The notes under the pieces are model-generated. The model saw nothing but the letters and a program-made list of their open reading frames with translations. It was not told where the DNA came from and did no database searches. A stretch of 64,000 nucleotides of DNA from Moniliella sp. 'wahieum' (lineage: Eukaryota): assembly GCA_003971905.1 (NCBI GenBank), contig RSEE01000032.1, positions 186,001-250,000 of the forward strand. Reading direction: 5' to 3'. Positions 1-64,000 of the stretch are shown in pieces. Positions within the stretch are counted from its first letter, which is position 1; every line of letters begins with the position of its first letter. The position numbers and the translations under genes are program-made.

Positions 1-1349
1 TCCACCCGCCGCCGCCACGTCCACGCCCGCTGCGCATCGGTCAAAACAGACGTGGCGTGCTCCAACCCAATCGCGTAGTCGTGCAGATCCAGCACCCCGC
101 ATTGGACCGAGGCACCAGTCCCACTTCAGCAGCCGTCTCCGCCACCTCGTCGCCCCGCCAGTCAACTGACCGGTAATCCTCTGCCACCTGCAACTCAGCC
201 ACCCCTTCTTCGGCCGAGGTGCCGGCGATCAGCCCCATCTCCACCTCCGCCCCAGTACTTGGCAGGCCAGCTGCCCCGCCCACCAGTACTGCCCCTGGTA
301 TATGCAGTCGTTCCACCGCTTTGCCCACCGCATACGCACCTGGGCTGATGAAACCAGTTCCGCCCCCTTCAAAACGGTTGAAAGAGAGGATGCCGCGTCA
401 GCTGGGTCAGGGCTTGTTCGCCCATAGCCGCGCTCACTAGCCGCACCGACACGAGTCGGTCGGGACCCTGGCCACCGAGGTGAAGTAAGGAGGCCAATGA
501 CCAAGTACGGTAGTTCCCTGGCCAGCCGATTGTATGGAACACACTCCCTGGTGTATGGTGCTCCGGACCGACACGCCAAATTTGCTCGTAGAAAGAAGCG
601 TTGGAACGTATCCCCTTGGTGGCGGGAAAAAGAGTCGCGTCAGCAACCACCGCCGCACTCGTCGTACCTTCCAGCCCATCAGCCAGGAGCGTCACCGGCG
701 CTGCCCATTCCTTCTTGTCCCGCCAGCACCCCTGCCACCCCAATCTTGTGTGCCGATTCGGGGTGTCGATCCCATATCACGTCCGTCTGCTGGGCCGGCA
801 CAATGTTCACCCCCATGCGCGTTGCCTTTTAGCCAGAGCCGCGATGAGCGCCGTCGTAGAGACGATCTGTCGGTCCCGCAGGCCCGTCGATGTCAACCCC
901 CGAAACTTCTTCAGTGAAAGGGGATAGTGGCGGGAAGGAGTGAGAAAGTAGGCGCGCTCATCCGTAGTGGTGTGCAGCTCAACTGGGCCTGCGAAGTGCC
1001 ACGACGGCAATAGACTTTGCAGTGCACTGGTATTGACCACATCGTGCGTTCCGCCCACGCAACGGGCGAGAAAGGAACGTCAAGCACGCTGATCCGCACT
1101 GTGTCCTTTTCCTCCTGAGCCAGTTGGGCAGCCTTGACTGCTGCGCTGAGTCCGGCTGGACCGGCGCCAAGAATTAAGACATCGCACGTGTCCTGGGACC
1201 CCCTTTCCGGATCCCAACTTCCATGTCGGGGGGGTAGGAAGTGGCGATTCGTCGAAGATGAGGGAGAAAAAAGTAGAGTGTCGTAGGAGGGGAACAGAAC
1301 GGGTGGTGGATGGAAGAGTCGAGGCGGAGAGGGCACGGACTAGGGCCAT
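1..1349 (-). CDS. Divergent ETF:ubiquinone oxidoreductase-like FAD protein (3' end beyond window start; frameshifted)
   Basis: Collinear fragments across minus-strand ORFs follow ETF-QO motif order: presequence-like MALVRALSAST, DVLILGAGPAGLSAA (FAD GxGxxG), ALQSLLPSW, VTLLADG, YEQIWRV..HHTPGSVFHTIGWP, HPLFQPF, LHIPGAVLVGGAAG. Confidence 0.7.
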
Positions 1350-2209
1350 CGTGGCAAGACACGAATACCGTCGCCATCCTAGCACCATTGCTTCGGCCTC
1401 TCAGATCTCAGGCGAGAAGGACGGCGCGAGGAAGATTACCTAATGCAGCGTAAAAAAAGCCACGAAACACTGCGCAAAATGGGACAGTATCATGCATCAG
1501 ATCGATCATCGATTTTCGGCTGATTCATCAGGCCTTCGGCCTTGGTTACATCACTCCTCCCTCTTCGCCTACGATCGCCTACGAGGATCAGGCCAGCAGG
1601 GTGGCGATCACCGACGTCCCGCTCGCTCGCCCGGCACATTTGCAGACCCCTCGCGCTCCCCCTAGTAGGAGACCAATGGTGTTGCCAGTAAGTCAGGAAC
1701 CCCTCTGCCGCCATTAAATTCATCTCCAAATTGATCTAGCCCTAGGGGGTACGGATGAAGCTGATGAGAATAAGCGCCATACAGGGCATTGTTTGTCATC
1801 GTCTCTCCCTTGCTGTTCCGTCCTCTACCCTGGCCTCACCGGTCACCCCGCAAGCAGCCCCGACCCCGTCATCGATAGCACTCACTATCTGTGGCGATTC
1901 CTCCTCTATCTCTCCGCTAGTGTCGATAGCCCCAAGGGATCGGGAGGTCTCGCCAACTCGTCCCTGTGGTTTGTGTTTTTTTGGCGAATGCCAGTATGGA
2001 TTCAAAAAGAGGGAGACGCTTCCTCGACAACGACGAGCCACGCCTGGCGAGTGCAATGTTAAATGATCCTACTCGCTTCACAGAACATAGCATTTGCACC
2101 CTTGTCGCTCCTCTGAACAGGCCTCGCACACCACCTCCACCCGTACCATGGCCCAGAAAAAGGAAGCGGGATTGTGAACGCGATCCCTAGGGACCACACA
2201 GCGCGCGGC

Positions 2210-2773
2210 TCACCACAGCTTCCTCCTCTCGATGCGCTCGGCGTGCTTGATCCGCTGCGCAATCGACCACCGCTTGCGCCGCTCATCATCGACCATGATC
2301 GCGTGCTGACGCGTAGGCCGGGTGGCCGGAGCGACCATACGGATCCAGAGCGGCTTGACGCTGTACATGCGCGCCAGGGCGTAGATGTTGTACTTGACCG
2401 GGTCCGAGGCGCGCAAGCGCTGGATCGCAATGATGTCCGCGGCGGTCAACGGGGTCTGACGCGGGTTCGCCGCCGGTTGCAACGGCTGGGTCTCACGGCG
2501 CGTAGGAGGCGGCAGCGGCGCATCGCCCCCGAGTCGTCCGTGCCCGTCCTGGCATCTTTGCCATCCAGGATCGGGACAGGACCATCGTCGTGCTCTCCGG
2601 CGGCTCCACCGACGGAGGCGGGCGCACCACAAACGTTTCACCCGTCGGCAACCGGCTCCAGCCCGCTCTCTCTTGTCCTCTTCCAGAGGGTCGCGGCTAC
2701 GCCGAACGGGGGTCACATGCGAATGGCGCCCTGCCACGTGCGAGGTAGAGAAGGAACGACGCTGCCCCCCCAT
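2210..2773 (-). CDS. MRPL20: Mitochondrial ribosomal protein mL58 (MRP-L20 family) domain, probably the C-terminal part of a fusion with the upstream SQR
   Basis: LTAADIIAIQRLRASDPVKYNIYALARMYSVKPLWIRMVAP matches the mL58 core as I recall it (LT..DI.EI..LR..DP..W....LA..F......I). FVVRPPPS lies in an adjacent frame, and the ORF ends ERRKLW-TGA at 2210. Confidence 0.8.
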   Translation of the reverse strand: MGGQRRSFSTSHVAGRHSHVTPVRRSRDPLEEDKRERAGAGCRRVKRLWCARLRRWSRRRARRWSCPDPGWQRCQDGHGRLGGDAPLPPPTRRETQPLQPAANPRQTPLTAADIIAIQRLRASDPVKYNIYALARMYSVKPLWIRMVAPATRPTRQHAIMVDDERRKRWSIAQRIKHAERIERRKLW

Positions 2774-2786
2774 CGGAAGGGGAGCG

Positions 2787-4338
2787 TCAAGCTGGCGCGA
2801 GCTGCAGTGTGCATACTGCGGGTGTTCGTCGCGGGGGCCAGCGTCTTGGGGTTAAGCCATCCCTTAGACCCGCCCAGTTGCCCTTGACCATGGAGCTGTA
2901 GTAGACGCGAGGGAAAAATTCCTTCTTCAGGTACCAGAATGCGCGCATGGGCTCGCCTTGGTCGATGCCAAACTTGGCAAACGACTCCTTGGGCTGCCCA
3001 CCGTATTTAAACTCAGCCAAGAGCACTTTACCGTACTCGGTGATGAGCGGGCAAGAGGTATAGCCGTCGTACGCAGCAGGCAGCTCCGTCGTACCGGGGT
3101 TGGCCATGGTGAAGAGCATGTTGGCTACCGTGACAGGCGCTTGGGCGGTAATCGCAGCGGTCGTCTTGGAGGTAGGAAGGGACGAGTCACCAAGCGACCA
3201 AATGTTCTTGTACTTGGTGTGCTGCGTCGTGGCCGGGTCGACATCAACAAACCCGCCCTGTTCAGCGGCAAGAGGGGAGTTCTTGATAAAGTCAAGCGGG
3301 CCCATGGGGGGCGAGACATGCAGCAGATCGTAGGCACGCTCCAACGAACCACCGTCAGGTGGTAAAGGTGGCCACCTTCTTTCCGCATCGATCTTGACAA
3401 GGTTGGTGTTGAACAAACCCTCAACCTGGCGTTCCTTGCGCAGCTCCTCCAAAACCGCACTGTACTTGGGCACACCAAACATCGTTGGCAACCCATCGAG
3501 GAAAGAGACCTTGACACCCTTGGTGGGATCCGACGGCGAGAACTGGCCCGCTCGCTTCCAGTGGTCCAACGCCATCCACATGATCTTTTGCGGGGCTCCG
3601 GCGCATTTGATCACGGCAGCCGGTTGGGTAAAGATAGCCTGGCCCTTGGTGAGCGCCTCAATAGCCGGGAAGACGTGGGGACAGTGTTGTAGCCATAGAT
3701 GCTGACCACACCGGTCTCTTTGGGGTGAGCCAAAGCGTCAGGAAGACCCTCAATGGCATCCCAGTTGGTCTTGATACCAGGAGCAACACCAGCTGCTCGT
3801 AGGTGATCGTGCGACCGTCGCGCGTCTTGATCTCGTTTGTCTCGGGAGCAAAGTGGCGACCGAGTCGGCCAAGTAATCGATTCCGGCCGTCTTGCCAGGC
3901 ACAGCTTCGGTGACAGTGAGTTCCTTCATACTCCGACGACCTTCTCGCGAGTGCGCACACCGCCGCCGACAAGAGTCCAGCCTGGCTGGTAGTCATGGAA
4001 CTCGGCCGGGTCAATCACAAGGATCCGCACGCCGTCCGTGGGAAGTACCCCGACTTGGCGACCTCCTTGGCCACGGCCTGGCCGGCAGTGCCGCCGCCGA
4101 CGACGACGAGACGGTAAGCGTGCTTACGTGCCTCGCCCGCACGCTGGCGGCGGAAAAGGCATCGTCGGCAGCGGTAGTAAGCGTACGGCGCGGGGTGGGC
4201 CGGGGCGCGGAGGGAGGCGGCGGTGGGGTAGGCCAAGGCCGAGGCCGAGCGGAGTGTGCTCAGGCCGCGGGTGAGGGCAAGCGGAGAGCGGCGGGCAGAG
4301 CGGACTGCCAGCTGCAGCGGAACGAGGGATCCAGCCAT
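2787..4338 (-). CDS. hmt2: Mitochondrial sulfide:quinone oxidoreductase (SQR/Hmt2/SQOR); frameshifted; the stop at 2787 is probably artefactual
   Basis: Presequence MAGSLVPLQLAVRSARR, then LVVVGGGTAG, DYQPGWTLVGGG, catalytic-Cys motifs IKCAGAPQKIMW and YDGYTSCPL, LPTSKTTAAI and VLLAEFKYGG. Confidence 0.93.
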
Positions 4339-4829
4339 GGTTATCGCCGCCGCGGGGGTCGTCGTCGTCGTCCAGAAGGGACAAAAAGACAGGCCAGGGG
4401 AGTCGAAGCGCAGCGGCAGCAGCGCCGGCCTGGGAAAGAAGGAGAGCTTCTTGCGGGCGCGGCGGAACGCATGGCACGTTCCGCCTTCCGCCCAGCAGGA
4501 CGCTGGGACGATTGAAATGTAAATGAGGGAGGCGTCTGAAACTTGCAGCAGCCTGCCAGCTCCACGTGAGAGGCGACGCAGGGGCGTATTCAATCAAAGT
4601 GCGCACTCGCCCAGTGGGATGCTCCGATCCGCTCACAGCTCAGACTGGGCTCGTGCACGGCTCCCTTCCAGTGCTGCAAATCTAAGTAGATCCACGACCC
4701 ACAGCCGACTGTGGGGAGGCCCATGCGAACCAGTCGTGGTGTACTGATAGCGCATGTCCGCCTGGGGCTGATATATGATCGCCAGCCTCGCTTCCCCCCC
4801 TCGCCACCCGCCCCCCCTCCGCCCCCGCC

Positions 4830-6246
4830 ATGCCCGCCCCAGCCCAGGTCGATGCGGCAGCGCAGACATTTGCCCTGGGCGACTTTGAGCTGCAGAGCGG
4901 AGACGTGCTCAAGGACGCCTACCTGGCATACAAGACGTATGGCCAGCCCTCCAACCCCCTCATCTTCCCCACCTGGTTCACCGGCACACTCACCGAGGTA
5001 CGTGCCTCCTTCTCCCCCCCCCCCATCCCGTCTTCTCACACGTTGGTTCTCCCAGGGCAACGAGTGGCTCATCAGCACCCCTGCCCATCCGCGCCGTGCG
5101 CTGGATCCCGCCAAGTTCTTCATTGTCTCGGTCGCGCTCTTTGGCAACGGCGAGTCGTCCAGTCCGAGCAACACGCCCGGCGCCCAGGCAGGCGCCAACT
5201 TCCCCACACCATGTACGACAATGTGCGTGCGCAGCACCAACTGGTGCGCCACCTGGGCAAGTCCAAGTTGATCGTCGTTGGCTGGTCCATGGGTGCCGGT
5301 CAAACGTTCCAATGGGCGTCGCAGTACCCCGACATGGTGACGCATGCCTTCCCCTTTTGTGGGGCGGCGCGGACGAGCGTGCACAACCAAGTGTTTATTG
5401 ACAGTGTTCGCAAGGCCATCGTGACCGACCAAACGTTTGCTGAAGGCACCTATTCTCCCCATGCCCCTCCTACCAAGGGCCTGGAGGCAATGGGACGGTG
5501 TATGCCGGATGGGGCTTTTCCAGCCGTTTTACCGGGCCCGCCTGTACACCAAGCCGCCGTTTAACTACCCTGACCTCAACGCGTTCCTGGTCAACTTTTG
5601 GGAAAAGTGGGCCACCTCCAAAGACGCCAACAATGTCCTTCGTCATGTATGGACGTGGGCGCATGCCGACATTGGTGCGCAGCCCTTGTACGCCGGCGCA
5701 TCGAAGCGCGACGTGCCACCGTCCCAGGGGGGCGCATGGGAACGTTTGGTGATTTTGGCCCGATCACCGAGCAAGATGATTTGGCTTTCCAGCGCGCACT
5801 CGAAGCGATCCAAGCACGTGTGCTCATTCTGCCCTGTCGCACCGACCTTACTTCCCCCCCGAGGACAGTGAGGCGGAAACCAAGGCGATCCCCCGCGCTG
5901 AGCTCAAGGTCATCGAAAGTATCTTTGGTCATTGGGCGGGGGACCGGGCGATAGTGCGGTGGATGCCAAGTTCCTAGACGATTCGATCTATGACTTTTTG
6001 GCCAAATATGCAGACGAGATTGACTCGCCATACACCCAAGGTGTAAGTACTGTGGTGGACGGTTTGTCCGGGTGGAGTGCTATCCACTCGACGTTTGCTG
6101 GTGCTGTATGGCCCATGATGCATGATACGCCAACGCCGAATGCGTCGCCTGTTCATGCCCACCGTCCTCTTTTTCGTGTGGGTCTGCGCTCGCTTCCTTA
6201 CGTTTTGAATCCTTGCTGTCGCTCAAGTTTCCATCCTCCCGCTTGA
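4830..6246 (+). CDS. Homoserine O-acetyltransferase-like alpha/beta hydrolase (intron 4998-5055; frameshifted; 3' end approximate)
   Basis: LGDFELQSG..L.DA.LAYKTYG, PTWFTG, FGNGESSSPSN, YDNVRAQH, nucleophile elbow GWSMG, YAGWG, and late GHWAGGPG (catalytic His). GTACGT...CAG intron. Confidence 0.85.
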
Positions 6247-6547
6247 GTCGTGTACACCCAAACTGTTCCATCCTTGGTCCGTGTACAAGTGAGTCGCACC
6301 GCGTCCCATGGCTCCTTACTGGAGGAAGTACGGGACGTTTCGTCGCAGGAGGCCAAGTGAATGCCGTCCTGATTCCCCTACCAATGCAAGACGTGGCAAC
6401 GGCGCGAGGTTGGCTCTATCACATTACCAACGCAGGTACAAACGAGGGGAGACGCTAGAGGGAAATAAAGATTAGAAGGAGAGGGGTGGGACCTCTACAG
6501 GAAGTGTAGTGTATATACTGTACATGCGCAGAACCAAGCGACGGTTG

Positions 6548-9500
6548 TCAGCCCGGTGAGCAGGCGGGAGAGGGTTTTAGCGTAAAGACAGTGCCGCGTT
6601 CGGAGGGCTCCCGATCACCTGCACCACCTCCCCTAGCATCCACACTGTACCGGCTAATGGTAGAGCGGTGGTGGTATGGGTGTGGCCGCGGGGGGGGCCG
6701 TTGTTGGTCCCGTCCCAGATGGACGAGGGGCGTGGTGGGGCGGTACGGTTGGGTGCAGTAGGCTTCGGTGCCTGTGCTGGGTCCCATATCCTGAGAAAGG
6801 TCTCTGTGCCGGGCCGGGGGGGAAGTGTCCCACGTCGGAAGAGGCCCATAGCCAGCCGAAGCCGCCTTAGGAGACGCTAAACCGAAGCTGAAGGCGAGGA
6901 GACGGGGTACATGTCGACAAGTCCCCCAGCCCAATGGGAGGGGCAGGAGGACGAGGGGGTGGAAGGGAAGTCTTTTGGGCCCCAGCAATGGGATCCGACA
7001 CGCGCAGTGCCCTCGACGCCGGATTGGAACCAATAAGTGAAGGAGAAGGAGAGAGTTGGTAAGGATGAGGGATAGAAGGTAACTGCTGCGTATGTGTGGA
7101 AGCGAAGGAGAGAATGCCAGCCCAACGGAGGTTGGGTCTGTATTGGAGAGGTCGGGTTGGACCGAGTGGTTGGTAAGGGCTCATTCACCTGCGCAAAGTT
7201 GAGGCTCGATATGGGGTCTTTGCCAAACACAGGGCTTGTAGGAATCGGCCCACCGAGAGTGGGCGGATTGGACAAGGATCGAAATCGAGGTCCGACAAGC
7301 GTTGCCGCATCGGGGTGGACGGAGGCGGCGCCGGGGACCCTGGAGAAACAGGTGCCGCTTGAACAGGTTGGGTCGGTGGAGCAGAAGGGTGCGGTGATGT
7401 GATTGTAGGTTGACGATGGGGGGCAGCAGAGGGTGGCGCGGACAGACCATTGGAAGACGAAGAAGAGGAAGAAGGTGCATCTGTAGTTCGTCGAGCGGAA
7501 AGAGTTTTGGCCGTAAAGGTGCGGACCTTACGGAACATTGACGGATTGTGTTTGCGGGCCATGGAAGGTGTGCTCGGGCGCTTTGCGGGAGCGAAGGTGG
7601 AAACTCTGGTTCAGAAGGGAGCTTCTCACCCCCTTGCGTCACGGGGGGGTATAATTGGAACGGTGGGGGCACCAGGAGGGTGTATGAAGGTGGTAAAGGC
7701 GGGTGGCATTGAGCTTGGCATGGGGCTTGTCGTCCATCGATTCTTGTCGCTGGCAACCTAGACGCACACATCCGTTAGCAATCAACGGACTCTGACATAA
7801 GAGGAAAAGACCTGATACAAAATCGATCGGGGAAACGAGAAAAAGCAGGGATGAAGCAAGGGGACGAAGAGCAGCAGGGTCAGAACGTACATGAGCCCCA
7901 TGGGATGAAAAATGAGCCAGCCCCTCAGCCAAAGGAGGAGCCGATCGAGTTCGAGGTGGAGAGGGCACCGGTCCTTCCTCAGGAGCCCGCAGACAGGACG
8001 ATCTGACTAGGTGCCCTCGGCCCCAAAGCCGCGCAAATCGTGATGGCTTGCCTTGAGACGCGGACGAGGTTTGAGGGAGAGGGTCAGTGGCAGGAACGGG
8101 GGGCGCAGGTGCGGTCTGAGGTTGTAGAACCGGCACTGACTGTGCCAAATAATAGGGTGTGCCATTCGGGTCGACAAGCACTGGCTGAGGAAAGGGCCCG
8201 GAATGTGAGGAACCAATGCCGAGGTGGGCTGGAAAAGGCGGCAGTCGGATCAGAATTGCCTTTCGTAAGGTCGGCGCGAATCTGGGCTAACGCTGTAGGG
8301 TCGGCAATGGCGTACCCGTATTGGCCTGGATTCTGCATCACCGCGGCGGGGGGGTATAATCCAGCCCAGTAAGGAACTGAAGGTGCCGATTGGGAAGGCA
8401 GCCACGGCGGAGGTGGTAACGCAGGCTCGCTCGGACCGCGTACACGGGCCGCTGGTTCTAAAGGGGAACGTAGTACCTCCATTCGGTTGGATGAGTCGTC
8501 AACTTGGGCTGAATCCTGTGGCAGCGGGATGTTTTGCCCAGGACCGGCAGGAGACGAGTCCAAATTGTTCCCTCTTGACAGGGAGGATGGATCTCTATCC
8601 ACGCCATGGGCAGCGGAAGCGAGCGACCCCCGGGATCTGGTGCGACTGGGTGGGCCATCCCACCTGCCGCTATCGCCTTCTTCTGGCCTCAGCCGTTCTT
8701 GGTCCTGACGCGATTGCTGCCGACTCCCAGAAAGTGATGGCGCATGCGCCTGGGCGGGCGAGGGTGGAAGTCGCATGGCTCGAGTGGGAGGCGAAAGAAG
8801 CCAATCCTTGTTACCAGAAGGAGGCGGGACCCGCTTCCAGAAGGGGATAAATCCAGCTTGTCCAGGTCGTGAGGACGCGGACCAGGAGCACTCTTTCGCC
8901 CTGAACGGACGTGAGAAGGACGGGTTGCATCTGTAGACCGACGGGGCCGGCCGGTGCTGACCGGTGGTAGTCGAAAGAGCGGTGAAATCGGACAAGATCA
9001 TCCGCTTGAAAATCAGAATCACCTTCCGGGTCCAAGGCCCAGTCGCGGGCATCAGGTGGAACTCGAGACTGCGCGGGAGAGTAACCATCATCAGGCTCAG
9101 CATACCATCGACGAGATCTCGTACTGGACCGGTGTCGCAAGGTCCTAGGGCGAGATCCCGTCCCCTCCAAATCGTCCGAGTCCGAACCCGAAGACGAGGA
9201 GGACAGCGTGTTGTGGTAGTGTTCACTCTTGGTGCGCGAACGACGCGATCGACCAGACCCAGACCTTGCCATCTTTCGACGAGACCATTCCGATGAACGG
9301 GAACGCCGACGATGGGAATGCTCGCTCACTGCTGTTTCCACTCGCTGGTCCAATTCGCCAGTGAGATTCGCGATGGCCCGACGGAGATTCTTTCATACGT
9401 TGTCAGCATTGAGAAATGGTCATGAGAACAGGGAAGAAAGGCATACCTCGATCTCCTGAGTTTGCCGATCCAACATTGCGCGTTGCCGGACAATCTCCCT

Positions 9501-11910
9501 CGCAAGCCCATCGTCATGGGCATCAGGCACAACTGTGGCAACCTGGGAGTCCCCTGAATCTGCAGGGGTACGTTGCGGGGCTTGGGCTCCAGTCCACCGG
9601 GGAGTTGTTGGGCTTAGGACGATCGCGTCTTGTTCTGCATCGGCAGAGGTCCACAAAGCGCTCGCAGGTGCACCTTTCCCCTGCTTGCGACTCCGCGAGC
9701 CAGACCGGTTGACCAACTGCGGGGGGGGAGACCACCTGAGAAGACTGTGGTGTGCTCTCCCACGTCGTATCCCCCATCCCTTGTCGTATGGACACGGATT
9801 CAGGCGGTGACACAGTAGAGCTATGCCCCGTGTTAGGATCGTACAGGGAAGAACGTTCCAATCCTGGTTCAGCAGGCCCCTCAGGACGTGGATGAAAAGT
9901 TGCAGCCACTTGGGAAGTGATGAGGCCCATCTCAGAAGCAGTTGATCTCTCATCAGTGATGGCTTGGCTTGTGGGGAGGGGACGCAAGGGATCAGTATCC
10001 ACCGAGGCCTTCTCCACTAAGTGTCCTGCTTTCCTTGTGTCGGCCTGGGGCACAGTTGGTGCACGTTGGCCCGTAAATCTCGGTGTAGCCAGACCCACAG
10101 AAGAAGAGGTCCCATATGGAGGAACACCCGCCGGAGTAGCCTCCTGAGGTGACGAACGCGTAAGATGATCAAACGAACCAAGCATACCCGAAGGTTGAGG
10201 ACGTTTCTGGGGACAGGGTCCGAGGCCGAACCAGTCCCGACACATCCCTTTCGAGCTCAGTGGAAGATGAAACTGTAGAGAGAGAGAGGCGATCGGGAGG
10301 AAGATGGGTAGGGCCATCTGCCTTGGTCCCATGCCCCGGTTGGTGCCCTTTAGGATCAGCCACAGTAGGATGGGATAGACTTGTAGGTACCTGATCCTCA
10401 AGAGGCCGAGCCAATCCATGCTGTGATGGACTTCGCCACCTTGGGGTGGGCTCGTACCCCCGAGCGACCGTTCGAAAGAGGAAGGTAACCAACTGGGGTT
10501 GGTCTTGGGCAAGGGGAGCGATGATGTACTCGAAGAAGTAGGATGGCCACTTTGGGCAACATCAATCTCCTCCAGCGACATAGCCCAGGAGCCCAAGCCA
10601 AAATCAACCTCGTGCTCCAAGTCCAGGGGTTCTTGACCTTGGTCCCGATGCTCGTCAGAGGACATCATTTGCCCATCGGAGGAGACTCGACTACCGGAAA
10701 ATTCGGCAAATTTGGTCCCACAGACAAATCCAAAGAATGAAGCGTAGCCCGCGTGCGGCGCGGGGTACTCGAATCATCTGAGGGCTCATCAAACTCAAAC
10801 GTGCTGCGATGTGGAGACGGGTGGGGATCAAAGGACAAGGCGTTCCAGGGAGCGGAGGGGAGCCCAAGCGAGGAGGGGTGGATTGTTGAGAGCCAGACTG
10901 GGATGATCTCAATCGAAGGTGGGCAGGGGATCTTTGACGGGGCCCATGAGTCCCAACAGGCTCAGACGCCACATCACTTGGAGGCAGATCAGTATCCTGT
11001 CCCCTTTGCCCACGCGAGGGCCTATCACGCTTGAATGCTGCAGTCAAAGGAGCAGAACGTGGTGTCGAAGTGAGTTCGGCTTCCGACGCTGAAGTCACAG
11101 AGGCAGGGTGGTGGTAGCGGATGGAAGGCTTGCGCGGGGATCCCACCTCATCCACGCTGGGCGCTGCGCTCCCTTCGCGCAGAGCAGAGCGAGGAAAGAA
11201 ATGGGAAGCATGCATGCCGGCAGGGCTGTGGGGTGAAGGTGTTCCCAAAGGGGCATTGGGAGACAAAGACCCAGGTTGGTCCAAATAAGGCGAAGGTGTG
11301 CTGCGGAGGGAAGTGTGCTTGGCCGAAACTAAGACCAACTCCTTCAGCCCACAACGGACCTTCGCTCAAGGATGCGAGAAGAGGATCGCCTAGAGGCTAA
11401 TGATCCTGGCATCAAGGCAACTTCGAGCTCAGGGGAAGGAGTAGACCTTCCCGTCGAGTCTGGCAAGGCCGAGCAGACACAGCAGGATCAATAGCATCGT
11501 CTGGCGGGAGTTGAGTCGTGGTGGAGGCGGGGGGCGGACGGGAAAGGTTGGTACGGGGAACGCGTTCAGAAGGGGTGTGAGAGCGTATGCGCCGCCTGAT
11601 CCGACCCAGAAGCCCAGTCGAGAGAGTGGGATGCGCGACTGCGCTGGTCCAGCTGGTCCTGGGAGTCGTCGCGAGCAGAAACAGGATTGGCACTGTTCAC
11701 GTCGCTGTCCTCCCAAGGCAGATTTAGCGCAAGGGCGAGCTGTTGGAGGGTAGCATCAGGGGTCGCTTGGCCCCCGAGCCACCGCGGGTGTGAGGGGCGA
11801 ACGACTGGGGCGGTCGGAGCGGCAAGTGGTGAAGGAGCGAAGGTAGGGGCCGACTGGGTGATGGCGGGGGCAGAGGGACTGTCGCCGCGGCGACTCGCAG
11901 AAGAGGCCAT
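6548..11910 (-). CDS. Large Ser/Pro-rich, probably disordered hypothetical protein with a short coiled coil
   Basis: Chain of long same-strand ORFs starting MASSASRRGD. Two canonical introns: 9390-9446 (GTATGC..CTGAC..AG), joining RQTQEIE|NLRRAIANLTGELDQRV, and 7758-7890 (GTACGT..CTAAC..TAG). No recognisable domain. Confidence 0.6.
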
Positions 11911-11964
11911 GCGCGGCGAGGAGGCTCTGACAGCGGCACCCAGCAGTGAAAGGTAGCAGCAAGC

Positions 11965-12125
11965 GGTAGTGGTGGTGGTGGTGGTGGTGGTGGTGGTGGT
12001 GTGGTGGTGGTGTGGTGGTGGTGGTGGTGGTGGTGTGGTGGTGGTGGTGGTGGTGGTGGTGGTGGTGGTGGTGGTGGTGTGGTGGTGGTGGTGGTGGTGG
12101 TGGTGGGAGTGGTGGTGGTAGTGGT
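11965..12125. repeat. (GGT)n/(ACC)n trinucleotide microsatellite, about 160 bp with a few 1-nt interruptions
   Basis: Read directly from the sequence. Confidence 0.97.
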
Positions 12126-13000
12126 TGGCTATTGCCGGAACAAGGAGGCACGGCACAGGCAGAATGCTGGCAGCGCTGTTTGGAAGGAACGCCCTATAGC
12201 TTGGCGCTTGAAGCTTGAATTGAAGGTTGAAGTTTGACATGCATGACAGCTTGTCAGCTTTGGACCTGCGTTCCCGCAGCTCTGCGCCGCTCGAGGCTGA
12301 GGCGCCTGGGATCGACGATGGATGAGATCTGAGACGGAATGAGGCCTTGGGCTGTAGATGCCTTGGGCGTGCGGCCCAGCCAGGCCTTGGGCTCGATCAC
12401 GAACAGGCCCCGAGGGGGGCTTGGGCACCCACAGGGACCCACCCACTGAGGCTTTCTGCAGCAATCGGCTCCTGAAGAGTTCTGAGATCCGAGTCTGAGA
12501 TGTGAGTTGTGAGTTGGTGTGCGAGTGCCGCGTAGAGATGGGACCAGGCCGGGGAATGCCAATGGTATGCAACGGCGCCCACTTGGGCCTGCCCGACAGG
12601 TGCTGAAACTGGCCTGTTGGGGAAGGAGGTGGGAGGGGCGTCGCAGGGTGCTGTCTGTCGCCTGCCAACGCCGCGCGCGTGCGGCACAAGGGGGGTGGAG
12701 ACCAAGGGTGCACCGTGTGGAGCACGGGCTTTCCCAGCTGTCCCCTCGTCTCTCAGGGTTATCTTGCGGGCGCACCTTCCTTGCCCTGTCGCCTGCATCC
12801 CCGGCACTGCGTCACCGGGGCACCTGTCATCCATTTCAACGATCATCCGTCAGCGCGTCGTCATTCTGTCACTACCTCATCGTCCGTCACCCACCGATCA
12901 CCGATCGCATGTCTATCTCCGCAACACTTCCCGGACATGGCCGCCGCCCTCCTGCACAGCGCCAGTCTGATAGCGTATCGCAAGTACCAATTTTAAGTTC

Positions 13001-13420
13001 ATTGATCATTGATCATCGATCATCGATCATCGTCTAACGTCTACCGGCCCATCCATATTCCGTCGTGCTTGGCCAGCCGGTCACCGGTCACCCGGATCAT
13101 CAGTGAGCTCACCGCTCACTCCAATCACTACACTGGCCAGCCACTGCATCACGTGTGAGTGACGCGTCACACGTCACGCGTCGTTTCTCACTAGTCACCA
13201 ACACCTCCCCAGCTTGATCTCACAACGTCGCAAACATCTAAGAAGCGGCCGAGAAAAAAAAAAAAAGCCCAGTGGAGTTTACGTACGTAAAGCTTAAAGC
13301 TTAAAGCCAAAAGCCAAAAGCTTAAAGCCCCAATCCAACCGCGCAACAGCTCTCTGCATCTCAGCCTCAGGAAGCCTGAGCGCCTGGCGTGCGTGACGCG
13401 CATGACACGTGACCATGAAT
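13001..13420. repeat. Island of short palindrome-based tandem repeats
   Basis: TTGATCA/TCGATCA run 13002-13032; (CCGGTCA)2 at about 13077; GTGACGCGTCAC at 13159; TTTACGTACGTAAA followed by six AAAGCTT/AAAGCCA-type units at about 13278-13330. Confidence 0.85.
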
Positions 13421-15015
13421 ATCACGCTTCACGGTGCATGGTGCATGAACGCTCCAGCCGGGGTGCATTGAATACCTCAACGTTACATTTTCTTCACCAG
13501 GCGACCTGCAAAGCGTAGCACCGTCTCTTCCCATGTCCGCCATTGCGCATTCCCGACACCGCAGAGGCGTTTCAACCAAGCGCAAATGCCACGGACACAT
13601 ATCGAGTACACCCACGGTAGCGAGCAGGCGACGGCTAGATTACTTCGTCCAGAGATACGCCCTGAGCGCTTGGGCAGCCGTTACATGGGTATTCAAACTG
13701 AGTGACGCGACCTCGGACTAACTTGTCTCGTCTGTGGAGTATCTTGATAGAAGCCGGTTGGTGTTCTGAGGTAGTGGCAACCCCCTGCCCACCCTATCCA
13801 GACAAGGATTCAGGGAGGGTATGACCACAACTGCATCGTGTCGGTGTCTCACCCTGACAGACGCCATCCCTGCTCGGGTCTCCTGAACCATGTGGGCAGG
13901 AAAATGATCAGGCGCAGGTGTAGCCACACAGTCTCGCCAGGAGACAGCCTGGTCTGGAAGGTCAGGATGGTGGGGGAATCTGTACACGTTGGATTGGGGG
14001 CGTAGATCTGTGGGCCAAATGGGAATGGGGGTACATGCATGAACGAGCCCACCACAAGTCAGCGAAGCTGATTACTCCGACTTGGTCTCCTTCTTGTTCT
14101 GATTTGTCCCAAGAAAGCCCCAATGGCAATGGTGAGCGAGGTCAGTCGAGACGACACTAACCGAAGGAGCAAAGCAAGCGGAAGCACGTACGAAAACCAA
14201 GTTCGGGAAGTTAAGGATGGTGAGGCCAGCAAGGCTGAAGAACAGCACCTTCTTTGCCGCTACACACACAAAACACATGTCAGTTGGTGCACACCACATG
14301 GACTGGACAAGGGAGATGGGGAGGGGATGAGCCGGGCGTCATCGCGTCATCCTCCTTGCGCTCCGACCATCAGGACATGGCATAGTGAGACGAAGGGCAA
14401 ACGAGAGAGGTATTCCGGTCCTTCTCGATCGCGTCATCAAACACTGAGCGGGACAGGACAACAACAATACGCACTGATGTGGAAGTTAGCATGCGGGCCG
14501 CGCTGGTACACCGGCTTGAGGCTGGACTGCAACATGCGCTGCTTGGCAATAACGTGGTTACTGGAACGAGCAGGGTTAGTCCGAACCGTCTACGGGATAG
14601 CAGAGAAACGTACGGGTTGTTGAACATGGTCGCTGAGCACTTCGAGATGTGGTTGAGGAGAGTAATGGTCCGGCTGCAGCCACGACGACAGGCAGCGAGT
14701 ACTCAGGCTGAGTGTCAAACTGGCCTGCTGGGCTGCCTGCCGCACTGACCCGTTGCGGATCCTGGTACCTACCTGCAATTATTAATGGAATCGGAATGCA
14801 GTAGGGTTACTAATTACAAATCCGGCGGGAGCAGCTTGCGTGCGCCTGCGCCAGCAACTCAACAAGATGACCAGGACGCGGGACGGTAGGGTCTCCGCTA
14901 GGGTTGAGGGCGGCGTCGTTGGTAAGCAAAAGGGGTGGTGTGCGTGCTTCCACTCGGTCCGAGTTCTGAGTACACAGGAAAGGTCTTCCTCCGACCACCT
15001 CACCAGGCGTACCTC

Positions 15016-16315
15016 ATGGCATCCTTACTCCGTACGGCGTTCAGCCGCGCTTCCATCGCCGGCCCCAAGGGGTAAGTCCATCTTGTCTTGTCAGGAATCG
15101 TTGATGCCCGAACGAACGCGGTGGACATGGTCCTGGCTCCCCCTACTCCCCCCTTGCGCAGGAGGTTTGCCTCGTTCGGGTCGAACCGAGTACCCCAATG
15201 TGGGTCCCATTCTTCAACTCGCGTTCTCTTTTTGGAACCTTCCTTTCGATCTCATTGGGAAGGAGGTTTATTGGGGGGGGAGCTGGGAAGGGAAGAACGC
15301 GCGGCGCTCCTTCTGCACGATCTGTCTCAACCCCGGAACAGTCCGCATCCACGTTCAGGCTGAGCTGTGGGCGCATGGTTCCCAGGCAGTGCGGCTAACT
15401 TGCCTTTCTTTTCTCTGTCACAGACTCGGTTTGCCTCGACGGCCAGCAATGCGGCGCAAGCCCAAGCTCCGTTTTGGGCGTCGCGCACCGCAGCGTATAC
15501 CTCTACGGCTGCGGTGGTGGGTGGGATTGCCCTGTACGCCACGACGTTTGGCGAGGCGCCGTTCCTTCCCGCTCTGAGCGCGAACGAGAAGGACGAAGGG
15601 CTGCACCCGACCGCCTACCCTTGGCCTCACCTCGGTCACTTTGAGACGTACGACCATGCCTCGATCCGTCGTGGGTTTCAGGTGTACCGCGAAGTGTGCG
15701 CGTCGTGCCATTCGCTGACGCGGATTGCGTGGCGCAACTTGGTCGGTTTCGCATACTGTCGACGAGGTGAAGGAGATTGCAGCGGACTACGAGTACCAGG
15801 ATGGACCGAACGATGAGGGTGAGATGTTTACCCGGCCGGGTAAGCTGGCCGACTACATTCATGCACCGTACCCGAACGACGAGGCGTCGCGTGCGGCGAA
15901 CCAGGGTGCGCTTCCTCCGGACCTGTCGTTGATGGTCAAGGCGCGCCACTCGGGCGCCGACTACATCTTCTCCCTCTTGACGGGCTATGTCGACCCACCA
16001 GCCGGCGTGCACGTGCCCGAGGGGATGAACTTCAACCCGTACTTCCCTGGCACGCAGATTGGTATGGCGCGGGTGCTGTTTGATGGGCTGGTGGAGTACG
16101 AGGACGGTACACCAGCCACCACGTCGCAGATGGCCAAGGACGTGGTCACGTTCCTCAGCTGGGCCGCTTCGCCCGAGCACGATGAGCGCAAGAAAATGGG
16201 AATGCAGTACATGATCATTGCTTCCACCATGCTTGCTCTCTCCATCTGGGTCAAGAGGTACAAGTGGGCCTCGATCACCAACCGCAGGCTGCAGTACAAC
16301 CCGCCCAAGCACTAA
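15016..16315 (+). CDS. CYT1: Cytochrome c1, complex III (exon 1 15016-15071, intron 15072-15423; indels)
   Basis: Bipartite presequence, GLHPTAYPWPH, DHASIRRGFQVYREVCASCHSL (heme CxxCH), ANQGALPPDLSL, NPYFPG, YEDGTPATTSQMAKDV and a C-terminal TM helix. Intron GTAAGT..GCTAAC..CAG. Confidence 0.98.
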
Positions 16316-18068
16316 GGCCGGGCTACCCCCTCCCGTCCTCTTCCCCTCTCCCTTGTCGGGTGTAGCATGGGGGAAGACCAATTAATGCATCCCCAAAACA
16401 ACCTCGCATCCCGCATGGTTTGCCCACACTTGGCCCGGCTGTCGAAATGCCAGACAAATTGCGTACTTAGATGAGAGAGGCCGGGACTATGCTGGCTCTC
16501 AAAGAGTAAGAGAACCCAGAGGTATATATGAGAGACATCAACGCTTTACATGACGTTTCGAGGTATTAGATGCGTGTCTGGTGGCGAGTGCCTGTTGGGC
16601 CCGCACTGGTCAGTAACAGCCGATCCAGTTCCTACACCCTCATTTCAGAGGCTTTTCCAGCTCACCCCCGTCCCGTAACCCCATGGCTGAGGCAGGGCAC
16701 CCACAGCACCAAGCAAAATGTTGGGCGCTGCCCAGGAGAGCTGAACCGCGCTCTGTATAAACCACTAAGGACCGTCGCTCCGTTGCGGAGCCGGTTGACC
16801 TCAACGAAAACTTGCTTGGATGCTTGGAAGCTCCTACCGGGCGTACCTGCTTTGGGGAACGGAAGCGTGATGGGGCTGCGCAGGGGCCAGTGATGCGAGT
16901 GGGACAGTTTCTTCCACACCAGCCCCAGGCCCACGGGCCCATGACAAGAATGATCGATGGAAGGTGTGGAGGTGTGGAGGGTGGAGGGTGGGCGGTCATG
17001 CACCACGCATCATGCTGCGGACGGATGGGAAGGCGAGGCAGACAATGGGATTGGGAGATGGGATTTGGTTGGGCGTGGTGAGGTTGGGTGGGCGAGGTGG
17101 GTGGCGCGGGCACATGGGCTGGCGCGGAGGCCGAGCCAGAGACAGTGTGGGTGTTGGGCGCCGGATGGTTTGCGGCATGTCTCGGGGGACCCCACCTGTT
17201 CTCCGTCGCGCGTCATGCGTCATAGATCACCTTGAGGCTGCATATCGGCTGGACGATGCTGCAAGGGGCGGCTGGCCGGCGGACGGGAGCGAGCTGGTGT
17301 GCTGCCTAGCGCAAACGATGGGGGGGCTGTCGTGGGGTGGCCTGGCGTGGTCCTCAGCAGGTGTGGCCCAGTCCAGCGATGGGGGCGAGGGCCGGTTGCC
17401 AGCCACCAGCAGCCCGCGAAGCCCATGCGGCTCACGCGGCCCACAGCACTGCACCAACGCAACGCCGCAAGCGGCGCTCGGTGCTCGGCTGTCGGTGCTC
17501 GGGGCCGCAGCGGCGGTCGCCCGTTTCCCGTGGTCTCTGTGCCTCGGTTCAGCGCTGAGCTCAGCGTCCAACGTTCAATAGTTCAATCTGCCATGCCGAG
17601 GTGAGGCCTAGTGCTGCGGCCTGGTTCGGAACAAAATGGGTGGCTGCGCACTGCATCCCACGGGATGCATCCCCGGCACCGGCGCAGTGTGTGTGCGTTG
17701 GGCAAGGCTGCGTGCACGGGGTGTGCGGCTATTTGCAGGGCAGCACCCAGTGCACTGCAGTACGGCGCACGGAGGCAAAGCCAAGGTTGGGCTCGGTGGC
17801 GGCAGTGGCCCCGTGCAGGCAGGGTGTGATGGGGGATGTGACATGGGATGCGTGATGCATCAGCAGATGCCCCCCAACGAACCTCGGGGCCTCATCGACA
17901 TCGATCGTCCGCTTGGATCCTCACGTGCACACTGCATCCACACCAAGCAGGCGCGGCGCCCGTGCAGGTGAGCGCATAGCAGCCACACAGCGCAATCAAT
18001 ATTCAGTCGCCGTCTGTCTGTACCCCCCCCCCCCACCACCCTCCCCCTCCCCCCTACCACTCGCCGTC

Positions 18069-21000
18069 ATGCAGGCCGACCCGCCACCTGGATCCCACTT
18101 TGTCGGTGCGTACGCAGCACCGCATCCATCCATCCATCCGTCCTCCTCGCTGCTGACTTCCCATCTGTCCCCCCCCAGGCGGCAACCCGGTCGAGACCGC
18201 CACGCCCTCGGCGGTGACCGACTTTGTCAAGCAACATGCTGGCCACTCGGTCATCACCCGCGTCCTCATCTGCAACAACGGCATTGCTGCCGTCAAAGAG
18301 ATCCGCTCCATTCGCAAGTGGGCGTACGAAACGTTCGGACTGGAGCGTGCCATTGAGTTTGTCGTCATGGCCACCCCCGAAGATCTCTCGGTCAACGCCG
18401 AGTACATCCGCATGGCCGACCAATATGTCGAGGTCCCCGGCGGCTCCAACAACAACAACTATGCCAACGTGGACCTTATCGTAGACATTGCCGAGCGCGC
18501 TGGCGTCCATGCAGTCTGGGCTGGCTGGTACGTCACGCATCCTTTTTTCTCCCTTTCCCGCATTGGTTGCTGACATTCAGAACAGGGGCACGCGTCCGAG
18601 AACCCAAGGCTGCCCGAACAGCTGGCAGAGAGCAAGATCATCTTCATTGGGCCCCCAGGCTCTGCGATGCGTTCCCTCGGCGACAAGATCTCCTCTACCA
18701 TTGTTGCCCAACATGCCGATGTGCCGTGCATGCCTTGGTCTGGTTCGGGCATCACCGACACGATCATGTCCGATGCCGGATTCCTCACCGTTTCGGACGA
18801 GGTGTATTCCCGTGCTTGCATTCACTCTGCCGAGGAAGGTATGGCCAAGGCTCAGACATTGGCTACCCCGTCATGATCAAGGCATCCGAGGGAGGTGGCG
18901 GCAAAGGGATCCGCATGTGTACCAAAGAGGAAGACTTTGCCCAGCTGTACACGGCTGTGCTGGGAGAGGTGCCCGGTTCGCCCGTTTTTGTCATGAAGCT
19001 GGCGGGCAAGGCCCGTCACTTGGAAGTTCAACTGCTCGCTGATCAATATGGCAATGCGATCAGCATCTTTGGTCGTGACTGCAGTGTTCAGCGTCGGCAC
19101 CAAAAGATCATTGAGGAAGCCCCCGTCACGATCGCCAACGACGATGCTCGGGAAGAGATGGAGCGGGCGGCGGTCCGACTGGCCAAGCTGGTGGGCTACG
19201 TCTCGGCCGGCACGGTCGAATGGCTCTACTCACCTGAATCGGGCGACTTTTCCTTCCTCGAGCTCAACCCGCGTCTCCAAGTCGAACATCCTACCACCGA
19301 GATGGTATCTGGCGTCAACATCCCCGCCGCCCAGCTCCAGGTCGCGATGGGTATCCCGCTCTACCGTATCCGCGACATCCGCACCCTCTACGGGATGAAC
19401 CCTAAGGGCTCCGAACGGATCGACTTTGACTTTACCGATCCGGCCAGCTACTCCACCCAGCGCAAGCCCCAGCCCAAGGGTCACGTGTTGGCCTGTCGCA
19501 TCACTGCCGAAACCCCGACACGGGCTTCAAGCCCGGCATGGGGGCCCTGACCGAGCTCAACTTCCGTTCGAGTACCTCGACCTGGGGCTACTTCTCGGTC
19601 GCATCCAATGGCGCGCTGCACGAATATGCGGATAGCCAATTCGGTCACGTTTTCGCGTACGGTGCCGATCGGAGTGAAGCACGCAAACAGATGGTCATCT
19701 CCCTCAAGGAACTCTCGATCCGTGGTGACTTCCGTACTACGGTCGAGTACCTCATCAAGCTGCTCGAGACCGATGCGTTCGAGCGCAACACCATCACGAC
19801 CGGGTGGCTTGATGGCCTGATCCAGGACAAGCTCACGGCTGAACGTCCCCCCAAGGAGTTGGCGGTGATTTGCGGTGCGGCGGTCAAGGCGTTCCTGCTT
19901 TCGCAAGAGTCGATTACGGAATACAAGACGATCCTCAACAAGGGCCAAGTGCCTCCGCGCGCAAGCTCAAGACAGTGTTTGCGATCGACTTTATCTACGA
20001 GGGAGAGAAGTTCAACTTTACTGCGATGCAATCTTCGGCCCAAGAGTGGACCTTGTACCTCAACGGTGGCCGGACTCGTGTTTCTCTCCGCCCTCTGTCG
20101 GACGGAGGCTTGCTGGTTGGCCTGGCGGGCAAGTCGCACCCGGTACTGGCGCGAAGAAGTGGGCATGACCCGCCTCATGATCGACAGCAAGACTTGTTTG
20201 ATCGAGCAGGAAAATGACCCGACTCAAATTCGCAGCCCCTCGCCAGGTAAACTGGTTCGCTTCCTCGTCGAGAGCGGGGACCACGTTGTCAGTGGTCAAT
20301 CCATTGCCGAAATTGAGGTGATGAAGATGTATCTACCTCTCACCGCGGCCGAAGACGGGATCGTAACCTTCCTCAAGCAGCCGGGAGTCTCCCTCTCCCC
20401 TGGTGACATCATTGGTATCCTTTCTCTTGACGACCCCAGCCGTGTGCAACACGCCAAGCCATTTGGTTTGGTCTTGTCCGACCAAGGCCTGCCGTCATTA
20501 TTGGCAACAAACCCCACCAGCGGCTCGAGTATTTGGTCAGTACGCTCAACCATGTGCTGGACGGGTTTGATGAATCGTACTTGCTGCATTCGGCGGTGCC
20601 TGAGATGATCGCGTTATTGCGCAACCCCGAACTGCCCTTTAGCCAAGCCAATTCGGTCCTGTCTACCCTGTCGGGCCGCATTCCTGGCAAGTTGCAAGAC
20701 CTGTTGCGCCACAGCATCGACACTGCCCAGAACCGTCATCAGCCTTTCCCTGCCTTGCGTCTACGCAAGCTGAGCGAGAACTTTGTACGGGACCAGGTCC
20801 AAGCGCCGGTCCAAGCACAGATTCTTACCACTCTCAGCCCGCTGTTGGAAGTGTTTGATCAATACACTCGTGGTCTTGAAGCCCACGAGATCTTGGTGCT
20901 GGCCGGCTTTTTGCAAAAGTATTTCGCGGTCGAGTCGCTGTTTGCTGGGGAGGCGACAAGGTCTTGGCCCTGCGTGAGGCTCATCCCGACGACTTGGACA

Positions 21001-24000
21001 AGGTGGTCGCCCTCCAGTATTCCCACAACGGCACGTCTCGTAAGAACGCTTTGATTGTCGGCTTACTGGACAAGTACATCAAGGGGGCTCAGACGGGGTC
21101 AAAGGAGGTGAGCGACAGTGTTAACCAGGTGCTGCTTCAACTGGCCAGCCTTCAATCGAAGGAGACGGCTCCTGTCTCGCTCAAGGCGCGGGAAGTGTCG
21201 ATCGAGGCCAGTCTGCCGTCTCTCAAGGACCGTTCGCATCAGCTGGCTCGCATCCTTCGCACCTCGGTCATGTCCTCCTCCTACGGAGGCACCCGCCGAG
21301 TTCCACGACCCGTCCTGTCGGTGCTGAAAGAGTTGACGGATTCGCCCTATTCAGTGTACGATGTGCTTCCTTCCTTCTTCCACCACCCGAGTACCACCTC
21401 GCCTACGCGTCGTTGGCCACCTACATCCTCCGTGCCTACCGCGCCTATGACATGACCTCGATTGAGTACGACATGGTCGATATCGATGCGGAGGAGCGAG
21501 CGTTGGCCACGTGGCACTTTTCTATCCCCAAGGACGTCAGTGGGTCGGGCCGCTTGCAGCGCACAATGCACCGCACCTCGTCCGAGTCGGACTTTAAGGC
21601 CATGGCGCTTGACAAGCCCGACCAGCTGATCCGTCACGGTGTGATGACCAGCTGCGACTCGCTCGAAGCGCTGACAGAAGCTATGGACCAGGCTTGAAGG
21701 CGTTGACTGCATTTAGCTCCGTTCCTCTCGCTGGCAACGTGATCAACATTGCCATTACGATGCCGACGACATTGACGAGAAGAAGGCGCGGGAGGTGGTG
21801 GTGGCAGTGACGCAGCAGGCTTCCTTGGCCCTGACCAAGGTCAAGGTGAGTCGGGTCACCTACCTCCTGTGCCGCGAGGGGCAGTACCTTTCTTCTCGAC
21901 CGTGCGCCTTCAGCCGGACAACTCGTGGGCGGAGGAGATGCAGATCCGCAACATTGAACCGGCGCTTGCCTACCAACTCGAGCTGGACCGGCTGACGGAG
22001 GAGTTTGAACTACCCGTGTCCCCGTCCTTCGTCGACGATCCACCTGTTTTACGGTCGGGCGTTGAGCAATTCGTCCGACTGTCGCTTCTTTGTTCGCTCG
22101 CTTGTCCGGCCCGGCAAGAGCTCGGGAGACCTGTCCTCCTACCTCATCCACGAGAGTTCCCGCATCGTCAGTGAAATCCTCGATGTGGTGGAGCTGGCAA
22201 TGGGGCAGCCGCAGTACCGCAACGCCGACTCGTCGCACATCTTTATGTCCTTCATTTACAATATGGATGTGACGCTGGACAATGTCAAGGAGGCGGTGAG
22301 CTCGTTTGTGGTGCGGTACGGGGACCGGTTCCAGCGCTTGCGCATCACCTCGGCCGAAGTGCGCATCCCCATCCTGTACGGCGGCAAACACATTCCTCTG
22401 CGTGCCTTTATCACCAACCGCAGTGCCTACTCGGTCCAGTTTGGGTTCTACACGGATTGATGGACCCGATGGGCGTCGTCTGCTGCAATCGCTCAATGAG
22501 CCCGACCAACCAGCTCCTCGGCATGGCCAGTCGGCCTTTGCGCCCCAGTCGGCCAAGGTGGCCTTGCAGAGTCGTCGGTCCCGGGCACATGCTCTCCAGA
22601 CGACGTTTGCCTATGACTTCATCGACGTTCTTCGCCAAGCTCTGCGGACCGGGTGGAAGCGCAGTGGGAAGGCCAACCGTCCGACGGAGCCGATTCGTTG
22701 GTCCACGAACTGGTGCTGAGCCCATCAGGCGAGCTGCAACAAGTGCAGCGCGGTCCCGGGCTCAACAAGATCAGCATGGTGGCCTGGTGGATCGAGATGC
22801 TGACGCCCGAGTACCCCGAGGGACGGGAGATGGTTCTGATTGCCAACGATGTGACGGTTCAAGCTGGCTCGTTTGGCCCGGTGGAAGATCAACTGTTTGC
22901 CGCCGCCTCGCAGCTGGCTCGGGAGCGCGGGGTGCCTCGTCTCTACATCTCGGCCAACTCGGGTGCTCGTATTGGCGTCGCGACGGAGATCCTGGACAAG
23001 TTCAGTGTCAAGTGGACCAACGAGGCGGACCCGGCCAAGGGATGGGTACCTTTATCTTGATGAGGCGATCCAGGCAGAAGTAGAGCGGGACTCGCCAGGG
23101 GCTGTTTGACCCAACCCAAGACGCAGGAGGATGGGTCGGTGCACCACGTTGTTACTGACATCATCGGCCTGTCCAAGAACGGGCTCGGGTCGAGTGTCTG
23201 TCGGGCTCGGGCTTGATTGCTGGCGAGACGAGCCGCGCTCGAGATGAGATCTTTACCGCGACCATTGTCACGGGCCGGTCGGTGGGCATTGGAGCGTACC
23301 TGGCCCGGTTGGGAGACCGCGTGATCCAGGTTACCGGTTCGCCGCTCATCTTAACAGGGTACCAGGCGCTCAACAAACTTCTTGGTCGCGAAGTGTATAC
23401 CTCCAACCTCCAGCTTGGTGGGCCACAGAGTACGTCGCCTTCTCCTCCTCTTTTCCCTGTTTTGCTTTCTGGATTCTGACCCAACTGGTTGACTAGTCAT
23501 GTACCGCAACGGTGTGTCGCACCTGCAGGCCCAAGATGATCTCGAGGCGATGGTCCAAGCGCTCAAGTGGATGAGCTATGTGCCAGCAAAGAAAGGCTTG
23601 TCTCTTCCGCGCTTTGTCAAGGACGACCCGTGGGACCGTGTGATCGACTATGTGCCGCCCAAGGGTCCTTACGATCCCCGCTGGATGCTGGAGGGCAAGA
23701 CGGAGGAAGATGGGACCTACCTCTCTGGCTTCTTTGACAAGGGTTCATGGCAAGAGACGCTGGGCGGGTGGGCTACCTCGGTCGTGGTGGGTCGTGGCCG
23801 TCTGGGGGGCATCCCTATGGGCGCCATTGCCGTTGAAACCCGTACGCTGGAACGGATTGTGCCCGCTGATCCGGCGAATCCCAACTCGCAAGAGCAGCGC
23901 ACCATGGAGGCGGGTCAAGTGTGGTACCCGAACAGTGCGTACAAGACGGCGCAGGCGATCGCCGACTTTAACCGCGAGGGCCTGCCTTTGATCATCTTTG

Positions 24001-24801
24001 CCAACTGGCGCGGCTTCTCGGGCGGGCAGCAGGACATGTTTGATCAAGTGCTCAAGTACGGGTCGTACATTGTGGATGGTTTGACCAACTACCGTCAGCC
24101 GGTGTTTGTCCACATTGCGCCCAATGGTGAGCTTCGGGGCGGTGCGTTTGTTGTGGTCGACTCCAAGATCAACCAGGACGGTCTGATGGAACTGTCGACG
24201 GACGAGACGGCCCGTGGGGGAGTTTTGGAGCCCGAAGGCATGGTGGAGATCAAGGTGCGCGTGCCGCAGCAACGCGCTTGGATGGAACGTTTGGATCCTG
24301 TCTACGGTCAGTTGCGTAGCCTGGGAACGACGGATGCGCACACCAAGCAGCAACTTGCTCAGCGCGAGGAAGAGTTGGCGCCTGTCTTCAACTCGATTGC
24401 GGTCGCCTATGCTGATGCGCACGACAAGGCTGGGCGCATGTACAATGTGGGAGTGGCGCAAGCCGTCTTGTCCTGGCCCGAGTCTCGGCGGTACTTTTAC
24501 CAGCGCTTGCGCCGTCGCCTGGCTGAAGTGACGATGCAAACGCCAGCTCCGGGCGGTAGATGCAACGCTGACGGCGCAGAGCAGCCTAGCCAAGATGTAC
24601 GAGGCTGTGCTCGCCGCTTCCCCTGACATTGACAAGGCGGATGACGCTGCTTTTGCCGATCTGCTCGAGTCGAGCCAGGCTCAGACGGCATTGGCGGCAT
24701 TGGTGACGAACCTGGAAGAAGGCGCCATCTTTGACCGCCTGGCTGCTCTGCCTTCGCATGTGCAGCAGCGCTTGCTGGACAAGTTGGCTACGGTCGAATA
24801 G
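18069..24801 (+). CDS. ACC1: Acetyl-CoA carboxylase (BC-BCCP-central-CT); introns 18106-18178, 18528-18585 and about 23429-23496; many indels
   Basis: [56 protein letters not shown], biotinylation motif [58 protein letters not shown]. Confidence 0.98.
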
Positions 24802-25067
24802 GGACTGTGGGCACGGTACTAGCCTCTAAACAAGTGTGAATCTGGTCTAATTTCATCGGGTTGGTGTTTCGGCTTAAGAACAGGTGGGCGTCGTGGCGAT
24901 ATAGGAGCTAGGGTAGTGTATGCTAGAGAAGAGTACAGGGTGAACGCGGAAGGCGATAAAGATGAGCACAGCGGGTGAACGCGCAGAGGAAAGACACGGA
25001 CAAGGAGCAGGAAATTAGAAGAACAGGCCATATGTTTTTGAGCAGGGAAGGAAACACGTATTTGTGT

Positions 25068-26320
25068 CTAGCTTGTGTTTGCCTCACAAAACTCACTTTC
25101 TTGCTTGATCGGCGTCCCTTCGGCCGGCCGGGCCTTAGCTTGGGCGGCCTTCCGCCTGGCCGCCTCTAATGACACGACATAGGTGGCGGGGAACCACCCA
25201 ATCCGGCCATCCCGGGTTCGTCCTTTCCACCATGAACTTTCTTGTCCTGTGGTGGGAAGAGTGTGGACAAGATGGCGACAATGTCGTTGGGCTGCAAGCT
25301 TAGTTCAAGCGGGTCGGAGGCGGAAAAGGCATGGAGGGCACGGACGAAGGTGAGCTTGCTCAGGTCGGGCAAAGACGCCTTCGCTGCATTTGCCTCTGCC
25401 TTTTCGCTTGCGCCGACGCCCGGACCCAACGGATGCGAGCCATGAGTCTCGTGTTCTTGGGGCCTAGACAGTAGACCAAGGTCCAAAGCGGCCTGCAAGC
25501 GTTTCTGTTCTGCCTGTTGGCTAGCGGCAGTGGTGTGCCCCCAGCGTCTCAGGAACCAAGGTGCCCCGATTGCGCACGCCAGCAAGACGAGAAGGGGCTT
25601 TTTGGTGGGACGGGGGGTGGGATCGGCTTGGCTGGCAAGGGCACGGGAAGGCGAATGGGAAGAACCCCCAGCAGCCAATCCCTGGAAGGAGCCCACGTTG
25701 AGCTGTGGAGGCGGCTCGGGCACGCCTAAGCGCGCAAGACGAGCTATCGCCTGTTTGATGCGGCGCAACAAGGTCATTATGCCAAGCATGTTGTCGAGGT
25801 ACGTCCGCAAGTGACCCAGCTGCTCGACAACGTGGACTAGGGCAAGTAAGCTGTTGTGGGCTGTCATCAGCGTGTGGTCCACCATGTGCGAAAGACCACC
25901 CACGGCAGCAACAACACTGCTAATCCTTGCCAGCGTAACTTGCGTCCCCGACTCCATTCGCCGAGTCAGCTGCCCTTGCATGCCGGGCTGGTCCATCACG
26001 CTCCCCATCCCACCGTACGTACCGCCATAGCCGCCCATACCGTACCGCTGCGCATACTCGCCCATCCCTGGGTACGAAGACAGGCCGCCCAAGCTTCCTC
26101 CATAGGACGTGAGACCACCATTATACCCACTTGCTGCAACCCTGCCACCATACTGCTCATGCCCGCCACCAGCCAGTCCTGAAGAGGAGGGTGTGGCGAC
26201 GAGAGAAGCGAGCGCGGCCGACAAGGATGCAGGGCGCTCAACAGACCTGGGTGGCGAAGTGGCACGTCCCTCCGCGGCGGTTGCGGACGGGGGAGCTGAT
26301 GCTGTCGCTTGCCCTGGCAT
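25068..26320 (-). CDS. PEX13: Peroxin 13 (YG-rich N-terminus, Peroxin-13_N helix, TM, C-terminal SH3)
   Basis: YGG/YGMGGYGGTYGGMG repeats, MESGTQ..ISSVV.AVGG..M...TAHNS..VEQLG, TKKPLLVLLACAIGAPW, and SH3 FVRALHAF..ELSL..DIVAIL. After one frameshift it reads WWKGRTRDGRIGWFPATYV, ending at TAG 25068. Confidence 0.88.
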
Positions 26321-29300
26321 TGGAAGCGAGACTGACGGCAGTGCGACAGCGTATTGTGACGTGGATGGTGGAGAAAGGAGTGGTGGAAAGAGCTGTGCAG
26401 CGCTTTGGGGGCAATCTTCCTACTAGTCCTGATCTTCGTGTTGTGCATGAGGAGACAAGCAGATGTGGGAATAGACGATCGTATACATCCTCTCCAATGT
26501 TGAACCATCACTTCAAAGGCTTATTGATCTCGATGGCTCAATTGTCCAATATCAACAGCCTTTGGCGTTTCTGGCTCTGCACTCTTGCAGTATAGCCCGG
26601 CGTTTCCAGACCGCATCAGCCCCTCGGCACTCTATGAAAAAGAGAAGAGAAAGAGAGGCGCACAGCGGAGCATTTGTGTGCATCGGTGTTTGTGCCCTCC
26701 TCTACTTCAATGTGGTGTACTCCCCGTGCCTTGAAAACACAGAGGTTGTCGTTCCCTAAAATACGCCCATCTCTCGCTTCTATATATAGCATGGCCATCG
26801 TACCAGCGCACTGATGTCGATGGGTTGGCGGAGAACCAGCGTCCATTATATGCATTACGGAACAGCACTGGACACCATAAGTTTGTGCTACAGTGTTTGT
26901 ATGTTTTGTACTTCCTGTTACCACCCAGCTTGCGCGCTATTCACGCTCTGATCGACCTATTAAGCTCAGAGCTCTCAGCCCCATGTTGAGCCGGCTGCGC
27001 TCCGCTTGAAACCGTCAGGTATTAGCTCTCGCTCGCTCGTCTCTGTGTGCGTCCCCCCGGTGTAACTCTAGCAAATGCACAATGCTCACTGCACCGTGCC
27101 CCTCTCCTAAAGTCAGTTGAGGGTACCCAATAAATCCCACAGTGAAAGCATAAGTTTGTCCTTGGTGCGGTAAAGCTTTAGTTGGTCGCATCCGAGTATA
27201 GGCGACAGTAAAAACACACCGAGAGGAAAAGTCAAGTGATCGAGACTTTGGAGCAAAAATGTCTATACTTAGTAGTTGATGCGTTCCCTTGCTGAAGGAG
27301 GAGTGGAATAGAGGATGTGGCTCTGAGAGGTACAGGAGGCTATGAGAAGGGTAGGGCCTTATATAGACGAGGGTACCGCGGAGCTGAGGAAGCTTCCGGG
27401 CGGAAAGAGAGGGGTGATGACTATCACGCACAGGATGGCGTGATTGGGGCATCGCCCCAACATCCCTAACTTGTAGGGACTGCTTCCACCCTGTCCCCCT
27501 TTCTGCATGAGCCTCAATATCTCAATCCCATCCGTGCACGCCTTTAGGGCAAACGACTTGGTGGTCTGCCGTGTTCTTGCGTTTATCCCGCCCTTTTAGA
27601 CCCATGTCCACCCTCAAAGTTCTGAATGGCCTGTTACCAACAGCATCACATCAGCCGCACAGCATATGGAAGATGGAGACCACATTTGGGCATCGGGATC
27701 TTCATCAGGTGCATGTGGTTGAAGTTCAACGTCAACCAACTTACACTGCTGTTTGCCCCATACGCGGTGATGCTATACGAATACTGTGGCAGAGATATAT
27801 GGGGCCGCACCACCGCGTTGCGCATGTGGTGGTTGTTACGTTGATCACATTAATCGCATGGTTCTACCGTTGTGATAATGATTCGGGACGGCGGGGGTGT
27901 ACGGACTGTCATTCACAGATCACACACCCCCTCATGTGTTCCCATACACGCGCCCCGCGTGTATCCTGTACTCTGTTGGTGTGAGAATCGGTCTCACAAT
28001 ATACTTCTGTATCTTAGTAGTGCTCGTATGTCATTTGCAACTAAAAGGCTCAATAGGGAAACTATAACTTCGGAAATGTTGCGCCTCTATACCGGATACC
28101 ACTGGGTTCACTCATCGCCTCTTTCACTACCTCGTGCCAAAAGCCAACAACCAAAAGACCAGTGGTGTCGCCCGCAACAGGACCGGAATCCTCAGCTGGG
28201 TTCCCGCGATTCCCTTCTCCACCAAAGGTAGTAGTGCGAGTGGATACAGAATGTGGATGGTAGATACATGGGAACGACGAGAAAACCACCTCCGAAGCTC
28301 AACATTCTGCACACAGTATGTGTGATTTTCTCCATATAGCTTCCACCGTGCTCCACACCTTGTTGGCAGTCTTGGTGGCATAGTCACTACCCCCCGCAGC
28401 ATGCGTCTCATTATATATGATGTTGAACAGAGGGAAGAAGAGCTCCGGAACGCGCCGCTTATACTTGGCGTTCTTGTGGCATTCTCCGTTTTTTGTCTTC
28501 CATAGCCCCCATGCAGCTTTTCTTCGCCCGGCCCTCCACAGGAGCGTCTCACTCTGCCATCTTCTCTCCTGTTCTCTTCCTCATGTACCACGTCTAGAAT
28601 TACATCAGCGGTACACAACCTTGCTGAGGGCTGAGGGATTGTGGGCGTCTGGAATCATAATCAACAGAGCGTTAGGTGACCATACAGATGATGTCCTTGG
28701 ACGTTTTCAACAAGGATTGACGATATTATTTTTGACCTTTAACTCCATCTACTACGTTTGCACTCGGTTATACTCGCGATAAAATAGCCTACCATCATAA
28801 GCCCAAGTCGGGTAATGAAGATCGACGATGATTAATGTTGCACGTTGATCTCGTCGATCATCGAGATCATTCTCTCCCGTAAACAAAAGTTTGGAAATGG
28901 GAGGGAGCGAGGAAGAACGTTGGCCCGCTTGTACATAGCGGTTAGCTCCATGCGGCCATACGGCAACCCTTTTGGGCACATGTTATTTTTTGCCACACGG
29001 ACCGAGTGATGCCTTCAAAACATTATACTCGCGTTATTGATCATTGATCCACTCCCGAAACGTGCTGACATCCGTCATCCTCAACGTCAACACTCAGTCA
29101 AAGATGATATGCATTTTAACGCTGAAGCTGTGAAGAGAAAGAGAGAAGGTGATTCATCTCTGAGTTATATACAGCACTACACAAGGTTACCGGTTATACA
29201 CAACCTGCAAGCTCATTATGTACCACTAGTAAAGGCTCGTTTTGTGTATAGTGTTGTAGCCACATGGCTGTGTGACATCACGTCTTTGATGTCATATGCA

Positions 29301-31239
29301 CGCACGTGTTCTCGACAACACAAAACGCGCATGCATGAGGACTTGCACTGGCATCCGCCATGCCGCGTTGCCCCTACTGTAAAGCTAAAAGCTTCTTCAT
29401 CAAAACTTGAAAAGCATGTCGATCAATTAGCTTCTTCGGCAGAACAGTATACTACTGGGGATACATATGTGCGGCATTTTCTGTAAGATGCTGTTCCCGG
29501 TGATACCCATGGTACGGTTCCCGGATACCGCAAGCACACAGCACTACCCCAGTCATAAAGCAGTCGAAAGGCCAAGCAGGCCATGCGCGTCTGGGCCTTT
29601 TCAGCTAGCCGTCGATAGGCGGGCAGATCGGCCAGTCGGTCAGATGCCAGAGATCCAGGTCGGGCAGGTCGATCAGATCGATTGGGATCTGAAAAAATGG
29701 CGCCAAGCATACGCGCAGCACGAAGCGCTCGATGCTTGAAGAGCTTGACGCTTGACGCTTCATTGAAGTTGGCCCACCATTACACTCGATGTGGGGGGAG
29801 AGGCGCGTGGCGCAGAAACTCAGGGCCAAGCCGGTCTTACACATGCAAGGGCGCTCGCGGTGTGGAAGAACTGCTCAGTTTTCACCGACCGCTGTGCGCC
29901 ACATCTGCCGAGCTGTGCGCGGGGTCCTCCGTTTCAGCGTCCTGGCGCTGGGTGCGCCGGGTTATTGACTGTCGGGGCAGGGAGCGGGTATTATAATTTA
30001 CTTTTTTTGCTTGCCAGTCGTGGGTGTGCACAAAGTGGGGCCCGGCGGGGAGTTTTGCAAGCGGTTGCAGCTCTACGGCTGTAATGTAAGGATGGCGATA
30101 TGCGCCGCAAGAGGCGGGTGTGGCCAGAGGAAACGGGGTGGCGTAGTGTCCTGAGGCTGAGGCTGACGCGTGGCCACTGGTGTGACAATGTGAGTGACCC
30201 ATGGCGCCCATCTGGCGGGGGCAAGCGTGGAAACGGCTACGCAACAAGGCGACAGATGGATGGCAGGGTGGATGGATGGCTGGTTCCAAGCCATGCATGC
30301 GCATGGCACAGAGAAGGCAGGAGGGAGGAAATGGGGGCAGCGGGTGAGGTGGGCAGTGGCAGGCGCAGATGCAGAAGCAGGCTAAGCGCTAGCCAGGCAC
30401 TGGGCGGCATTCGTCCAACTTTAATTCTAAACGAGAGCGCTGAGTACTGAGTACGTAGGGCTGAGTACGCGTACGTACATGTCGTCATCGACACTAAGCA
30501 CAAGGCAGCGGGTGCATTGCTGACATGGCAGCAGAGCATGTGGTGGGGCGGTGGCATCAATGAATTAGGCGAGGCCCGCCTCAAATTTCAAACAGCATGT
30601 ACCAACCCAACCCCGCGGAGACGCTGGCGCTGCTGCGCACCACCGCCCACGCCCCCCACTCCGCACGTACCCACTTTCCTTGGCGAGCGCAGCCGCTTTT
30701 CCATCCGGGTGGCATGTGTGTCATGTGACACGATGCATGACCGCCCATGGTCGGTGACACGGTGACGTGACATGCGACAGGCGACATGTGACATGCCACG
30801 CACGGCCGCAGTCTACGTACAGCTCCTGCGCCCAGCACGGCGGCTGCGTCACACATCATGCATCATGCATCATGCTGACGGGCAGGCTGTGTTGCTCCTG
30901 GAACTTTCCGTTTCTGCCGGCCAGACGGATGGGTGACACAGGACACAGGATGCATGATGCATGATGCATCAGATCCAGATGCGAATCCTAGGCCCATTTG
31001 CCTAATTTTCCCGATACCCAGTCAGTACTCGAGCCCCAGGCGGCCCCAGGCACAAGTCCACGCCGCAGCCCTCGTCCGAGTCACTCTCCCGCCGCAGCAC
31101 CCACTCCTTCCGCCCCCCATCGCTCCCCCGCATCCCATCCCATCCCCCACCTCCACCGCCCGTACGTTTGCTGCGTCTGCCGCCCCACCACCCCCCCACC
31201 CCTCCGGCCCCCACGCACCTGCCGCCTGCATGGCGCCCC

Positions 31240-33036
31240 ATGTTGCCCACGCCCTCCTTCGCCTCGGTTCTTGCTGTGCTCTGCGGGCCGTGCGTCCGCA
31301 GGCGTCAACCGCATGCGCAACACCACCCCTCCGACGCCCTTGACCACAACGAGCACACCCCGCTTCTGCCCACCATCGCCACCACCTCATCCTCTCCGCT
31401 CCCCAGCGCCTCAGCTTCGACAGGCGCGCCTCCTCTCACCCTTCTGCCCCTAGACCCCGCGTCGCACACAACCCCTTTGCCCCGCCCCGCCCTCCGTCTC
31501 ACCAAGAGGAAGAGCTGGTGCAAGGCATTCTCCACACTCTCAAGACGTACGCACCTCCCCCCCCCCCCCCCCCCCCCCCCTTTCCTGCCGCATGCTTTTC
31601 GGTCTACTGACACCCTTCGCGCCCCTAGCCCCTTGGTCCCATTACCCGGCTCATCTCGCGACCGCCTCGTCCGCTCGGGGCATCTCTCTGTCTTGACCAG
31701 CCTCAGTGGCCAGCGGGAATACACACGCAGTCGCCTTGGCCGCTCTCCTACCGCTTCGTCCCGCTCCGCTGCACTTTCTAGTGCGTCCAGCTCGGCCGAG
31801 GATGTGAGCGGCGGCACCAGCTCCATCCGACCGCTCACGCCCTACCCGGTCAGCCTCGCCTTCTCGGGTGCGGGACCCGCTTCTACTCCTTCTCCTCGCA
31901 CATCGATCAGCCGTCTGAATGGGGTCAACCACCGCGGCTCTTTTGTCTCTCGCCCCCCGCCCGCAATGAGTGAAACGCGCGGCCTGGTCCCCGTTCGGGC
32001 GTTCAAGCTGGCTACGGGATCGGGAGCAGGAGTGGCACAGCATCCCCCGCGCTGGTAGGCTTGGGCGGCTCGGGTTCCAGCACACTGCCTTCGCACCGCA
32101 GCCTTTCGCGCCCGCGCAAGCCAAGCGACAGCCTCAGTCTTTCGTCGGCGCAAGCTACCCGTACCTCGGTGTGTCTTGCAGAGCCGCGCGCGGAAAAGTT
32201 GGTGCAACTCTGGCCGGACGCGACGCCTGCGCACCTGTCCCACCTCTCCAGTCCTGCCGACAGCCCCTCGGCCAGTCGCAGGCCATCGTTTGACCCCATT
32301 CCTGAACCTTCGTCACCCACTACGGAAAGCGTCCCCTCCCGCCCTAGGACAGCCTCGCTGCATTCCTCCCCACCTCCCCGGCGCCCGTCCTACCGCCTGA
32401 AACCAACGAGTGGACCACAGTGCCACCGCGCCGAAGGGGGAAATCGTCGCGCGATCCAGTCGCTGGATAATGGATACACACTCTCATTCAGAGGAGGAAG
32501 AAGTGGAAGGGAAGCGCGTTCTCCTGCCTTGGGTTTTCCAGCCGCGCCTCCTCCCCTCTTCCCCTCCCCCCCCCCAAAATCCCAGCCGGTCGGCTGAACC
32601 CCGTGGATGCACATCCAATCCGATTCGGGGAAGGAAGCGCAGCACTCAGCGCGTGCGGGACGTGCCCGTACCCGTACCCGTACCCGTACCCGTACCCTTG
32701 CCTTGGGATCTACGCGTTGCATGTTCCCACCCTGGTTCAACGTTCATTGCCTCGCTCCTTGTCGAGAGACGCGTGGTGCCCATCCACGTGTTCGTTACCA
32801 AGCGTTGCCTTGGCAATGATTGCACCGCTGTTCCACGTCAACTAGTAACTAGTAACGATTCCATTTCCTCGTCGAGCTGGAAGCTTCCTCTATCGTCTGG
32901 CGTGGGAAATGGGAAAACGCGCTATATGTACGCGGCCGATAGAAAACCCAAACAGGCCAAGTCATCTAGTCATCGTTCCCGCGTTCAACGTTCAGATCAC
33001 AGATTCACAGAGGAGACTGTAGCAAGGAGACCCTGA
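31240..33036 (+). CDS. Ser/Pro/Arg-rich hypothetical protein (ends uncertain)
   Basis: Consecutive + ORFs (31168-32058, 32061-32597, 32410-33036) downstream of a C-rich leader. No domain recognised. Confidence 0.4.
32665..32697. repeat. (CCCGTA)5 hexamer microsatellite
   Basis: Read directly from the sequence. Confidence 0.9.
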
Positions 33037-33677
33037 GGCACCTGATGTCGCGTTATAGGATAGCCAGGGCAAATATCTTGTGGTTCGCACGCATGCAGGT
33101 TATCGCATATCGCATGCTGCGGAGCCGATGGCGTAGGATCGGTATAGGTGTTGGTGGATCTACGCGGCCTCCTTCGTGGTCCCACTCAGGTTGAGTACGC
33201 TGAACGTTGAGTATACCCATTTACGGGCTACGCTCTAAGATCTAAGCACGCTAAGCGCTAGGCGCGAAGCACGCAGCTACGTGGAAGCTTGAATGGAGGA
33301 AATGCGGTCAAGTTGTGGGAAAATGGAGAGGATGGGGCGTGACGCGTGACGCTTAAGAAGATAAATGGGGGGAGGCCGGGGGGAAGTGGTTGGTCATCGA
33401 TCACATCCGAGACTCAGCGCTCAGCCGCAGCAGCAATGGAAGGGTCGATCAGCGCTCAGACTGAGCGGTATGCGTATGTGCATGTCCACCACTGAGTACT
33501 GAGGACCGAGGACTCAGACTGAGTTCAGTACGTGGATGCACATGAACGACGTTGAACGTGTTGAACACCGAAGACTAGATAACGAGCAAGTCTGAGTACT
33601 AATACTCCACACCGCTGCAAGCGGCCCTGGGAGCGTCGGAACGTGCGCCGAAAACGCAGGGTACAAGGAAATTTCTT

Positions 33678-35352
33678 TCAGTCGGGAAAAGTTTGTTTGG
33701 ATTTCGCTTGGGCTGCCGAGGTCCGACGCGCAACCTCCGCTGGGATCCAAACAACAATCGAGAAGGGGAGAACAATGAAGAAGCTGAACCTCAGTACCCT
33801 CAGTAGTCCTCTGGGATCCATGGGATCGTATCTCGAGAGGGTTTTCGTTGCTGCTTTCATTAATCATTCTAGGTCGATCGCCACCAACACCAAGCCTGGC
33901 CTCGGGACAAGACCACGTACGCCCGGGAGACAGCAGCTAGTAGAGCCGTGAGCGTCTTGATCGGTCCAGGCACCCTCTTCCCCCTGCTCCAACTCTGTTT
34001 TCGCCGTTGTTCCCAGTGCCTGAGACGAAGAGGCGACACGCGCTGGGCTGGCACCTTGTTCGGGGCAGGTCGGCCCAAGTCCAAAGAAGGATGTGGAGGC
34101 AATCGGCGGAGCAACATTCACAGGAAGCGACGGGGAGGGGTGGAAAGCTCCGATTCGTCCCGCGGATTCCCCCCTGGCGTGGGAATGTGATGGGCCAAAG
34201 GCAATTCCGACGGCCCGTAGCCCACCACGTACCCTCCGACATAGCACAGCCCGTGGAGCAACGCTCGGAAGCTTGGCATGGACCGAGACAAAGAAATCAC
34301 AAGACGGTGGCAGTGCAGCGTTTCCGACGCGTGGGCCAAGAGCGTGAGCAGGGTCGTGTGGATGGTACTGGGTAAGCTGGAAACAGAAGAGCCCACCGGC
34401 TGGCACGGTGGGCTAGCCACCACCCGCAGGGCGGAGAGACGTAGAGGATACGTGTGGCAGAGGGAGAGGAATGTGCCAAACCACTCACCCCTTCGTCCGA
34501 AGAGCACTCCAAGTCAGCCTCTTCCCCCATAGGTGAGGTCCATGCGCTCGTAGCCAGCGCAACAAGCAGTACCACCCCCTTCCATCCGGGCAGCACTTGG
34601 TCCAAGTTGGCTCGGCCAAACTGGAGTGCCTGCTCCTCTTCGCGAAAAGAAGATACGCTGGGTGCGGTCGGGTGAAGTCCAAATGAAGAGCGACGTTGGA
34701 CCTGGCGCACCACCTTACTCCTTGCCCGACCCAAATCAAAATGAGGGAACAGGGTTTGCATGAACAAGGGACCAAACCTGGGAAGATCATCGATGTCATC
34801 ACACCCCCAGTCAGGCGGCCGCTCTTGGCAAAAAGGGGGACAGACCACAGCTTCCTTCCTACAGGCAATACGCGGCGGGTGCTCCGGCGTATCCGGCTCG
34901 ATCGAAGATACGGAGGGGGACAAGGCCCAATCTCCACCAGTCGGGCTCTCGTCCAGAAGGGACGAACGAGAGCATGGCTGGGCAAACTGCTGAGAAGAGG
35001 GTTGCTTGATACGCGCTTGTTGGACATGTTTCAGAGCCCATTGGGTCATCCCAGCAGCGGAGAGCGAGGAGGAAGAGGCAGTGAAAGAGACCGAGGGTGG
35101 CTTAGTTGTCGGAATGGCTACGACGGGTGAAAGCAGGGGCAGGGCCGGTAGCAAGGATGAGAGGTTGGTTCCGTTCCAGGAGGAGACTGGGGACGTTTCC
35201 CATGCAGGAGATTCTAAGACTGAATAGGAGGGGGAGAGAGGTGAAAAAAGTGGGCCCTCATAGGGAGCAGAGAAAATGTTACCGCCCCGGTGTACTTTTT
35301 TGCCCTCTGAGGTACAGGTATGGACAATGGATATGGGACGACTGTCTGCCAT
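33678..35352 (-). CDS. Hypothetical Ser/Pro-rich protein with possible transmembrane segments
   Basis: 351-aa ORF from an ATG preceded by a pyrimidine-rich leader. Hydrophobic stretches GVVLLVALATSAW and LRFSFFIVLPFSIVVWI occur in same-strand ORFs. Confidence 0.4.
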
Positions 35353-36592
35353 TCTGGTTCGAGGTGGTCCTGGTGCTCTGAAGAGGGCGGGAGGGGAGGA
35401 GGGGGGAAGTAGGAGAACAGATAAGAGTTGGAAAGGTGGTTGTTAAAAGATGGCGAAAAAGAGTCGATGGAGGCGCAGTTGTATGCATGCCGGGGAGAAA
35501 GCACGAAAATCGTTTTGCAACGCAGATATAGCTCTCGAGATGTGAGTACTGTGAGTGCCGGAGGAGCAAGCGTGAGCGTTGCTCGAGTACTGTGGATCGT
35601 GTGCGTTGTTGCCGGTCGACACGGATAGCACGCGCAGCCGTTATCAAATAGCTGGATGTGACTCGGTTCCGCCCCTTGCGAATAACGGGCCAGATGTTGC
35701 GGTGAGAGGGTGGTTGTGGGAAAGAGTGTGGATGTAGGAGAGATATATTTAGCAAACGGACGTCTGCTGGACATGGGGCGTCGGGGGCACAGTGCCACAC
35801 GGTGGTATATACTTCAGGGCGCTTCCGAGAGAGAATAGCGACCTGCATCTTCAGTCTCAGCCGTTCGTTCCGCGTATTACATGTCACACTCGTCCCAGGG
35901 ATGTTCTGGCGGGTTGGCTTTGAGGTCAGTGTGCGTGTGGCGCTGGCGCGCTGTTTAGCCCAGGCTGTGTATATATAGTAGCCTAACAGCCCCCACAGTC
36001 CTGCTAATGTATCGCAACCCATCCCACGGCGCCAGTGTTCGGCTGCGCTTCCCCGCTGCTGCTGCTGCCCAGCTGGGGACGAGCTGGGGCCAACTGCCCC
36101 TGAAATGTTCACCCTCAACCAAATTGGTCGAATAGGCGCAATTTGGCTATCGTGAGCTTTAAGACTCTCGAATGGATAATGACGTTAATGACGTCCCACT
36201 GTGCATCCATATCGGCCCACACCCAACAGGCTGGCAAAGCTCCGTTCTGGTCAAGCTGATGCTGCTGCTCATTAGCCGCACCTTTTGGATACATTCCCCT
36301 TCATCGACATCATCTCTATTACCTCGTCTCCGCAAGTGCCGTCATTCATGTTTGCTGTTGTGGAGGCAGGCCGTTTGCCTCAGGTCCAGCCTGTCCGCAG
36401 GTAAGACCCACAGACAGGACACGAGAATCAAAATACAGACGAAATATGAAACCACGTGACGCACCAGCCTCTGTGCTGATTGTGTGAGATTCTACTAATA
36501 ACAGCCTGGTCTTGCCGACCGAGAGTTGGATGTGCACCACCATCCATCCCCATCTCCATCTCCGTTTTCATCTTCATCTGAAGCGACACAGC

Positions 36593-38686
36593 ATGCTCAA
36601 CCCTGAGATCGACCCTGACACACTTCCTCCGTCTAAGGCGGCTACTACAGTGTCATATGTCTCCCAGTTACCGCGCGGCTGCGCGCCGGCGACGCCAGCA
36701 GGCGCTTGCCCCTCCCGCCACCCGCTCATCAGCGCATCATAGTAGGATCACAATGACCACATCGAAACCTTTGAGCTTGCCGGTACCAGACAAGCAATCC
36801 CCTTTATATGTCCTGGATCATGTACCTGCGCCATCTCATGTTCAGCATCGCCAGTCTCCTATAACTCCCCAACGTCTTGACCTTATGCCCCCAGTGATTC
36901 TGTCAACGTATGAGGCCAACTCTGCCTAGGCTTTCATTGCGAGCCAACAGCGGCCTGCACACCCCAAATGTTCTCCATACACGATCATCTGGGAGGATTA
37001 TGTTCCACAAGAAACAAGGAACCCCTATCAACCGATGTGGATGGCCTGAAGATGGGTTCGGAGAGTTTCATGTCCCTGACCAAACTCCCACTCCAGGACA
37101 CACCCCGCTGCACCACACGGCACAGTTTCCTCGCCTTGGCACAGTTTCCTCGGCTTTGATTCATTTTCCCTAGAGGAGGCGAAGGGGCAGAGCTGGGATC
37201 GTCCTAGCAAGCCATCTTCGGTAGAGGAAGCATGGATAGATCTTGTCCTCACGCCTAGTGAGCGCGTGTGGCAGCCGTCCAGCGTGCCTCTTTTGTCGGA
37301 GCACAAGGAGGCTATCGCTCCCCGCCGCCCCACCGCCAAGCAAAGCGTCTAATCTCTGGTATGGGCCACACCTCGCTCCTCCCTCACTGGCCATTAGAAC
37401 ACTCTAACACTACCACTCTGGGACGATATGCCGCGCTCACTGAGCCCACGATGATCCTTTCAAGTCCTCCCAGAGCCAGCAGGATGTATTTTGTCTTCTC
37501 CAGAAGCTCAAGGTCGATGCAAGAGACAAGGCAAAGAGGGCCGATCCAAACCTCCATTCTTCAACTATGAAGAGAGGGGCGACGTCTCCTATTACCTCTA
37601 TCGATAAGTGTCTGCCCTCCCGTGCAAATAAAGAACGAACAGATCAGAAGAGGAATTCGTTTCGACCATCGACAATTTGGGTTACGATATACCCCCCATG
37701 GACCAGCTTCCACACTCGAATCATTCTTTCTTCGCGGCCTTCCATTCCTTGTCCGACATTGCACCAGGCCCCAACGGTACTCCTACACTGAAGGGCCAGA
37801 CTTCCTTTGTGACGGCTTTTCCCCCTGATGAGGACGGAGAAAAGAAACAAGACCAAACTGACTCTGTGAGCTCCTTGGCAAAGATGATACCTTGGCAATT
37901 CGTCGTACCTGCAGTTCCGCCGAAGCCCCATGCGTTGGTGCAGCAGAGGTATCGGCATTGAAGAAGCAATTTGGCGCACAACCTAAGTTAGATTCGGTCG
38001 AAGAGAGGCACGATGCCTCTTATTATTGTGCTGTGGAGCGCACAGAAAGCCATCAAGATGCTGTCCAAGGGCCTTTACAGTTGGATGCAAAACCGCCAGA
38101 AAGAATCCAAGTCTCTTTCCCGCCTATTCGTTCCTGCCCTTCGACACCACGTTGCATACCAATGCTTTCATTCCCGCCACCTTGGTCTTGCCTGCAGAGA
38201 GAGACCAAGTTCATAGCCAGGACACTTCGTTCCACACAGCACCTACAAACCAAGATTCTTTAATCATACCAGCAAGCGGTTCTGGCTGCCTAGGCGCAGG
38301 TCCTAGCCCAGCCAAGAGCCACCATGCCCCAACATCAATGCCTTCTCGGTTTCAACAGATGGGGATCCGGACCTCTCGGCCCCAACGTTTGCACTCCTTT
38401 GATGCCCCAGCCCCCAAAGCAAGTGCAGGTAGTGTACGGAGGCTCACTGTCTATGAAATAAACGGAACCACGGCGCCCTTTAACGTTGAAGCCAGCCGCA
38501 CGACTCGCTCATCAGGCCCGGGGAGAAGATACTCGTTCCCGTGTGCAGCCTGGGGAAGGTGTCGAACGCGCTCCCATGTCCAAGGTGCAAGTTCAGGCCA
38601 CTGCCTCTCAGGCTCTTCGGCCAGCTGCTCTGTTGGTTAAGGCGAAGAAGGGTCATGAGAACAAGGAGAATATCCCTTATAGGTAG
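36593..38686 (+). CDS. Hypothetical disordered protein ending in ENKENIPYR
   Basis: Overlapping + ORFs can be chained through 1-nt shifts, and the terminal motif is KEN-box-like. No domain recognised. Confidence 0.35.
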
Positions 38687-38861
38687 GGAGCCTTTTGACA
38701 AACTGTGACCATCACCTTCTCATGCATCGTATCGAGATGCATCGTGTATATATATGTGTACTTCTTTTTCTACAACTTGGCGCAATGAAAAGTGTTCTGT
38801 GTTTCGCCATGCGCAGAGACTGTGCAGCTCCAGGGGGGCACATGTGCTGACAGGTACATAA

Positions 38862-40026
38862 TTAGTTGGCCAAGGCCTTGGTGACGAAAGCCCAATAGTC
38901 GTCCATGATGTTGTCCGGTGCATCCTCTTCTTCTGCGTTGTGCTCCATGGTCAGCAACCCATCCGTCTTCCACCAGGCAACGAAACATACCATCAAATTG
39001 ACTAGAGAGCGACCAATGCGAAAATCAATCATCGTTCGGTCAGTAATCACAGCGAGGCGACGAACAAAGCCAACGTACTGATCCTTGCCAGCAAGCTCGT
39101 GGTATTCCACTTTCCAACCCAAGTTGGTAGCCACCTGGGCCAGTTCGCGTCCCTGCGCCACATCCACGGCCATGTCTGCATCACCATGAACGATGAACAT
39201 ATTCATCGCTGGCCCTTTAACACGAATTTGCTCCTGCTCCGAAGTGATCCACCGAGGAACCTCATATTCTTCCAGCATCCCTTGAGCGATCTGTTCCGGA
39301 GAAAAGTTAAGTAGATGAAGGCCATAGCTGGTTGCAAATTGTTGGGCATAAGGGTAGAGCAGATTCCGCAGCGGGTCCGCCCCCTTGCCCACCCCTTCTT
39401 TGGTGGCAAGGGAAAGTGTATCCCATTCATCGGGATCGGTGTTGCTCACAGCGGGGGCAGTGGGGTCGACCAATGTGGCCCAACGCTCGTCTTGAGCAAT
39501 GTGGGCGGGGAGGGACCCCTTATAAGGCACCCGCGGCTCGGACCAAAACGGGCTGTTGAAAGTGGTGATCGGATAAATCAAAGCAAGCCCCTTGATCTGC
39601 TGCAACTCGGGTGCACCTAACGGAACAGATGATGTTTTCCCAAGCCCCAGCCAAGCGGCCAAGTAACCCCCCACCGAGCTGCCCGACACGACGACACGGG
39701 TGGGATCAACAGTGTGAGGGAGCAGTTGCGGGAGGGTGTGTAGGGCCCAAAGAAAGGCGTCGCCCACGTCGGTCAGGATGGTGGGGAGACGAACTTGGGG
39801 CGCCAAACGGTAGTCGGGGCTGACGACGATGAGGCGATGCAGGTTTACAGCGCGACGCATGTGCGGGGGCACGGCTTGGCGCCGACCTTGGACACAGCCC
39901 CCGCCATGGATCCAAAACAGGATGGGGCAGGGTTCGGCGGTAGGGAGTAGAGAGGAGATGCACATCGACCTTGAGCGCCAGATCTCCAACCGTCTTGTAC
40001 ACAAACGTCTGGATCTGATCTGCCAT
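38862..40026 (-). CDS. Alpha/beta hydrolase, HSL/Abhydrolase_3-type esterase (two short 3' introns)
   Basis: LFWIHGGG oxyanion motif, VVSPDYRLAPQ, nucleophile GSSVGG and FIVHGDAD. The catalytic His in ELAGKDH is split by a GTACGT intron, and a second GTATGT..CTGAC..CAG intron follows. Confidence 0.88.
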
Positions 40027-40203
40027 GCTGACGGGTAGAGGTGGAGATGGAGGTTGAGACGAAGAATGGTGCGGGAGGCAGCGGCGGATAAAAACGTTCA
40101 GACAATATTGATATGACGCGCCAAAATCGCTGAATCAATTAATTGGCTCCCAGCACCGGCCCGCAGGGCGGAGAACCGAGATGAGCTGTGGCTGTCCGAC
40201 GGC

Positions 40204-40380
40204 ACGTTAACGTTTAACGTTAACGCGTTAACGTCGTTAACCGCGGCAACTATGGGGAAGCTGACGGGGTGACATGGTGATGGCGCTGATGCGCTGACGC
40301 GCTGACGCACTGATGCGCTGACGCACTGATGCGCTGATGCGCTGACGCGCTGACGGCGTTGGCAGCTGACGCGGCTGACG
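40204..40380. repeat. GTTAAC-based palindromic run followed by about nine copies of the octamer GCRCTGAY
   Basis: ACGTTAACGTTTAACGTTAACGCGTTAACGTCGTTAAC at 40204-40241; GCGCTGAT/GCGCTGAC/GCACTGAT tandem at about 40283-40355. Confidence 0.88.
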
Positions 40381-41207
40381 TGGCACTGACAAGCTAGCAT
40401 AATATTCATTTTTTGCCTTAATTTGACCTTTCCTGAGGCTGAATTGAGAATTCAATCACAGCAGCACACCCGACCTTTCTGTTTTGCCTGGTAAGCTCCG
40501 CTGTTCTACATCGGTGTTGAAGAAACCTCCGTCCCCACAGTCCCACAATCCCAACAATCCGATCATATCTGAGTCCGGCATGGCCCGGAGGGGGACGACG
40601 AGCTGATGCACTGTCAACGTCAACACGAGCCGAGATGGAGCGTGGGAAAAAGAGTCAGAAGCTAAAGGAGCGTATACCCTGTGGTTTCGTGGTGGGCTCG
40701 CGACAAGGATGCACATACCTATGATGAATAGAGATGTACCAGCAACCAATGAGCGTGGTGTTTCCCACGTTCGTATCACGACCACGGCGGCTCTTTATAC
40801 ATCCTTTCGCGTCGCCGCGACACGAGTGCCCAAGAAGGATGTTGGTCCAGCACTGATGCCTGAGGCCAGAACCCAGACGTGGCTAAGCCCCCTCTTCCGC
40901 CCCAGGTGGATGTTACGTAGAGTTAACGTAAATGAATGTGATCGGCATTCACAGCATGTTGTGTGGTTGGAAATTGGAAGTCTAAAAGCAGTTCCCCTTC
41001 CCTCCCTTCGCATGGTCCCAACTGCCAAAAGAGATGTACATGAGATGAACGGTACACGATGCATGATGCATTGCCCAGTCTTGGCATTGAATATTAACAT
41101 GTGACAAGGGAGCAAGATCGAGGGTGGGTATTAAAGATAGGGGCCAGGGGTGGGCTCTAGGTGGGAGAGTTGGCAGCAGATCAAAGTCAGTAGCTATCTC
41201 TGGAACG

Positions 41208-42541
41208 TCAATGTCTTGTGGTAGCATGCACGCTCAACCGAGGCGGGGATTTGAGCATAGCTTGCACCCACTCGTACACCCCAAATGTTACCCCAATGGA
41301 AGGAGCCACCTTGAGCAAGTTGGGCCAAAGACCACGGTAGAGGCCAGGAGGCCATCGGTACGGATGATGGTAGCAAACACATCGTATGTCGTCTTGTCAT
41401 TGTAGCCCAACTTGGCCTTTCCATCGGGCATGCCAGCCACTTGCATCCTTCTCCGTAGTACGTCGAGTGGGTAGGTAAGTGTGGGAAATGCTACCTGCAA
41501 CGGCACCCGCAATCAACTTCTCCACCCCCGTCACGCTTTCTTCGGGGGAAGCCAAGGCTGCCCACATTTGGATCGCAGACCCAGTCCAACCGACTGTGGG
41601 TCCGTGAGCACGCACCGAGTCTCGTGCATGTACAATCCATCCTCGAAGATATTCGTAGATAAAGAAGTTCCCAGCAACGTAAGGCGCCACTCCTGAGCCA
41701 TGTGGCATTGTCAATACGGGGGACAGGACGGGAAAGGGCAGAATGGGACAGAAAACAGAGAGATACAACGTACCAAACTGACAGGGATGCAGCCGCGGTA
41801 CAGCCCGCGCATGCCGCCCTCTTCACGATATACTTGGACGGTCATGGCCCAGATGCCAGGGATCTTGGGTGGACTTGCGGTAACTGTTGCCGCACCTCCT
41901 ACGGGAACCGCCTGGGACTGCTGGACCATCACATCAGCCGTGGCAATAGAGATGCGGGCACGGACAAGATCGGGGGTAGGTAGACGCGACGCTGGTGATG
42001 CCGCCAATGCTCCAGCAGTGAAGCGAGCAAAAGGAGAAAGATGGGTTAGGCCCGGTTGTTGGTGGATCGGGCGTGGCAAAGTTGACCTTGAGCACCTCGT
42101 ACGTAGCAAATTGAACAGCGCTGTAGGGAGCAATGCGGAGGCAGTTGATCCCGTTTCCTCGGAACAAGCCCGGGACTCCCTCTTGCTGGACCATCTTTTT
42201 GAGTCCTTGCCATACGCCTGAGTAGGAGCCCTTGGCTCGAACCCCTTGGCTGGTTTGTGCGGCTGGACCTGCATGATGATTTTGAGGCGCTCGAGAGGGG
42301 AGACAACGGTGCGGCTAGCAGCACCGGCGGCACCGCCAGCAATGAAGTAGGACAACAGCTTGTCTTGGTCGAAAGCTGAAGACTGTGGCCGGGAGAGTGG
42401 TCGGGGCGAGGATAGAGACGCGGGCGGAGCAGCGTGAGGCCACGACGAGTCTTGACGTGGGTCGGTGGGCACGGCCTCAGCGGCAGCGACGCTAACGGGC
42501 GGGTCATGCCACTGGTACGGGCTCGTCGTTTCCTCGCGCAT
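41208..42541 (-). CDS. Mitochondrial carrier (SLC25), Ypr011c/SLC25A42-like adenine-nucleotide/CoA subgroup; frameshifted; 3' end approximate
   Basis: Three carrier repeats with signatures PLERLK, PxDLVR and PLDVLRRRMQV; also AGGAAGAASRT, GNGINCLRIAPYSAVQF and LLKVAPSIG. Confidence 0.92.
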
Positions 42542-42792
42542 TACGGCAAAGAGAGGTGAAAAGCTTTGGTGGAAGGGAGAGTGGGTGGGGTGGTTTGTGG
42601 AGGGAAGTGGCTGGTTGTTGCTCTGAGAACAAGACACTCCCCTGCCCATGCGTAATGGATAAGGCGGGGAGGGCGCAAGGCGTAAAGCGGGAGACGCGAG
42701 GTGCGGAGTATTAACAGCCTGCTGGGCAAGACAGCCAATTTCAGGTCCGGGGCAGAAGCAGCGGTTGAACGTACGTTGACCAGTCCCCGGTT

Positions 42793-42834
42793 GAGCTTCA
42801 AGCTTCAAGCTTCAAGCTTCAAGTGAAGCTTCAA
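42793..42834. repeat. (AAGCTTC)n heptamer array
   Basis: GAGCTTCAAGCTTCAAGCTTCAAGCTTCAAGTGAAGCTTCAA; reverse complement of the array at 61631. Confidence 0.9.
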
Positions 42835-45260
42835 GGCAGCCGCAGCCACAGGCAAGGTCGCCGTCATCAGTGCATCAGCCACTGTCCCCTGTCACCGATC
42901 GCTTCCGAGCGCAGCCGAAGGCGGAGATGGGACCTGCGCCCACAGTGGCCTGGGCCTGATGCCGGCTGCCGGCCAGCGGAGACTGGCGATCTGGGGCGCA
43001 GCCGGCTGTGCTCCCATGCTGCCGCCGGGTTGGGCCGGGCAGAGCAGGCGCACGCACACGGCTGCTGCGCCTTGCGCAGCCCATGGCTCAGAACACGGGG
43101 CAGCTTGCGGAGCCGCATCGGCCGGACAGACTGGCATGCTAATACCGCGTTTCCCACCCCACTGATCCACCGCCGCCGCCTCTCGGACTCATCCACTTCG
43201 GCCTCATCAAGTGCATCCCTCTCCTCAGGCCTGAGCCTCAGGCCTCATCGATCATCTCATCGCATCATCTCATCAATCGGCGGCCGTAACGCGCAAGGCG
43301 GCCTCAGGCCTCAGGCACGCACGGACCCACAGAACCCACAAGAGCGCTCGCTGGCTCAGCGCTCAGCCTGAGTGCCTCAGCCCTTTTCATTCATTTCCCA
43401 CCAGCCGCTCGACGCCTGCGGATGAGAGATGCCCGTCCTCTTCACAGACTGCTATGTTTATCAGACCTCGGCAGCCTGCCTATTAACGTCATTAACTGAC
43501 TCTCTATTCAGCGTTCAGCTTGAGCATCAACCAATTCAGTTGGGGTTCGCTTGTCTGCCTCCCCACCAGCACCATATAATCCCATCGCTGGGCTTGGCGA
43601 ACCGACGAGGACCAACATACTGAGATCCAATCGCAAGTACCAGGAGGCAAAGGGGGGGACGGCAGGGGCACAGTGTGCGGCGGTTCCGATGGTGTCTCAA
43701 GCACCAAGGCGGACCTTATTCATTATGCTGCTAGTACAAAACAATGGACACTTCTTCTTCATCTTCCTCTCCGTCTTAATGAGTGCGAGGATAAAGTCGA
43801 ATACATGCGTTACGCGTTATGCAGACTCCGTCATGCATCATAAGGCCTAAGGCCTGCATCCTGTGATTGTAGCGCCTCACCGGTCACCCCCCTCCATCCA
43901 GCAGGACCTTGCTCACCCTGTTTCCCCTTGATGCATTGAGCCCCACGGACCTGGCTGATTCTATGCTCATCAGCTCGCACAGTTGTTTGTATTCAAGCAC
44001 ACAAGATCTGCAGCTTCACTGGCAGGCGCAACAAAAATACTATAGTCCCAGTACACAAACTATAGTTGTGATCCAGAACTTGGCGTATATTGGTAGTGGC
44101 GAAGACGATGTGCACTGAGTCTAGAGTAATATATCCACGAGTAGGTCTCTCCTGACGGTCGGAGGGGGCGGAGGAGACGGGAGTGGAGTTCAGAAAACGT
44201 AGAAAACCATGTGAGAGAGAAGGGGACAATGCGAACCAGAGGTCAATCATACCATTGAGGGAAGGCCCTCTGCCTCGTCTATGCCTCTAGGTAGCTACAT
44301 GCAACTGCTGTTGCAATTGGCGGAGAGAGCGTGTACATCTTAGCGCCAGCAGACTACACTCATTCCCCTCCTGTTGGGCGGTGACTCCTTCCTTCCCTTC
44401 CCGCGCCCGTATCGATGACAATGTGAATGAGGAGGAAGGCCAAAAATATATCTCCAGTCGTCCTGAATGAAGCGACGAAGAAGGTATGGCAAAACGGTGA
44501 ATGAGACGCCTTTGGGGTTACCTTTGTTTGGCCTGAAGTACAAAAGAGCGTGAAAGGGTGTGTCCTCAAATTGCCGTTTGGAACCTTAGGAGGTTCAGGC
44601 GCCAGCTACGGAACAAAAGCTGGGACCTTGCCGACGACTTGGGCAGGATGCCGCGCATCAGAGCGTGACAAGTCGCGTGAGGCACTGCAATGTGCAGCGG
44701 ACAGAAAAAGGTGGGTTGGGGAGAGCGATTTAGGCACAGGGTGTAGGTAGGACGTCATGTTGTCCTTCATAGCAGGCGTGTGGAGGCACTGGACGATTGT
44801 GGTGAAGGCTTGCCATAGTTTAAACTGGGGCCAGCCCATTTACCGCTGCAAACGACGTGGGGCTAGACACGACGATTTCCGTTCAAACCGCACACTGCTT
44901 CCCAGTACTTCGCCGTCCCTTGCCACCCAACTGGGACTCAGGGGAACAGACGCCAACATCAACCCGTTTTTCATGTTGATGAACCGTCACATCTCACACT
45001 TAAAAAGATATACATTCTACGTGACTGGAATCAAAACTGGGGGCACAGGCGAAATCAGGAGGGGCATACGGCAGTATGGATTTTGGGGTGCGGTTGACCA
45101 GCAGCCTCAGACGACAGTCCAAAGCATGGCCACGTAGGGAGGTTGGTCGAGGAATGTTGAGGGTCCCCACGCATCCTCTCTACCAGTCAAGTGCAATCAT
45201 AGTGGGTGGTAAACCGGGCAGGGGGGAGGAGGGGGGGGGAGTGGGTTGACGGCGACTGAT

Positions 45261-45831
45261 TTACTCGTCGTCCCTCCTCCTCGTCGCCACCCTCAGCCGC
45301 AGCCTTGGCGCGCTTGCGCTTCACACGCCCTCACGGCCAACCGCCGTAGGGCGAGTTGAGAGCAAAGTCAATGTGCTTCTGGCTGTCGAGGCGGACGACA
45401 ACGAGGGCACGTTAACAATCTGCTTGCCGACGCGAATGTGGCGCTGGCGGATGAGCACGCGAGCGTGTGGATCGACTTGGCCAGGCCGGTCTTGAAGACC
45501 TGGGTCTGGAAGGCGCTCGAGGAAGTCCTAACGGTGAGGGACAGCACGTAGTCAAGACGCATGCGCGTCTCGTCGAGCACACCAATGCGGACCAAACGAC
45601 GAATAATGGCGTTGCCCTAAAACAGACGCTTGGGGTCCTTCTCGCAGCTTCAGCAGCTCACGGGCGCACGCCGACGAATCTTGGAAAGGGTGAGGGAGAT
45701 ACGCCAGATCTCAGTCTTGTTCGAAGACCGTACTCGCCAGCCAGCTTGAGCTCCGAGTCGAGACGTGAAGCCTCAAAGGGACGACGGGGAACCTTGTAGG
45801 TCTTCGACTGCTTCCGCGGTGCCAGAGGCAT
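45261..45831 (-). CDS. RPS9: 40S ribosomal protein S9 (uS4); 5'UTR intron 45838-45917; indels
   Basis: [74 protein letters not shown] and an acidic tail. Confidence 0.97.
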
Positions 45832-45917
45832 ATTGTCTGCATACGGCCATTCCGGTCAGTATTGCCCTTTCCTGCACCACCAGCGTGGAGCGCCCCGGCG
45901 TGGGCAACACTACTCAC

Positions 45918-46169
45918 CTTGACGTTGAGTTTGGCGGACGTGCGGGTCAACTGTCCAGACGCAAAAACGAGCAATGCCAGCACGCAGCAACGCACGAAGG
46001 CGGGCACAGCACTGCGGCAGTGTTCCGCGCAAAAACCAAATGAGGACACTCGCCCTGTGCAAATTGGTGCCGCAGTAGATCCAATAGGGTTGCTGCCGCC
46101 CGCCCCCCGAGTGTTGGAGCTTAGCCAGCGTCCTCCTGGACCACCACATAAGGCCAAACTTCGACCTCG
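45918..46169. promoter_or_regulatory. Compact bidirectional promoter and non-coding first exons of RPS9 and RPL21
   Basis: About 250 bp lie between two outward-facing GTGAGT donors (45917 on minus, 46170 on plus). TAGGGTT at 46085. Confidence 0.7.
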
Positions 46170-46330
46170 GTGAGTTGCACGCCAGCCTATGGGGTGTGGC
46201 ATCGTGGAAGGCCAGGGGAGAGAGCGCCACGGAAGCATCTGATCCAACCCTTCCTGTTGCGCAGCACTCCATGCGGCTCCAGGTATTTGACGTGACCCCT
46301 AACTGACCCTTGTGCTTTTTTTGTCCAGCC

Positions 46331-46808
46331 ATGCCCCATTCCTTCGGTTACCGGGCGCCGACGCGCGACCTCTTCAAGCGCGGTTTCCGCCAGCACGGTC
46401 AGATCCCCCTGCGACCTACTGCGGACCTTTACCACGTTGGCGACATTGTCGCGACATCAAGGCCACGGTGCTATCAGAAGGGTATGCCGCACAGACTACC
46501 ACGGCCGCACTGGTGTGGTGTACAACGTGGCTCCCCGTGCGGGGGGTGTGATCATCTACAAGATTGTGGGTGGCCGCTACATGGAGAAGCGCGTCAACGT
46601 TCGTGTGGAGCACGTCAAGCAATCCAAGGCCGTGACGACTTCCTGGCCCGCGTCAAGTCGAACGCGGAGAAGAGGCCATTGCGAAGGAGGCCGGCGAAAC
46701 GTTCGACCTTAAGCGCCGTCCCGCTCTTCCCCGTGACGCCCGCGTCATCAAGACGGAGGACAACCTCCCCGAGACGCTCGCGCCCATTGCCTACGACACT
46801 ACATTTAA
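46331..46808 (+). CDS. RPL21: 60S ribosomal protein L21 (eL21); 5'UTR intron 46170-46328; indels
   Basis: MPHSFGYR..TRDLFKRGFRQHG, YHVGDIV, QKGMPH, YHGRTGVVYNV, YMEKRVNVRVEHVK, and PETLAPIAYD at the end. Confidence 0.97.
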
Positions 46809-47448
46809 CGGTGTTCATATCGCCCTGAGGCATTTTGCCTACCAAAACCGTCTCGGTTGGCTGAGTCTAGGCTCCATGCTACCCGATTGGAGTTCGCTAT
46901 GAATCCGATTCATGTGTACCCCACCCCTGTCTGGGTACGCTCAGCCAAATCTAGATCCTGCCAAACCCCATGTCGTGAGACGGTATTCAGTTGAGTAGTG
47001 TATGAGGTGCACCAGCCATTGGTGCATCGGTCATTAGAATCGCCCACCGCGCATGACCAAAGATAGGCAGGTGAACGAGCTCGGTGTGTAACGTTTGATG
47101 GCAATTATTCGAGTGGGAAACGTTGAGTCTACCACGCTCCGCTTCCAACATACTCCACCTAGGGTGGTTAATGATTGTTCGTCCCTTGATGTTCTTATGC
47201 CCAGTAGCATTGAATATTGACCCTGCCATTCAAGTCGGACCCGTCGGACATCCGCCCAACTACCTGGGAAGCAGCACCAAGGTGCACGGAGGATATTGGC
47301 GCAATAATTATATTTGGGAAATGGAGCACTGCCGCCATGCTCACTTCCAGGTATTCTGGTTCTAACACAGCCCTACTGCCGTTACCCATGGAACCCTAAT
47401 GTCATGTCCCTCCCCGCCAGCTCATTCTGAACTACCGCGTTTGCTCCG

Positions 47449-47464
47449 TAGGGACGAAGCCCTA
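47449..47464. promoter_or_regulatory. TAGGG-N6-CCCTA palindrome (Tbf1-like element)
   Basis: TAGGGacgaagCCCTA lies 20 nt upstream of the RPL39 ATG, with extra half sites AACCCTAA (47392) and AGCCCTA (47369). Confidence 0.4.
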
Positions 47465-47484
47465 GACCATCGGCTTTAGCACCA

Positions 47485-47836
47485 ATGCCCTCGCACAAGA
47501 CCTTCCGCACTAAGTCGGCCCTGGCCAAGGCGGGCAGAACCAACCGGTACGTTACCGAACGCAGGAGAAATGTCGTCGTGCCAATGAGGATGGGACTGGG
47601 AGCGGTGCATCGACGCGCGTTGAACGTCTACCTTTGCCCGATCCACCGGCCGCCGGCCCGCTCCCATTCTCGTTGTCCGAGCACCTTTTCTCACGCCTCC
47701 CGCCCCCTTATGTGATGGCTGGCTAACCCATTTGCCCTGCAGCCCCATCCCCCAGTGGTTCCGTATGAAGACGGACAACAAGATCCAGTACAACAAGTTC
47801 CGTCGCAACTGGCGTCGCACCAAGCTGAACCTTTGA
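47485..47836 (+). CDS. RPL39: 60S ribosomal protein L39 (eL39), exons 47485-47546 and 47743-47836
   Basis: Splicing GTACGT..GCTAAC..CAG gives an intact 51-aa protein: [51 protein letters not shown]. Confidence 0.98.
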
Positions 47837-49888
47837 GCACACTTGCCGTGGTTCCAGCTGGCTGCGGGGGATCGTTGATTCTATGCACACACCTTTAGAG
47901 GACATTTAGAGACCTATGCATGTTCCTCTTTCCTCCCCAGCCTTGACCGACCTTCTCCCTGTCGCCTGCCCCCCCACGCTAGGAAGGGCAACGGCGTGTG
48001 CACCTTGTCAGAGCGCGAGGCGACAGCGCCTTATGTCCTCCAGTTATACATTCCCTCCAACGTAGTGAATAATTCGAACATTTGGTGCACTATGGCCACG
48101 GGCCTTCCAGCTTTACTTCCAGCTTTACGAGGGTAACCACATGTGTCCTTTGCCATCGGTCCCGATCGTAACCAGAGGCTGTACAATGGCCTTAGCAATG
48201 CGTTGGAATGCAAGTTGCACTCGTAGAAAGGGGAAAGGGAAAAGATGTGTACTGGGCATTTAGTAGCCACTTCAGTTGCGAAGAGAAGATGGGCTTGCGA
48301 TTGATTGAATGTTGGGCAATGGCCTGGCCAGGAGTTGTCTTGGGGACTGCACAACATCGACGAGCAAACGTCGTAAGTTTGGCCGGAACAAATGTTTTGG
48401 GGTGACTCGGCGAACCGTGCGTACAATAAAATAAGCAAAGGAGTGGAGAGTGGGACGAGAAACGGAACTGGTTTTTGCAGAAGAGGCAAAACACGCTTTG
48501 GCTTTCCCGATATCCTGGGGCTCAGGCCGTAGCGTCAAAAACGAATGTGGTAGTGGCGCACAAAGGGAAAAGGACGGTGGCGACTAGAGGCTGAGGTCAG
48601 ATCAACGTCGGTACGAGGTGCATGATCCAACGACCAAGGAAGATGCAAATCGACAAGTTCCTCAGCTTTTCATTTGCATCACGACTCTCGCGGGTGGTGA
48701 ACCAACTTTGGCAGCAACCAAGTCCGGATTGTCCCAGAGTTTGTCAGAGCAAACGAGGAGCGTCTCTTCCTCCAACACGGAATTCGCCGCATCCAGGAAC
48801 GACGATCCATCGACGGTCCACGAGACAAGGGGTTTGCGTCCAAGTAGCCCTCGGCCAAATAACAAGAGTCATCTTGGACAGGAGACAGGCCCTGCGCACG
48901 GGTGGTCATCTGTCCGCGCAGGAGACGTCTCTCGCGCCAAGCGGGGCCTGGGGCCGTCGGCTCTTAGCGCCCTGCCGGCTCTTCCTCCGCTGTACGGGGG
49001 AGGGGAAGTGGGTCCGTAGTAACTGGCACGGAGAAACCATGTATGAGCTCGTTTGGCCACCCGAGGTGGGACCAGGGAGATGCGCAGCATGGCGAGGCGA
49101 GGTGTGGTGGAGCCAAGCTAGATGCTCCAAGCGAGCCAGGAGTGTTGCTGGTTATCTAATTTAGAGACCGGCGGAAATGAAATGTTGGAGTGCGGGGTAA
49201 AAGATGTCTATGGTCAATTCTCGATTAACTCCCAAGCAAAGTTGGAGATGAGGAAGGCAACAGAAGAGGGGGGCATGCCGACACGGCACAGATCATGCCG
49301 CCCCCCCTCGTCTCAGGTGGCGGCCTAGTCACGAGGATCCGGTTTCCTACAATATGAGATGTACAGAGGGCTTGATTCCAAAGGTGAGGAAGGACAGTGT
49401 GGTGGCCTCGCCCGCCCGGCCAAAGCCACCCCAGACGGTGCCCATCGCCGTTCGATCTCTCTCTAACGAGAGAGTGGCAGGGAGAAAGGGCGGAAATGAC
49501 AGAAGGTGAAGGCCAAGGTTAAAAAAGGGACAGGCATCAGTGGGATGAGAGGACTGTGTGGTGTTTGGAGATGGGGGGAGGGGAGCGCAGAACCAAAAAA
49601 AGTAACCACAGATCCGGCATCTTGATGAAGGAGGTGAAGCGGGTGGGTCAAAGAGACCTGGCGCAGCATTGTTTTTTGAAGACAGGGAAAAAGAGCATAG
49701 CCATGAACCAGCATGGCAGATCTTGGTCATTCGTGCAGCGCTGGCATGTCCTCTTTTGGCGTGAGGAAAGAATTGGAGGGTGTTGGTCGGAGGTTCGCGC
49801 GAAAAAAAGAAAACTCCAACGGGCAAATGGTGCTCTATTGTTAGGCACTTGAAAACAGAAGGAGGGGATATCCATGGAGAGTCAGATA

Positions 49889-51922
49889 TCACTTCAGACG
49901 CTCAGACCGATACTCTTCATAGTACTCTGCGTCGTTTCCTTGTACTCCTTCACAATGTTAACATCGAGGGATTGCGGGGTCAGCGAGGTCAAATCGAAGA
50001 AAAGAACAGATGAACGCACATCGATATCATGGAAGAGCAGGTTGGAACGCAGTTGTCTGAAGTCGCAATGCGCTTGATTAGCACGTCTAGAGTGCCCCAT
50101 TTGAACCGACGCTGGAAGTGGAAACTTGTAGCCTCGCTAAATTCAGGAGCGTTCTTGCTCATCGACGGAGGCGAACGTCACTGTCCTGGTCATTCGTGAT
50201 GGAGGAGACAAGGGGCTCAGCCTCGGGCAACACCAATGCGTAGGGCCACTCTAGATCTGGATCAAAATGACAATGGTGTTTGCTAAGTTTCAAGGAGCGT
50301 CCAGGCCGTCCTCTTCCTCGTCCGACTCGTCCGACTCTTCCCCATCTGGGTCTTCCTCAGAAGAGTGAGTAGACCCAGGTCCTCAAATGAAGTGCGGATC
50401 CCTGCCGTGCACGCGCAGTCTCAGCTTCCGTCAACTGGTCTGCCTTGGCCAGAATTGGAATCACATTGGCCCTTGCGGCCAGACGCTGGACCACCCGGAC
50501 GTCGCTAGCGCACAGGCGCACGCCCACATCAGGATCGGGCACCGCGGCTTGGTTCGCCTTCGTCTTGGGCGGAGGGCGAGCAGGTACGAGGGACTTTGGA
50601 TCGATAAAGTAAAGAATGGCATGGATGTGGTTGTCCTCCTGCTTCGTCCGGCTGACTTTCACTTCTTCTCCCAGAGAGGAGGAAAATCGGCCCTGGATAA
50701 TCTCGAGCAAAGGCTGCAGGGCCAGCTCGACGGCCAACTCGTCTGCCGCCGATATCTTGCTGCCCGACATGCGCGGCAACTCAACCCCCGGGCAGTCAAT
50801 GATCGAGAGCTGCAGAATGCGCGAGGACCCACGGCGTGACAGAGATTGCACACTCGTTGTCGAAGGAGCATCCGATGCCTTGCGCAGTCGGTTCTCACTC
50901 GTGCCTCCACCCGAGGGTTTGACCGTAAAGTACGGTCCGCCTGGGCTTGAACTTGGAGGTCCAAATGGCTTTGTAGAACCCCGTCCAAGCCCTCAAGGCT
51001 GTCTCCGGCCTTGATCTCAATCCCGAGAGTGTCATGGGTTTCTGACTTTGGGCTTCGCGAGCCCGACGCGCCTTTCCAACCAGAGGGGTGTTGACCGTGG
51101 AACAAAAGCGGCAACATCTGTGCACGAGGAAGAAATGCAAGTCAGCTCTCTGACTTCACGCATATCCAACCTGCGTGAAGGATCTGAATGACAAAGACGC
51201 ACCCCGTTTAACCGACTCGTCACATAACGATAAGTCGCACGTCTCGAGGAACGTCTTGGCAAACGTGGACTTTCCTGAGCCTTTGGCTCCGGCCAAGACA
51301 ATGTTGAGCACGGTGGGGGCCTTGAACTTGCGGCGGATCACCTTACGCCCCGCATCCATGGCAGAGGGATTGCTTTGAGCAAGAAATGCCGAGGATGAAA
51401 TGGGAGGGTGGGAGCGTGTGGCCGAGGGGGGTGCTGTGCGACGTACATCCGTGGCGGATGAGCTGCCTGGCTGGCTATTGAGGAAGCCAAGGTCAATTCC
51501 GTTGGTGCTGGGTGTCGACGAAGGAGCAGAAGAGGTAAATGCGCCATGGATGGAAAACCGTTTGCCTTTGATACTGCCAGAGTCGAACGGCAAGGAGAAA
51601 GAGGTTCGGCGTGGGGGATACTGCCAATGCTGGCTGTTGTGGGGGCCCGACTTGCGGGCTGAGGCGAGGGGGGCCCGGGCTGATGGTTGCCTGCAACACC
51701 GCCGTTGAAAAGGCCGCTGCCAGTGCCAAATGGGAGAGAGAGCTTGAGGGAAGGCAAGCCTGGAAGCGCCGTGGACGGCTGCTCGTGGCTGGCAGGAGTG
51801 GAGCTGGGGGGGAGACGTCGGCGGTGCTAATGCTGCCCGGACGGGACTGGGAGCGGACGGGAGCGGGGGCGGAAGAGGGAGCGCGCCTTGGTCATGGCCG
51901 AATCTCTCCGGGAGCGCGACAT
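49889..51922 (-). CDS. Atypical septin-family GTPase with a long Ser/Pro-rich N-terminus (introns and indels)
   Basis: LNIVLAGAKGSGKSTF (G1), LSIIDCPG (G3), DNHIHAILYFIDP, D...QRLAARANVIPILAKADQLT (G4), HCDFRQLR and terminal YYEEYRSERLK-stop. Confidence 0.85.
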
Positions 51923-54900
51923 GATGGCGTGGGGGGGGGGGCTAGGCGAGGGGGAGCAATGTGGTGGTGGAGGGCACGAAGGAAGGGGCGCAGTAGGGTA
52001 TGGTGTGGCTGGTGGGGGGGCAATGATGATCATCGGTGAGGCATTCAGGCGCCAGACAGTACTAGGCGTGAAGCGGTAGGCGTCTGGCGTGCACGGTGGG
52101 CTGGTAGCCTATAAGGCGTATCAGGCGTATCAGGCAGGCATCATGCCTCCGGCCAGGGGAGACAGAGCAGGGCCGAGCTGCGGGACGGCCGCTGGTGGCT
52201 ACTCGCTGCTGTCGAGTAGGCGTTGGTGCTGGCTGGTGTTGGCCGTGCTGGCTGGTGCTGCTGCATTGGCCAGGGTCCCGTGGGCAGAGCGTGGCTCCTG
52301 TGCGGATGCTCCACTTTGGCCTGGCTGCGCACTGCCCCCTGCCTCCCGCCCGAGCTCCGGCGCTCTATCGCGCCGTGGGCTGTAGGCGCTGCGCCACCTG
52401 TCGCTTCGGCCAGCTGCAGGGGGGCAGTGTCCACTGGTTGGTGCCTGGCAGCCGCTGTGCCCTTGCCAATATCATGCATCGCATGCATCATGCATCTCCG
52501 CAGCGTACCTGTTCTCGTAGGCCACCGCGCTCAAGCCCAGGCTTCAAGCGCCGCTCGCCCGCACCAGCCCACAGCCCTAGCTTTCTGCATGTCCCAGACC
52601 CCTCGTTCTCCTCATCTCATCTTCCGCATAGCCTGTGCCCCTCCATATTGCTTGGCAAGCATCAGATGGACGTTGAATATGTTGAAAGTCCATGCACTTG
52701 AACGACGTAGTTCAACACAGCTCAATCCATCCCCATTGATATATAGCCCATCGCGTCTGCACACATAAGTCTCAAATCAACTGCATTGCAGTACCACAAT
52801 AAGCCAAACAATGCTCTGTCTGGGCTCTCGCTCTACTCAGCAGTGTCCATGCTCTCGGGATTATATACACGGCGATGGCGATGAGCTAGGAGTAACACGG
52901 GAGTTGCCTGGTCGGTCAAGGATGGATTGGAAAAGGATACTGTACAAAACGACGAAAGACGAAAAGAAAAGACGAAATGTAGACAAAGAAAATGATCACA
53001 TCACGGACACAGAAGAGCTCACAGACCACCTCGGCGGTACGAAAGAGACTTGATCCTATTAGTTTTTGCATATATCGATGGGAACATATGCTCTGTTTGA
53101 ACACAACGGAGCGCATGGGTTTGTTCAACGTTCAGACAAGCCAGCCTAGTCTTGATGTAGACTTAACCCAGGAAAGGGAGACAAAGGGAAAGGATGAGCT
53201 CGGAGGGGCTCGGCCACCCGCCGTCGCCTGTAACACAACATATATACACGTACTGTGGCTGCTGTACCCGGTGATGGGTCAGAACATGTGGAAGACATAC
53301 ATTGAGCCAACAACAGGAATGTAGGTGGAAAACGCTTTCGGAGTGGCTAGGGGACGATTGAGGGCAGAATTGGATTGCAAAATGTAGTAGGGTAGAGGAG
53401 GAGACAAATGCCCAAAATGAAGGAAGAAGATTATGCGGTGTTCTGTCGCTTGTTCTTGAAAAGCCGGGGGATTTTTCACCACAAGGCATGCATCACCGGC
53501 TTCGCCCCGTCTTGTATATGTTCTGAGTGACTAGTGATGATGATCGATCATGCCACATACCGTTCCCTTTCATGTATGCGCTCCGGGCTTGCAATCGCCT
53601 TGAAAACCTCTGGGTATATACACCCTGTGTGCAGTAAGTATTATATATTAGTCCACCTTTCTTAAAGAAGGGGGAAATATGTTACAGATTCTATATGTGC
53701 GGTGTGTTTTTGTGTGTTTTTGTGTGATGGAACGTTGAACAAAAAGAGCGTATCATTATGCGTTTGTTGAACGCTAGTGTGCCACATCGTCTGCATCTCG
53801 ACGCCCAAGAGAAAGCTCCTTTAATATGAATCTTGCTAAAGACTGGGATAAAGAAACGCAGCGCCTAAACCGACCTCCTCACACCCGACCTGTGTCGCTT
53901 GTTGTTGGCGCCAAACCCGATTATGAAAGCAGGGGACCCGCCAGTTGCTCAGGGCCCTCTCTCTTGCGCCCACACCATTCGTTTCCATTCCATATATCCG
54001 AGAGGGAGCGCGCGCGGATACAAATAAGGGTGGTTTTGGACATCTGAAGAGCGGTGAACCATCTCCAAGGGAGAGAGACTCTTCTTAAGTATGAAGGTAA
54101 TTATTTCTACAGTGTCCAAAAAATCGACACTGTGGAGGAGAGTGTCACAGTCGTGCTTCTTCCCAGGAACGATAATGTCACAGTCGGGGTTAAGGCGAGA
54201 GAAACCAGAATCGGGACTAATAGGCCAAGGGATGTAGCAATCGTTCCGTGGAGAAGAAGTAAGAGTAGAGGACACGGTGCGAAGTGGAAGAAACAGGGAA
54301 AGAGCAAGACGCTCGGGACGAAGAAATCGGAAATGGAGAGAGATCAGCCAAACGATGACAGAGAATGAGAGCTATATAGTAGAAAGTGACCCCTCAACTG
54401 TAAACCAACATGCCAACCCAGTTAGCGTCTAACTATATTGCCATGGAAGGGGGGAGGGGGTCGAGAAAAGGGGATATATGCAGCGAGAACAAATAAGTGG
54501 CGACAAAAAGCGTTCTTACGATGGATGCCCTGCGGTTCACTCAACACATACAGTTAACTACTAGTTTTAAGGCGAGTAGGCGGCAACAAAACGCAAGCTT
54601 CAATGACTCCTTGCATGCGCGTGAGATATGAGATCTGAGAGGTCAAGCTTTTCAAGCAGTCAAGACCAAGGTTCAATCATTAATCAGGCTAAGCGCCTGA
54701 ACCGCAGTGCTGTGCTGAGCCGCTGAGGCTCAGAGCGTCACAGGGTTTGGACCCATCACGGAGAAGGCGGTATTCAGTACTGAGTTATTGAGTGCTGTGA
54801 TCGATGATTGTTGACATGTTGACAGAAGAAACCCCGACTCGGAAGGATGGGATGGGATAACGCGCGATGACGGCTGCGGCGGCGAATTGTTGGAGACAGG

Positions 54901-55702
54901 GGGCATGAGTGTATCAGCTGACATGCGCAGCGAGGATCGGCGGGTGTCTGGTGGGTGGGGCGGGGCGGGGAACGGATAAGGAAGGTTACCGGTTACGCAG
55001 TTACGCGTTGCGAGCGCTCATGAATCATCGAGCAGGTGGGGTTTGTGCAGGCTTGGCCAGCCAGCGGATTGGGACCTTTGGTTACGCGTTGCGACGGCTG
55101 GGCGCCCAGATGGGGTGATGCGTGATGGCGCACTAGCCCACTGTGCCCAAGGCGTGTCAAGAGGCGGGTCAAGAGGCCGGCTAGCACAGGGCCAGTATGT
55201 GATGGGGAGTGGGCTTGTGCGCGGGGGCCGGGACAGTGGCGCGGGGAGCGCGTACTGGCGTCTGTGCTGGCGTGCGGGCTAGTGCCGCAGACGCTATCGT
55301 CAGGCGCGGCCCGACGAGGAACGCACGGTTAGACGGCCACGGCCACAACCACGCATCACCCGCTAGTCACTGCTGCCGCTGCCACCACTGCCACCACTGC
55401 CACCACCACCACCACAACTGCTGCGCAGGCCGAGATGGGAGACGAGCGCGGCATCCTCGGCGGCTGGATGCGTGCCGGCTGTTGCTGGCCGCCGCACCCA
55501 GCCCTGGGCCAGCCAGGCGAGCAGCGGGCGGCAGGGCTGACGTAAGGGAGGCGTGCACGGCGCCAGTGTGGGCGCGCACCGGGGCGGGGCGGCGGGGTCG
55601 GATCGGATGGATGCAGGCCCAGACGGCGGCCGCGGTGGCGAGCTGCGCACCCACACCTACTGGGCACTGGGCTGCATGCACGCCGCCACACTTGCGCCCG
55701 CC

Positions 55703-60245
<4,543 letters not shown>

Positions 60246-61630
60246 CCTTTGACTTTGGGAGGTACCCTTGTCCTTTCCTTCTGACACCAAACTCGACGCA
60301 CAAAATTGTTTAGATAAATGTAGCCGAGTGAAACTGGACCTTCTCCGTTAAGCGTCATTGGGCTGTTGACTGATGCGATTGTGTTCTGTATAATGGGGGG
60401 TTGATGGGTGGGTCAGGAGTTCTGAGAGCATGCAATGCGAGCGCTGTAGAGATGAGCGGGGCGGGTGAGTGGTCCGGCCACAGGTGCATCGTGCATGCAA
60501 ATCGGCCCGAGGGTTTTTGCAGTCGGGATACGAAATTTCGATGAAGCTAGCAGGGCATCAAGGCGGGGAGGGTGTACATGGTATTGGACGGTACGCAAGA
60601 TAGGCCGGAGACTGCCTCAGGGGGAGAGGCCTGCTAGCTAGGCCTAATGGGTTGTTCTGGGTTGCTCTCCGTAGTGCTCGTCCGAGGTCCGTCGGATACA
60701 TGTTGGTCTCCGGCGTCCCCACAGGGCCTCTCCCGTGCCACACTGGTGCATGTTTAGCCGGAGAGGGGATACGTGTGACCTGGAACAGGGGGTATGATAT
60801 CTAACCGGAAAACCAGTAAAGCTAGTAACTAGGTAACTAGTAATGAGCTAGTAATGGTTGCAAGTCGCAACGTAGGCTGATGTCAGACGGAGCAATCGCC
60901 GCTTTCAAGATCAGGCCCAGGAGGCCTCATCGACATCGATAAACGTACTACTGAACACTGCACCATTGAGCCCTGGGCTTGAAGCTCTCTGACATGTGAG
61001 GCGATGAGGCCTGGGGGAACAGGTGGGAACCTGGAGCTTCTTCCAGGAACTGGGAAAGGCCAGGAAAGCTGGGAAAACTCGAGGACTTTGTGCGAGGCGT
61101 CTTGCCTGGTCTTGCAGAATCTTGCTACAGAAGACGCGCAATGACGTATGACGCTTGACGTCGATAACGCGGATAAAGCGAACGGCAGCGGAGAAAGGCG
61201 ACGCGTGATGAAAAAATCAAGCTTCAAGCGCCTCCTGGGTGCTGGGAAGGTTCTGCTGCACGGCTCTCCTCTAACACGGCGGTGCGACAGCAACCAATGT
61301 CCGACGAATCGCGCTAGCAACTATCTGTTGCAACGTTGGAGGAAGCACACCAACGTAGCGCGTAGAACGTAGAACGTAGATAGGCAACCCCAGTACGCTT
61401 CCCCTTGCCTGCAATGGCGAACGTGGCGGCGCGTGACGTGTGACACTCGCGTGGCGTTCGGGGTGGCGCTTAGTGTGGCGCGTGGCCTGGCACTAGCGTG
61501 GCCCCGGGGCCCAGGTCACAAGGGTCCATGCCACAAACGGATGTTCCCTGCCAAGCGACCGCTGACATTTGACATGCGTGACACCAGTTGGCTGAACAAA
61601 TAGTGACGATACTGGTCACAAACGTCACTA

Positions 61631-61680
61631 CTTGAAGCTTGAAGCTTGAAGCTTGAAGCTTGAAGCTTGAAGCTTGAAGC
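61631..61680. repeat. Perfect (CTTGAAG)7 heptamer array
   Basis: Read directly from the sequence; every junction forms AAGCTT. Confidence 0.95.
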
Positions 61681-62642
61681 TCTAAGCAGTAAGGCCTAAG
61701 GGCCTAATGGGTTTCTAAGGCGATCAGGCCATTTGCGGAGGCTCAGCGGAGGCTCTGGAAGCGACAAGCTGCCGCTCAGGCCCAGGCATCGGGTGCTCTC
61801 GCCCACGTTTGAGCTTGATTCTGCTGTTCTTGTCGCGATTATTTCGATTGCGATTAGATTAGCGCTTTCGATTACCGCGATAAAAACCGATTGATCATCG
61901 ATCACTAATGTACGCCGGAATCACCGCCCGATGTTTGAGTGATACGCCGTGTACACTGGCGCTGGGCCGACCAGGGGTCTCTGTGCTCGGGTGCGTAGGT
62001 GCTTCCCCGATTGCGCCGGCGTCTTGCGTTGGTATACTCGTCTGGGCTTGTGAGGCTTGGCCTTTTCTTGCACTTGCAGCCGTGGGAGGTGGCCCACGGT
62101 CGGTGGCTGCCCTTGGTTGCCACGAGGTCATCGATCTTCCCAATGTCAAGGGCCTCAGGCCGTCCCAGCATGCAAGCGCCGTCTGCGTCACATTCACAGG
62201 CATGGGTGCATTTGGTGAGGGAGTTTCTGTGTGCCATGCCCTGCCATGCACGTCACCGGCCACAAATGATTGCACTTGGGTTTTGGAAGCAAGTAAGGAC
62301 ACAGTCGGTGGCGTTCTCTGGCGGCGCTTGTTGGCCGCGCTGAGGCGCAGAGCTTTGAAGGTTGCGTGAGTACCAGAGTGCTGATACCGAGCAGGACACT
62401 GAGGCACTGGCGTGTGACATGCGTGTGAACCCCAGCGTGGCTGCTCTCAGCCGTGAGACTCACGTGTCGCATGTCACTTGCACGGGTGACGTCAGTCACG
62501 CGTCGCGAAACACTGGGCAGCACGCCGCAGACCCCACTGCTGCGCCGCCGCGCCGCCACGGCAGCAGCAGCTCGCGCTCGGCCGAGACGCACAGTCGATG
62601 GCTGGTCCCCGCTGCTGCCCGCTGCTGCCCCTCCTCTGCGGC

Positions 62643-64000
62643 ATGGCGCCAGTACCCGCCGCACGCCGTGCTGCTCCAGCCTCCTTTGGCGCGTCCTTCC
62701 ATTCCATTGTCTACTTCTGCCCGACGCCCACCGGTCTGGTCGACCACCATCAACACCTCTCGCATCTTCTCCTTCTCCTTCTCCTTCTCCTCCCAGCCCT
62801 GCCCATCCTATCGGGACCATTTGTCCATCCTGCCCAGCATGCCCCAGCCGCAGCACGCCCACGCCCGCGCCCCTTCGGCCCCTGCTCTCAAGCACGCCGA
62901 GTGCCCCCCAGCGTCACCCCCTGACCAGAGCGAGCGGCGCATGCGCAAAGTAATGGCCCTAAATTCGTTCCCAGTCTCAAGCTCCGCCGTTTCGGCCGAT
63001 GCGCGGTCGCCACCGCCCCTGTTGACACGCCCAACACTGCCCCGCCCACGTCCGACGAATATGTGAATGCCCCACCCACGGCCTCCGCCACTCGAAGCGC
63101 ACACCCTCAGTCTCGTCCCCGCCCTCGTCCCCACCGCGATCAATCCACTGGGTCGACTGGGCGTGACACGTTACCACCACTCGCGCCGAGCGCTCCCGGG
63201 CGGGCAATCCCCCTCCTCGAGATCAATCCAGTCGAGCCGCACAACGGGAACGGCGAGAACAGCACGCTCTCTTTCGCCATGCCGCGCTTCATCCTGACCT
63301 GGCAGAGAACAGGGAGGAGTTGTCAGAAATGTGGATCATGCACTCTGTTAACGTGCTGAATACTACACACGACCCGCCTCGAGAGCAGCATCTACCTCGG
63401 TTGCTGCCTCTGCTTCCGCCCACGAGTGGAGTGAGTGGGGTGGGTTTGCGCGTCATGTCCCTCCGCGTCGGCCTTCGCCTTCGCCATCTTCCAAACCCAA
63501 TCTACGTGCCTCCATTGATTCCCAGCAAGAATCCGTCGGGTCAGAAGCCCAGGTTGGCCCACGGGCCATCCGCACTTCCTCAAGGCCCAGCTTCTCCTTA
63601 CTCGCTCCCCTCGTCCCTCTGTCGCTGGTTCCTCGCCCTTGACGCTGGATCCTGCCTCGTCGTCTCGGCTATCGATTTCACTCTCCCCCGACACGCATGC
63701 ACTAAGTCCAACTACAAGTCCAGGAACCAGTGTCGCTTCTGTCTCGGGAGCACTCGCGTCTTCCCCCCCAAAGCCCGAGCCGAGTCTGCTCGCGCGCTCG
63801 GCCTTGTTCCCCGCCGCGCCTCTACGCCCGACACGCCCACCCCCCGCCCCTCCCTGGACCCGCAGAACAGCGGGATGAAGGGTCTCCGTCGACCCACCCT
63901 CACTCCGTTCGCTCTGCCAGCTTGCCCATGTCGCCACTTGTTGAGCACGGCGAGTTGCCTCCCCTTACGAGGAGATTGAACAACCATTTTAGGTTGCCCC
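62643..64000 (+). CDS. Ser/Pro-rich hypothetical protein, probably continuing past the window end
   Basis: Chain of + ORFs with Pro/Ser bias downstream of a palindrome-rich upstream region. Start uncertain (62643 or 62839). Confidence 0.35.

Follow-up and report, generated by a model that had tools for sequence, protein, structure and literature searches.

A very likely SQR-mL58 gene fusion with an internal presequence-like linker in Moniliella sp. 'wahieum' and its Ustilaginomycotina relatives

The window analysed here is a stretch of 64,000 nucleotides from Moniliella sp. 'wahieum' (contig RSEE01000032.1, positions 186,001 to 250,000). On its minus strand, a long frame at 3737..2787, closed by a TGA at 2789-2787, encodes sulfide:quinone oxidoreductase (SQR) sequence, and an ATG at 2773-2771 opens a second frame with a Pfam match to MRP-L20/mL58, ending with the TGA 2212-2210. 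A preliminary description of this DNA had placed the SQR stop and the mL58 ATG 13 nt apart on the same strand, next to a run of seven G; counting bases 2786..2774 gave the same distance, and the coordinates of the stop, the ATG and the G7 run were all correct on the minus strand. We then found that P0149, the closest uninterrupted relative (772 aa), is colinear with the window in a frameshift-aware alignment, from the ATG at 4338 down to the last codon at 2213. The two agree at 568 of 697 positions (81%), and the match is interrupted by 12 frame breaks but otherwise unbroken. The alignment starts at the ATG 4336..4338 (minus strand), the start codon of the fused gene, and the stop codon, read from the sequence and from the same alignment, is the TGA at 2210..2212 (minus strand). 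Judged by this alignment, 4338..2210 on the minus strand is very likely a single fused SQR-mL58 open reading frame.

The frame begins with a presequence-like region of about 58 codons (4160..4338, minus strand), which contains no Asp or Glu and is rich in Arg, Ser, Ala and Leu. Only one acid-free stretch of the read-through protein is longer than residues 1-58, and by their composition we regard these residues as a putative targeting signal. The SQR body follows at 2857..4125 (minus strand), from the motif K-H-A-Y-R-L-V-V-V-G-G-G-T-A-G to W-A-G-x-K-G-W. Its 316-aa frame 3737..2787 matches fungal SQRs with E values of 1e-104 to 1e-135, and residues 136-558 of P0149 match human SQOR (6oi5, E 1.7e-75). 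The motifs G-G-G-T-A-G, K-C-A-G-A-P-Q-K and Y-T-S-C-P-L are present in the window SQR, and Cys codons lie at 3605-3603 and 3053-3051 (minus strand). Both residues (C260 and C446), which we take to be the catalytic/redox cysteines, are invariant in 58 of 58 aligned fused relatives. Pfam returned no family at E <= 0.01 for the window's own SQR pieces, so that the identity of this part rests on the homology searches. Full-length homology, the dinucleotide motif and the two cysteines point to a type II SQR of the SQOR/Hmt2 type.

The mL58 part (MRP-L20, PF12824) occupies 2213..2704 on the minus strand, from R-R-S-R-D-P-L to the C-terminal R-R-K-L-W. The window piece matches PF12824 over profile positions 72-164 (E 3.6e-17; 63.5 bits against a cut-off of 30.4), with the missing N-terminal part of the match sitting in another frame, and the fused relatives cover the profile from 2-4 to 164 directly after the linker (E 1e-20 to 1e-28). 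Its best solved matches are yeast mL58 (5mrc_a, E 1.1e-6; 3j6b_a, about 1e-6) and a Neurospora YmL20-related chain (6ywe_a, E 0.0071); the R-R-K-L-W ending is shared in the PDB alignment, and no small-subunit protein was found among the ribosomal chains matched in PDB at E <= 10. According to excerpts of PMC7947838, mL58 can be confused with a paralogous domain of mS22/'mS45'; we assign the domain at this locus to mL58 and not to that paralogue. Three frame breaks lie inside the mL58 part (2671, 2576 and 2523), which the preliminary description had not mentioned.

The other breaks placed by the P0149 alignment are at 4215, within the presequence-like region, at 4145, just upstream of the SQR body and between it and that region, at 4038, 3949, 3854, 3789 and 3682 inside the SQR body, and at 2867 and 2772; a probable compensating pair lies near 3370-3390, again in the SQR body. 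All but one of the 12 breaks look like the loss of a single base, a type commonly left by consensus error in draft long-read assemblies. For the junction, two repairs had been proposed, an added C at about 2868 that restores the Pro of the usual SQR ending and an added G in the G7 run, and our alignment puts breaks at these two sites. At 2867 (minus strand) one base is missing within W-A-G-x-K-G-W; the relatives have Ala here in the two closest cases and Pro in most others. The G7 homopolymer (2765..2771, minus strand) also carries a one-base-missing break, placed at 2772 and overlapping the ATG 2773-2771, and at this site P0149 reads F-Q-G-Q-R-R-S-F-S-T-S, without a Met. The apparent SQR stop (TGA, 2787..2789, minus strand) is spurious: it belongs to the frame that the 2867 deletion creates, whereas the correct frame reads through 2787-2789 and aligns with the linkers of P0149 and P0121.

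One-base deletions had been said to occur all over the window, and we see the same splitting in two further genes. Acetyl-CoA carboxylase lies in three overlapping ORFs in different frames (ACC_central profile 23-179, 182-328 and 329-432), and cytochrome c1 is divided into profile positions 1-45 and 43-218. Because both genes are broken in the same way, we attribute the breaks to assembly error rather than to pseudogene decay. The alignments thus indicate that the stop and restart at the junction (2787/2773), together with at least 10 other breaks, are one-base errors of the assembly, the two junction indels being inferred from homology. Programmed frameshifting at the G7 run was rejected, since the same one-base breaks are scattered over this whole gene and turn up in others too. 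A linker intron was set aside as well: the sole GT...AG pair noted by eye spans about 14 nt, and the ORFs of relatives are uninterrupted.

A linker of about 51 residues (2705..2856, minus strand) joins the SQR end to the mL58 Pfam domain and is homologous to the linkers of P0149 and P0121. That it holds no Asp or Glu, as had been proposed, was confirmed by a composition count; together with the R-R-S-R codons it comprises 55 residues, 10 of them Lys or Arg, and it lies inside an acid-free run of 76 aa, the longest in the protein. Read through the breaks, it aligns residue by residue with P0149 and P0121, far above chance. Across the 65 proteins in which SQR end, linker and mL58 are all present, linker length ranges from 18 to 58 aa (median 45). 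Asp and Glu make up 1.4% of linker residues versus 9.5% elsewhere. When the acid-free stretches of each of the 62 full-length proteins are ranked by length, the one covering the linker comes first in 44 and first or second in all 62.

The two cleavage-like motifs seen in the window linker both recur in relatives. The distal one, R-R-S-F-S-T-S (2741..2761, minus strand), is a predicted MPP site with Arg at -2 and an aromatic residue at +1; the pattern R.[FY].[ST] is found in the linkers of 65/65 fused proteins. Its Arg is invariant in 58/58 aligned sequences, and Phe and Ser are at least 90% conserved. The variant R.[FYL][SA] fits 61/65, with M, T or V replacing S/A after the aromatic residue in 4/65, and the median distance from the last R.[FY] to R-x-x-R-D-P downstream is 12 residues. 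In 39 of the 65 linkers there are at least two such motifs. The proximal motif, R-S-M-H-T (2806..2820, minus strand), recurs as R-x-(L/M/F/I)-H-(T/S) in the window, P0149, P0121, P0150, P0152, P0153 and P0012; it is conserved in the window's own clade and absent from the short Malassezia-type linkers. For comparison, the stand-alone mL58 proteins P0137, P0138 and P0143 have N-terminal presequences of 20-30 aa that end in R-G-Y-A, R-T-Y-A and R-G-F-V, at the same distance from the domain. By this comparison the distal linker keeps the R-x-F/Y-(S/A)-T-S element with which the N-terminal presequence of stand-alone mL58 orthologues closes, and we take the distal motif to be the retained end of the ancestral mL58 presequence. 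The fused proteins carry an internal presequence-like segment, with an MPP-type motif, exactly at the junction.

We next turn to the spread of the architecture. The preliminary description had suggested a search for SQR plus MRP-L20 in basidiomycetes, and PF07992 followed by PF12824 was indeed found among the listed SQR relatives. For this, the 120 listed relatives longer than 553 aa were scanned for PF12824, which 63 of them carry. All 27 named carriers listed belong to Ustilaginomycotina (Ustilago, Sporisorium, Malassezia, Tilletiaria and others; taxonomy was checked for five genera), and none of the 120 is a named PF12824-bearing protein from outside this group. It had been allowed that relatives might encode the two proteins as separate, well-spaced genes; we found the opposite, single ORFs of 600-772 aa in P0149, P0121 and the 27 Ustilaginomycotina. 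A phmmer search with the mL58 end of the window against 1.84 billion representatives gave 24 matches, the best being P0121 (730 aa, 72% identity, match at 629-730), and P0134 (660 aa) and P0012 (466 aa) were likewise fused. Identity to the window SQR fragment is 84% for P0149 and 80% for P0121. The junction is conserved at residue level in the 65 proteins, which come from NCBI, JGI, ENA and Logan sources, and the fused ORFs of P0121, P0149, P0134 and P0153 are uninterrupted on unannotated contigs. These comparisons indicate that three classes of Ustilaginomycotina have conserved the fusion, and that one uninterrupted ORF there encodes two proteins that are separate elsewhere.

Two sequences weigh on the other side. 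P0001 (495 aa, 72% identical to the SQR fragment) falls in the window's own clade in the tree, and its ORF ends eight residues into the linker; either a stop, an intron or a frameshift of the assembly interrupts its junction in that organism, and it counts against the fusion. P0130 (226 aa) is mL58 alone, with N-terminal motifs of the Ustilaginomycotina type and a presequence that starts from its own Met, so not every relative of this mL58 type has the fusion. In ascomycetes, SQRs stop 1-3 residues past G-P-x-G-W. A metagenome scan with the fused alignment gave 593 pattern-matching stretches, of which 590 proved to be SQR relatives; the 80 best of these were retained. These best 80 of 590 loci were mostly bacterial-type, at about 40% identity, and tblastn with seven mL58 parts detected no mL58 in them. 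In the fungal-type loci L001 and L002 the SQR ORF ends right after W-x-G-P-x-G, and they serve as unfused outgroups.

Several natural tandem mitochondrial precursors are listed in excerpts of PMC8734313, namely Arg5,6, Atp25, Etp1, Rsm22-Cox11, SPAC22A12.08c and rice RPS14, and most tandem precursors deliver mitoribosomal proteins according to a passage of PMC5063612. In Arg5,6, the former source reports an internal MPP site, R-S-Y or R-G-Y, in a presequence-like stretch, followed by Icp55 trimming. As far as these excerpts go, SQR-mL58 resembles yeast Arg5,6 and Atp25 in being one ORF for two mitochondrial proteins with an acid-poor internal presequence-like segment (PMC8734313, PMC5063612); its linker has an R-x-aromatic motif of the kind that MPP cuts in Arg5,6 (PMC8734313), and the two-motif linkers recall the excised internal signal of Atp25, which also has a ribosome-associated passenger (Rsf). 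With S. pombe Rsm22-Cox11 and rice SDHB/RPS14 it shares the combination of a mitoribosomal and a respiratory-chain-related protein in one precursor, the two being separated afterwards in those chimeras, although the ribosomal partner is N-terminal in Rsm22-Cox11 while mL58 is C-terminal here (PMC8734313, PMC5063612, in the parts available). Unlike Arg5,6 and Atp25, SQR-mL58 joins functionally unrelated partners, an H2S-oxidising flavoenzyme and a structural mitoribosomal protein, its processing is predicted, and it is restricted to Ustilaginomycotina; moreover, the Malassezia-type linkers of 18-20 residues are much shorter than a typical internal targeting signal. The rice SDHB/RPS14 chimera is said to depend on alternative splicing, whereas SQR-mL58 shows no intron and its mL58 keeps its own presequence end.

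The same PF07992-PF12824 order, with a homologous linker and the same motifs, is already deposited under various names: P0150 of Tilletiaria anomala UBC 951 (690 aa) as 'FAD/NAD(P)-binding domain-containing protein', Ustilago hordei and Sporisorium entries as 'related to sulfide:quinone oxidoreductase', and P0169 of Pseudozyma hubeiensis as '54S ribosomal protein L20, mitochondrial'. They are 59-68% identical to the window SQR fragment, and none of the named entries with this architecture is described as a tandem precursor in the literature searched. Nor did we find a description of an SQR-mL58 or SQR-L20 fusion there; the study of Leonard and Richards (2012), which reportedly treats fungal gene fusions, may with its supplements bear on novelty. 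Term look-ups in the accessible text of PMC8734313, PMC13266210 and bioRxiv 10.1101/2025.03.13.642974 gave no description of the fusion. SQR-mL58 is a further, probable tandem mitochondrial precursor, whose architecture was present in database annotations but unremarked.

Our best explanation as a whole, to which we give a probability of about 0.65, is that 4338..2210 (minus strand) is an intron-less nuclear gene of an Ustilaginomycotina-type basidiomycete and encodes a tandem precursor of presequence, SQR, acid-free linker and mL58 that is imported and cut. The precursor would be imported via its N-terminal signal, and MPP would cut it twice, first behind this signal at the N-terminus and again at the internal R-x|F, after which Icp55-type trimming would probably take off the Phe. 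In lineages with two motifs the spacer would be excised, as in yeast Atp25; SQR would be freed to the inner membrane and mL58 would join the ribosome. Cleavage of the fused product at the conserved motif is likely, and we consider MPP cleavage well founded, motif conservation being compatible with it rather than proof of it. Expression of SQR and mL58 may be coupled in this way.

The fused protein could instead be imported and stay wholly or partly uncleaved, with the C-terminal helices of SQR holding mL58 and the mitoribosome protuberance at the membrane, which we consider unlikely. The human SQOR structure papers reportedly describe SQR as anchored by C-terminal amphipathic helices. The Malassezia-type mL58 domain begins only 18-20 residues past the SQR end, and the order is always SQR then mL58, both of which fit such an anchor. 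So does the location of yeast mL58, which excerpts of PMC7947838 (citing Amunts 2014) and PMC11345376 place with mL44 and mL57 in the membrane-facing protuberance, describing these proteins as an early assembly nucleus linked to membrane tethering. However, the conserved R-x-F-(S/A)-T-S is homologous in position to the cleavage region of stand-alone mL58, so that continued cleavage is simplest, and a covalent 1:1 link would make enzyme abundance depend on ribosome number. That some fraction stays uncleaved, or is cleaved after assembly, and nucleates the large subunit at the inner membrane or tethers the ribosome, strikes us as slightly more doubtful; if true, it would mean a covalent enzyme-ribosome membrane anchor conserved across a fungal subphylum.

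It is quite improbable, in our judgement, that the ORF yields two independent products, with mL58 made from its own mRNA (by an internal promoter or alternative splicing) or by internal initiation and the linker serving as its presequence. The distal linker does look like a complete presequence end, a Met is present in 21/65 linkers, including M-H-T-A-A-R of the window, and the database ORFs or models of P0123 and P0124 start within the linker; the available text of PMC8734313 gives alternative splicing around a nested mitoribosomal gene in rice RPS14 as a precedent. Yet 44/65 linkers contain no Met, which leaves mL58 there without its own ATG, and the window Met aligns with Leu, Phe or Ile of relatives. 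The frame is open across the junction in 65/65, which separate products would not need. The fused Logan/ENA ORFs are also uninterrupted, and P0149 even reads on upstream of the true start, from which we infer that these ORFs were called without intron modelling.

A decaying pseudogene in the window, with real frame breaks including the junction stop, would account for the at least 12 breaks within 2.1 kb, but we hold it to be very improbable: acetyl-CoA carboxylase, normally an indispensable gene, and cytochrome c1 are broken alike, 11/12 breaks are of the single type with one missing base, no in-frame stops occur apart from the breaks, and the copy retains 81% full-length identity to P0149 and all invariant catalytic residues. 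That gene predictors or assemblies merely merged two neighbours, as the Wallemia POP1+SQR and agaric PF09402+SQR models suggest for those cases and as the inconsistent smut models (P0159 without part of the linker, P0191 frameshifted) might hint, is scarcely credible given the residue-level conservation of the junction in 65 proteins, including uninterrupted ORFs on unannotated contigs.

For this assembly, the finding shows that seeming stops and overlaps come from one-base errors in the consensus. Because the fused gene is named SQR or 'L20' depending on the genome, inventories can seem to lack mL58 or SQR, and deleting the 'SQR gene' of these fungi would remove a mitoribosomal protein too. 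This bears on H2S work in smuts; a term look-up in the accessible text of the two Ustilago maydis papers that mention SQR (PMC13266210; bioRxiv 10.1101/2025.03.13.642974) did not return the word 'ribosomal'. The natural linker variants, 18-58 residues long with one or two R-x-F motifs, offer material for studying what internal MPP sites require. SQR-mL58 also extends the remark in PMC5063612, as far as its passage goes, that mitoribosomal proteins are what most tandem precursors deliver. There are few natural tandem mitochondrial precursors, and this one spans three classes of Ustilaginomycotina, including cereal smuts and the skin yeast Malassezia. The fusion is also a candidate rare-genomic-change marker for the group.

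The long SQR frame of the minus strand (3737..2787) is closed by a TGA at 2789-2787, and the frame bearing the Pfam MRP-L20 (mL58) match (PF12824, E 3.6e-17, profile positions 72-164) follows on the same strand from an ATG at 2773-2771 to a TGA at 2212-2210. The gap of 13 bases between this stop and this ATG is as given in the preliminary description, whose coordinates are accurate; the ATG overlaps a run of seven G at 2771-2765. We aligned P0149, a 772-aa protein that is the closest uninterrupted relative, to the minus strand with a frameshift-permitting dynamic programme. P0149 and the minus strand are colinear from the ATG at 4338 through the final codon at 2213; of 697 positions, 568 are identical (81%). 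The alignment contains 12 frame breaks (4215, 4145, 4038, 3949, 3854, 3789, 3682, 2867, 2772, 2671, 2576 and 2523), and 11 of them act like the loss of a single base. Near 3370-3390, a short stretch of mismatches suggests an extra pair of compensating breaks. Two of the breaks, 2867 and 2772, coincide with the sites at which one-base repairs had been proposed. The first repair was thought to restore the Pro of W-x-G-P; at this site the two closest relatives have Ala, and most other relatives have Pro.

Similar breaks are found elsewhere in the window. On the plus strand, 18157-24623 holds an acetyl-CoA carboxylase gene with Biotin_carb_N, CPSase_L_D2, Biotin_carb_C, ACCA_BT, Biotin_lipoyl, ACC_central and Carboxyl_trans domains. 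This gene is scattered over numerous overlapping ORFs whose frames differ and whose Pfam profile coordinates are contiguous; its ACC_central profile alone is distributed over three of them (23-179, 182-328 and 329-432), which argues for one-base errors throughout the window. The cytochrome c1 gene (15364-16312, plus strand) is split into two overlapping ORFs in different frames (profile 1-45 and 43-218), by a frameshift or possibly an intron. Because both genes are broken in this way, we take the breaks in SQR-mL58 for consensus errors in the assembly, and the same observation counters its reading as a pseudogene. Of the other genes in the window, a divergent alpha/beta-hydrolase gene (Abhydrolase_1; 4830-6000, plus strand), about 490 bp from the SQR-mL58 start codon, is likewise scattered over several frames, and an ORF at 25169-26419 (minus strand) encodes a Peroxin-13 N-terminal domain (PF04088, E 4e-27).

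Residues 136-558 of P0149 match human SQOR with E 1.7e-75, and the Cys residues of K-C-A-G-A-P-Q-K and Y-T-S-C-P-L, invariant in the relatives, are both present in the window. Since a passage of PMC7947838 warns that PF12824 also matches mS22/'mS45', the window's own C-terminal piece was checked against the PDB, where the ribosomal matches at E <= 10 were yeast mL58 chains (~1e-6) and a Neurospora YmL20-related chain (0.0071), and no others. In the fused relatives the whole PF12824 profile is covered, directly past the linker.

A search with the 316-aa SQR frame, confined to proteins of similar length, returned chiefly ascomycete SQRs of ~450 aa, which stop 1-3 residues past G-P-x-G-W, and also P0012, an ORF leading from the C-terminal half of SQR via a linker into the whole of mL58. 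The window's mL58 end, used as query in an exhaustive phmmer search, gave 24 matches, by far the best of them P0121 (730 aa; 72% identity, residues 629-730); a further match, P0134 (660 aa), is likewise fused. Among the SQR matches listed that exceed 553 aa, 63 of 120 carry PF12824, 27 of these from named species, so that the proposed SQR plus MRP-L20 architecture is indeed present in the databases. The named sources are Ustilago (hordei, nuda, tritici, loliicola, trichophora and sp.), Sporisorium (three species), Melanopsichium, Moesziomyces, Pseudozyma (two species), Thecaphora, Testicularia, Violaceomyces, Tilletiaria, Ceraceosorus, Jaminaea, Parajaminaea, Sympodiomycopsis and Malassezia (seven labels). 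Five of these taxa, checked in the taxonomy, belong to Ustilaginomycetes, Exobasidiomycetes and Malasseziomycetes; the remaining ones are likewise Ustilaginomycotina. Named long SQRs of other groups among the matches listed (Aspergillus, Aureobasidium, Colletotrichum, Fusarium, Wallemia and agarics) lack PF12824. In a tree of the SQR part (53 sequences: 30 named, 22 unnamed and the window, with the other fused proteins excluded), the window clusters with P0149, P0121 and the 495-aa protein P0001, and a Tilletiaria clade adjoins.

Other long SQR models carry different partners. Those of Aspergillus spp. (P0155-P0158, P0162 and P0163; 655-665 aa) have a rhodanese domain (PF00581), which in P0155 is N-terminal and thereby makes the presequence-like stretch of SQR with its R-G-F-A internal; they are either a second possible SQR tandem precursor or a merged gene model. 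POP1 or PF09402 is joined to SQR in P0223, P0228 and P0229 (Wallemia) and in P0231, P0232, P0243 and P0247 (agarics and Rhizoctonia), none of which contains mL58; here gene predictors have probably merged neighbouring genes.

The linker was analyzed in 65 proteins that contain the end of SQR as well as the start of mL58; 61 of these are at least 595 aa long. It comprises 18-58 residues (median 45) with 14% Lys+Arg and 29% Ser+Thr, and Asp+Glu account for only 1.4% compared with 9.5% in the remainder of the proteins. In all 62 full-length proteins, the window read-through among them, the acid-free stretch over the linker is one of the two longest; the other is usually the N-terminus. Every linker contains R.[FY].[ST]. 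R.[FYL][SA] occurs in 61 of 65, and the remaining four have M, T or V past the aromatic residue; at least two such motifs occur in 39. The last motif precedes R-x-x-R-D-P-L, where the Pfam domain starts, by a median of 12 residues (range 12-24). In an alignment of 58 sequences the motif Arg is invariant, and Phe and a later Ser are at least 90% conserved, on par with the catalytic cores. Met is absent from 44 of the 65 linkers, and that of the window aligns to Leu, Phe or Ile in relatives.

Three stand-alone mL58 proteins (P0137, P0138 and P0143) possess a presequence of 20-30 residues that ends with R-G-Y-A, R-T-Y-A or R-G-F-V, a few residues ahead of K-D-P and the conserved F-I-H-R-P-P-P-(T/S) block. 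Because these presequences close with R-x-aromatic, the fused proteins have kept, as their internal motif, the end of the presequence of the ancestral mL58. In a 428-aa model from Asterophora parasitica (P0151), a GST-like protein with its own presequence is linked to a complete mL58, and the junction contains R-T-Y-T-S; the model represents either a further mL58 tandem, this time in an agaric, or a merger of genes by the predictor.

At the sequence level, the fused proteins thus present a single ORF with an acid-free N-terminal segment and a junction that resembles an internal presequence. In yeast Arg5,6, as described in a section of PMC8734313, MPP cuts internally at R-S-Y or R-G-Y within a presequence-like stretch, followed by Icp55 trimming. 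The relevant part of PMC5063612 reports that the internal targeting signal of Atp25 is excised by two MPP cuts fitting R-[AFR]-[FLY]|[AKLS]-[HSTQ], and its authors name mitoribosomal proteins as the cargo of most tandem precursors. By analogy, the SQR-mL58 precursor would be imported via its N-terminal signal and cut by MPP at R-x|F of the linker motif, after which the Phe would be removed; in proteins with two motifs the spacer would be excised. SQR would then stay at the inner membrane, bearing a short tail at its C-terminus, and mL58 would be freed to the ribosome.

Several observations count against the fused-precursor reading or as caveats. In the window's own clade, the ORF of P0001 (also P0147/P0148; three identical cluster members) stops eight residues into the linker, after I-N-P-K-S-L-L-P; in this lineage the junction may hold a stop or an intron, or the gene may have undergone fission there. 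P0130, of the same type of sequence, is a stand-alone mL58 that has a Met and a presequence of its own. Met is present in 21 of the 65 linkers. A metagenome scan gave no fused locus among the best 80 of 590 confirmed SQR relatives, so that confirmation at the DNA level depends on ORF calls from unannotated contigs.

Public annotations already contain the architecture, labelled for example 'related to sulfide:quinone oxidoreductase' or '54S ribosomal protein L20'. Full-text literature searches found no description of the fusion, and the known polyproteins listed in PMC8734313 do not include it. The SQR passages of two papers on H2S in Ustilago maydis (PMC13266210; bioRxiv 10.1101/2025.03.13.642974) treat the enzyme without a ribosomal part, and the word 'ribosomal' is absent from both.

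We class the SQR-mL58 gene as a new, uncharacterised addition to the tandem mitochondrial precursors, a known class. A bolder and less likely reading concerns the membrane. SQR is a membrane-anchored enzyme. Yeast mL58 is placed by passages of PMC7947838 and PMC11345376 at a membrane-facing protuberance and in an early, membrane-associated assembly cluster. With SQR anchored and its C-terminus running into mL58, some of the protein, if left uncleaved or cleaved late, could act at the membrane as a tether for the ribosome or nucleate it there.
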